Shown one piece after another: positions 1 through 64,000 of a stretch of 64,000 nt of DNA. The notes below the pieces were generated by a model, which was given only the letters and a program-made list of their open reading frames with translations, was not told the origin of the DNA and did no database searches. This DNA is from Lama guanicoe (Eukaryota). The stretch covers positions 4,775,802-4,839,801 of the forward strand of contig MU054400.1 in NCBI GenBank assembly GCA_013239625.1, in the 5' to 3' direction. Each line of letters begins with the position of its first letter. The first letter of the stretch is position 1. Position numbers and translations under genes: made by a program.

Positions 1-1037
1 TTAATATTCCTACTCTATAAACAAAGAAACTGAGCCTCAGAAAGTAACTCAGCCTATATTCTGAGGTCAGAGTCCAGGTTGAAACCCAGAATGCCTGCCT
101 CCAATGCTTTTTAACTTGAGCCCTTTGCTTCCTTTAGGGATTTCATTCCAGAAACCTTCAGAAGTCTCCAGCTGGCTTTTTACACCACTTCCCTGGGTGA
201 AATGAAATGAAAGATCATCTCCCCCATGAATTTTGAGTGCCAGGCATTCTTTTCCATGAGAATCCCCAGAGCTCCTTTTAAGTTGTTACTTGAATTTGAG
301 GTGAAAACAGACAGCAGATGTTTTGCAGATAGAGTTGGCATTTTGGATGCAAAGGAGGCAGGGCTAATTCTAGAGGAAGCGTTCAGAAACTCCTATATTA
401 TTTATGTGACTTGAGGCAACCGTATGTAACCAAAGAATGGTGTTCTCAAAAACCCCTGATCTACTTAGTAAAATTCAATTCACACCTATTTCACAGATGC
501 AAAAAGGAGGGTATTGTACTGTTTCTTTCCTTTGTTTTGCGTTCCGCGAAGTCCTCAGTTACCTGGGGAGTTTGAATTAGAGTGTGAGAGGTGAGAATGT
601 GAAAACCCTTCAGGACTTCCCCTAGATGAACAAGAAACAGCATTCAGCCCTCCGTGATGACAGTGGAGCACTGAGTTTTAATTTCTGAATTATTTGGAGG
701 CAGAGCCAAGAAGTGGTTGGGCACTTCCCCTCATAGCTTCACAGCACGGTCCACCAGGAGGGTTAGATTTCGAAGAAGAATCATCTCCAGGTGTTGGGGC
801 AACTACTTCAGAATGGGAGCAGATCTGCATTTCTCTCCACATTTTTCTGACCTGAGATTAAAAGTCTTTATAATAGTGCAAGAATGAACCCCTCATTCAT
901 AGGAGAATCTGACAGCAAGACTAACAAAACATCAGTGGTGTCTAATTGTCTTCCCTCTTTGTTGCTTCCTCTCCTTTTCTTGAGTTGCTTTATCCATCTT
1001 GTAAAATTTTGTTTGTAGCCTGTGAGCAGTTACTACT

Positions 1038-1503
1038 TGTAGTGGGTTAAATTGTGCCCCACCCCACCCTCCCGAAAAGCATACAGTGAAGCTCTACCCT
1101 CCAGTACCTCACAATGTGCCCTTGTTCAAAAGCAAAGCCTTAGCAGATGGAATCAGGCTAAAATGAGGCCCTAATGTAGTGCGACTGGTGTCCTTACCTA
1201 AAGGGGGAAACTTGGGCATAGACACAGATATGCACAGAGGGAAGGTGGTTTGGAGAGACACAGAGAGAAAGGCTACGTGAAGACAGAGGATTTGAGTGAT
1301 GCATGGACGACCAAGGAACGCCTGAGGTTGCTGGCAGATCAGTAAAAGCTAGGAAGCAGCAAGGAAGATTCCCCGGTAGGTTTCAGAGGGAGTGAGGCCC
1401 TGCTGATGCCTTGATTTCGAACTTCTAGCTTCCAGATCTGTGAGACAATCAATTTCTGTTTTTTGAAGCCACCCCGTTAGTGCAGCCCTAGTGCACTGAT
1501 ACA
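1038..1503 (+). mobile_element. MaLR LTR (MLT1C/D-like)
   Basis: TGTAGTGGGTTAAATTGTG...GATACA termini and typical MLT1 motifs (ccctccagtacctca, gccttgatttcgaacttctagcttccaga). Confidence 0.8.
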
Positions 1504-1644
1504 GCTGCCTGCACCCAGCCCTTATAAAACACGCACGTAGGAGAAGTAAGATTGAGAATTGCTGTTCATCTGTCAGAGTTAGCGTGACATGACAGTTTCC
1601 AAAGACGGCTGCAGCATCATCTGCTGCCCTCTGTGTCTGCCTGG

Positions 1645-2095
1645 ACCCTTGAAATTTCCCCTTCAAGATGAGTTCTAAGTCCCCTCCCTTGGAATCTGGA
1701 TGGGCTGTGACTCCCTTTTGATGCTCTGCAACTTCTTAGGTAGCTTCCACCCAGTTTGCTGGAACACTTGCTCTGGTGCCCTGAACTGCCATGTAAATGG
1801 TCCACTTGTCTTGAGTCCGCCAAGCCCATACTACCCCAAATGGAGAGACCACATGCAGACAAGAGGCCACATGGAGAGAGGCTCAGACAGTCCCAGATGC
1901 TCCGGCACACCTGGAATTTCAGCTTCAGGCACTGTTTGGTTGCGCCCCCATGACAGACTCTGAGCCAGAGCTGCCCATCCCAACTCTTCCTGGATTCGTG
2001 ATCCATAGAAACCTTAAGAGATAATAAAATGACTGCAGTGTCTTAAGTCGCTAAGTTCTGGGGAGATTTGTTACACAGCAGTTGATAACTGAGCA
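1645..2095 (+). mobile_element. MaLR LTR (MLT1F/G/H-like), approximate bounds
   Basis: 3' end ...atttgttacacagcagttgataactga; internal gccatgtaa and gaggccacatgga motifs. Confidence 0.6.
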
Positions 2096-2624
2096 GGTAG
2101 TGTACTCTGGGCTTTGCATTGGTTGCTTTCTGTTCATTTTAATTTTAAAAAAATGGTTTGCATTTTTACTTCTGACTAAGTAGATTTATATTTAGAGCAG
2201 ATTACAACCACAAAATCTCAGTGGCTTAATATAGTATTTCTCACTTGCTCAAAATCCAATGTGTTGGTAACAGGTTGGGTGGCTCTCCTCCAAGCATTGA
2301 CTCAGGGATCCATATTCCTTCTACCTGATGTCTCTACTGTCCCCAATCCTCCATGGGGTCCTCTGCTGGGTCATCTGTGTTCAGGTGGGCAAAGAGAGAG
2401 GGAAGAGGGAGAGTGGAGGATCGTGTGAGGTATTTCTGGGGCCAGGCCTGAAAGTGGGATGCTGCACTGGCTGGAACTGTTCCTGGACACAAAGGAGCTG
2501 GGAAGCGCAGGTTAGCTGTGCACCCAGGAGGAAAGGTAAGTGGCTGGGAGCATAGCTCTGCTGCCTTCACACACAGGCTCGTAGAACCTCAAAGCATAAG
2601 AGCTGGAAGGAACCCAAGAGATGG

Positions 2625-3305
2625 GCTTCTCCAAGTGTGGTCCACGAGCGTCAGGATCATCTGAGGGACTTGTTAAAATGCAAATTCTGGGGCTCCCCCA
2701 CCTGCTGAGTCAGAACCTCAGGAAGTGGGTTCCAGGGAATTGCATTTGTGCCAGATTCCTCTGATTTGTGTTATGTATGTTGCAGCAAAGTGTGTTACAG
2801 CTCAATGTTGCAGCTCAGTTGTGACAGCAACCTGAATCTGACGAGAGACCAATCAACACTCAGAGGGTTGGAGAACTCAGGTTTATTACACTGGCGGGCC
2901 CAGAGGAGTTAACACTCCAAGCCCTGGACCCCGTCTGTAGGTTTACACAGCCTTTTATAGGCTGCTAGTCCAGGCTTTGCAACATTATATGCAAATAAGG
3001 TGTAACAGAGTTGACTAGTCAGGAAGGAGCTTTTTAGAAGTGGACCAATCAGGAGTGAGCTTTATGCAAATGAGGTGTTACAAATGGACCAAACAGGGAT
3101 GAGCTCAGGGAACCAATAGAATCTTAGGGGTAAGTTCCACTTGCTTAGAAGCAAGCCATTTTATAGAGGCAAAAAGCCAGATAATGCCACCGGGCCAAGG
3201 AACCAGATGGCGCTGGCAGGAAAGTAATGGCCCTGCCTGAGGGTCCTGCTGGTCTTTTTCATGGGGCTTCCCACCTCATGTACACTAAGGTTAGAGAATC
3301 ACTTG
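2625..3305. mobile_element. MER5A-like MITE (2625-2777 plus 3283-3305) split by an LTR and itself inside a MIR
   Basis: ttctccaagtgtggtcc...cttgttaaaatgcaaattct...[LTR]...cactaaggttagagaatcact, with MIR motifs on both flanks. Confidence 0.65.
2778..3278 (-). mobile_element. ERV1-class solo LTR (501 bp) nested in a MER5A-like MITE
   Basis: TG...CA termini; TSD TGTA at 2774-2777 and 3279-3282; minus-strand TATAAAA (2951-2960) and AATAAA (2882-2887). Confidence 0.88.
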
Positions 3306-4802
3306 ACCCAGCTGTTCAACCCTCTCATTTTAGATAGCAATGTGGAGGTCCAGAGAAGTGATGTGACCTCTATACTTTCCTTCCAGCCTCCCACAACCTG
3401 AGGCCAGAGTGGAGTGGGGGGCCTGGGTGCCGAGGTCCAGGCTCTCTTATGTGACTCTGAAGGTCCGCCGTCTTTAAAGCTGGAGTGTGTCCTAATGACA
3501 GTCTGATGTGGCTAGCTTTTAAGGGAGGCATTGGTTGGTAGCAAAAGGCATGGGGAGGAGAGGGAACCCTCACATTTTCCAGAGCTCTTGATGAAAACAG
3601 CCGATGCCTATTAGTATGCCTGCCACACACTTTCCCTGCTAATGCTATAATTTAAAACACTCTGATTCAAAGACCTAATAGAAGAGGTGAATCTTGCTTT
3701 CTAAATTTGCTTCACAGATTGTTCATCTTTCCCTCCATCAATCTTCCTTCTCTTAAGCAAAATGTAAAATTTGGAGCAAAGAGTGGAAGTTTGAGGTTTT
3801 GACTGATATCCTTGTTAACATTATTCTGCTCTATGACCTCAGCATTGTGAGCATTTGAGTTCTGGTTCTGAGCATGTATGAGGAAGCTCCTATGTGAAAA
3901 AAAATCTTCAAGTCACTTTCTGCCTTCTGAGATTTTGCGTGGGGTGGTTGGCAAACAGGAGGTGAATTAACAAATGATGCTTATCGCTATCCCCAGCCTT
4001 TGCTTCAATTGCTTTGATTGATGACTAAAGATTTTTGCAAGTGGAGACTCATGGCTAAAACATCTGCCTTCCCATCTTGGCTTGAAGGACCATGAGAATA
4101 TAAGTAGAGTCTCTAGGGCATCAGGAAACCAGTGATGGGTCCAGGCACTTTGAGATGGGGGCTGTCCTGACCCTCCTGATGTCTAGTTGGAATTTGGCTC
4201 CTAGCACAAGTGATGGTGTGGACCTCATCGTGAACAGCATGGGATTTGAATGGGACCTGCGAGGAGGGTAGATGGAGAAAATCAGAGACAATGCCTGCCT
4301 CATTTCTTTTGGTCTTGATCAGGGCGCTGCCACTTTGCAGTCTGGTCCTTCACTCTGCAGGCTCCAGGGTTGTTCCCCGTTCTCACTTCTGTGGTCGGGA
4401 AGCACGATTGGAGTTGAGTTACTCAGGACAGGAAGACTGAATAGGGAACGAGGTGGCCAGGCGGGGAGAAAGGCATACCTGATTTCCGTCGGCTGAACCA
4501 AGTAAACAGACCCAGTCAAGCTGCTGAGTGTTCTGGTCATCTATCGCTGCGTAACAAACTAGCCCACATTCAGTGGGGTGCAGGGTGGGTTCCCTGGGAG
4601 GCAGACTCAGAGATGGGGAAGGTATGCAAGATGTTGCCTAAGAGCTGCCCTTAGAACCAGGTCTTCCAAGGGAGGGGGAGGAGCAGGAGTGGGCAGAGAA
4701 AGTCATACTGCCTTGCAGCTCAGCCGGCCCTACAGGGTTCTGGAGCCAGAACGACCCTTGAGAGCTGCCCCAGATTGGCCTGAGATGACCTGGCTTTTGC
4801 AT

Positions 4803-5024
4803 CAGAGTGGGCAAACTCACATGTCTTCCAAATCCAGGTGGCCACCTGTTTTTGTAAATAAAGTTTTATTGAAACACGCATGGTTCTACCTCTTCAGCAA
4901 CATATTATCTAAGGCTGCTCTCACACCGCGTGGATAGAGCTGAGCAGTTGTGACAGAAGCTTTATGGCCCATGAAGCCTACGACACTTCGTATCCATCCA
5001 TTTCTAGAAGCGAGTCGACCCCAG
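4803..5024. mobile_element. hAT MITE, MER58A-like
   Basis: ggcaaact...cctgtttttgtaaataaagttttattgaaacac...gtcgacccc. Confidence 0.75.
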
Positions 5025-8000
5025 CTCTGTGGTCCCACAGTAGCCATTGGCTGTGGCCTCCAGGGAAAGGACAGGATGGCACCAGAGGCAAGCCTGCGGG
5101 GCTGGGGCCGGGGCCTGTGCTGATCCCACCCCGCAATGGGGACCACAGGCCCTTCCTCCAAGGGGATCGTGGGCGGTGCTCATGGTGCCCACCCCAGCGG
5201 ATTAAAATGACTCATATTTTGTGGGTCAGGAACTGGGGAAGGACCAGATGGACCGTCTGACCTCCGTGGCCTCATCTGGACCGGAGGGTCCACTTCCAAG
5301 ATTCCTTCCTTGCTCAGTGCTCCTTGGCCTCTTTCTTTATGGGCTGTTTCATCCTCTAGGCTTTCTCCACACCGTGGGGTGGTTTCGGGATCATCACACA
5401 TCTTACATGACGACTTTAAGAGGCAGGATGTGGAAGCCCCGGGCCCGTGAAGAACCACAGCAGAGTGTCACAGCGTCTCAGCTGTGTCTTACTGGTCAGA
5501 GCCATCACAGGGCCTGCCCACATTCCAGGGGGTGGAGCCACAAATGCGAGATGACAGCCCAGAGCAGGTGGCGTGAGATGCTGTTACACCATCTTTGGAA
5601 AATCCGGAATGCCTTTGTGCATGTCCCTTCCCAACTCCACGGTCCCCGCCATCGCGTGGGTAGCTTGAAATGACCCTGGTGGGACTATGACACCTCGAGA
5701 ATGGACTTTGCCCCACCCCAACCCCAGAGAGCCTGTTGTTAAGCATGAACCAAGCACACCACTGCTACTGCGGGAGGACCTGAGGTTTGGAGCCAGACAA
5801 GGAGAAAGAGAGCAGCATTTGCTGACCCCTGAGAGGCTCTCCATGTCCTGGCACCTCAGAACAACTCTATGGGGCATCCCTCATTTTACAGAAGAGGAGT
5901 CCCAGGTACAGCAAGGTTGGGGTAACTGAACCGGGATCTCCGCACCCTCTGCCATCCGCCCAGAGCCTGGAGCCCTCAGGAGAATGAAACAGGCCATTCT
6001 TCATTGACCTGAGGGAAGCTTGGGTTAGACTTGAGGGAGGAAAAGCAGCCAGAGGAGAAGAGCGCAGGCCCGGCCTGGGCAGCCGTGGGGGTCCTAGCAA
6101 GGACTCAGGCCCCCATACCGCCCCTAGCTGTAAGGGCACTGGAGGATGCACCCCAACACCTAGCAGCCGAACCCCAGGAACCTTAGAACATCTTAAAAGC
6201 AGAAGCAGTCCATGTGATCGAGGGGGAGCAGAGAAGCCTGTGAAGGGAGGCGGAGAGGACAGGCGGGCACCGTATTTACAGGAGCACCGCCCCACCCCGC
6301 CCCCACCGCTGCCTCCTGGGAGTACAGTGGTTAAGCCGGACCAGAGGATGCGAGAGGGGGAGGGGGAGAAGCAGGGCAGGAGGGGGGCTTCCAGCCGATG
6401 CCTGACCTGAGGGAGGGGGCCTGGCAGTCTTCCTTTACTGTGGTACTGGTTCCCCTATTGGGCCTCAGCTTCGTGCCTGACCTGCCCGCCACGCGCTTCA
6501 CGTGTGTTTATTATCATGAATCCCCCAAAGCCTCAAAGGAGTAGTCCCTAGCATTCCTGTTTGATGAGAAAATGAGGCCCAGCAAGAAGGAATAACCTTT
6601 CGGGTACAGAATTAAGGTTTCAGTTGGATGCGTCAACGCTGGACCACCCCCCTACCGTGCGGCCCACGATGCTGCAGGCAACTGAGTGATAGCCGTGAGG
6701 GTCAGAGAGCAACGGAGCAAAGAGATGATAGAGCATCTTTCTCCACATTAGTTCACAGTTTACCATTTGTTTCCTCCTTTTGTATCCTGTAGTTGGGGAT
6801 TCCGTCTCCCTGTTTTGTTGGTTTTAAGGAGAATAAAGAAGACAAAAAAGTGAGAAGCAGCAGGCTCCACGGAGTTAAGGGGGAGCCAGTGCAGGGAGGG
6901 TGCAGGGGGGAGACCGCTTCCCGGGGAAAGCTGCTGCACCAGCGACGGGCCTCCCCAACCCTGGGCGGGGCTCCGGCCTTCCTGACTGCCTTAGGCTCTG
7001 CCACACGACACGTGGCAGATGGTCCCAGGGGTGGAGGAGTCACTTCGTCCCTCCCCTCCAGATAAACATCCTGACGTTAAATATCAGAGGGAGGCCTTGC
7101 AGCAGGAGGATGTAATTAAGACTTTGAAAAATGATCCTCAATTTTGAGTGTGCTAAGAATCACCTGGGGTGCTGTTTGAACATGCTGTGTTTCCTGGTCC
7201 CCGATCTTGGAAAAGCATGCCGCAGGTTGGAAATGAGGCCCCAGATCTGCATATTTAAAACACCGTGAGCAATTCTGATGCCAGTGGACCCTGGGCCAGG
7301 CTCAGAAAAACACCGACTTAGAGGGCAAAGAGGCGGGATCTGAAAGATATCTTTAAGACAACGGCTTTTCTGTCGTTAATCTCGTGAGCCCCAGTTTTCT
7401 TATTCTGCGTGTAGATGTGGTAGGTGTGTTTATGGAGCTGTCTTGCTGAAAGAAAGATACTGCACACAGCGCTTATGCGCATAATTGCAGTTAATTATTA
7501 TGTTGTGAATGTATGGTTAAACTCGATAAAGATTAACTTATAAAAACTCTTATTAAAAGTTCCCTGTTATTTGCCATTAATCACTACCATGGATTCTTTA
7601 GGGGAGTTTATGCATTCATCCACTTAATTAAAAAGTTTCGCATTCTTGCTGTGTGCCTGGCCCTGTGCAGGAAGTGGGGACACCGCACAGCGGGCCAGCA
7701 GTGGGGGTGCTGACCGCTGCCCTCCTGGGATTTACAGCCTGGCCAGGGACACAGATTCAGTAAATCCTCAGACAGCCACGGGCACCTCGATTTGGTGTAT
7801 GTTTATTCTTATTAGTTAAGGTATTTGTTAAATTAATTATTAAATGTGACGTTTATAAATACAGGTGTATTTACATATCTACAAATACAAAACATACAAA
7901 CAAAAAAATGTTTTTAATTGACTAACATACAGATTCTGAACTTCCCAAGTGGTCTCTGATTGGGCTAAGAAGATATATTCTATACATTCTGTACAAAGTT

Positions 8001-8053
8001 GGCTTGTAGTTTTTTGTTGTTTTTTAAATCAATGAGTTAAGACTTCACCTCTA

Positions 8054-8440
8054 GACACAGCAGTTGAGGGCAGGACAAACTGGTGAGAACCAAGATGGCA
8101 GAAGATTCAACTTCCAGTTGACCTTGAGCCTCAAGGCACACCCGCAGGTGCCATGACAGTTCCCAGGGGGACCATAAAAGCCCAGAAAGTGGGCAGGGGG
8201 CCCAATTCCTGGAAATCCTCGGCTCTTCCCCAACATAGTTGGGATAATCCTCCTACTCTTTAGCATATGAAATTACCTGACTCGTAAGAGCTAACCTCAT
8301 GGCCTCTCTCCCTCTTGCCGTTTGAGATGGCCGCATTCTGCCTATGGAATGTGTATCTCCTAAGCCCTTCTCCCTTCTGAGGAGACGGACTGCACTCTGT
8401 CTGTGAGTATCTCCCAGAAAAAATCTACTTAAAAAAAAGA
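8054..8440 (+). mobile_element. ERV1 LTR (U3-R)-derived retrocopy with A-tail and 15-bp TSD
   Basis: Homologous to the LTR at 62118-62742. Ends in an A-run after the poly(A)-signal region. Direct repeats AAGACTTCACCTCTA (8039-8053) and AAGACTTCGCCTCTA (8441-8455). Confidence 0.8.
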
Positions 8441-8753
8441 AAGACTTCGCCTCTAAATAAGTTTAATTAAGATGTCTGAAAGATGCATTTCTTCCCCCAT
8501 CGCATTTCTGCTTCCTTCCCTATTTGTGAACCTAGCACATTAGAAAAGTGGTACCTAAGGTGCTTTCAAGCATAAATGCACCTGAATGCAGAATTCTCAC
8601 CCAATGGTGAGAAGCATAGAGAGTTCTCATTGCTCGCTTAGCAGTTTCAACATGTCCTCAGGCTGTTTTCTTGCCAGAAATTTGAGCCAGCGAATCGTCT
8701 TATGAGAGAACAAATCAATATGGGACAGGACTGTCACCAGTAACCTCTGCTTC

Positions 8754-8893
8754 NNNNNNNNNNNNNNNNNNNNNNNNNNNNNNNNNNNNNNNNNNNNNNN
8801 NNNNNNNNNNNNNNNNNNNNNNNNNNNNNNNNNNNNNNNNNNNNNNNNNNNNNNNNNNNNNNNNNNNNNNNNNNNNNNNNNNNNNNNNNNNNN
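8754..8893. other. N-run (140 nt)
   Basis: Direct reading. Confidence 1.
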
Positions 8894-8903
8894 TGATCTT
8901 AAG
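8765..8903 (+). CDS. DAPK1: DAPK1 exon 4 (kinase domain, ...HFDLK); mostly hidden in N-run 8754-8893, start inferred
   Basis: Only 8894-8903 is visible: T GAT CTT AAG (D-L-K) followed by donor GTACGT. Phase 0 joins PENIMLL of the next exon to give the catalytic loop HFDLKPEN. Start is inferred from the recalled 139-nt human exon. Confidence 0.75.
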
Positions 8904-9589
8904 GTACGTTGTTGCTCGATGTAAACCAGATAGCAGCTTACACATACAAGGCCTTGGTTGTTGGCTTGCTAAGAAAAATTGAGGCATCTGATAGAGATAC
9001 GTGCTTTTTTCCTAGATGGGCTTAACAAATGAAATTATCAATATAAACCAGCAAATACGTAATGCATGCTTACTACAGAAATGCCTAGCCATTTTTTGGG
9101 ATTGAGAATTAAGATAAATGATTGCATTTGAGAATCCTTGGGGAAGAATTGAGGGGTCTTACCAGCCAGGTCTTTAAGCAAGGGGGCTCCTGTTGGTTAT
9201 GGGGTATTTTCAGCCAGGAGTAGCCACTGGCTGCCCAGTTTCCTTCCTCATGTGGCTGCAGGGCATACAGGATGGAAGGTGTCTTGATAGCCACTGTCCC
9301 TCTCAGTCAGTCTTCGGCAATCAGTCAAGCCAAACTCTGAGACTGGCTAATTGGGGTCTTTGCCTGGCTGGAGGCGAGGCATTATCGGAGATAGAAAAAG
9401 GCACGGCATACTCCCATCCATCACAGAGGTTATGGTCTCTTTGGGAGGGGAAAGCATACTTACGGGCAACAGAGGTGACATTCAGGGTACAGTCCAAGGC
9501 AGTGAGACAATTATCACAGAGCACCATGACTGATTGCCAAGTGAATGATTCAGATCCCTGGAGCTAGGATAAGACTTAAGAGAAAGGAA

Positions 9590-9996
9590 GATTTTCTCCA
9601 TCTTACTGTAGCAGAGCTGCCAAGACCCCCTCCGGATCCCCCCCCTGCACTCACTGACACATCCCAAAGACGGCTGCTGGGAGCTGGAAGTGCCAAAGGA
9701 TAAATACTCACTGAAGCAGCTCTTAGCAGTGGAGACTGGGGAGATGGTGGATAAATACCCCAACTCCCTCGTGCTTCAGGTGGAAAATTCTGAGTGCTAC
9801 TCTTTCTCCCCAAGTCCTCCAAAGGGACTGCGCTCCAGTCACCCCCACCTTGATAAGATACTTTGTATCAGCTTCCTTCCTTGTTTCTTGTCTCCCCATT
9901 CCTCTAACAAGTATTCCCTGGAGCCCCCTCCCACGTAAGTCACTTGCACCCGATTCCCTGTCAAGGTTTGCTCCTAGGAGAACCTAAACCAAGACA
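9590..9996 (+). mobile_element. ERVL LTR (LTR16-like), approximate bounds
   Basis: ggataaataccccaactccctc motif and 3' end gaacctaaaccaagaca. Confidence 0.6.
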
Positions 9997-10107
9997 TTTA
10001 TTTTTCCCGATGTTCTCTTCCAACTACCCTTTTATCCCTATTTGTTTGGTTGTCTTTCCAGAGGAGAGGAAGACCATTCTGCCATCTTGTCGTCAGCATA
10101 ACATATA

Positions 10108-10857
<750 letters not shown>

Positions 10858-10860
10858 TAG

Positions 10861-10909
10861 CTCCCGAGATAGTCAACTATGAACCTCTGGGTCTTGAGGC
10901 AGACATGTG
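10861..10909 (+). CDS. DAPK1: DAPK1 exon 6 (APEIVNYEPLGLEADMW)
   Basis: ttcctcttag| ... |gtaagg; 49 nt; APE motif; phases 1/2 fit the neighbours. Confidence 0.97.
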
Positions 10910-10995
10910 GTAAGGAGCGTGCCCTTGGTGTTGTCATCTTTCTGATTTATTTTACTGTTGTTCTGACATTGCTTTTCTTTTTGTTTTGTGTCCAG

Positions 10996-11022
10996 GAGTA
11001 TTGGGGTAATAACCTATATTCT
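10996..11022 (+). CDS. DAPK1: DAPK1 exon 7, 27-nt microexon (SIGVITYIL)
   Basis: tgtgtccag| ... |gtaagt; follows an 86-nt intron; completes DMWSIGVITYILL. Confidence 0.96.
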
Positions 11023-11413
11023 GTAAGTACCCAAATCCACAACTCGTGTTCTTTTTCCCTCTTTCTTTGAGACCATCTGTTTTATTGACCATTCTGTGTG
11101 TCATGTTGATCACTTTGGCTTCTGCACGCTTTTTATGTAAACATATTCACTTTACACCCCCAGAACACATTTAGTTTATACTAATTAAACATCTTCTCCT
11201 AATGTGAAATGAGTCATCAGAAAACTGCCACATAGTCACTGAAAGAAAGCCTGGCTGTCCATCACTGCCGAGAAAATAGGAAAGGGTTTTTGTTTTTTTT
11301 AACTACTAAACGCTGTTTTAAATTAACTTTTGAAATGCATCCTTTGCATTAAGCTGAAGCTTTTGTGCATGACAATTTAATGCCTTGTGGAGTGTAATTG
11401 AATTCTAAAGTGA

Positions 11414-11683
<270 letters not shown>

Positions 11684-12050
11684 TGAGTGCCCATTATTCC
11701 TACCGGGCGCCCATCCGTGGCCTCAGCCAGATGAGGGTTAGCACCTGTCCTGTGCGCATGGCCATGTTTATGCCACCCTGGTCGTTTCTGCCTGGCCAAG
11801 CGAAGCCTGCCATGTGCAGCGCTTCAGAAAACTCAGGCAGGGCCATTTGTACCTGCTCAGTCGGTCCCTGTGGGCACCGTGGGAGAATCGCACCACCACG
11901 GATGCTGTTTTTGGCTTTCTTCCATGAAGGAGACCCCCGAACTGCATTTTGTAGAGCCTCTGCTTGGTAGGCCCGGCTGGCATAGAAACAACCTTAGCGT
12001 TTGCTTCTCTGATCATCACAGTTTTTTTTCTTTCTCCTTCCCCCACAAAG

Positions 12051-12096
12051 GAAAAGAATGACAATTCAAGATAGTTTGCAGCATCCTTGGATCAAG
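12051..12096 (+). CDS. DAPK1: DAPK1 exon 9 (KRMTIQDSLQHPWIK), end of kinase domain
   Basis: Pyrimidine tract plus cacaaag| ... |gtaagt; 46 nt. Confidence 0.97.
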
Positions 12097-13248
12097 GTAA
12101 GTTGCATGATGCGGTTGGTCTGGGGATTGCAGGGCATCCTGGGGCCCGTTTGCTCCAGGGTATCACTAGGCGTGTGGGTTCTAACCACGGTCCTGTCTGG
12201 AGTGTTGCAGGTGCTCTTGGTGCCGTGTTTTAAGACAGCTGCCAGCTGAGAGAATCCTATTAGTAACAGAGGTAGAGAGGCGAGGGCTTCCACGGTGCGG
12301 GATTGTGATGAGGACCCGAAGGGCCAGGCCACTCGACAACCATTTCTGATTTGATTGTGGGATATTGGCCCAAACAATATTTTTTGTAATTTTTGAATTA
12401 ATATATGTCACTTAAATACCAGATCAAAGCTGGATTTCCGGCTTCTCCAGAAAAATCTGAAGATCTACCCACACTGAGGCCTCATTCCACAAAGTCACCA
12501 GACACTGGGCATAGCTGCCTGTGTGTCCGCCCGCCTGCGGCCACCCCGTACATGACACCTTTACATCACCTGCCTGCCTCCTGTTGGCATTTGGGCTAAA
12601 GAACTGAAGTTGCTTCACCTAGAGCAGAGAGGACTAAGGGCGGGGGGCATGGCAGCTACAGAATAAAATCATGGAACCGATAAGCAGGTGACAGTAACTT
12701 GCATCACAGAAGTGGGCTTGGGGCAGCTGGAGGACTCCGCCTGGGCCAGCTCCCAGCAGTTGCCTGGGATCCCCTGAAAGGCAACGGTGTCTCCTCTGGA
12801 TGGTACAGCTACGTGGCCTCCTGAAAAAGTTGCAGTAAGAGGGATTTTAATGCCATAGGATAGGCCGAGTTTGCTCACCTCTAGGTCCCAACCAGCTCTA
12901 AAGTGCTTGATGATATTGCGTTCACATGCCTCAAACATGACCTGACCGTGAGTCTCCCCGTTCCCAAACTGTTACGGAAAGTTGTAATTCACAGAGGGCC
13001 CACACCCAACTTGTCAGCTGTCCCCGAAGATCCAGTCTTTTTGTGACTTTATCAAGTCCTTAGCCACAAGAGTCAGCCTCTGGAGACTGGGTTCCTGGAC
13101 CTGGTGTGTAATCCCGACATGTTCTGTTACTTTAGCAAGGTGAACGTGTTAGCATCCCAGATAATGAGAGGTTTCAAAAAGCTGCGACATGTAACACACT
13201 TCTGTCATTGGAGAGCTCTAAATTGTTTTTCTTGGACCTTCATTTTAG

Positions 13249-13338
13249 CCTAAAGACACTCAACAAGCCCTTAGTAGAAAAGCATCGGCAGTAAACATGG
13301 AGAAATTCAAGAAGTTCGCGGCCCGGAAAAAATGGAAA
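13249..13338 (+). CDS. DAPK1: DAPK1 exon 10 (PKDTQQALSRKASAVNMEKFKKFAARKKWK), autoinhibitory/CaM-binding region
   Basis: cattttag| ... |gtaaga; 90 nt, phase 0-0. Confidence 0.97.
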
Positions 13339-14546
13339 GTAAGATTGTTTGGATTTGAAGGGATTAATTCTCTTTCCTCTGTGGCTCTCCCGCTGCTCAG
13401 GGCTCACCTCTCCTGATACTGACAATGCAAAAGTGCATCTTTCTTCTTCTTTTTTGTTTTTAAGTTCATTCTGTAGTCTTCTGCAGCATTACTCTATTTC
13501 CTAAGCTAGGCAGAAATAATATTTCAGTCCTATTTAACTCATCTTTGCACATGTAATTTTGCATTTTTTTTAATCAAAACCATTCCCAAGGCAAATGTTT
13601 AAATCAGTACATAAAATTACAGTGCAGTCTTTTTCTAAATGCAACAAGCCGCATTTTAAATAGATTTGTTTTTTGTGGTAAGCGGCATGGCATTATGATT
13701 ATACCAGAACGTGTGCAAATGGCTCTCTAAATCCAGCCTTGGTCTGTGAGTGGTTGGGACGAGGGTGAGTGGAGCCATGAGTGTGTGCAGTGTGGTCCCT
13801 TGTACCTTTTCAGTGCGGATGGTCTCTGCCAGGGCTGTGTCAGACATGGTTCTAAAGGGCATTCCAGCAAACCTGGAGCAAATAAAAATTCAGGGTGAAG
13901 AAGGTGACAGTTTGGCTTCCTGTGCACAGGGTCATGTCAGGCCCAGAGGGAGCAGGTGCTTGCTGTGTCCCCTCATCACTGGGTCGGAAGTGTCCATCAT
14001 TTGCATACCCATCAGGCTGGGGATGCCTCGATAGAGATGAGGAGGACCAGAGCAATAGGTTACTCAAGACTTGACTCTGAGTCTTAAAGAAGCCCTTGGA
14101 GTGGCCTATGGAGTCTGCCACCTGCTCGTTTCCAACAATGGTATGAGTTTTGATAGTCACACTATCTAGCGTTACCAGCTTGCCTGGGCACCAAGGACCT
14201 GAGGCAAGACTCTTGCCTGCCATGCTTCTCTGAGGGGGCACGTACAAGGGCTTTGTTATGGTAAGGCCCCACTCCTCAAAGAGTAGAGAGCAAAATATGG
14301 AGAGAGAAAGGATGCAGGGCATCCGGTTCTGTAGTTGAATTACGAAGTGCAGAAGGAGAATCTCCACCTTGTTGTTTGATTTATAAGACCTGTAGACACT
14401 TCCTGAAGCAAATATGATCCAGCCTGCCTGTGGGGTGGCCCACCCGGAGGATACGTGCTGTCCACGTGCGTGCTACCTCAGAGGCTTGCCGTTTGCACTA
14501 ATTTGAGTACTGTTACATAAGCTCCCTCTCTCCTCTCCCCCTGCCT

Positions 14547-14703
14547 NNNNNNNNNNNNNNNNNNNNNNNNNNNNNNNNNNNNNNNNNNNNNNNNNNNNNN
14601 NNNNNNNNNNNNNNNNNNNNNNNNNNNNNNNNNNNNNNNNNNNNNNNNNNNNNNNNNNNNNNNNNNNNNNNNNNNNNNNNNNNNNNNNNNNNNNNNNNNN
14701 NNN
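14547..14703 (+). CDS. DAPK1: DAPK1 exon 11 (expected QSVRLISL...SDDTL, ~93 nt), inferred to lie inside this N-run; exact bounds unknown
   Basis: I could not find this peptide elsewhere between exons 10 and 12. The gap is immediately preceded by a polypyrimidine tract (ctccctctctcctctccccctgcct), and 157 N can hold the exon. Confidence 0.6.
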
Positions 14704-16134
14704 CGGACAAGTTCTTTCTTACCACTGTGTAGCAAAGTTGTTTGCTTTGTTCAGCAACCCAGAAAACCCGAAGTCGTGGGGGTGTCAGGCCAGTTCCTCC
14801 TCCCCTTGAGGTGGGGAGTCGGGGTGGCTGATTTGATCTACTTTATTGCTTTTTTTTTTTTTGTCCCTTTTCCTCTTTGTTTTGATTGGCTATGCCACTG
14901 TCTCTAACACTGCCACCCTCCCACCCCCTCTCCCCCCATGCAGTTTGATAAAAGAGAGGCTAGCCAGTTGAAGAGGAAAGAGCATATTCTAATTTTCATG
15001 AACTAAAATGAGAGCCCTCTCTTGCCACTGACCCTGGAGAGTCTTGGATTGTAATAGTACAAAAGGGGCAGACAACTGTCCTTTTGAACACACACACCAA
15101 AACATCAGGGGAAGCGCAGTGGGGTTTGCCGGGATAGTTCATGGTAGACCAGAAGGCTAAACCCGCTGGCTTTGCCAATGTTGTATTGACTTCTGAAGGC
15201 CCTTGAGAACAAGTCCCCAATTTTTTTGCTCTTAATCCAAACTGAAACCTAATCACAGATTAACTCTTCAGATATGACTGGACACAACTGAATTCAACAA
15301 GACTTTCCCCAACAGTCAGACAAAGGGGCTTTGTGAATCATGATGGTAAAGGGGACTCCAGTAAAGGCAGAAAGGGTGGTTCTGTGGGAACCAACCTGCT
15401 CCTGTAACTGAATAGTCAGTGTTTCCTGAGTCGGGTCTGGGGACTCCAAGGGCAGGATCACACATTAACAGACACTGACTCTTTTTTCCCTCCCTGAAGC
15501 TAAATAGTTTTACTGAGGCTCTCGGTCCAGGCTAATAGAGTGAAAAGGGGGAGGAAATGGTAAAAAGGAAAAAAGAAGTGGGAGAGGAGCAAGTTAGGAG
15601 GAAGAGGGGGAAGGCTGGATTGGGGAGTTGTTTGAAAGTGGTAGTGGAACCAGGGACTGGATAAAAACTGTTCATTTAAATAAGGTGATGAGAATGATTA
15701 AGTCTCATAAATTAAAATCACCCTGAATAATCAGCCGGGAGAAATTGTGTCTCAATGAGAGGTATAGGGTAGGAGAGGGACTCGGGGCTGTGTGTGTAGG
15801 AGCTCCAGGTGGGAAGCTGGACATCAGGTTCACTCTCGCATCATCTCAGCATCCTGCTGACTGTGAGAACGTGTTACAGCATCCTGCTTATTCCTCCCTT
15901 TTCTTGCTGCTTTCAGGCCAGTGTCTCTTCATCTCCAACTTGGATTGCGATAGAAAAGCAAAACCCATGACATTCTTTAATGTGTGCTCTATGCAGATAT
16001 TACTAAGGCCCCCATGAAGCTCATTTGGATTCAGATTTATAGAGAAGAGGAAGCACAGTTGAGAGAAGTGATTTCTCCATCCTTCCACCCCCACAGCGGA
16101 GGTTCAGCCTCTGTAGCTACGATTATCCAGATTT

Positions 16135-16554
16135 AAATTTTTTTTAATAAAAGTTGATTTATTTAGAGAGCTGTACATGGCGGGGTGCAGTGGGGTGGTT
16201 AAAGTAAAGGCAGATAACACACTCCATAGACGGCGCAAGCTGTCTCAGAGGGAAAGAGAGAGAGGCCGCGAGGCATGGTGTTGCCAGTTTTTATAATGCT
16301 AATAAGTGAGAGGATTATTCCATCTACTTTAGGGAACGGGCAGGGGTTCCCAGAATCGGGCCACCTCCCTCCCTTTGACCTTCCGTGGTCAGCCTTGGAA
16401 CTGTCATGGTGCCTGTGGCAGTGTCATTCGCCATGCTGGTACCTCACAGTGAGTAATGAAGCTCAGTGTCCGCTGGAGGCCGCCTCCCACCATCTCAGGC
16501 CTGCAAGCCTGTTGTGAGTTGACTGTTTCACCATCCTGGTACCCACTGCTGTGT
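16135..16554 (-). mobile_element. ERV1 LTR (U3-R)-derived retrocopy with A-tail
   Basis: Homologous to the 62118 LTR (gatttatttagagag, cacactccatagac, gtggtcagccttgg). T8 run at 16138-16145 lies just past TTTATT; flanked by AGATTT repeats (16129-16134, 16555-16560). Confidence 0.72.
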
Positions 16555-17667
16555 AGATTTGACATGTTAGTAGCTCTACATATTCTGTAAGTCCAAATTT
16601 TTTTTTCCCACTGCCCTAAGGAATCCTCTGTGTTCCCCCTTATTCACCACTCCCTCCGCCTTACGAAACTGCAATTGACTCAGATGTCTCAGTCCTTTTT
16701 GTTAGTGGTTCTGTTTTTGGCCATGTCTTAAGAATGGTTACACTTGCACCTTTAATTAATAGTGACATGTGAATCTGTGATTACCTAAAATCTGTTTTGG
16801 CATAAGGTGTCCTGGGGAGGAGAAGACAACGTTCCACATTTTGTTGGATTTTGTGGTATTTGCTGTGTGAAAAAAGCACTTCTCACCTGATCACTTGACA
16901 GCTACATCAAGGGAGACTAACTCTGTGAATGCACATAAGTTTAAAACTTTTGTTTGGGATTTTTCTCGCTGATTTTTTGGTTTGCATTTACCGTATGTTG
17001 CAAATATCTTATAAGAAAACTTTGATAAAGTAGCAAGAATTTAACAAACTCGTTGTGCAACATTGTCTAGCTATTTCCTCTTTATAATTCGAATTGCACC
17101 CATTTTCCTTTTTCTGGCCTTTATTTTTATATTTCTCCCCTTTTAGGCTCCCCCCCTTTAAAAAAAATAATTGTGATCAGCTTTCAGAGAATTTTGCTGT
17201 TACAGAATACCTAGAGAATGAAGAATTTCTAAAATGACAACCTGTAATTGGAACAATTACTGAGTAAGACTTTCTTATTCAGGTTTTTAGAATCTGAGTT
17301 ACACCTGAAATTTCCTGGAGTGGTTTCTGGGACCATATGTGTTGAAAGATTCCTAAAATAAACACAAATAAAGGTAGTTTGTCATCCATCCTTGTTCTAA
17401 AGCTGAATCTTAAAAGCTGTTTGCTCTCTGGGTTGCAGTGCCGATGATGTTAAGACACAGGTAAGCAGCAGGTGGTGTTAGTTTCCAACACGGAAGGGCC
17501 AAAAGTAACCTCGTACTTCCCTTCACGACCGTGTGGATTTGGGGATTAAATGGCTCACTTCTCTCTGGATGCTCCTTTTGACAAATGAGCCTTGGTTTCT
17601 GGGATGTTGACAGGAGGGTCGCGGCCAGCACCCTAACCCTTGCTCTCTCTGCGCTGTCTCTCTCGAG

Positions 17668-17787
17668 GACGAGGAAGACTCCTTTGTGATGAAGGCTATC
17701 GTCCACGCCATCAACGATGACAACGTCCCAGGCCTGCAGCACCTCCTGGGCTCCTTGTCCAGCTATGATGTCAACCAGCCCAACAAG
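17668..17787 (+). CDS. DAPK1: DAPK1 exon 12 (DEEDSFVMKAIVHAINDDNVPGLQHLLGSLSSYDVNQPNK)
   Basis: 120 nt, phase 0-0; unusual GAG acceptor and weak donor GTCCGA. Confidence 0.93.
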
Positions 17788-18252
17788 GTCCGACGCCGTC
17801 CTGCCAGGGGTGGTGCGGGTCGGGGGGTGGGTCACGGCGACTGTGCACCTCCAAGTCCAAGGTGGGAAGACCCCCGTCTGCTCCTTCATTCTCCCTTCCT
17901 GTTATAAACTCCGTACTGTGGGAAAAAATCACTTCTGTTTAGAGAGTGGCTTGAGTTAGAAATAAGATCTTGTTGCATCGAGGGCCTTCATGCAAGGCCT
18001 TTGGACGTGCACCTTGAGCATCTCTAACCATGAAATTTTAAATGCACTCATCCTGTAAATGGAAATGTCACTTTTGATTGTGAATTCAAACGAGGATGGG
18101 CTACCGTGTTCCTCTGACTGTCTTCCATCCCTGTCCCGCAGGGTACGTGTCGGTTGAGACACGGGAAGGTGTGTGGGGCAGCAGTGATCGTCTGGGCTGT
18201 TCCTTTCCTACCAAACCTGAAAAATAGTAATTTCTTTTCTCACCTTTTCCAG

Positions 18253-18351
18253 CATGGGACACCTCCGTTACTTATTGCTGCTGGCTGTGGGAATATTCAG
18301 ATACTACAGTTGCTCATTAAAAGAGGCTCAAGAATCGATGTCCAGGATAAG
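18253..18351 (+). CDS. DAPK1: DAPK1 exon 13, ankyrin repeat (HGTPPLLIAAGCG...VQDK)
   Basis: ttttccag| ... |gtcata; 99 nt, one ankyrin repeat. Confidence 0.97.
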
Positions 18352-19152
18352 GTCATAATTCTATCTTACTGCAAAGGGATTAATTTTTTAAGGAGTTCCA
18401 AATGTCTCTAATCATAGAGGTAACAGAGAATAACACGGATGCGCTACTTCATTTCTCAGTTTCCCTTAAAGGAAGGTGAACTGCTTAAACAGCCTGGTCC
18501 TGTCTAGCACGTTATACAGGAAAGGACAGACATTCATCCCCCTCGGGGCTCTGTCGCCAAACCCCAGATTTTCCTCTTTACTGATCATTTCTTCAGCAGT
18601 GTTATTTGATGTTATGTTTGGAGAAGACTTCATTATCTAATTAATTGCATCAGAAATGTATTTGCCTGCACGTTTATGAGGGCATCAGAGTAAGGAGGAT
18701 ACGCTCTGAGGTGCAGACATGAGAGATGATCTGCTAGTTGTCATTATAGTGGACCTGTCGCCTGCATCCACAGACTTTCCACAGAGCCGTAAACGGACTA
18801 GATCTGGCCCTTGACAATATAGGGACTTCTCATCAGGAGTTGAAATGATTTTAAGGAAAGAAAAATAACTTGTTATTTTGAAATAATTCTAGATTTACAA
18901 AAGAAAAAAAAATCTATTAAGATAGTACAGAGAGCTGCCTTACTCCTTTCACGCAGCTTCCTGGAATGTTAATGTCCTACATAACCTTGGTCCTTTTGTC
19001 ATATTGAAAAAGGAAATGGGGTTTTATTCGTCTTGAGAGTTGCTCCTTTGGAGCTGCCATCACATGGGAAGGGGTGTATAGTGACTGAGTGATGCGTACG
19101 TTCAGATCCAACAGCTCTCTGGGAAGGTGACTCTGCCTTGGTTTTTGCACAG

Positions 19153-19251
19153 GGTGGATCCAATGCCATCTACTGGGCTTCTCGGCATGGCCACGTAGAT
19201 ACCCTGAAATTTCTCCATGAGAACAAATGTCCTTTGGATGTGAAAGACAAG
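19153..19251 (+). CDS. DAPK1: DAPK1 exon 14, ankyrin repeat (GGSNAIYWASRHGH...VKDK)
   Basis: tttgcacag| ... |gtaagg; 99 nt. Confidence 0.97.
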
Positions 19252-20517
19252 GTAAGGCCATTTCTCTTCTTTAGGATGGGGAAAGTAACAAAAGGTTGCC
19301 TTGAGTGTTGGCAGGCCGTGGGCAGCATGGCCCAGAGAGCAGGGATTCAGGGCCCAAGTCTTCCTGCAGAGATTTAATTTAGAAGTTCCTTTTTCCTGGT
19401 GGCTTGGTCTCATATTAAAATCTGACTTTAGCTGAAATATGCCAAGTAGTTGCTTATTATGTAAGCAGTGGACTCTTGCCCACAACATGAAAACTCAAAA
19501 GATCTGCTAGAGACACAGCCAGAAAGAGATCTGAGTCCTGGTCCTTTTACTAGCCTCTTCCTCTTTGAAGTGGCTGACAACGCTGACCTTACCGTCACTG
19601 GTGCTAGAAGGATTAATGAGACAGTGCACATAAAGTAAGGCTGTTGGGGTAAAGATGTTATAAAAAGTGTTGATTTACGAGGATACCTTACTTTCACGTA
19701 TCCGTGTTTCATTCAGTCCACACAACAATCCTGTGGATGAATTGCAGGGCTGGGACCTGCACCTAGGATTCCTACCTTCTCATCTGTTATGTCCCCTGTG
19801 CAACTCTTCTCTGTTTCTAATCCTGGTAGACTGATTTGTCATGTTCAATCAGGGCTGCCACGCACAGTTGCGCGAATTGTGCACTGCACCATATCTGAGG
19901 GATGACGTTCATATCCAAGACACGTGTATTTATTATGATAGTTTTCTCTCAGGCAGCAACAAGTTATCCTGTTTTGTTTTGTTTGAGATTAGTTTATTCT
20001 GACACTTTTATGGCAGATATAAGTAAACTCTCCTAAGGAAGTTGCATCTATTACTAGTTCACAGAATGTTATTATGTGGGCTCATGGTGATGTTTTTTAA
20101 AGTCTCTGAGAATGGTAAGAAATAACATTCTGAACACAGAGAGTGAAATCAGAAAATTGCTCCTAAATAAAACCCTGTGTTTAAATAACATAGTATTAAA
20201 AAAGGAATGTTGTGTGTTGAAAAAAAATCACATAGCTGGAAGCATCAGTATATAAAGAAGATTGAGAACAGCCTTCATCGAAAAGGGAACACACTCTCAC
20301 TTGGGCAGGGCAGGGAGTTATTACACGCAGGATGAGCTAGGTGTGTGGGCTTAACACTAGCTGGTGGCGGACACTCTACTCCAAGGTCCCTGCACAGTCA
20401 CCAAAGGGACACCAGGCCTAAGGGGGGTGGGCACCAGCTCAGGGGAGGATGCAGAACCAGGCTTGTGTGGGAGACGGCTCCCCGGGGGCTCTGAATCTTT
20501 GGCTGTGTCTTTTGCAG

Positions 20518-20616
20518 TCTGGAGAGACAGCCCTTCATGTGGCAGCTCGCTACGGCCATGCCGATGTGGTTCAGTTACTGTGCAGCTTCGGCTCGAACCC
20601 TAACTTCCAGGACAAG
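20518..20616 (+). CDS. DAPK1: DAPK1 exon 15, ankyrin repeat (SGETALHVAARYGH...FQDK)
   Basis: ttttgcag| ... |gtgggt; 99 nt. Confidence 0.97.
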
Positions 20617-21550
20617 GTGGGTCACGGTCTCTGGTGTGTTCTCTTCCTCCCACTCTCTGCACGGAGGTCCAGGCAACCGAATGATATGTTGGGAACTTTT
20701 GGAATTTATCCAAGTTAGGTTTGCTGCTTTGATTACAGAGGGCAGGGACTCAAACAGAAGCACTGACATTCATTCATTCATTCATCCATCCTCCAGACAA
20801 CCCTGTAATTCTCATTTTTACAGACGAGGAAACAGGCAGAGAGAGGTTCAGAAACTTGCCCAGGGTAACACAGCTCACTACTGGTGGAGGCAGTGCTCAA
20901 ACCCACACAGTCTGGTTCCAGAGTCAGTGTTCGTAACCACTACAGTGAAACAGCCTCTCGGAGACAGATATATACGTCTAATGATGTTGATCATGAACAT
21001 AGAGAACTCATGGCCAGCCGTTTCTTTGACTTGTCAGAGCATAATTATCTCGGTCACTTCTTTGCCAGAGCAGTAATCCATTTATGTGACTCATCTTTAT
21101 GTTAAATACATGACAGGAATCTTGAGGCATCAAGATCGTTAGAAGAATCCTCGCTCAGAGGAGTGCACTCCTACTGTTTAGTAAGTCTCGGATGAAGTCA
21201 ACGAAGGCACTTTTACAAGAAAAGGCCATCAGTCCGCCCACGCGGGGGCGCTGTGGTTCAGAAGCGCTGAGCTGATGGTTCCAGTGGGCCCCAGAAAGTC
21301 AGCTGTCAGTCAAGTGCTGAGAAAGCTGAATTTGTCCAACACACGTATTGAGGAAAGAAAAGCTAATGAAGGAAAGATGCCAGACCCACACCCATTATTT
21401 CACATTAATGTTTTGCCCCAGTGGCTACAAACTCTTTCTCTCCACTGCCTTGACTCTGCTGCTGAATTTAGCCAGGACTCCCACTGTGCCTGCGCTTCCT
21501 TGCACAGATTATCGCATTCTCCTCCTCCCTGTGCTTGTCCCCTCGGCCAG

Positions 21551-21748
21551 GAAGAAGAAACCCCCCTGCACTGTGCCGCCTGGCACGGCTATTACTCTGT
21601 GGCCAAAGCCCTTTGTGAAACCGGCTGCAACGTGAACATTAAGAACCGAGAAGGGGAGACGCCCCTCCTGACAGCCTCGGCCAGGGGCTACCACGACATC
21701 GTGGAGTGTCTCGCCGAACACGGAGCCGACCTGAACGCGTGCGACAAG
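21551..21748 (+). CDS. DAPK1: DAPK1 exon 16, two ankyrin repeats (EEETPLHCAAWHGYYS...ACDK)
   Basis: ggccag| ... |gtgcct; 198 nt; TPLH/TPLL motifs. Confidence 0.97.
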
Positions 21749-22341
21749 GTGCCTTGTGGGTGACTGCATCCCACTCGCTGGGGAGTGATCTGGGGGGCTG
21801 GAGGGACCACAAGACTTCTCAATTAGTGTACCTAAAATAACAAACTTGAAAGCAGCAAATTATAATTATCCTTCCTCTTCTCCGTTCCGAAGAGTCTGTG
21901 ATTCTAGATTCTGTGTCATAGTTAATACTCATTTGTGGGATGTAACAAAACTTGTGAATTGCTCGGATGAGTCAAGTCTTTTATTTTTAGCTTTTTTACC
22001 TTTTGGGCAGGTTCAGGGATGATCACGGAACCCAAGACAGACCCTCATTTAGGACTAAAATTGGCAACACACCATTGACTTGTAGATGGACAAAGAAATA
22101 GGAGGTTTATTTACTTCCGTTTCCGCTGCTTTGTGGAAGGACAATAAGCCACTCTTACTTGTTTGGCAATCTCAATTCTAGACCAGATTTTCCTTTTTGA
22201 TTAAGCAAATTCAGTATAATCTGTTCTTACTGTGAACTTGTACCTACAACGAGTCTGTGATGTGGCCGTAAACAGTGAGATTTAGGACGCTGTAGTTAAT
22301 CTTGTAACTGCCACGGGTGGAGTATTTTCTGGGTGCAGAGA

Positions 22342-22516
22342 AGTGGTTCTCAAGTGGGTAGGGACCTTGCCCGCAGGAACATTTGGCAATGGCTTGGAGA
22401 CATGTTTTGGTCGTCACAGCCGGCGTGGGGGATCTGGTAGATAAAGACCAGTGGCACTGCTGATCGTCCCGGGACAGACCCCAAAATGTCCATCGTCCTG
22501 AGGCTGAGCAACCCTA
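22342..22516. mobile_element. hAT MITE, MER20-like
   Basis: agtggttctcaa...gaacatttggcaatg..tggagacat...gtcacag. Confidence 0.7.
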
Positions 22517-23128
22517 GGACAGACAAGTTACAGAAGTGTTTCCAAACTCCCCCTGCCCAGCTCCTGAGGCGCAACACGTCTGTTCGCCGGGGATTCTGTA
22601 GCAGGTGGAGTGAATTCCCAGGCCAGTGCTCTGTGGGATGCAGAGGTTAAGCGTGTTCTGTTTGCTTCTCATATATATGACAGCCCTTGAGCAAATCACA
22701 CCTCTCTCAGTTTCTCCTGGTGTGAAATAAAATAATGAACTTAGCAAGTTAGTAAAGATTGCTGGGCAAATGTTTTTTAGAAGTATTTTTCAAATACTGG
22801 ATAGAACCGGCCTTTGGAGTGCCAATCATGACTTAAGTCCTGTAAATTCAGAGACAAAAACGAATGTGGAGTCTTCCTGCCTGAACGTACTGGCGAGCCT
22901 AGGCTGATTAAGCCGATGGTCAGCTTGGTCTGTGATGAATCAGAGTCGGGTGTATGCGGCCTCTGCCCCAGCCCCTCCAGGAGGAAGGTTTATGGTTTCT
23001 AATCCTCCTTCGGGCTTTGCAGTAATGATCCTGTTGCCGGTTAAACCTAGCCCTGTGCTGCTGGAAAGGCGGGCGGCTAGGCCCATGTGCCCGTGCGAAA
23101 GCGCTCACGGCCCCGGTGTTTGTTGCAG

Positions 23129-23326
23129 GATGGACACATCGCTCTGCATCTTGCTGTAAGACGATGCCAGATGGAGGTCATCCACACGCTCATCAGCCAG
23201 GGCTGTTCCGTCGATTTCCAAGACCGGCACGGCAACACGCCCCTCCACGTGGCCTGCAAAGATGGCAATGTGCCGATTGTGGTGGCCCTCTGTGAAGCCG
23301 GCTGCAATTTGGATCTCTCCAACAAG
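23129..23326 (+). CDS. DAPK1: DAPK1 exon 17, two ankyrin repeats (DGHIALHLAVRR...LSNK)
   Basis: tgttgcag| ... |gtaaag; 198 nt. Confidence 0.97.
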
Positions 23327-23575
23327 GTAAAGCTCGGGGGGACAGTCCCGGCAGAGTCCAGCCTGTCTGTCCATCCACCTGCTTGGGGGTTTGGGCAACT
23401 TTCTCTCTGCCTCTCTTCACTGTTAGTACTGCCTGTATGGGCCTGTTCTTTTTCACAGGCCTGTGCACTCTAAGTATATTTTCTCTTTGCCTTTTGAATA
23501 ATTTCCTAGAGTGACAGAAAATTATTATGTTAATAAGTACTTCCTGCTGAGCCTGGCTTACCATTTATGGGCATC

Positions 23576-23629
23576 GAGAGAGAGAGGAGGAGAGAGAGAA
23601 AGTGTGTGTGTGTGTGTGTGTGTGTGTGT
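23576..23629 (+). repeat. Compound (GA)n/(TG)n microsatellite
   Basis: gagagagagaggaggagagagagaaagtgtgtgtgtgtgtgtgtgtgtgtgtgt. Confidence 0.9.
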
Positions 23630-26600
23630 CCATCCCGTAGAGGAGTCAGAGAACATGGTACACCTTGGGCCATCTTTCTGTTCCCCTAAATCTTCAGGAA
23701 AATTACCTAATGAGTTCTGATGTGATTGAGGGTCCCAGGACCAGATTCCTCAGGTTTCCCCCATTGAGAGTTTTATGGTCAAAAGTTCATAACATCTTTT
23801 TTGTGCCAGATAAATTTAGTAAGACCAATGGGATGCTAGCATTTGGTGAATGATAAATGAAAAATAAGTAATTTACATGCTCCTCGATTGACAAATAAAA
23901 ATCTCCATATGTTGACTTCTAGAAATTAGCTAACACCTTCGCTCTTCCCCTGAATACTGTCTAGATTTTCATCACTGAATATGATAGAACATTTGTAGTT
24001 TCAGCCCTGTATGAAAGGCACTCTTCTGTTAACAATTGTGTTAAAAACAAAGACCAGTGGAATTAGTTTTTTAATTGCAGAAAATGTTTGTTTATAAATG
24101 GCCAGCATGATTACTACCAGCAGAATTTTATTATGATTTGTTTGCGGTAAAAGAATTAATATCTGAAACAGCTGGAAAACTGCTTCTACCCAAAAAAAGT
24201 ATTCCTCTTGCATATTATGTGATTAATTCTCATAGAAATTGAAGTCGGTAATCTTTCATATTCTGGAAATATGAAAAGGCAATTTCCTAGGTCTTAGCCA
24301 TTGGCTGCTGGTTGCTTTCTTAGTTTATCCTTTTCTAATCTTGCCAAGCCAGTGATGTAAGTGGCTTAAAGGGGAAGCTAAATGTAATATTAAGCAGCAT
24401 TGAGACGTTGGCTTTCCTTCCAGGAAGTCTTTAAGTGAATAAAAAGCAGCGTTAGGAACATCGTGGCGCTCATTGGAATACCACTGACTCGGCCATTGTA
24501 TGCATGGCTGGCCTACTGTGTGCACAGAACCTGGGATTGATTAGCTTCTCCTGTGATGGTGAGGGAGCAGAGTGTTTCGTGCTGCTCTGAAGAAGGGAAG
24601 GCCTGTTCACCCCATACCTACCTGCAGAAAGTGCACTTGTTAAATATGCTTTATAAAACACGCAGCAAGATAATCTTAGACGTTCATGTTTCAAAACAGC
24701 TGGCTTATTTAATGAGAAAACCTCTGCGTTTTGGTACCCCCGATGGCCGTGGTGGTAGTTCGTACGTGTGGTCTACACTTGTGTTTCCACTCCATACATC
24801 ACAGCAGCGGCACTCAGAGGGCACTCAGTAGAGGCGTGTGTCATTGAATTGAGCTCAGGTGAGGCGAAGCTCCTTTGTTCCGCAACCCCAACCTCTTGGA
24901 ACCGGCAGCTGAGTTCAGACTGCTGTTCGGAATGGGCCTGGAGCAGCGGCATGCTGGTGATGGTAACTGTGCTCCGTACCTGCGCACAGGCCCCTGGCTG
25001 CCTTCAGTGTGTGCTCAGCATCTCGCACCCTCCTCAGAAGGGCTGGTGTCAGCTTGCTTCTCTGTTCCTTTTTTCATTGTTTATTTTGGGAAAGATGATG
25101 GGGGCGATAGAGGAGCTTCAAGCATGTGCAGAAAAGTAAGAGGAAGGCATTATTTCCCCCAGAAAGTGCATCTGGCTTTACATGGACTCACCCTGGTAAC
25201 CGGCTGTCAGCGCGGCCGTGGCACAGTCACAGCACGCGTCCCACAGGCAGACTGTCACTCCTTTCCGTGCTCTGCCCTGCCTTGTCTTTACCTGGATTCA
25301 GCTCCCCCAGAGAGAAAAATGGCCATTCAGATCCTGCGTCTGTCACCAGGATGTGACAGGAACTTGTCACTATTTTTGACTCTCACTGCACTGAAGCAGA
25401 CATTTCTAGTCTGCATTCTTCTCATATGAAAACCAGGAGAGTGGCTGTTGCACTCTGCCGAGTCAGGGAATGCAGGAGAGGAGAGGAACTGGACGGTGCA
25501 GAGGGCACAACCCTGTGTGCCTTTCTGGGTTGGCTCTTCCTACCAGCGAAGCTAGAAAAAGCACATTGACACACGCACGCGCGGACCCGCGCTCCCGCAC
25601 ACACAGGCCGGTGCGCGCGCACATCGGGGAGCGCGTGCGAGGGGCCCGCGCCTGTCAGGCGCTGGTGGACGCCCTTCTCCGATGGCGCTGTGCCGGGCAC
25701 CGTGTGGGGGAGCCTGTGGACGGCGGGATGGTCCTTGCCCTCGGACTGCTTTTGGACAGACACACAGACATTTCAGTATAACAGCCTCTCGTGCTGCAAC
25801 CACTGCTGTGATGGATGCTCCAGTGCTCCGGAAACACGGACGTCTAGGGATTAAAGAAACCAAGGAAAGCTTTTCAGAGGTGATCATTTTAAATGATTGT
25901 ACTTTGACAGATGAAGGAGGGAAGGCACATTTCAAGAAGAGGAGAAGGCGTGTGTGTGTGTGTGTTGGGGGACGTTCTGGACGCCCCTGTAGCTGACCTG
26001 TGGCGTAGGTGTTTCTCAGGGGAAAGAGAACATGCAGCTGGAAAGGATCCAGATGGTGAAAAACCTCGAATGTCTTAGGTTTTGTTCTAGCAAACACTGG
26101 GGACCATCAAAAGTGTCAGCTTCCCTTTATCCCATGTCTCTTCACTGACCATCTTCCCTTCTGTAAAACTGTGCCTCCTGCAACCAAGACTGTCTTCCTT
26201 ACGCAGAAATCCAGACACTGCGTCCAGGTCTTCCCAACCTCCTCCTTTCCTTCCCACTTTAACTCTAGGTATGCAAAAGCTTAATAGCTGCTTTCAAAAT
26301 CACTGTAGAAGTTAACAGACAGAACATAAATATGTACACACATCGCAGCATTGTTTGTGACGCAAGAAATGGAGCCACCTTAAGTGTCCATCCTCAGCGG
26401 GCTGGCTAAATGAATTACGACCTATCTAACTAATCAGTATTATTCAGGTATCCCAAAGGTTTCACTTACAGACATGGGCAACTGTTCACAATCTATTATT
26501 AGGTGAATAGAGCAAGTGACAGGATAGAAGATCGTGGTCATGTTTTGGCTTTCCAAATTGCTTATCTCCATTTATGGATTCATAGAGAGAAGCTTAGAAG

Positions 26601-27718
26601 GAAATCCACCAGTTTCGAGTAGGGCCAACACTGAGTAGTGGAACTTGGGGGAAGGGGCGGGAAAGGGAGGACTTCATTTTTCTACCATATTGACCCAGCA
26701 CATATCCTATGTTGTTTGGATATTCTAAATGAGCAAGAGTTACCTTCAGAACAAAAAAAAAACCCTATATTTGCACATCAACAGCATGAAACAGAGACAC
26801 CCAAAGTTTCTCAGTTCATAGCATCCAGAGTGTCTCAGTAATTTTTTTCATGGTTCCCCCAGCGCAAAAGAAATACCCCAGGTTCTGTTTATTAGGTAGT
26901 TTCAATCCAGCTGAAAGAAAATTAGTATTTTTATTTCACTCTTATATAACCATGCTTGGGTCCTAATGGGACTCACAACCCCGCAAACCTTGGACTCAAG
27001 AGTGGACACCTCCAGCCTTGTTTCCTGTTCTACATGGATTTTTCTCAAGCTGTTTGCTTCCTGTCACAGCAGCTGCCAAACCCTTGCTCTGCACACGTGA
27101 CATTGAGAGGAAGGCAGTGCGAGCTCATTTGAGACACTGACCTACCTGGAGCTGGTCGTTCCCCTGGTGTCTGAACCTGCTGGTTCCATCAAAAATTTAA
27201 AATATTCCTCAGCACCCTGGGAATTCACTGCAGGGCCGCGAGATGCCTTGGCACCCAGTTTGGAAATCATAGGCATAGAAAGTGGTTGGGTACGGCCTTG
27301 GAATGTCACCTCACTAGCACGTCCTCAGTGGCTGTCCTGCCATGGCTTCTTCCCTTGCTGCATCTAAATTTGAGCTGTGCTGCAGATCTTGCCGGAACTT
27401 TGGGGCCCTCCAGCCCTGACTCATGCCTCCTTTCTGCCAGCGCAGCAGGAGACCTAATTTAGTTATCTGATGATAAGCCTCCCACTCTTTCATCCTTTGA
27501 AATTTTTTTTTTAAAGTGACGCTTTCAACGGAAAAACACTTGAAAACATTTTGCGTCCCTCGCCGCCCCCAGGGGATGGCAAAGTTTCTGGAGAAGGGAG
27601 ACCTCGCCTCCTGTTTCTTCCCAGTGGCTCCCAGATCCTCACACAGCGCTGACCCTGCGGGATCCCTCCATAACTGCCATCCTCAGCAACAGTCCTGGGT
27701 CTTCTTTGTCTCTTCCAG

Positions 27719-27817
27719 TATGGACGGACACCTCTGCACCTTGCAGCCAACAACGGGATTCTGGACGTGGTCCGCTACCTCTGTCTGACAGGCGCCAACG
27801 TGGAGGCGCTGACCTCG
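27719..27817 (+). CDS. DAPK1: DAPK1 exon 18, ankyrin repeat (YGRTPLHLAANNG...EALTS)
   Basis: tcttccag| ... |gtgagt; 99 nt. Confidence 0.97.
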
Positions 27818-28558
27818 GTGAGTAGCCTTCTGGCAGGAGAAGGCGATTGCAAATGTCTTAGGCCTCGAGGGCACAGGGGAGAAGGTACTGCTTGGCAGCT
27901 GCACTCCAAAGCAGACAGGCAGCTGCAAAGCTTCAGCTCCTTCAGTGCAGTTACATAAACATTTGCCCACACAGACCCAGGGTAAGAGCTCGTTAATGCT
28001 TCCTCCTCTCCTCCCCAGGCCCGCGCGCTGCCAGGAACACCTGCTGTTTCCCACTGGCCTCTGCGCTTCCCGTGTTACACAACAGGCCTTGGTGGGTTTC
28101 ATTAGATGTGTGTGTTTATCTGTCCTGACCGTGCCCCCCTCCACCGCAGGCCACTGGAGGTGCTGCGGGCTCTCGGGGAGGGAGGAGGAAGGCCGCTCGG
28201 TGTCGGGGGAACAGGTGACAAGAGATGTTGTCTTCTTTAAAGTAAAGTCTGGCTTTGCTCTTCAGCCCACAACATATTTTAAAATGAGATTTCTTTCATT
28301 TCCCTCGCTCCCGACACTCCCCTCTCCAGACCTGGTACCTCCCTGCAGAAGATGCCCTTCGATTCACATTTTACTGATGCAGTGAAATATTATCATGAGT
28401 TGTTTCTGGCCCAATAGGGGGTTGCGTCTCCATTCTCTCGTGTGGAAGATTCCTGACACTCACTAGAGTTTAGTGCTTCCTCCAAGGAGATCCATTGGAG
28501 TTCTGAAATACGGCGGCCAACCTTGGGAAAATCAGGTCTCTGAGGCTGGAGCGTCATA

Positions 28559-28782
28559 GAGGGGTTGGCAAACTGTGGACCACAGGCCATATCCAACCTG
28601 CTGCCTGCTTCTGTTAATAAGGTTTTATTGGGACAACAGCCAAGCTCACTGTTTATATGTCGTCTGTGGCCATCTTCACTCTACAAGGGCAGAGTTGAAT
28701 AGTTGCACCAGGGACCCTGTGGCCCTCAGAACCCCAAATATCTACTCTCTGGCCCTTTACAGAGAATGTTTGCTGACCCCTG
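28559..28782. mobile_element. hAT MITE, MER58A-like
   Basis: Terminal inverted repeats ggggttggcaaac / gtttgctgacccctg. Confidence 0.8.
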
Positions 28783-29742
28783 GCCTAGGACGGTGCATCC
28801 CTGGTGGTGCTGATGTGAAGTGGACATCACCCCCTCCCACGGGCAGTGGGTCCGTTCTCTGCAGTGTTAAGCCCCGAGCTGGGCCCTTCTGCAGGCCCAG
28901 TGAGGTCCAGTGCTCTACACGGGATTGTCCCCTTCTGAGGGCACCTCCTCGTCCATCACAGACCCACCCTCGGCCACGCATGGACTTCCACGCCTGATGT
29001 GCCGTTCCCAAACCCAGCCCATCCGCATCTTGGCATGCAGTTCAGTTACTCCACAATAGAGCGTGTAGTGGCATTTTTATGAGGAAAAGTATTTTGTCTG
29101 TTACAGATGTTGCCTCATAAAAAGTGAACTGTCGAGGACAGCTGGGAAGGTGCCAGCAGCTGCCCCGCCAACCCCGGCAGTGTGGGTCGGGCCTCTAAAA
29201 TGTCTGGCCTTTGGCCTTTGCCGGGTCCTCGGGCTGCCCCCTGACCTCTGTGAGCCCACGGCCATCTCCCTTTGCCCTCCCCACGGCAGCTGTTTCCTTG
29301 CCCCCAGCCTGGGCTTCCTCCTCAAGAGGGCCTCGGGGGTAGCTCTTGCTCCCCACCCTTCCCAGCTCACCGCAGACACTCCTCCCTGGTCCCCACGCGT
29401 CCGCCCCAGGGCTTTATTCATTCGGCAAATGCCGAGCAAATGCCGAGCACCGCGTACAGAACCGGGGACACGGTGGGACCACGACAGGCGAGCTGCCCCT
29501 CCCTCAGGAAACTTCCAGTCTCATGGGAGAGAGTCGGACCCAAGGGTCACAGCAGTAAATGGACAGCTGCTGGAGGGTACCAGTGGCAGTGAAGAACCCG
29601 GGTCCCCTGGGAGGGTTCAGGGGGCTGGGGAGCCCTCCTGGGAGAGTGGAGAGTGAAGGAAGGCCGGAGCTTGGAGGAGCGGAAGGACCGAGGGCTGGAG
29701 GCTGCCCGGAGAGGCCTGGCCGCGGCGGGGGTGCACGGCCGC

Positions 29743-29756
29743 CCAGCAGGGGGCGC
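29743..29756 (+). promoter_or_regulatory. CTCF core motif CCAGCAGGGGGCGC in a CpG-rich patch
   Basis: Matches the consensus CCASYAGRKGGCRS; binding is not shown. Confidence 0.55.
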
Positions 29757-31232
29757 TCGCACGGAGCGGGGAGCCAGGGAGCCGGGCGAGCTCCACGCCG
29801 GCGGCCAGTCTCCAGTAGAAGGACAGTGTGCCGCCCGTGTCCTCCTAACCTTTCTACTAGCCACGTCTGCAGAGGAAAAAGAAATAGGGGAAATTGAGTT
29901 CGGGAATTATGGTCTTTGCACGTAAGGTGCAAACGATTATCATTTTGACTTGTAACCAGCGTTTTTAAATCATTGAGCTATTTCACATTCTCTTGACTTA
30001 AGTCTTGGAGATCCGTGTGCGTTCTTCACCCACAGCACCTCTTAGCTCGGCCACGTTTTCGGCACCGAGCAGCCGTGTGTCGGGTGGGCGGCCGCCTGAT
30101 TGGACGGCACCGGCCAGCCGCTTTTCTCTGCCCCTTCGTCTCTCTCTGCCTGACACGCATCCTTTCTCCCATCCCACCTCACAGCCCTCCACTCTCTAGC
30201 GCCCTCTAGCCGTAACCTTCCCTCCGCTTCTGTCCTCAGCCAGGGTAACTGGAAAAAGTCTCCTGGCCCTCTGCTCATCTTTTTCCTTGCTTCCCGCCCC
30301 TCCTCCGCCGGCCACAGTCTGTCCTCAACTCCCCGTGACTCTCAGCAGAGTCCCCAGTCCCCTCCTGGGCGCGCTTTCCTTCAAAACCTTTTTATTGTTT
30401 AAAAAAAATTTTTTTTTAAGGATAAGAGCAAAAGTAAGGCTTGATGAATTTGACGAACACTTTTGTAACCCCACGAAGGTAAAGAAACAGAATCTTCGAG
30501 GCCACCCCAGAAGCCCTCAGTGGCCTGTCCTGGCTGCAACCCTCCTCCCTCCGCCCCCTGCTCCTCTCACCAGCCCCAGGGCTGCAGCTGCCCTGGAGGC
30601 TCAGGGCTGCGTCCAGGTCTCCAGCCCCACTTGTCCCCGGAGCGCCACACTCAGACCCAGCCTGGTGGATGCCACCTCCGAAGCCCACCCCTCTCCCCCA
30701 CCTCCATGCGCTGCGTCCTCTCCCTCCGGGGCTGCTCTTCGCCCTCAGTGTCTGACCTTCGCACAGGGCTTCCACGTGCATCCGGTCGTCTGGGCCAGGA
30801 AGCGTGGACACTGTTCCCCAGCATCGTACTGGTGGCCACATCCTGGCTTCTTCTTGAAATTCCAGCACTTCGTCCCCTGCCTCCACTTAGTTAAAAACTT
30901 CACTGTGGACATCCCCCAGGACCAGCTCAGCTTCGGAACTGGTCCCTCGCCCATGGCCTCATGGCCTTCCCACCACCACATTTATCATTCTGGAAAATTG
31001 CTCCCATTTCAAGTCATGCTGGGGCTCCATTGCCTCCAGGATGTGCCCTCCATAGCCTGACCGCCTCCCCCTGCCCACCTCATTCTTCACCCTGCACCCT
31101 CTCAGCTATACTGAACTGAACAGAGCTATTTGCCCCTCGCTTACTCGCACCTCATCCAGTTGGCACATGCTGTTCCCTCCCTCAGAATCTCCTGTTCCCA
31201 CCCGTCACCCCCTGCACATAGTGCCCCCACGT

Positions 31233-31256
31233 ACACACACACACACACACACACAC
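31233..31256 (+). repeat. (AC)n microsatellite
   Basis: Direct reading. Confidence 0.9.
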
Positions 31257-31539
31257 CCCTGCCATGAGGCAATAAAGCCTTTTTCTGCCTTCACAGTGCA
31301 AGACTTTCAGTGCCTAACACCCAGGCACATAATAGCACATGCTGTTAGTGTCAGGAAAATTCTAGGACACTAACTCCTTCTCACCTCCCAGTATTCAGCT
31401 GGAGGCCCAGGACACCTCCTCTTTCCCACCTCCCTCAGCAGGTATGATTTGCCCCCTTTCTTGGTCTGTTGGAATTGACTGCTGATTCTCCCATAAGGCT
31501 GTGAGCCCCTGACCATGATCACATGTGATCTGTCGTGGC

Positions 31540-31935
31540 CTGGAAACTGGTCTCCCTGCTTCCACCTTCCCCTGTCCACAGTCTGTTCCTCATGCAGCAG
31601 CCTGCCTGGCCCTGTTCAGACATGAGTCAGATTGTGTCCCACATCTGCTCGAACCTTCCTTTAGGGTAAAAGTCCTTATGATGGGGATGCCCTTAAAGAT
31701 CCACATTGCCTCCCTGACCCCATCTCTTGCTCTTCCTCCTCCTCTTGGCTCCACCTGTACCAGTTACATGAGCGTCCTGGTATTCTTCAAACATGACAAT
31801 CATCCTGCTGCCTCAGGGCCTTTGCACTTGCTGTTCTTGGCAAGACTTCCTCAGGTATATAAATGGCTTACTCTCTCACTGTTTTCAAGTTTTGACTCAA
31901 ATATCACCTTCTCAGTGAAGCCTCTCAGACCACTG
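31540..31935 (+). mobile_element. L2 fragment
   Basis: cctcagggcctttgcacttgctgttc and ctcaaatatcaccttctcagtgaagcct are L2 3' motifs. Confidence 0.65.
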
Positions 31936-32249
31936 TTTGTAACAAAAAGAGCAGTGAGTGCTAGGATCGCTCATGAACCAGCTGCGGAGCTGGTATCTTG
32001 CTCCGGGGTGCCTGGTGAAACAAGGCCAGAATGCAGACATCCAGCTCCCACCCCTTTCCCTCTGGGACAGAAAGCCAGGGAGTTGGAGGACTCGCACCTC
32101 TTTCGTAACGGTTACTGCTGCTTGCTTTTTCTGTGCCTGGTACATTGTTGGTTCTTTCCATTTGGTTTTCTCTAATCTACTCAAGAACCTGTGCTGAGAG
32201 GGTGGCGGAAGAGACCCAGGTCCGGGAGGCTGAGGGACTGACCACACAG

Positions 32250-32263
32250 CCAGTAGGGGGCAG
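32250..32263 (+). promoter_or_regulatory. CTCF core motif CCAGTAGGGGGCAG in MIR-like sequence
   Basis: Matches the consensus CCASYAGRKGGCRS; binding is not shown. Confidence 0.5.
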
Positions 32264-32992
32264 AATCCGGACCTAAACCCGGGCCCTTCTCACTCCAGTG
32301 TTTAAACCTCTTCCCACTACACTGGCAAACATTTCTTATGCAAGCCTGAAATGAGTCCTTTAGAGCAACACGTTTTGCAAACTGTAAAGTGCTGCACAAA
32401 TGTAAGGACTTTTGTTGATGACAGTTTTCTTGTCATTTGAGAGGCTTAACCATGGAGGGTAGCTTCTGCCAGTGAAGGTCCTCTGCCTGTGTAATATGCA
32501 GATCTGAGGTCTTCAAGAGAAGCCTTAGGGCCAGTCACATCAGAAGACAAAAGTTTAAGTTGAGACCCAGACTTCTTCCAGCTCAGGCAGTGTTTCCAAA
32601 ATTGAGCTGTCCAATAGGATCACCTGTGAGGGCTTAGAAGCTCGATGTCCAGGTCACACCCCAGCAAGGTAGACGCTGAGTATCCATGTGGGAGCCAGGC
32701 AGCAAGAGTTCTTAAAGACCCCGGCGATTCTGATATGTGATGAGGTTTCGGGGCCACCAAAGTAAATCCTTTTCTCATCATGTCAGTAAGGATCTAGAGC
32801 ATGTGGCATGAATCCCCGGTTTAGATGTGATGTCTGACAAGTTACCTAATTCATCCCAAAGCAAACTAGAAGCTTTTACCTGCCTGTTGGAGCTACTGTG
32901 GGAGTTGAAGAGGGCAGAGAGAGATGGGCAGCTGGAGTGTAAAGCCTGCCTCCTCCAGAGTGCCCATCTGAGCTTGGACCACAGCCTGAAGC

Positions 32993-33205
32993 TCTGATTC
33001 TCAGCTGGGTGTTGCACCTGCCAGGGAACATTTGGCAAAGTCCAGAGAAACTGGGTTTTTACAACTGGTGGAAGTGGACTGCTACTGGTGTCTAATGGCA
33101 GAAGCCAGGGGTGCTGCTAAGCGTCCAGTAGCACACAGGACAGTCTCCCACAGCAGAGAACCGCCCTGTCTGAAATGTCAGTGGTGCCCAGGTTGAGAAA
33201 AGCTG
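32993..33205. mobile_element. hAT MITE, MER20-like
   Basis: ttctcagctggg...ccagggaacatttggcaa...aaatgtcagtggtgcccaggttgagaaa. Confidence 0.7.
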
Positions 33206-34178
33206 ATGTGATGGGACCCCACTCATGGCTGGGATTGTGACCTGCTGTCAGTCAGACCCGGGCATCCCTGAGCTTTAATCCCCTGGAATAGAACTTCTAG
33301 CTGTCATGGGCGAACATTGAGAGATAAGTCTTCTTGTTTAAGAAAAGGATTGCTTTTATTTCTTTTGAAACTGCTTCTCATCTTTTCTACTTTTGAATTG
33401 GTAATGATTTCTAAAACTGCAGCAGAACGGTCCCTCAGCCTGCAGTCCCTCCTCCGTTCCTCCCCCGCCGCCAGGAGCGGCTCTCAGGTTACCGCACACC
33501 GCGCACCGCGAGCTGGATCAGCATGGATTATTAGGAGGCGCTGGATAGACGCGAGCCCTCACCGTGCACGTCCACCGCCTAGAAACAGAAGCCAGTTCGT
33601 TCAATATGAAACTGCAGCCCTGTGAAAATTCTCTTAATTGAAAAGCAAACACCAAAGTGCTGTGGACCCTTATTTCCTCCTTTTATGTTCTCGGAAAACC
33701 TTTAGATCAAAATTGTCTGTAAAATTCAGCCTTTTCTTTGAAATGCACAGCAATTAGCTGTGCTTGATATGAGTGCTGAGGTTTGTCCACGGAAGGATTT
33801 TTAAGATGTTAGCTTCCACTAACTAGGACTTGGCAGCTAACGACAGTCTTTCTTGTCTGCCTAATTGGAGGGAGGTTTAGTCTGCCCACTAACAAGGTGC
33901 CGGGTCTGATTAAAGCCTGTGGGTCCGAGACATCTCGCCATTGGACCTCACGGCACCAATGCACAATTTTTTCCCTACTTCTTAGCTTCCTTTCCTGGAC
34001 AATCGAGTGAAATAAGGATACCACAGAAAGGGAAATAACCCAGGATATGGGTTTTTTGTCCACCACCGTATTTGCTTCTGGTGCCTGTTATGCTGTTTCT
34101 TCCCCAGATGGTGGAATTAGTGTATGGAACGCACAGCTCTCTGTTGTGAAGAAATAAACTAATCATTTTCTCCAACAG

Positions 34179-34256
34179 GATGGAAAGACAGCGGAAGATC
34201 TTGCTAAATCGGAACAGCACGAACATGTAGCAGGTCTTCTCACAAGACTCCGAAAG
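34179..34256 (+). CDS. DAPK1: DAPK1 exon 19 (DGKTAEDLAKSEQHEHVAGLLTRLRK)
   Basis: ctccaacag| ... |gtgaga; 78 nt. Confidence 0.97.
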
Positions 34257-35045
34257 GTGAGAGGTTCTGTTTGCCAGTCTGAAATCTGCTGCTTTTATGT
34301 GGAAAATTATGTCTTTTACCTGGTAAACCCTGAGAATGAACGAAAGAGGCTTTGGACACATGAGTGGACCAAAAGACATCTGTCCAGTGCTGTGGTTTGC
34401 ATATCAGTCTGTACCAGCGCATTGGCTACCTCTCCGGGTTCTTCTCTATCAGGACCTGGAAAGCCTTGGCCCCTTGGCAGTTGCTGTGCGGGGTTTCTGT
34501 CCTCCCACCTTCTCTCTAATACCTGCCCCCCACCAAGGAGAGGGGAAATGAGAAAGCTGACTCTGCTCCTTTCTTAATGTTCAGAGCTCTAAGATACCAC
34601 GTGAGCTCTAGTTCTTCAAACATCATTGCTCTGAGGTTTTAGGAAGCGTGACGAAAATAAGTAAATGCAGGTGTGCCGTTCTGGCCGCCATCATAACAAC
34701 GTATACTGAGAGATTTTGAAATTGTCACACCCTTTAAGTCAGGGATTCTATGTCTGTGCCTTCATCCTAAAGAAATGAAAGAAATGCAGGGGGAAAAGTT
34801 TTACACACAAAGATGTCCATTGCAGTGTTATTTATAATACAGTAGTAAAAATCACAAACATCAGATGACCAACAATAATGTCCAGTAAATTTTCATACAG
34901 CTATGAAATGGAATGGTTTGGGGCCATGTTTTTGAAGCGGTTTTAGTAACAAGAGTTTAATACCTAAGATGTTCCTGGGCTTCAAAGTAGAAGATGAATC
35001 ATGTGCACATTATAATCCAGGCTGTGTTTTTGAAAATGCATAGAA

Positions 35046-35194
35046 GAGGAAGGGTAGAGCTCAAGTGGTAGAGCGCATGCTTAGCGTGCACGAGTCCTGG
35101 GTTCAATCCCCAGTACGTCCTCTAAAAATAAATAAATAGACCTAATTACCCCGCCCCCTAAAAAACACATACAAAATAAAATATTTTTGAAAAA
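35046..35194 (+). mobile_element. tRNA-Ala-derived SINE (camelid Vic-1-like)
   Basis: A box (AGCTCAAGTGG), B box (GGTTCAATCC), A-rich tail; 14-bp TSD GAAAATGCATAGAA at 35032-35045 and 35195-35208. Confidence 0.9.
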
Positions 35195-36844
35195 GAAAAT
35201 GCATAGAAAGAAAATGTTAACAGCGGTGTCTCTGGATTTTGCTATTATAATTAACACTTTCTTGAAACATTACTATATTTTATCCAGATTTATCTATAAA
35301 TTATCCAAATTTCCTATACCAATCATGTAATAATGTTTCAAAAAACAAACTGTATAGAAATAAATAAAAAAAACTCAGTTGATTTAAGTGCTCGTTGAAA
35401 AGGTATTGTCCAAAATAAGCTTTAGAGTATCCCACAAAGTTCCTGCCGTATAAATGAAAAAGCGCCTGGGGGAGGAATGATAATGTGTTAGTTTCACAGC
35501 TAGGGAAAATTTGAATTTTTAGGGTGAGGTGACACCTAGGTTGGAGTGATCTCTTCCCTGGTGCTTGGCGTTGACCTGGGGAGGCTAATTCATTTTCACA
35601 CCTTCGTGTTTTGGAGTCTGTAAACAGAGGCGCTGGGCAGACAGCCGATGAACGCTGAGATTTCCCAGGCCACAGCAGGATCGTGTGCCCTGTGATCTAG
35701 AAGTTCCAGAAAGAGATCCCTCCTTATACTTTCTTACAGGAGATACTTAAATTTCTGGGCTTCATGTTCTCCCACTTTGTACTGCCACCAACTGTCTCAT
35801 TGTGAGAAGAATTTGGACTAGAGAAACAGGAAAACAGGAGTTGGGGGTGGGGGGTTAAGAGTCTGTCAGCAAATCAGCCATGAACTTTCACATCAAGTCT
35901 CTTATTCTGAAAATTCACTTTATTTGAAGCGACATGTCAGTCGAGTTCATCCAGATTGGCTCCGAGGCCAGCAGTTTGCAACCTTGGACTTTTGCTGGAT
36001 TTTACAGTAGGGAGCCCTGCATTTGAGTGTCGAGTCTTATGTTTATAGACAAAAATGTCTCAATGTAAGGGCTGTTTTAAATCGAGTCCTCATTAGAGTA
36101 TCCACCCAGAGTGGAAGGAAACTGAAATGAAATCTGGCCTTTCCACAGGCTGGATGATCATGCACACATTTTTTTACAGTTAATTATTTAGTCTCTAGTA
36201 TGGTCCGCTGGTAGAAAGAAACACTTTATTAGGCTTAACACCTTAGCAGGTGTATAAACATGCTGGGGCAGGTATTCTCAGGTTTTCCAAATTCCACAGA
36301 GAAGGGTTTTAGCCCACCTGCCACCCCCGGCGCCGCCATCCTGTCCTGAGTCCCAGCATCATCCTTGCCGGTGCTTTGTGGTCCCAGCTGATACACCAGC
36401 AGCACCCCTCACAAGCACAGCACTCAGGGCAGTCCGGCTGCCACACACTTTCTTGGATGGAGTGCTGTTCACCGCCTCAGAGACCTTTGATACACAGCAG
36501 TGACCCAGGGGAAGGTGCTGGGTCACTTAAGCAAAAATCAGCTGCAAACCCATGATCTCCGGTGGTTGGATGGTCACCCCGGAAACGCCATCCTCCGGCC
36601 TACTGACAAGGCTTTTTTTTGGACTCTGCTGTGTTTTATTGCCCACCTACCTTTTAGGAAGATAATTTCTTTTGTTTAAAAATGCATTGCTTCACTGGGT
36701 GCAAACTCAGATGTCCATTATGACAGGACAGAAAGAATGAATAAGTGCCCAGGAAAAAGACGGGAAGGAGAGTGCCTGACACCATGGCCAAGGTTGGATG
36801 GATTGGATTGGATTAATGGAGTTAAAAACACTTTTTCTGAGGCC

Positions 36845-36950
36845 GTTGGGTATAGCTCAGTGGTAGAGCACATGCTTAGCATGCACAAGGTCCTGGGCTC
36901 AATCCCCAGTGCCTCCATTTAAAAAAAAATAAATAAATAATAATAATAAT

Positions 36951-36993
<43 letters not shown>

Positions 36994-37012
36994 TAATAAT
37001 AAATAATAAAAT
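36845..37012 (+). mobile_element. tRNA-derived SINE with a tail expanded into a (TAA)n microsatellite
   Basis: gggtatagctcagtggtagagcacatgcttagcatgc...; (TAA)n at ~36930-37008. Confidence 0.9.
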
Positions 37013-37589
37013 GAAAACAATATTTTTTGATCCTCTTATTTGCTGCAATGTTTCAACCACATTTATAATTAGGAACATAAGTATGAAGCACAGCTCCAGG
37101 CACCCCAGAGGGTGGCTATTTCCAGACCAGAATTTACAATTTGGTGTGGCGTGGCTTCCTGCATGGTCCCAGTTCCGGATTTTCTTTTCTTTTTTATTTG
37201 TCTTCCATTAATTTGCACCTTTGGTTTTTGGTCTCTCAATTTTTTTTTAAGAGGGGTGGGAGAGGGAATATTACAACATTTTGTGTTTTACCATGATCCT
37301 GTGATTTTTCTAAGGAGAGATCAAGGCAGAGAAAAGTCATGTCAGTCCCCGTGATTAAGGGACATTGTCCCTCATAGAGCCCAGAATCTACCGAAAGCCT
37401 CCCCTCTCATCTTTGCTTTGAGAGGCAAAACACGGGGTAAAGGCTGAGAGCACAGACCCCGGAGTCCCAGCCCTGCCCCTTTCCAGCTGAGTGAACCAGC
37501 TTTGTTCCCCTGTTTGTTAGAGGAGCGAGTCTAGTGCCGCCCTCAGGAAGGCCATGAGGGTCGGATGGGTGGTCTAAATAATGGCCTCA

Positions 37590-37792
37590 GAGCTGCGCCT
37601 GCGCAGTCAGCGCCCTCGTCCACACCCGCAGACCGCTCTCCCAGTCCTGGGGAGACTGGGCGGTTTCCGGTGGTGGCTCCTCTTGTGACCCCGCCCCCAG
37701 GAGCAGATGCTGCGGTGTCAACAATGGCAACCGTGGCAGGGTACCCTTGAGAGTCATTTTTAGTAACAGCCACCGTTTAATCCTCGGTATGT
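37590..37792. promoter_or_regulatory. Candidate intragenic promoter/enhancer (NRF1, SP1 and ETS motifs)
   Basis: TGCGCCTGCGCA 37594-37605, GGGCGG 37658-37663, TTCCGG 37665-37670, CCCCGCCCCC 37689-37698. Confidence 0.45.
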
Positions 37793-40144
37793 GTTACCTC
37801 CCGAGATGGGGATGTTCCACAGGGAAACCTGGGCTCCAGGAGGTTAAGCAACCTGCTAATTAGTGCAGCCCGGAGATCGGAGCGAAAAAAAATGTCCGCT
37901 TCCAGGGCTCACTCAGTGGCTCAGGGCTTCTTGGGTGCAGATTCCTTGCCAGGTGGGGGCGGTCCTTTCCCCCCACTCCCCCACCCCCGCGGGCCCACCC
38001 GCTTTGTCCCAGCACAGATCTGATCGCCTTCCGCAAGGCAACCCCGGGCCACTTCCCTTCAGCAGTCTTCCCAAGTCCGTATTCGAGGACACCTGCACAT
38101 TTGTCTGCCTTAGTCCTTCCCTCCCACGACTCCAGACCTCAGTTTCCTGATTAGCCAGAAAGGGAGGAGTTGGCTGCCAAGCATTCATAACCACACTGGG
38201 TTTTTTTGTTTTTTTGTTTGTTTTTGTTTTTTAAAATAAATCCCAAAATAAATAACTGCTTGGGATTTGAGGACACCCAGTACTGGAATCTGTTTCTTGG
38301 AAATGATTGCTATGTTCCAGTGCATCCCCGGAGAATGCCTCCCAGAGAACTCGTGGGCGGTTGCCTCAAGGAACAGCCTCTACCTGCAGAGAAAGCCAAG
38401 AAAATAGATTTACTTGCAATTAGAACCTGGATCATTGGCAGGAAGAGGCTGTTCACAGCCCTGTACAATGAGTACGGGGAACAGGAAGAGGATAAGTTAC
38501 ATCTAGGAGCATCTTACCACCAATTCTTTTCAATAGCTTTTTCTCCTCCGTATTTGCCAGTGTTTCTCACTAGGATGCTCTCAGCGTTATCTTGAGGAAG
38601 GAGGGGAAAGGCGGGGGAAGTTTCTGTCGCTGCAGGATATGAAGACCCCCCCAAGCATCTAACATCTTGGTATTCCCTCCAGCATTTATTATGGAAACCA
38701 AAACACCACCTCTGCACCTTTCCTGACACCAGCTGGGGCGGTGCCACCCTCAGGTCCTACCCACCTCATATGAATCCTAAACAGAGTCCTGGGGAGACGT
38801 CTGTATCTGGGACAGCAGGGCGAGGTTGACCTTAAATTGCCTTGCGAGTCCATTTGGTTTCTATGTGGGCCAAATTAGCAACAGAAGTTCTCCCTGTGTT
38901 TTCACCTCTAATCAGTTGACAAGATTGGGAATGTATTTTTAAACATTCGTTAGGGAAGCCACAGAGCTTTCTCTCCCAGACATAGAACCATTTTGTTGAC
39001 CAGAATCATTTTGTTGACCAGCATGGGGCAGCGGAGGCCCGGCCAGAGGAGAGTGAAATATTTTGATCCTTAGTTCAGGGGACTGACCTCGGGGAGGTGA
39101 GACCTTACAGCCAGGGCATCTGGGCAGGTAGAGTGAGGGCGACCGAGCTGGGGGACAGTGAGGGAAGGAAGAACACGGTGCAGGCTTGAACTGGGTCGGG
39201 TCCACCCTGACCCAGTTCAACACGAAGTGCTTTGGGGGTAGTGGCGTGCCAGAGCCCCGGGTACTATCTGGGAGACCCCACCATACATGTCTCTTGCCAG
39301 CTGCATGTTCAGTACCATCACATTCTGGGCTTGAAATCAGGCGTAGGGGCAGTATTTACACCACGGGAATCAGCAAACACTGCAAATCAGGACTTGCCCT
39401 GATTTGTCTGTGGAGGCGCCCACAGCTTCCTTGCATGGTAGATACCACCTTCCTATGAGGAGGAAGTGCACCGTCTGCTGACCCCTGTGCTCGCCCCACT
39501 GCTAAACAAAGCCTGGTCCAGCCCTCCAAACCTGCCCCCAAACTGTATTGTTATTTAGCCAAACCAGTTCGCCTCCTAGAAAAGAAGGAGGGGGCTTGTT
39601 ATGACAGGCGGGGAAGGAGCTTGCACTTAGATTTTGCACCGTCATCCATTTTTACTATCACCGCAAGCCCATTCTTTCCTGATTTTAAAATATTAGTTTC
39701 AGACGGTTTGGGGCGTTGGCTTATTTTTATTTCGTTTGATTGTCCTTCTAATCAGCTTTTCCATAAACTTGTTATTAAGAGTAGTATCTTTTCCTAAGCC
39801 TAAGACTAGACAGTGAAGAAAGATGGCCAGGAATATTTTGGAAAATAGGACAGAGTTGGGAGTTTGCCCAGAATTTAAAATTCACCACCAGTCAACTGCA
39901 TTTGCATAATTAAGAGTTGCTGCTCCCATCCTGCTGGGTCTAATTGCATCCTGCCACGTGTGGAAAGCCACATCACCTCGCTTATCTGGCTTTCCCAGAT
40001 TGGAGATGGTCCTCCCCGTCAATCTGTTGACGTTTAGTCACCTTGGCAGATGAGAAAGTGACAGCTAAATTGCCAGGGGGCACAAGGTGCTGGAAGAAAG
40101 GAAACTAGAAACCGAGATTCACCAGGACTTCAAAAGGCAATGCC

Positions 40145-40266
40145 AGGGGAGGGTATAACTCAGTGATAGAGTGCTTGCGTAGAGAGCATGAGGTTCCGGA
40201 TTCAATCCCCAGTACCAACGTTAAAATAAATAAAAATAAACAAATACGACCTAATCACCCCCCACC
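40145..40266 (+). mobile_element. tRNA-derived SINE (diverged)
   Basis: ggggagggtataactcagtgatagag...; TSD AAAAGGCAATGC / AAAAGGTAATGC. Confidence 0.85.
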
Positions 40267-40416
40267 AAAAGGTAATGCAGTTACCAAATAATATTCATTT
40301 AAAAGATAGTCACAGTGTCTCTGCCAAGAACAGTTCTAGGCGCCAGAGAGACCACAGTGAACCAAAGAGGCAAGACCCAGCCAATAAACTAATAAGAAAA
40401 TGCGAGAAGAGGTAAG

Positions 40417-40597
40417 TCGGAGGCGGCAAACCATGGCTGTAGAGCCAAAGCCGGCCCATCACCTGTTTTTGTAAATAAAGTTTTATTGGCACACAGCTGC
40501 ACCCCTCCACTCCTGTCTGTGGCTGGTTTCTAGATACACAGGTGGCAGTCACAGCAGAGAACACCTGGCCCTTTACAGAAAGGTGTGCCGCCCCCTG
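40417..40597. mobile_element. hAT MITE, MER58A-like
   Basis: cggcaaac...cctgtttttgtaaataaagttttattgg...ggccctttacagaaa...gccgcccctg. Confidence 0.75.
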
Positions 40598-40796
40598 GTG
40601 TAAGTGCAGGGGATTCAAATAGGCTGAAATGACAGACGGTAGGGATAGAGGGTGGAGGTGGCAGCTGCTGTCCACTGAGTGGTTGGGGGATGCCTCCCTG
40701 ATGGTGACATTTAAACCAACACCCAAAGGCCGAGAAAGAGAAGCCAGCTGGAGGAAAGGTTGGTGGAGGGAGGAGTGAGTGAAAAGGGCCGGAGGC

Positions 40797-41260
40797 AGTA
40801 AAGAGTTGTGTTCTAGGAAATAGATGGGAAAGGAGGGGGAGATGGGGTCAGCTGCAGAGTTTGGGCGTGGATGTCTGGGCAGAGAATGACGCCCAGGGAG
40901 ATCTGATCAGAAAGAGACCTTGGGAAGGCGCTTGGGTTTTGGGCCACGTGTGTTCAGTGAGTGGGTTAGGTTTGAGGACTTACCCTCTGACTGCTCAGAC
41001 CAAGAGACTGGATGGAAGGTGGTCTTAGTAAAGAGTTGGTTGTGTTCTAGGAAATAGATGGGAAAGGAGGGGGAGATGGGGTCAGCTGCAGAGTTTGGGG
41101 GTGGATGTCTGGGCAGAGAATGACGCCCAGGGAGATCTGATCAGAAAGAGACCTTGGGAAGGCGCTTGGGTTTTGGGCCACGTGTGTTCAGTGAGTGGGT
41201 TAGGTTTGAGGACTTACCCTCTGACTGCTCAGACCAAGAGACTGGATGGAAGGTGGTCTT
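40797..41260 (+). repeat. Tandem duplication of two units (230 bp and 234 bp)
   Basis: 40797-41026 versus 41027-41260: identical on my reading except a 4-nt GTTG insertion and one C/G substitution. Confidence 0.95.
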
Positions 41261-44241
41261 GGTGGCCAGGCGAGGTCGGTCAGCAGCTTGGACCAGGCTC
41301 AGTTACTTTGTGAGTTTTGGGCAAGAATAGAAATAGAAGCTGACTTTCCTGTCTTACACAGGATTTAAAGATACACGGATTTAAAGTATACGCTTAAAGC
41401 TAACAGGGAATAGCATGTGTTCTAGGCTCCCACTGTCACAAACGCGGCTTCATCACCACCAGGCTCAGGTTTAGGATTCTAACTCCTTGAGGTTCACTGC
41501 TGCTTCCCCTCCTCGTCCCAGGTCTGGCTGTGGGCACACAAGAGGCCCACACCCACTCACCCCAGGCCTCACTGCTGTGCAGCCACATCCGCCAGCCTTG
41601 GTGGGGGGTGATGAAAGGGGGGACACAAGAGAACATTTCAAGGCATGAGCCAAGACCTAGGTAACACCCTAGTCCCAGCTCTCCACTCCCCGGGCAGCGT
41701 CACTGCACCTGCTCCGCTGGCCCAGCCCGTGAGGGCCTGACCAGCCTGGGCACAGGGGGTTCCTGGAGCTTCTGTTAAATATAGACCACAATGGACTTCT
41801 GGGCTCCCCGACTCCAACGAAATCAGTGTTCTGCCACCTTCTGGAGCCCGCCGGGAGCACACCCAGTGCCTTCCTCTGCCCCTCTCCGCCTCAGAACCAT
41901 AGTCTGCATTGGGGAGCACACGCTGCTTAGGCTGCTGGAAGCTGCCTTCGTGGGGACACTGGTCTGGGCCCGCCGCCCGCCCCTGCTGCGACATCTAGTG
42001 GTGAAAAGTGAAAATGCGCCACCCACCAGGAAAAGAGATTTCAGACCCTTGTCACAGACGTCTGTATCAAATTCAGTAGTGTCCAGATTCTCCTAGGTTC
42101 TCAGGGAGCATGAGGAGGGGTCATCCTCAAGGGCGAGGTTAGGTTTCCTTAGGAGAAGACTCGAGTATATTTTGCTTTTCCCTGCCTTGCCTTTCAAGAT
42201 CATGGTGGATGCTGTCAGTCTTGATGGAGAGAGCAGTTTCCTGGCGCATCTTCCCAAAGGCAGGCTGAAGGGAGAATGAGGCGGTCCCAGCCCAGGCCAG
42301 CAGCTCCCGGGGGGAGGGAGAGGGGGTGTCAGGGACATGTGTGAAGGCCCCACGCAGAGCGGGACCGTGGGATGGCTTACAACTCTATACCCCATTCTTT
42401 GGCCTTTGAATCAATTTCTCACCTGCCCACCATTCATCTCCACTTGGAAGGTGAGAATGTGTGTGTATGTGTGTTGCTGTGACCATCCAGAATCCAGGAC
42501 GTTCTAAAAGCCAAGCTCTAAGTCCGATGAAGCAGTATTTTCATGGACAAAGACTTCTTGAAGGTGGTTATTATTTGAGAAACAGCCTGTGAGCAGGTAA
42601 CAGATTCCGATGAAGGAACGATGCAGCCTCAACCCGCATTTCTGATAAAGAATTGAAGCCCCCTGCAGCCCCCCAATGACGTGGAGCCCGTTAACACGGG
42701 CCAGCAATCCAAGTCATTTACTCAGGAGAAACAAGGTGCCAAAATGAGGTGCACCCTTTGTCTATGCAAATCCAGAGCAAGGGGACCCCTTGCCATTCTG
42801 CTTGCATTGTTCGTAGCAATGACTTCTAAGTCGTACTTTAAATTGGGACCCTGCACTAACTGGGAAGTGTCTTCCAAGTGGGATGAACTGGAAGGGGCCC
42901 TCCTTGCACAGTCCCCTGCTTGTAACTCAGGCACGTCCCCGCTTTGAGGTGAGATTCTGCTCTCCCTGTGCAGCTCCCCGTTTATCCCCGGCCCCACCCC
43001 CTTTCCTCGCGGGGAGACCCGGGGTGAGTTCTGCCTCTGCCCTGGGCGAGTGCCTTGGCCTCTTTGAGCCTTGGTTTCTGCATCTGAAAGGGAGAACCGC
43101 CGCCCTGAGCACAGAGGCTTCTTTCAGGTTTAATAAGGAATGTAAGAGAGCACAGTGTAAGCTGGAGGATAGACACGGGGAGCTCCTGCTGCAGACACGG
43201 GAAGTGCGTCTGTCTCAGCTCCTCTGGGTGTAATGAAAAAGAATTCATGACCCTTGTTAAGGACGGTCAGGTTGACTCTATCCAGGAGGTACTGCCGTGG
43301 GCCTGGTAGCAGAGGAGAGAGATGGGCTCCTTGTTGGAGAGCGACTGCAGCGCGGACAGTTACCGGGCTAGAGTGGAGGGCGTCGTCCTGGGGAGGGGAG
43401 GAGGAGCCGGCCTCGGGCTGCATGCCACAGCTCCAGCAGGCTGCTACCACAGAGCCGCTGGGAGTCTGGTGGGACATGTGAGGCTGGGATGAGAGACGGG
43501 GTGGATGATCGACGTGTAGACCTTGAGGTAGGTCTCTGGGTGCACAGGGCACTTTGCCAACACCATCCCTTTGGAAGCATTCATGTTACATTTGATGTCA
43601 GAGTGTTCACATGTCTGTGTCTCCCCAAGACTGTGGATCTGAAGCAGGTGTAGACCTTCCTGTTCCAGCTCCTGGGAGGTCCTCCATAAATGTCTGTGGC
43701 CGAGTGAATGAGCGAATCTGTGAATTATCCAGTGCTGGGGAGACGGCTGCTTCTCCCTGGGGGGCTGAGAAAGAAGCAAATGGAAAGGTTGTCACGTTCC
43801 CCAGGCCCCTCCCCGGTATTTAGCTCTGTACCTGGTGACTCCCTCCTTCTCATCATCTTGTACCTCACAGGGTCATAAAGGAACAAGATCCCACCGCCCC
43901 CAGAAGGAGCAGGTGCCCCTGGCCAATCTAACAGGCTGACCCCTGTTTCACTGTTAAATTGATCACTTTACAGGAATTGCTTCCCCCCTCCAATTCATTA
44001 TCATCAAAATGCAACGGAAATCGGCAAATCCATAGAGACAGAGCACATTGGTGATGGCCAGTGGTCAGGCAGAGAGGGGAGCAGGAAGTGCCTGCTAATG
44101 GGTACCAAGTTCCCTTGTGGGGTGATGGAAATGCCCTGGGGCTAGATGGCGGTGGTGGTTGTACAGCAGTGTAAGTGTGCTAAAAGCCTCCCAGGGGGAC
44201 ACTTAAAAATGGTTAAAGTGGTGACTTGTATATTATGTGTA

Positions 44242-44313
44242 TTTTTTTTAATGGAGGTACTGGGGGTTAAACCCACTACGCACACACTCTACCAACTGAG
44301 CCATACCCTCCCC
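44242..44313 (-). mobile_element. tRNA-derived SINE, internally deleted
   Basis: ttttttaatggaggtactgggg...ctgagccataccctcccc. Confidence 0.75.
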
Positions 44314-44654
44314 ACTGTGTGTGTACTGCACATGAAACGTTTTAAAATGCAGTGGGATCAGAACAAAATGTATCTGCCACATGGGTAAAGATCGCGGACT
44401 TCAAGTTATAAATGAAGTCCTGGGGATGTGATGTACAGCATGGCGACCAGAGTTAATGATATTGGGTACATTTGATGGTTGATAAGAGTAAATCGAAAAA
44501 GTTCTCATCACAAGGAAAAAAACCTTGTCACTGTGTGTGGTGATGGATGTGAACTAGACTTCCTGTGGTGATCGCTTCACAACATATACAAATAGAGAAT
44601 CATTACACTGTACACCTGAAACTAATAAAATGTTACAGCTCTCTTACACCTCAG

Positions 44655-44740
44655 TTTTTTTTAACAGAGGTACTGGGGATTGAACCCAGGACCTCGTGCT
44701 CACTAAGCATGCGCTCTACACTGAGCTGTACCCGCCCCCA
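44655..44740 (-). mobile_element. tRNA-derived SINE
   Basis: gaggtactggggattgaacccaggacctcgtgc...ctgagctgtacccgcccc. Confidence 0.85.
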
Positions 44741-44895
44741 CCCACTCCGCCCTACCTCAATCTTTTAAAAGGAAGAAAACTCGCAGACTGGAAGGCGGGG
44801 TCCTGGCCCCCGGGGATCGGGGGTGCGTTTTGCCCAGGGCCTGCCCCCACCTCACCTCCGTGATGACTGACAGGCCCTCTTCCATTTGTGTTCAG

Positions 44896-45118
44896 GACAC
44901 ACACCGAGGACTCTTCATCCAGCAGCTGCGACCCACGCAGAACCTCCAGCCGAGAATCAAACTGAAGCTGTTCGGCCACTCGGCGTCTGGGAAGACCACG
45001 CTGGTGGAGTCTCTCAAGTGCGGGCTGCTGAGAAGCTTCTTCCGAAGACGCAGGCCCCGGCTCTCCTCCGCCAGCTCCACCCGGTTCCCGCCCTCGCCCC
45101 TGGCCTCCAAGCCCACAG
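44896..45118 (+). CDS. DAPK1: DAPK1 exon 20, start of ROC domain with P-loop GHSASGKT
   Basis: gtgttcag| ... |gtaggg; 223 nt; DTHRGLFIQQLRP...PPSPLASKPT. Confidence 0.97.
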
Positions 45119-48100
45119 GTAGGGGTCCCCCACAGCCCCCCGCCCTCGTCCCTGTCTCTCCACCAGGTGCTTCTCTCGTATCAAGTTCTGGGAGGGCTGG
45201 TGGCTTTGTTTGGGGCACTTGGCCCGAGGCTGATCGGTTCCCACCGCCTTGGTGGCTTCTGAGCATGACCCGTCTCAGCTCTTGGCCTTGTGTCCACTCC
45301 CCTTGGCTGGTAAGTGCACCCTGCCCCGCCGATAATGAAGAAAGGGCGTCACCAACATCACGATCCCCAATCACAAACATGCAGGATAGCACAATCGTGT
45401 CGTGTTCTGCTCGGGGACAGGGACTCTGCCCTTGAAAACACGAAGAGCTTGAGCTGACACAGGTTCAAGGCTGCACAGACTGACTCTCAGGCCCCAGGAT
45501 GGTCCTCCACCCTTGGAATGCCGCAGGCACATCCAGGAATGCGAGAATCTGGAACCATGAAGCTGAATTCACATGGCAGCCCATTCCTGCACCTCTCAAA
45601 GTTGGTTGATGGTTTTGAAAGGCTCCTTAATGGTTTTCCAGTTGGTCCATCCACCCACCCTGTTGGGAAGGGGACTTTGCTGTCTTCCCTGACCCGCAGA
45701 CGCGATCATCAGTGGGTTCCCACCCAGACCCGCAGGGTTGCCTGTCCCCCCCCCAGGGAGAAGCCCCTGCAGTGAACAGAAGTCAGTTGTGCCATCTGGG
45801 GTGTCTTTCTTCCTGAAACCCCCCTTCAGAGTGAAGGAATTAAGTTTTTCAAAGATAAGAATAGAGACCTTCAGAGAATTTGCTAAACAACGTCAGCGCT
45901 GAAGCTTTGGGCCTCAGACTCGCTTTCCATACATACTACAGAGCTGTCACATCTGTTCCCTAGGATGAAAACAAAAGCTTTAAAGTTCGTGGTTCCGTGT
46001 AGTTTCTCTCTGCATGAGGAAGGTGGTCTGGGCAGCATGAGTCAGGGGGTGAGGGACAGTGGGCTGAGAGCTACATGCCCCCTTTCAACTTCATTCGTCT
46101 GAACACAGCAACAGAATTGAAACTTGGGTAAGAAATAATAACCAAAATGGATAGCTAATTCGAATGATTGCAATATTGTTAACACATATTGCTAATACGT
46201 ACTGAGCACTACCTGTGTGCCAAAAACGTGTCGAAATGTAGTGTGTGTGACACCTCATTTAATCCACATGACAGCTTATTGGCATTTTTGCCACGGTTTA
46301 CTGAGCCTTGAGGGGCCCAGTAGACCACCCCGGAGTCACACAGCTGCCAGTTCACAAAGTGTCTGGCTCCTGAGCTAGGGCTCATTAATGACACTTAAAA
46401 CTGCGTCTGATTTGGGGTGTATCCATGCTCATGTTTTCCATTCTCCACTGTAATTTTCCTCAGTTTCAGGAAGTAAGATAGGTTCACACCTTCTCAGAAG
46501 CCAATAGTTTTTCAGATTTACTGATTAAGTTCAACTTCTGTGTCCACGTGGACCAGGCCAGTGTTCAAGGTTCAAAGTCCGCTTCTCCAGCAGTTCCTGG
46601 TGTCGCCCCTAGAGGGAGCGAACTCTCCTGTTGTGGATTCAGGTCACTCTGATCTGAATGGCTGTGTATGGTGGGGTGCGGGGGGTGGAAACAGGTGGAA
46701 TGACAGTGTGTGTGTGTGTGGTAACAGAGACCGAGATCTATCCTGATCTGTGACCTGGAATTTTTAGTCCTCTTGGCTATAAACTTATACCCTAGGAGCC
46801 TATGGGCTAAACTGAACCAGCCACCCATCAAGTGACATACGGGTTCCCCAGGAGGGCGAAATCTTATCTGCTGCTCAGCCTCACCCCTCTGAAGCAATAT
46901 CTCCATTCATCTTCCTTCTGGTCAATTTCCCATACCTGGAAGAAGCCGGAAATAGATCCTTGATAAAATGCAGCTCAGGATGGCCGGATTGTCAGCAGAT
47001 CTCACTGTGTGTAAGAGCGTCCCTGAGCCAGGGCTCAGTGAGACTTGGGTCATGGGGCTCAGTGACACCAGATTCTCTCGAGGACGATCTGGGCTCTGGC
47101 CCAAATAAGCCACCCCGGCTGCAGTCAGCGCAGAGATGCAGTGGGTCTCCTGGGGAGGCTGTTACTCGTGTGTTCTCGGCCCCCTTTGTTCAGAGCTGCC
47201 TTCCCCGGCTGAACCCTCCGAGCTCTGTGTCCAGGTAACTCATTAGTGGAGCTGGGCTTCTCCAAAAGGACTGTTAGGAGATGAACACAGCTCTTCCTTA
47301 TATGTCGTGCAGCTTAGTTCTTTAGACCCTTCCTGGTGACCTGTCATCTCTTGAGGATGCTGGCTGTGCCCCCGGCAGAACCTTCTCTGGGAACTCACCC
47401 TTCTCTCAGGAGCACAGTTCTGCTCTCTGTGGTCACGTTCCTAGAAGAAAGTCCACTGCAGATGGTAACAAATGCCGAAAAGGCGCGCGAGAAGGTGAAG
47501 GGGACACCAAAAAGTTGTCCATCTGGAAAAGTCGCTGCTCCTCGGGGAGGCAAAAATAAAACCTACGGAGAAGCAGGGAAGTGTGGGAAGCCACGCGTGT
47601 GAGTCACAGAGTTTGTGCCGACCTGGGTTCCAGGTGCTGCACACACGTGGTCTCACCGGATTCTCACAGCTCTGTGCAGCTGGGTCATAACGCCATTTCG
47701 GAGGAAAGTACCTCGAGGCTCAGGGACGCATGGCGTTTCTGCCTAAGCAGAGGTCGGCAGCCCGGTAAGCTGCAGCGTTCTGTGTAACACGAGGGGGGGC
47801 AAGGAGAAAAATTGAATTAGCGCCCAGTGTCTGAAAATCAAGAAACCTCACCTTAAAAGTTAGATATTGGGCTTCTTGTGAAAAATTGGAAGCACTGGCC
47901 ACACTGGACTCACATTCCTGCCTGGAGCGTGTTCGTGGAGGGGGAAGGGGGGGCTGCCCCATCAAGAGGGGCACATGCTCTGCACTTCACCTCATCACCA
48001 CCCGGCCCCCTAACTCCAGGAGTCCCATAGGCCAGGAGAGAGAGCTCAGAGGCAGAATCTCCCACACTCGTGTCTGCAGTTTTGCCCTGTGACAGAAAAG

Positions 48101-50423
48101 ACATTTCAAGTGTGCACTGGAGTGTGTAACTACGGTAACCCCTAGTTCACCCCAGGCCTGGCTGGCCGAAGCCAGTGGCCTCCCAGAGGGCCTGGGCAAG
48201 GATGGACAAGCCATGTGGCCTCGTAGAGGCCCATGCTGCTTAATGTCCAGGTGGCCAGTCTGCTTCGAGGGGTGGGTAAAGTTTCTAGCCAGGCAGTCCC
48301 TGAAGTGACAAGATTCATCCACAGTTAATTCTAGGCCTGCCTGAGGCCAGGAAGAGCCGGGACGCTGTGTCTGCAGGCTCTGTAGCAGGCCCTCCTGCCC
48401 TGCCTGGTGCGGGGCAGGCTCACCCTGGGCAGAGGGAGTGCTGGCAGAGGCGGCAGCAAGCGGGGCTTGGACCCCGCCATCCTAGACCATGCAGTGCACC
48501 TGTCACTTCCCAGCCCTCACAAAACAGCATAAGGGGGTCCTCGGGAAAGCAGAGTGTGGCACAGATCTGGGGTGCCAGGAGGGCCACCTGGGGGACAGCC
48601 AGCTGGGGGAGGCAGGCTCTAGGGGGCCTCGTGTGCTGGAGGGGAATCGACGGAGAGGTAGACATCCGAGGAAAGGCAGCTCTGGGGTGTGGCCTCCAGA
48701 GAAGGAGGTCTGATCTGAAAACAGCAGCATTGTCACTTCACAGTAGCATGCCGAGTGGCCTGGTCCAGGCCAGAGCTCCGGACCCCCATGACCTCTACTA
48801 GAACAGTTAGACCAATCCTTTCCCCGTGGGGGATGCCCACATGGACACATTTACACCACTCAGGCAACAGAAAGGTTGTTTGTGCCTTTAGAAACCTGCT
48901 CCTTTTGCATTTTCCCCTCCTGAAAACACTGGAGGCTAAAGGCCACCAGCCAGGAGACGGGACAGGGAGGGGTGGGTGACCTGGGTGCAGCTGCTCATGG
49001 CACGTGGCTGCCGTGCACACACCCACTTTGTGGCCGGCTGAGTGCCACAGCTGTTGAATTGCAGTAGAAGGGAAACCCCCAGTGCCAGCGGAGGGGCCGG
49101 TGCCCAGGAAGAGCCCTGCAGGAGGCTGTTCCCTGCCCTCAGCAGAGAGGCGCCTTTGCAGGAAGTCTCTTCTGACCAGGGTGCAAAAGTGGCTCCTCCA
49201 TCAGGACTTGCCACTTTTTACCACTAGGGGTCAGTAGTTAGCAAAATTGGTTTCCTTCTGTGATGTCAGTTCCCTGTGAAATTGTTATTTTAATAATATT
49301 GTATACGAATTCTTCCCTTACCTTTCATTCTCCCAACAAAAACTGTCAGCGAGGTGCAGGAATGCCTGTCATTTACCGAATCTGGTCTGCTCTCCCTCGG
49401 CAAGCACCAGCCCACAGTGCCGCTGAGACAAAGCTTATTCCCAACCGTGGTTGTCCCAGACACAGGTTTCGGGGCATGGGGAAATAGACAAACCCAGTCT
49501 GACGAAGTCCCATGGCTTTTGTCAGACTTGGATGAACAATCTGCAAAGAAATACAGGTCGATCGTGTTGGCGTTGAAAATTGAGCCATTTTGTTTTCTTT
49601 GTTATGTATCTGTTTGCCAAGTGGTCTACTTTTATAACCAGGGAATGTATGTATGAATAGGTCTTCCCATCTTCATGCCCTTCCTCCTTCCCTGGTACCT
49701 GACCCTACCCTTGAGCTCCGCGTTTCTCCTCCTGCCCTGCACTCTGCCCCCACTGCCCCTTGGAGATTCCCTTTGTCTGAAATCTTTGCTCTTTAAACAA
49801 TAGTGACCTTTGTGTTTGGATCACCAATTTTAAAAGTTAGGTGGCCCATGTAAAATGATCATTTCTTTAGTACCTGGCAGTGTCTGTCGCTATTAAATGT
49901 GAACCAAAGGTTTTAACTGTGTAGTGTGATTCAGCGTACCAAGCCCCTCCCCAGAAGCACTTAACAGAGGCCCCGCCCCCGTCCACCCTGAGTCCTAGCC
50001 CTGGAGCAAAGAGGCCAGCTCTGCCTTCACAACGCTGTTGGGGGTCTTTTGGGAGAGCCAGGCAAGCCAACGAGCAGTCCGGACCCAGGATGCACAGGGC
50101 TGCTCCTGGCCCAGGGAACCCAAACCGCATTATTGAACTGATCCTCCCTCCCTCAAAGTTCTACTATTATTATTTATGTAATACTTTAAAAGTTGATTCT
50201 TTTTATTTACTAAAATACATAGGTTTGAAAATGAAATCGTTACTATCCTTATAATAAGTGGAAAACCAATACTGGTGCTGTAAATAACAATGAATACAAT
50301 GAACATCAAATAATGTGATCAAAGTCTAGCTCTATACAGTTACCTACCCCTTTTTATTAAAAGGGAAGATTAGCAACGATTGAAGAGATGCTAAAGACTT
50401 GATGCCACAAATTGAGACTTGTT

Positions 50424-50766
50424 AAAAAAGAAAAAGATACAAATGAACTTATTTACAAAACAGAAACAGACTCACATACATAGAAAATAAACTCATGGTT
50501 ACCAGGGATTAGGGGGAAAGGGGGTCGGGGGATAAATTGGGAGTTTGAGATTTGCAAATGTTAACCACTATATATAAAAATAGATTAAAAAAACAGATTT
50601 TTTCTATAGCACAGGGAACTATATTCAATATCTCGTAGTAACCTATACTGAAAAGGAATATGAAAACGAATATATGTATGCATACATATGATTGAAACAT
50701 TATGCTGTGCACCAGAAATTGACACAACATTGTAAACTGACTATACTTCAATTAAAAAGAAAAAAG
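50424..50766 (+). mobile_element. Young L1 3' end with A-tail
   Basis: gatacaaatgaacttatttacaaaacagaaacagactcac...tgtaaactgactatacttcaattaaaaag. Confidence 0.85.
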
Positions 50767-51315
50767 TCAAAGGAACATACAAGAGACAGTGAAGCATCCA
50801 GAGGCTAGAAATAGAGGGGAGCCGTTACCTCCCTGGGGGCTGAAAAGACAGGGGGAAGAAATCTTGATCCTGAGAAAACTGGAGCTCCAGGGGGAAGCAG
50901 CTCAGGCGAGTCCAGAGTCAAGAGACACAGCTGGTATCAGAAAAGCAGCAGGAAGTGAGGAGGGAAAAAACATCTCGGCCTTCCTCTTCTCCCAGCCTCT
51001 CCAGTGCCTCCCTTTGGTGGACCGTAACCAGAGGCAAATGGCAAGTAAGGCTGGGAGATGAGTCCGTGGGGTCAGCCTCTCGGGGCACAGCAGCGCGGGA
51101 AAGGATACGGGAGATGGAGCGAACAGAAGGAGTTACGCAGCGTCCCTGGGAAGCAGTGCTGCCCTGCACGCGCGAGGGGCGAGGGGCCCACGCACAGCCC
51201 GGCCTGAAGCGGGTGGGGCGGGGACGGAGCGGGTGCCGGAAAGGACAGGGCTGGGAGGGAGGGCAGCGGCGCGCCGCGCGGGCAGGGTCTGACCGGCTTG
51301 CTCTCTGGCCTGCAG

Positions 51316-51504
51316 TCTCCGTGAGCATCAACAACCTGTACCCGGGCTGCGAGAACGTGAGCGTCAGGAGCCGCAGCATGATGTTCGAGCCCGGCCTCAC
51401 CAAGGGGATGCTGGAGGTGTTCGGGGCCCCCGCCCACCACCCGCACTGCTCCGCCGATGACCAGTCCACCAAGGCCATTGACATCCAGAACGCCTATCTG
51501 AACG
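51316..51504 (+). CDS. DAPK1: DAPK1 exon 21, ROC domain (VSVSINNLYPGCEN...NAYLN)
   Basis: cctgcag| ... |gtacgg; 189 nt, phase 1-1. Confidence 0.97.
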
Positions 51505-51999
51505 GTACGGCCCACCCCACACGGGAAGGACTTCGAGTTTCCTTTTGCCTCGGTTTCCCCCGAGGGAGCCTTTGCCAGCAGGCATCCGTCATAGCCGCAC
51601 AGAAGAGGGGCCAGCGCAGGGTGATATTGGGAGTGACCCTGGACTGAAGCGTGGCTGGTTAATACCCCCAAAAAGTGAAACTAATCACCTTGGTGCCCAC
51701 CGGCACCTGGCAAAACACCAGGCATACAGTAGATGCTTAATAATCGACTACTAAGTAAATTAATACATCTTATAAAGTGGTGCAAAACTTCTACTTGGAT
51801 AGGAAGTCTCATAAAATACAGTCCCACTAGCAGTTTGATACACCCAAGTATGAAACCCAACTGCCACACCCCCGGAGCTCCCGGGCCCCCAGCTGAGCCC
51901 AAGACGCTGGAACCAGAAAGGGGAAATGGGGAGCATCTTCATGGCCCTTTTATACTCAACCCAGTGAAACACAGAATACTCACGGTGTTTTACCTAAAG

Positions 52000-52155
52000 C
52001 AGTGGTTCTTAAACTCCAGCGTACACCCAGATCCCTTGGAGGGCAGGTGAAAACACAGATGGCGGGTGGCCCTCGAGCCTCGATTCAACCTGTCTGGGGA
52101 GTTTCCTGGTGATGCTGCTACCGCCCGGCCAGGGACTGCACTTTGAGAGCCACTG
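52000..52155. mobile_element. MER5A-like MITE
   Basis: cagtggttcttaaact...gcactttgagagccactg terminal inverted repeats. Confidence 0.65.
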
Positions 52156-52745
52156 GCCCCAGTGAAACAGAATTAAAGTCCAAGTGCATTTTGCTCTCTT
52201 CAAAGCGGAGTGTTCTCCCAGCTCCCGGGGAGCAAAGCTGGCCCTGCAGCACAGGGAGAGGAGAAGTGAGTCCTCAGCATCCCTGCCCTCACCCCGCCTC
52301 CTCCCTGGCCTCATCCCGTCCCATGTCTGCCTGCCAGTGCTCCCCAGTGCTCCCCAGGCTCGGAAGGCCTATTTCCATGCTCCAGAACTATTCACACTAA
52401 GGTTTTAGCGGCCAGACTCAGAGGCGCATGCTCCCCAGAAGTGTCTGAGCTCTAAGAGGAAGCTCTAGGAAAGCCCTGTGGCTCTTCCAGTATGACTCCT
52501 GACTGCAGAATTTGTGGCACAGAATAAGCACCAAGGGGGAAAATTAGGGAAAGGGAGCCTGGAACCCTGTAGCAGAAGTGGTCCTGCGCAGCTCCCCAGA
52601 GGCCGGTACTGGGGGGTGGTCACCGACCTGGTGGGATGTGGCACAGTAGAGGTGTCCATGTGTCTGGACGGTCATTAGGAGGTTCTGGGTGCCTAAGAAC
52701 CTCACCCAGGGACAATTCTGGGAAAACCAGCCACGCCCACAGCTC

Positions 52746-52764
52746 ACACACACACACACACACA
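52746..52764 (+). repeat. (CA)n microsatellite
   Basis: Direct reading. Confidence 0.85.
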
Positions 52765-53098
52765 CTTCCTCCCCGGCCTGACCCTTCCGCCGCCTCCCCC
52801 AGCCTGAGTGGCCCCTTGGGCCCAGCTTCCTCACAGTTTTGCTCACATCCTCGTGTGCAGAACTGCCCATCAACTACTGCATCTCACACCTGTGCACACA
52901 GCCAGCTCCCGTCTGACCAACCTGAACAAGTTGCTCCCTCACCTGTAGAAGGTGAATTTAGTCACTGTTTAACCAAAATTCAGGTTACATTTCAGAGTTC
53001 ATATACCACTGTTTGGGGGGGGTGAAAAACAGTGTATGTAGACACATACACCTTCCCACGTATGCTTATAGGCATACACATGCATGTGTGGGTTGGGG

Positions 53099-53120
53099 GT
53101 GTGTGTGTGTGTGTGTGTGT
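53099..53120 (+). repeat. (GT)n microsatellite
   Basis: Direct reading. Confidence 0.85.
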
Positions 53121-53168
53121 CCCACCCCAGGGTAGATGTGATAGAGATATAATAATAAAAGTGTTAAA

Positions 53169-53318
53169 GGGGGGAGGGGATAGCTCAGTGGTAGAGTGCG
53201 TGCTTAGCATGCACGAGGTCCTGGGTTCAGTCCCCAGTACCTCTGTTAAATAAAAAAATTACAATAATAAATATACCTAATTACCTCCCACCCCCTCAAA
53301 CAACAAAACAAAACAAAG
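53169..53318 (+). mobile_element. tRNA-derived SINE
   Basis: ggggaggggatagctcagtggtagagtgcgtgcttagcatgcacgaggtcctgggttcagtccccagtacc, followed by a tail with cctaattacc. Confidence 0.9.
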
Positions 53319-53568
53319 AAATGATGAAGGTATTAAGGAAAATGGATAAGCAGATGTGGATATAAAAGGCGTAGGTACAGAAGCACAGGCATAAACAGAA
53401 ATACGGAGTATCCCATATGGAGGTCTGTACTTAAGAAGATGCCTGAGCAAGCAGACGAATGCTGTGGGTGTCACTGGCCCCACTGGTAATCCCGAAAGGG
53501 CTGAGAGGCGTTGTGATAGAAATTTGGTGGTGGTGCTGCACGACAGCCGTCTTTCTTTTTCTCTGCAG

Positions 53569-53766
53569 GAGTTGGCGACTTCAGCGTGTGGGAGTTCTCT
53601 GGAAATCCTGTGTATTTCTGCTGTTACGACTATTTTGCCGCCAGTGATCCCACGTCCATCCATGTCATTGTTTTCAGTCTAGAAGAGCCCTACGAGATCC
53701 AGCTGAATCAAGTGATTTTCTGGCTCAGTTTCCTGAAGTCTCTTGTCCCGGTTGAGGAACCCATAG
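53569..53766 (+). CDS. DAPK1: DAPK1 exon 22, ROC domain (GVGDFSVWEFSGNP...VEEPI)
   Basis: ctctgcag| ... |gtaaga; 198 nt. Confidence 0.97.
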
Positions 53767-54833
53767 GTAAGATGCGTTCACTCACCCGAGATGCCCCTGC
53801 GGGAGGGGGTGTCCTTCCTGCCGGCTGGTGCCCCAGGTCGTGCCAGGGTCCTGCAGCTTCTGGCTGACGGCTGAGGCCACCCTGATTCCTCCTTCCAACC
53901 GGAAGATCTCCACTCTGGAATTTCCTAAGGCTCAGCTGTTTGTTTTGTTCTGCAGGGAGTTGCTTCACGATTTCTGCCACAGAGACTCATTTCTGAGTAC
54001 TTCCTTGAGAGCCATTTCTCACTTTATTTTTACATTTTAGAGCTGTGGTCATTTTTGTTCAGTGCACAGCGGTGTGCCTCCTCTGACAGCTACTGTGCCT
54101 TCACCAAATGGTGCACAATTAATAAACAGAATGGGCCTTCTTTCTGTAGTTCCATCCAAAATCAGAGAAAAGGAACCATATTGACGGAATGAACGCATTA
54201 CCTTCGCTTTATTCCTAGAGGAAAACACAGCGTGGACAAACTGATTTTGTTCTTTTCACACACAAAAAAAGAAGCAGCCTTCCCTGGTGAAATACGAAAC
54301 TCAGCAGTTCAATTTTTTTTTTTTGAAAAGCATGTAATCATAAAACAAATTGGGCTAATTCCCCTCAGGTTACCTCCACTTTGCCTCTTCTTTCTTGTTC
54401 TTTTTCATGTTTTCATTTTAAACACTGCCATTACTGAGAGGCCGTCTGCCTGTGAGAACTGTAGGAGTTCCCCTTCCGAGCCATCTCTGTGCTGTGCTGC
54501 ATTCAGTGGGCCTGCTCTGGTCTTGTAAAGGACGTCCCCGTCCCCTGCCCCGAGTCAGAGGTTAGATCTCCTTTCACTGAGCAAACAAGGCCTATTTGGA
54601 GGAAGATCTGAGAAGCTGCCTCGTGCCCTGTGGTGGCGTCTGGTCCACTTCTGAGCAACCTTCCTGCTGACTCAGGAAATAGGCTGGTTCCAGGTTTGGC
54701 CACTCTTAGGCCTTCCAGAGGTCACTCCCAGCGCCAGGCAGGGGCCTGAGGCAGAGCATCCCACCTCGCCGGGGGAGGAGAGGCAGCCAGGAGGGAGGAC
54801 CCGCCTCTGAAACGGTTGGCTCTCTGCCCTCAG

Positions 54834-54972
54834 CCTTTGGCGGCAAGCTAAAGAACCCGCTGCGAGTTGTCCTGGTGGCCACCCACGCCGACATCATGAA
54901 CGTCCCCCGTCCAGCTGGAGGCGAGTTCGGATACGACAAAGACACCTCGTTGCTGAAAGAGATCAGGAACAG
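54834..54972 (+). CDS. DAPK1: DAPK1 exon 23 (AFGGKLKNPLRVVLVATHAD...KEIRNR)
   Basis: gccctcag| ... |gtaagc; 139 nt; G4-like THAD motif. Confidence 0.97.
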
Positions 54973-55039
54973 GTAAGCCGGCCGCTGCGCCTTCCGGGAT
55001 AACACAGCAAGTCACGTGACCCAGAGGAAGGACGTTTTA

Positions 55040-55220
55040 ATATATTTTATTGAAGTGTAGTCAGTTTACAATGTTGTGTCAATTTCTGGCGTACAGCACA
55101 ATACTTCAGTCATACATGAATATACATATATTCATTTTCATGTTCTTTTTAACCATAAGTTACTACAAGATATTGAATACAGTTCCCTGTGCTGTACAGT
55201 ATGAACTTGTTGTTTATCAA
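55040..55220 (-). mobile_element. L1 3' end fragment, same family as 50424-50766
   Basis: ttttattgaagtgtagtcagtttacaatgttgtgtcaatttctgg matches the reverse complement of the 50.7-kb copy. Confidence 0.85.
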
Positions 55221-55802
55221 GTATTTTTTGGAAAACTTTTGATCGCTTATAAATATGAATGTGTACAGAATCACAATGTAAAAAGTACATATTTTTACTT
55301 AGTGGAAGTTTGAATTCGCAGCTACGTTTAATATGCTAGTAATTTGAATTCTTGGTTTGTCAACTGAAGACACTCATCTGTTATCTTCCTGGTAGGAAAA
55401 GCAAAGCTTCTGCCAATGCTTTACATCTAAGATGTTACTTTCATACCCATCCCTGTGTTCTTACTCCATCAACTTGAATGAACGTCTCTTCTCCTGACAT
55501 GTAAAGTGAGTGCATGAGGCCTCACCTTTCCTGCGTCGTCGGGGGACCTGAAGCCTGTCCTCGCTGGGTTCTCAGCTTTTTGTGGAGTCCAGGGCGTCTG
55601 TCTGCACAACTAAAGCAGGCAGGGTCCCCAGGCCTCCACACCTGGGCGACATTATAGAGTCCAACAAACAGCAGGTGGGAGGTGGGGCATCAGAGCTTCC
55701 TTGCGACGCGGGACCAGACTTTTGGCCCAGCAGGAGCCTGGCTCCTGTGAGAACACCTGGTAAGACTGCGTTACTCTGATGAGGGTACTGATCTTCCCTT
55801 AG

Positions 55803-55923
55803 GTTTGGGAACGATCTTCACATTTCAAACAAGCTGTTTGTTCTGGATGCTGGGGCTTCTGGGTCGAAGGACATGAAGGTGCTTCGAAATCACCTGCAGG
55901 AAATACGGAGTCAGATTGTTTCG
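55803..55923 (+). CDS. DAPK1: DAPK1 exon 24 (FGNDLHISNKLFVLDAG...RSQIVS)
   Basis: cccttag| ... |gtgagt; 121 nt. Confidence 0.97.
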
Positions 55924-56194
55924 GTGAGTACACCTGGACAGGGCTGGACCCGACCTCTGCCTGGACCCTCCAGGGACCCGGGAGTGGCTTCTTTGTGTGA
56001 TCCTTTTGGTTTGGTTTGGATTTCATGGGACCTAGTATGAGATGTCTGCATGGCCATTTTTTATCCTGTTGCTCTGGGATGAGGAAGGAAGGGTAGAGAA
56101 ACAAAGAAGGGACCTCAAGACGAAGGGTTGTTTTGGGCAAGGTGGGCCACCTTAGAGTGAGTGTATGAAGTAATGACAGTTTGGGTGGGTTTTT

Positions 56195-56290
56195 AAATTT
56201 ATTATAATTTTTTAGTGCAGGTACTGGGGATTGAGTCCAGGACGTGTGCATGCTAAGCACGTGCCCTACCACTGAGCTCTACCCTCCCCC
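56195..56290 (-). mobile_element. tRNA-derived SINE
   Basis: ggtactggggattgagtccagg...ctgagctctaccctccccc. Confidence 0.85.
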
Positions 56291-58346
56291 TGGTGGTTTG
56301 TGTCTTAAACAAATTGCTTCTTAGAAATTACAAAAGCCAATTCAAAAGTGAGTTATTGTGAAATATTTGGGAAATGCAGAAAAGTGGAAAAACAGTCACC
56401 AACAAAATTCCTTCATGAGTGTGAAATTGTAGATGACCAAATGGGGTGAGGCGGTGTTCTTGGATAGCCAGATCTTACTAAGTGGTTCACTTTCTCAAGT
56501 TATATAAATTTAATACAGTTCCAGCGTCTAAATGGGATTGAGAAAACTGGGGTTTTGTCTGAAAAGTTCAATAGAAGAGTAAATGAGACATTATAAAAGC
56601 TCTGTAATCAATAAGTAAGTGGAATAGATTAGTGAGTGTAGAAGTGAATCAGAACATCTAAAGAAATTTAATGGAAAACAGATGTTATTTAAATTTAATG
56701 GGAAAAGTGTTTATTTGACAAATGACCTGGTACAACTGGCTCTTTGCCTAGAAGGAAATAAGGTTAAATTCTACTCACTGCGAAGCCCAAAAATAAACTG
56801 TCGGCAGATTAAAGCTTTTAAATATTAAAAACAAACAAACAAACAAACACCCCACAATGTCTGGAATGGAAATGGAAGAGAATTTATTTTTAAAATAACT
56901 TTAGAGTGCTTCAGGAAACCTTTTAAACCAAGATAGAAAACCCAGGAGTTTTCAAAGAAATGCACCTATTTGACTACATAAAAGTTAAAGGTTTTTCTGG
57001 AAAATAAATTCCATGAACAAAGTTAAAAGGTGGGATAGACCAGGAAAAAATGCTTCCAATGTCTCTGACATATAAAAGGTTACTCTCCATAATATTTTAA
57101 AACTCTCTCAAATTGGTACGAAAAGGGCAAAGGTCCCAATGAAAAAATGCTAAAATAAAATGTTCCGGGGACTGTACCTGCTCCCAGACCCGAGCGTAGG
57201 GTCTCGCCCTGCCTCCCCTGGCGGATGCCGACGTTAGTGATACTTGGCTGTTTGCCGGATGGAAATGCCATGCGCACAATCCCAGGCTCCAGCTCCAAGT
57301 GGGCTTTGGGAGTTTCTAGGACCACTCTCCTCTCTCATGAAGCCTGGTCCTCGTTTTTTTTTCTGAAGGGGGCGGCGCCGTGGCACAGTCAGTGGGCAGG
57401 GACTAAGCCTGCTCGGCCTCGGAGAACCTGCTCACAGAAACCAGTGGGTGGCGATCACGAGCTGTGGTTTGCGAAGGACTCCGCGCCTGCGCACCAGGCG
57501 GGATGAGGGCCGGTAGGGGGATCCCGCAGCCCCACCCCGTCCTGGGCTGTAGGGAGTCCCTGAATCCTTGAAGTGTTGAACCGGGGCGTGGCATGATGTC
57601 TGCTTCACTCGCCCCCCCCCCACCCCGACCCCTCGAACTTCTGAGATCAGGCAAGTGGAATCACCAAATAGCCTTTATCCCCTGAACTGGAAGTGGAATT
57701 TAGGGGGCATAAAAGATATTCGAGAAGGGACTGCCTGATTAGTGATGCAGTGCAATGTGTGGCTGGTGGAGTTTTTAATTAGCAAAGTGTGTTGATAATA
57801 TGAGTCTGTAACATAGACCGATTTATTTAACCAAGTTCAGAGATTAAAAACCCAATTACCAAGAATTAGTCAAATTTGAAATATTTCAACAACGACCCCC
57901 ATGAATACCTAATTTACTGGTTAAAAAAAAACCCATCTAATATTGATAATGATACTCACTTTTCCTGTCTCTCTGTTCATAAAGTGGCCATCACCTGGCT
58001 GAAACACTCACTCCAAGAGTGGGAGAAAAAACGTTAGGAGTCGGTGGACATCAGTTGATTGGATCCACAATTCCAAAACCGTTACTGTGACGCCACGCCA
58101 CGCCACGTCATCTGTTTAACATGAGCAATAGAAATGAAAGCCTCTGTACAATTTCATATTTGATAAATACATCCTGCTTAGAGGCAGCACTGAAAAAAGA
58201 ACTGCCCCAGTACTCAACCAAAAAAACCACTAGCTCATCCAGAGGACTTCCCACAACACTGCGGATATGGGCGACATCATTTTTATCCCAGCTCCTCCTG
58301 AGTCCCTGCAACTGCCCGTTGACCTGTCCCTTCCTGCATGTTCTAG

Positions 58347-58535
58347 GTCTGCCCTCCCATGACTCACCTGTGTGAGAAAATCATCTCCACGCTGCCTTCC
58401 TGGAGGAAGCTCAACGGGCCCAACCAGCTGATGTCATTGCAGCAGTTTGTGTACGATGTGCAGGACCAACTGAACCCCCTGGCCAGCGAGGCGGACCTCC
58501 GGCACATCGCGCAGCAGCTCCACAGCGTGGGCGAG
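58347..58535 (+). CDS. DAPK1: DAPK1 exon 25, COR domain (VCPPMTHLCEKII...LHSVGE)
   Basis: gttctag| ... |gtgagg; 189 nt. The final COR/death-domain exon is not in the window. Confidence 0.97.
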
Positions 58536-60159
58536 GTGAGGGCTCGAGCCCTGGCGGGGGTCTGGGAGGGGCCCCCCGGGATGCACTTCTGCTCCCAGTC
58601 CCAGTGTCTGCAGCTGGGCTGAGCTGGGAGGCAGAGTGGGAACTGCCCACTGCCCATGATGTCTGCAGACATGTGACTGTCACACAGAGCCTCGGGTGAT
58701 TTTCTGAACTGCAGTTCTTTGCCCTCCTGTTCACCTTAAGAGCTGTGGTTTTGTTTTGCTTTGGGTTGTTTGTTTGTTTGTTTTCCGGCTTCTCTTAGTT
58801 CTGGAGCACGTTCTTGCTACTCTGGGTGGCTGGGCCGCTCCTCTGTCTCCCTGGGGCACTTGGTGCTTAGCTGTCATTCCTGTGGCTTCAGGATGTCTGC
58901 TCTCCAGGGGGTGTTATCAGCTCCATACAGACCTCTCGGGTTCATGGACGATCGAGAAATGACAGTGACACGTCCTCAGGGAGATGACAGCTAGAGACAC
59001 AAAGACAGCAAACAGTGTGCCCCAGAAATGGCCAAGAAATAGGAATCTTTGTTCCTAGTGGTGTTACGGTCAGCACTGGGGTGCAGGTTAGGAAGCCTGT
59101 TCTAATTGCATCACGCAGGGCCCATCCTTCTAGAAGGGGCGTAGCCTTCACCTTCCTCCATCGCGTGAAATCGGGGGACAGTGTAATCTAGTCTGGGCCA
59201 AGAAGAACAGTTCTGAAATTTAAAAACCAGAAGCAGTTCTGAAGATTTTGAAAACCAGAAGCTTACCTTCCCAGTCTCAGGTGCCACGTCGGACCCTGTG
59301 GTCAGTTTATGTGGATCATATAATCTTGAAATTATCACTGAATCCAGAAGCCAGTGAGTAGGGCCTCAAGGAGTGATTGTGTCAGCTTTGAATTCCAGTG
59401 AAACTAAAGCTAATCTACTGGCGCCTTCAGCAGTCCTTTAAATGATTGAATCCAAGGATGGGGACAAGGGAAGGACCGAAGCTTGCATCGTAACATAGTG
59501 CTGGATATTTTTTAAAAAATAGCCATAGTAATAAACTCGCTCTTTTTAATACAGTATTCTCTTGCCTTCTGGCATTTGAACAGCAACTTTCTAGATCATA
59601 GCCATTAACCCACATTGTTGGCATCACATCCCTCCCTGTTCTTGACACTTCAGTAAGTAGATGAAGGCTTAAATGAAGGCAGAAAAAAAAAGAAGGGGTA
59701 TCTAAATCAGGTGGCCCCCACTCTGATCAGCTGCCAGCCCCTCCTCCAGTCCTGATTCCTTAGTATCCGATCCAGGGGCCTTACTCACATTCCCTCAGTT
59801 GTCCTTCTCGTGCCTTTTCTGGGCTCAGGATCCCACATCGCACCCACCAGCCGTCTCCTTAATCTCCTCCAATACCAGACAGTTTATCAGTCTGTCTTCC
59901 GTGATCCTGAGGAGGTAGTTGTGTCTAGGACTGAACAGTAGTCCCCCAAACGCCTGATGAAAAACTAAGTAGATACTGCTCTACCTTACAGACATTTTCA
60001 GTCTAAGGCTCAGTTTGGAACAGAATTGGATACAGAGGGCATCTCCAAGATTTAAACCAGACGATGGGGAGGAAAGTCCTTCTGGTGCAAGCAGGTCCAG
60101 AGCCTCAGCCTCCACATGAGAGTGGAGTCCACCTTTAAATCACCATGTTTTTGCAGAAC

Positions 60160-60790
60160 TGTTACTAAACAGAAATTTGTGTGCCCTACGCACAGTGAGG
60201 CCAAACTGAAACATCAGAGTTTAGAGCAGAGAGAGGTTTATTGCAGGGCCGAGCAAGGAGGACAGGCGGCTCATGCTCGAAAAACCCCAACTTCCCATGA
60301 TGTCCAGGAAAAAGGTGTTACAGACAAGTCTGGGCTGGGGCTGCAGCGTGTGTGACTTTCTTCTGATTGGTTGGTGGGCAGGTAACAGGGCGTGTCCCAG
60401 GAGTCCTGTGCTCAGCCTGAAGTTGCTGTCCTCCACCTGGATGGGGGCCTCAGTTCCTGCAGAAGAACTCAGAGATATTGTTATGTACACTCCTTGAGGA
60501 GGAACCAGGACCCTGCCCCAGGCTGTGCTATTTATTGTTCTTAGCCTTTTTTTTTTTAAATATTTTTATTGCAGTATAGTCAGTTTACAATGATGTGCCA
60601 AAGTTGCTGTTAGCTGTTCCTCACTTCTCTCTGCCTTCCCTCCCTTCCCTGATTAACAACTGTTTGAATCTGCCCTTTGGAACTCAGGGAAGGTCAAGGA
60701 AGCTAAATGAAGCCTATTTCTTACATACGAAATGGGAGACGTGGAAAGGACTTGTACCCGGGAGGTACCACGATGTCCTGCTCCGTTTCA
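60160..60790 (-). mobile_element. ERV1-class solo LTR with a nested ~55-bp L1 3' fragment
   Basis: TGTTAC...TTTCA termini; TSD GAAC at 60156-60159 and 60791-60794; AATAAA and CCAAT on the minus strand. A T-run plus L1 3' end lies at ~60547-60600. Confidence 0.85.
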
Positions 60791-62117
60791 GAACTATCCC
60801 AGAACCGGGAGGGAAGGAAGGAAGGGCAAGTGTTCCATAAAGGGGAAAGTTGCTTCCATTTTGGGGAGGTCACACTTTTTTCCTCTCCTCGACTTCTGCT
60901 TTTTAAAGAAGTGAATGTGCCAGGAAAAGCTAAAGTGCCCTCTGGCCATCACCTCTTGCCAGCTTCCTCTCTCTTCTGTCCAGGGCCGACCTCTGTCATG
61001 GTTCTGCGTCCCTGTCTGGATCTTTCCAGACCTTTTTTATATGTACGTGTGTCAAAAATTGACCTCGCAGTCTAATATCATAACATTCTGAGTCTTTTGC
61101 AAAATGTCAAGCCTTCAGAGAAGTTGCAAGAGTGGTTCAATGAATTCTCACACCCTCTTCGTCTCATTTCACCAACTGTTTAAGTTTTGCTACATTTGCT
61201 TCTCTCTCTTTCCTGTTTATCTATTTGCTTTGAAAACATCATGACTTTATAATTTAGCTTATGTCTCCTAAGGAGAAGGACATTCTCCCACATAACCACA
61301 ATATAATTAATTAGCACCTCCTGGAAATACAACATTGATATAGTATTATCATTGAATGTATAGTCCTCATTCAGGTGTTGGCCACTTGTCCCAATTTCTT
61401 TCACAGCTATTTTTATTCCTTTATGTGTCTGGGGATTCAGAATCCAGCCAAAAATAACCCATTGCATTTGGCTGCCATCCCTCTCTCGGTCTTTAATTAC
61501 ACTGACCTTTTATAAGAAAAAGAGTCAAAGGTCGTCTTTTTGAGAGTCTCCCTTTTGACATTGCCAAGCTGGTATTTTTGGCTTTATTTTTTTTTAGAGA
61601 CAAATGATTCATTTAGTAACAAGGAGTAGAAAGGAATTCTTAGTACCTCTTCCCTCTTCTGATGGCTAAACTGAACTGTGGTGATCAAATTGCAGTACAC
61701 ACAGGAATCCTCTCACGGTCCTTGATCTTTTGCAGAAAAGCAAAGATGCCAGAGTCACAGGACTTGGTGACTGTTGTTTTCTAGACAGAAGTGCTGGGTG
61801 CTGTGCTTTCTGATGTGGCAGTGGTCGGGACATTCTCTTTGTCTTCGGGTTTCATGGCAGGAAACAGAAGCGCTTCCTTGATGTTATTGGAGTCTGTGAG
61901 AAACATGGCGATGCAGTCGATGCCCGTGCCCCAGCCACCAGTGGGGGGTAACCTGTACTCCAGGGTGGTGCAGGAGGTTTCATCTGTGAACATGGCCTCA
62001 TCAGCCCCGACAGCTTTGGCCTTGGGCTGTTCATCAAAAAGCTGTTGCTGTTGCATGAGGTCATGCAGTTCGGTGTAGGCATTGCATATCTCCTTTTTCA
62101 TGACAAATAGCTCAAAG

Positions 62118-62742
62118 TGATGCAGGAAAACGGACGTGGGGCATGAGGGGGGCCGAGTCCCAGGTCTCGGTTGTGCCCTGCCAAGTGTGGGTCCTTGGCT
62201 TCGTGCAGGAAAAAATTCAAGTGTGAGCCACCGTTGAGTAAAGGTAGATTTATTTAGAGAGACACACACTGCATAGAGTGTAAGACAAGAGAAAGGCAAG
62301 GAAAAAGGTGTGGGAATTGGGTGCTCGGATTAAAGTAAAAGTAGGTACACACTCCATAGACAGTGCGGGCTGTCTCCAAAGGGGAGAGAGCGTGCCAAGG
62401 GCCACTAGGCGTGGTGTTGTCACTTATTATGGTCTCAGTAGCTTAACAAGCCCCACAGGTGGGATCAATCCAACTGCCCTGGGGAAGGAGCTGGGATTCC
62501 CAGGGACTGGGCCACCACCCGTCCTTTGGCCTTTTGTGGTCAGCCTTGGGGCTGTCACGGTGCCCACGGGCATGTTATTTGATCACACTGTTACAATGAG
62601 CGTATAATGAAGCTCAAGGTCTACTAGAAGTTAAACCTCTTAATCCTTAAGACCCACTAGGAAGTGAATCTTCCACCATTTTGGTGTTAAATTGCTGCCA
62701 TTCCTTGAGTGGCTGTGCCCTGCCCCCTTCCCTCCTGTCTCA
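62118..62742 (-). mobile_element. ERV1-class solo LTR (625 bp) inserted in the KARS1 pseudogene
   Basis: TG...CA termini; 4-bp TSD AAAG at 62114-62117 and 62743-62746; AATAAA on the minus strand near 62250; KARS1 sequence resumes on both sides. Confidence 0.92.
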
Positions 62743-63259
62743 AAAGCATTCAGTTGGACCTCTTTAGAGCATTTGAAGAGGGTTCATTATCTGTGGGTGA
62801 TCACAGATGAATGTAGGATTGACTCATGTCATTTCCAAGAACTCCCCGACAAGCTTATCAAGGAGCCGGGCTGTGGACCAAGGCGGAGGGCATTCACCAG
62901 CTTTTGTTGCACAGATATCATCAAGAATTTTGTGAGTTTCTTCAGTTTCAAAGAGGTTAGTTTCTGGCAGCTCCATCCCCAGGGCTTTCTCAAGCTCTTC
63001 TACCACGCTGATTTTCTGGAAGGATGGGGTGAAGTCAGTTTCATCTGCTTGGCCCTCTGGGCCATCTGGATGGTAGGTGACCTTGTAATTGCCTGTAACG
63101 TGCTTCACCGTCCTTGAAATCATCTCCGTGATTTCCATGAGATCATGAGTCTGCATAGGCCATGTAGAATTCACATTGTGGGTCAGATCAATTCCTTCAT
63201 TACGGAACTGGCATCCAACTTCATAAACCCAGTCAACGCCACCAACCACCAGCATTTTA

Positions 63260-63373
<114 letters not shown>

Positions 63374-63374
63374 C

Positions 63375-63536
63375 NNNNNNNNNNNNNNNNNNNNNNNNNN
63401 NNNNNNNNNNNNNNNNNNNNNNNNNNNNNNNNNNNNNNNNNNNNNNNNNNNNNNNNNNNNNNNNNNNNNNNNNNNNNNNNNNNNNNNNNNNNNNNNNNNN
63501 NNNNNNNNNNNNNNNNNNNNNNNNNNNNNNNNNNNN
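63375..63536. other. N-run (162 nt) inside the KARS1 pseudogene
   Basis: Direct reading. Confidence 1.
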
Positions 63537-64000
63537 GACAGCAGTGTGCTCCCATAGGGAATGATGCTCAGTTCACCCTTCTTGGTTTTCCCACGATTGC
63601 CCTGAATGCCAATTATGTCTCCCCGGCACAGTTTGTTATTTATACAGATAAATTCTTCTTCTGACTTATAATTTCTGGAATTGGCCATGACTTGCAACTT
63701 GACCCCCTCTTCTCGAAGGTCATAGAAAATGAGCTTTCCTACAGAAGCTCTTTTGGCATGGATCCTACCTGCCACCTTTAAGGTGCTGTCAGTCAGGTGG
63801 TCCCCAGGCTGCAGGTGAATATATTCTTGAATAAAGTGAGTGAGCGAGATGTCTTTGTGGAATTTGTGTGGGTATGGGTCTTCCCCATTAACCTTCATTT
63901 TTTGGACTGCTGGGCTGCGGATCTTGTAGTATTGATTTGGGTCCAGGCTCTCCTCCTCTGTACCCACACCATCGTCAGCAGTGTGGCTGGTGGCAGCAGC

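Follow-up and report, generated by a model that had tools for sequence, protein, structure and literature searches.

A probable L1-processed copy of ERV1-class RNA in the guanaco genome and a TINE-like pool of short LTR retrocopies

Introduction

The L1 machinery retroposes RNA of endogenous retroviruses (ERVs) into copies with the structure U3-R-poly(A), as described in PMC5016936 and PMC7245038. In the HERV-W pseudogenes processed by L1 the 3' LTR is present as U3-R followed by poly(A), the insertion site is of the TT/AAAA type and the target duplication measures 5-15 bp; short truncated HERV-W copies are also reported, and Pavlicek et al. are cited there (PMC5016936). The second closely related system comprises TINE1/2/3 of Tarsius, which derive from LTR RNAs reaching from the TATA box to the poly(A) site (PMC5059674 and PMC5322556). 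According to a reviewer comment in PMC3183009, TINE1 occurs in other primates too. In PMC8605555 nearly all of the SINEs listed are MIR. No description of a short retroposon derived from a camelid LTR was found in the papers searched; this search covered neither the repeat libraries Dfam and Repbase nor subscription journals, and such a family may be contained in the PMC8605555 supplements.

Here we analyzed an LTR-derived element with an A tail that a first-pass annotation had flagged in a stretch of 64,000 nucleotides from Lama guanicoe; this whole stretch is called the window. With its U3-R-poly(A) anatomy the window element is similar to the HERV-W pseudogenes, but it belongs to another, apparently ERV1-class group in another mammal and contains neither internal sequence nor a 5' R-U5 (comparison with PMC5016936). 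It differs from the TINEs, as portrayed in PMC5059674 and PMC5322556, by its 5' end, which is located about 260 nt upstream of the TATA box and not at the TATA-directed start (R).

Results

Structure of the window element

The window element consists of the following parts, given from its upstream to its downstream flank:

16555..16560, no strand: upstream copy of a 6-bp duplication, AGATTT, directly at the 5' edge of the element
16146..16554, minus strand: ERV1-type LTR piece (retrocopy, about 410 nt), U3 from +45 through the poly(A) site
16268..16554, minus strand: U3 part of the element, beginning at +45 and thus lacking 44 nt at the U3 start
16289..16295, minus strand: TATA box of the LTR (TATAAAA), with R starting 28 nt downstream
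16146..16267, minus strand: R region, with the 5' edge set by analogy with R-start retrocopies
16158..16163, minus strand: poly(A) signal AATAAA, 12 nt before the A8 tail
16138..16145, minus strand: A8 tail, placed at the poly(A) site of the LTR and separated from the duplication by three T
16129..16134, no strand: downstream copy of the 6-bp target-site duplication, AGATTT (chance about 0.7-3%)

The tail, the signal and the flanking repeats were thus confirmed as annotated. U5 is absent; at the R/U5 boundary the LTR sequence gives way to the poly(A) tail, and this junction is the same as in 501 matches across the genome. The insertion is present in contigs of four DNA runs with four organism labels, and both junctions are bridged. 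No empty site that could confirm the 6-bp duplication was seen among these contigs, which reveal the presence of an insertion but not its absence. A tree of the R region groups the window element with solo LTRs of its own subfamily (support 98/89).

The insertion site reads TC|AAAT and the duplication comprises 6 bp only. Matches of at least 6 bp occurred in 141 of 20,000 random window flanks, in 3 of 115 foreign tails and in 1 of 37 foreign flanks, so the duplication exceeds chance only modestly.

The second retrocopy and the source LTRs

Two further LTR-derived elements of the window were used for comparison:

8039..8053, plus strand: upstream 15-bp duplication of the second retrocopy; its partner is 8441-8455, with one mismatch
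8054..8438, plus strand: second retrocopy, from another LTR subfamily; U3 from +44, R and an A8 tail (8431-8438)
62118..62742, minus strand: complete solo LTR of a related subfamily with TG...CA ends and the 4-bp duplication CTTT; reference for U3-R-U5 within the window

The copy at 8054 has a solid duplication (14/15 bp), clearly of the variable-length L1-type kind, and uses AAAAAA instead of AATAAA as poly(A) signal. In agreement with the first-pass annotation, both copies look like retrocopies made by L1. The reported identity of ten letters between the reverse complement of 16545-16554 and positions 8055-8064 is also correct, and both starts lie some tens of nucleotides inside U3 as proposed. 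Mapping on real LTR copies placed them at +45 for 16146-16554 and at +44 for 8054; the ends of the two copies are therefore one base apart and not the same.

The bodies of the two copies are as diverged as the annotation had stated. They agree in 247 of 345 aligned columns (72%), and the solo LTR at 62118-62742 is 72% alike to each of them. Genome similarity searches with the two copies yielded 2,451 and 2,874 first-look candidates. The best relatives fall into two LTR subfamilies whose common U3 sequence is limited to roughly the initial 55 nt, and the ten shared letters lie inside this conserved part. The first eight letters of the motif were found in 24 of 50 LTR copies and all ten in 5 of 50. 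As the two copies belong to different subfamilies, they had no common master, and one master element for both is ruled out. The extra G at position 8054, for which a cap-derived or a templated origin had been considered, is the LTR's own base (of 22 LTRs examined from that subfamily, 21 could be scored and 19 have G); it is therefore templated, and the cap origin is ruled out.

Among 75 solo LTRs the duplication was perfect at 4 bp in 41 cases and in none at 5 or 6 bp. TG...CA ends, a 4-bp duplication and an upstream purine tract are the rule for ERV1-class elements. The LTR source shows all three characters, and by the 4-bp duplication pattern the source LTRs would type as ERV1 class. Since the solo LTRs carry 4-bp duplications, the tailed copies arose by another route.

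Distribution of 5' ends among A-tailed copies

A pattern for the junction between R and the A tail gave 501 matches in the genome and 0 in the control, and its counterpart continuing into U5 gave 1,732; about one in five matches to the R/U5 junction is thus an A-tailed retrocopy. For a tally of 5' ends the copies were chosen by this 3' junction only, and the 5' ends were classed by hand with the help of alignments and scans for target-site duplications. Set 1 (115 copies) contained 25 copies from a batch of 26, one duplicate being dropped, and 90 of the 100 listed among the 501 junction matches, of which the remaining 10 were already in the set. Set 2 (51 copies) was obtained from 98 matches, which contributed 54 new loci minus 3 solo LTRs. 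Of the 44 rows left out of set 2, 33 were in set 1 or duplicated it, 7 were of the U5 type, 3 were long copies from the similarity search, one was the window copy and one was probably a duplicate; one row is counted twice here.

The first-pass annotation had proposed to plot such ends on the LTR, and had regarded random scatter or continuation to the TG start as evidence against a family with a sharp start in U3. This is largely what the 166 copies revealed. The ends pile up at the start of R (105 copies; 68 in set 1 and 37 in set 2), about 29 nt downstream of the TATA box. Another 23 (18+5) start inside R, and 22 reach or pass the LTR start, namely 21 (16+5) with internal sequence and 1 at the LTR start/polypurine tract (PPT). 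Only 14 (10+4) start in U3, and 2 have another leader. The U3 starts are scattered over roughly positions 46, 105, 115, 128, 144, 150, 165, 170, 220, 227, 240, 280, 306 and 315. A start at +44 to +46 was found once (L258, at +46), that is in 1 of 166 copies, with an upper 95% bound of 2.8% of tailed copies, and in 1 of 14 U3 starts; the chance that at least one of 14 falls in a window of 3-5 nt is 12-19%. L258 is an independent third A-tailed copy with an 11/14 duplication.

The top relatives of each window copy were retrieved as well. None of the other 29 combined an A tail with a start at +44/45, and the 8 A-tailed members among them extend to the LTR start and the upstream polypurine tract. 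A junction search for the subfamily of the 8054 copy detected 6 copies only (2 with internal sequence, 2 with R start, 2 inside R). A class starting exactly at the TG of the LTR was considered and rejected, as most such copies run on into internal sequence and L036 is the only candidate.

Two small groups stood apart. L032 and L117, both with an A tail and a duplication, begin some 30 nt before the usual R landmark and have a similar leader; this leader is absent from the LTRs compared and possibly represents another LTR subfamily. L260, L267 and L289 are long tailed copies whose starts lie within about 30 nt of each other, some 290-300 nt upstream of the LTR start, which could reflect a reference edge or a splice acceptor.

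Targeted searches for starts at U3 +44/45

In addition we searched the genome with five patterns, each combining the motif at +45 with flanking sequence that does not resemble the LTR. One pattern gave 135 matches, of which 43 were inspected among the 100 listed. Another gave 176 matches, and 50 were inspected among the 100 listed, including all 31 with at most 2 mismatches. For a third with 44 matches 30 were inspected, including all 23 with at most 2 mismatches. The other rows were judged at most by their listed flank. The 8054 copy was the only A-tailed copy among the loci inspected; the others were intact LTRs, 5'-deleted LTRs with U5, fragments and chance matches. The patterns were partly flooded by LTR variants carrying a 2-nt deletion. 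For the fully inspected tiers the simulated sensitivity was 0.21-0.52, which is an optimistic figure, and neither the window copy nor L258 is caught by the patterns. These results rule out an abundant family starting at U3 +44/45 and are compatible with up to ten or twenty such copies per subfamily.

Several other loci are modified in the same part of U3. L087, L231, L320 and L089 are LTR pieces without the first 43-44 nt of U3, and three of them (L087, L231, L320) retain U5. An A-rich run immediately precedes L320, as would be seen with an insertion at that point, and in L033 a SINE is inserted at about +48. L035 and L351 have lost the stretch between two short direct repeats of U3, which are about 20 nt apart around +24/+44.

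Short retrocopies starting at R

The copies starting at R end at the LTR poly(A) site, carry an A tail and a long duplication, and are mostly 110-180 nt in length. In solo LTRs the landmark of their start is located 28-29 nt after the TATA box. An unconstrained scan for duplications over 1.3 kb gave many chance hits, and the scan was confined to the vicinity of the homology edge, with shuffled controls. In 37 of the 66 R-start copies of set 1 with the landmark the duplication exceeded the 95th percentile of 264 shuffled pairs. These 37 duplications comprise 9-20 bp, many at TT|AAAA-like sites, and TC|AAAA is also seen. Although the scan was free over 25 nt in each direction, 27 of the 37 begin not more than 1 nt from the landmark; part of this sharpness is built in, because the class was assigned by hand. 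About 63% of the sampled copies start at R, and applied to the 501 matches this gives about 315 copies as a floor, so the pool probably exceeds 300.

This pool is real and TINE-like. The suggestion of an LTR-derived SINE-like family therefore holds insofar as a family with a fixed start exists; the start is not at ACACAGCAG in U3, but at R, the position assigned in the same annotation to normal LTR transcripts.

A tree of the R region was built from the window element, 44 solo LTRs, 24 long copies and those 33 R-start copies that measure 135-190 nt, with shorter copies omitted. In several clades the R-start copies interleave with solo LTRs as well as with long copies, and they need 23 label changes (mean after shuffling 28), with an unsettled bootstrap. 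Such interleaving points to many source LTRs. One or a few master sources for the class were considered, and the mixing with solo LTRs in several clades argues against them, at the unsettled bootstrap noted above. We infer that the templates of the R-start copies were short RNAs with both ends in a single LTR, and that many LTRs served as sources. A proviral RNA carries U5 after its first R, and a tailed copy consisting of R only therefore needs termination at the first poly(A) signal.

Like the TINEs, the class spans the LTR from TATA box to poly(A) signal, with A tail, L1-type insertion and a fixed start. It differs from them in number (hundreds versus about 29,000 copies), in length (mostly above the roughly 80 nt between TATA box and signal in the tarsier) and in the interleaving with solo LTRs of several subfamilies, which indicates many sources; the TINE data are those of PMC5059674 and PMC5322556. 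The guanaco lineage would be the second mammalian one, besides tarsiers, with repeated retroposition of short LTR-internal RNAs. To within a base or two, the copies preserve where transcripts of long-dead LTR promoters began and where they were polyadenylated. Annotation would likely label them as LTR fragments and so hide a class of L1 cargo.

Chimeric retrocopies with U6 snRNA are a hallmark of L1. One copy of the tally, L187 (G000:C5323:16039685-16041160), contains at 1138-1243 a full-length U6 snRNA (Rfam RF00026, 95.7 bits) joined to the last part of the LTR R region, followed by an A tail and flanked by a 13-bp duplication. It is like the known chimeras in U6, A tail and duplication, and the partner here is the LTR R region.

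Origin of the window element

The flagged element itself is a routine fossil. With a probability of about 0.8 we regard it as an ordinary 5'-truncated L1 processed copy of an ERV1-class RNA. It is colinear with the 3' end of ERV RNA, and sister copies extend further, into the PPT and internal sequence, or less far. The L1 machinery would have primed on the poly(A) tail of the ERV RNA, and reverse transcription would have copied R and most of U3 before halting at U3 +45. Presumably a longer RNA served as template, with the copy representing the 3' end of a transcript of proviral or read-through origin. The match with the 8054 copy to within one base would be a coincidence at a conserved motif. 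Counting against such a coincidence, only about 0.04 pairs of U3-truncated copies within 8.5 kb are expected per genome if about 100 of them exist, and a further factor of roughly 1 in 100 comes from starts that agree to one base. Only the choice of this pair out of a very large scan makes it unremarkable.

A doubtful alternative is that the subfamilies share a minor, discrete 5' end at U3 +44 to +46, which would give a small set of retrocopies of about 410 nt. It fits the three A-tailed copies, belonging to two subfamilies, that start at +44, +45 and +46, L258 having been found independently. Against it stand the single occurrence among 166 copies and among 14 U3 starts, the five targeted patterns without a further copy among the loci inspected, the lack of a TATA-like motif 30 nt upstream of +44 in the sequences of relatives, and the fact that the three ends are not identical. 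Such an end might stem from a weak second transcription start or from a stop of the L1 reverse transcriptase just downstream of the G-rich start of U3, two variants that even jointly seem rather improbable. If it existed, the LTRs would feed L1 with two RNAs, an abundant R-only TINE-like RNA and a rarer U3-R RNA of about 410 nt, whose TATA-less start or fixed reverse transcription stop at +44 to +46 would be conserved across subfamilies and whose members would be the two window copies and L258; we consider this tentative at best.

Because the 6-bp duplication is weak, the 5' edge of the window copy could also be the result of a later deletion, in which case the copy was once longer and the 6-bp repeat arose by chance. 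The duplication is short and three bases off the tail, and the 5'-deleted solo LTRs L087, L231 and L320 have the same start together with U5. Two observations make this explanation very unlikely: the 6-bp match lies exactly at the homology edge, for which the chance is about 0.7-3%, and the site TC|AAAT resembles the TT|AAAA and TC|AAAA sites of the R-start copies.

The abundant family of capped, non-autonomous U3-R RNAs of about 400 nt from one master source, the strong form of the original suggestion, could claim only the two window copies and L258 and is the least credible reading; it is already largely refuted by the tally of ends and the targeted searches, which added no member, and by the divergent subfamilies, the templated G and a frequency of at most about 3% of tailed copies.

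Other features of the window

The solo LTR at 62118-62742 is located in a broken sequence of a class II tRNA-synthetase with stops (Pfam PF00152, E 3e-11):

62000-63370, minus strand: broken tRNA-synthetase region, Pfam PF00152

This stretch would be a putative processed lysyl-tRNA synthetase pseudogene. Six tRNA-like A-tailed repeats were detected with the Rfam tRNA model at 35052-35121, 36848-36917, 40149-40220, 44665-44735, 53175-53245 and 56216-56286, and are read as putative tRNA-derived SINEs. At 40805-41263 the window contains two tandem copies of 225 nt with 99% identity, which represent either a recent duplication or an assembly artefact.
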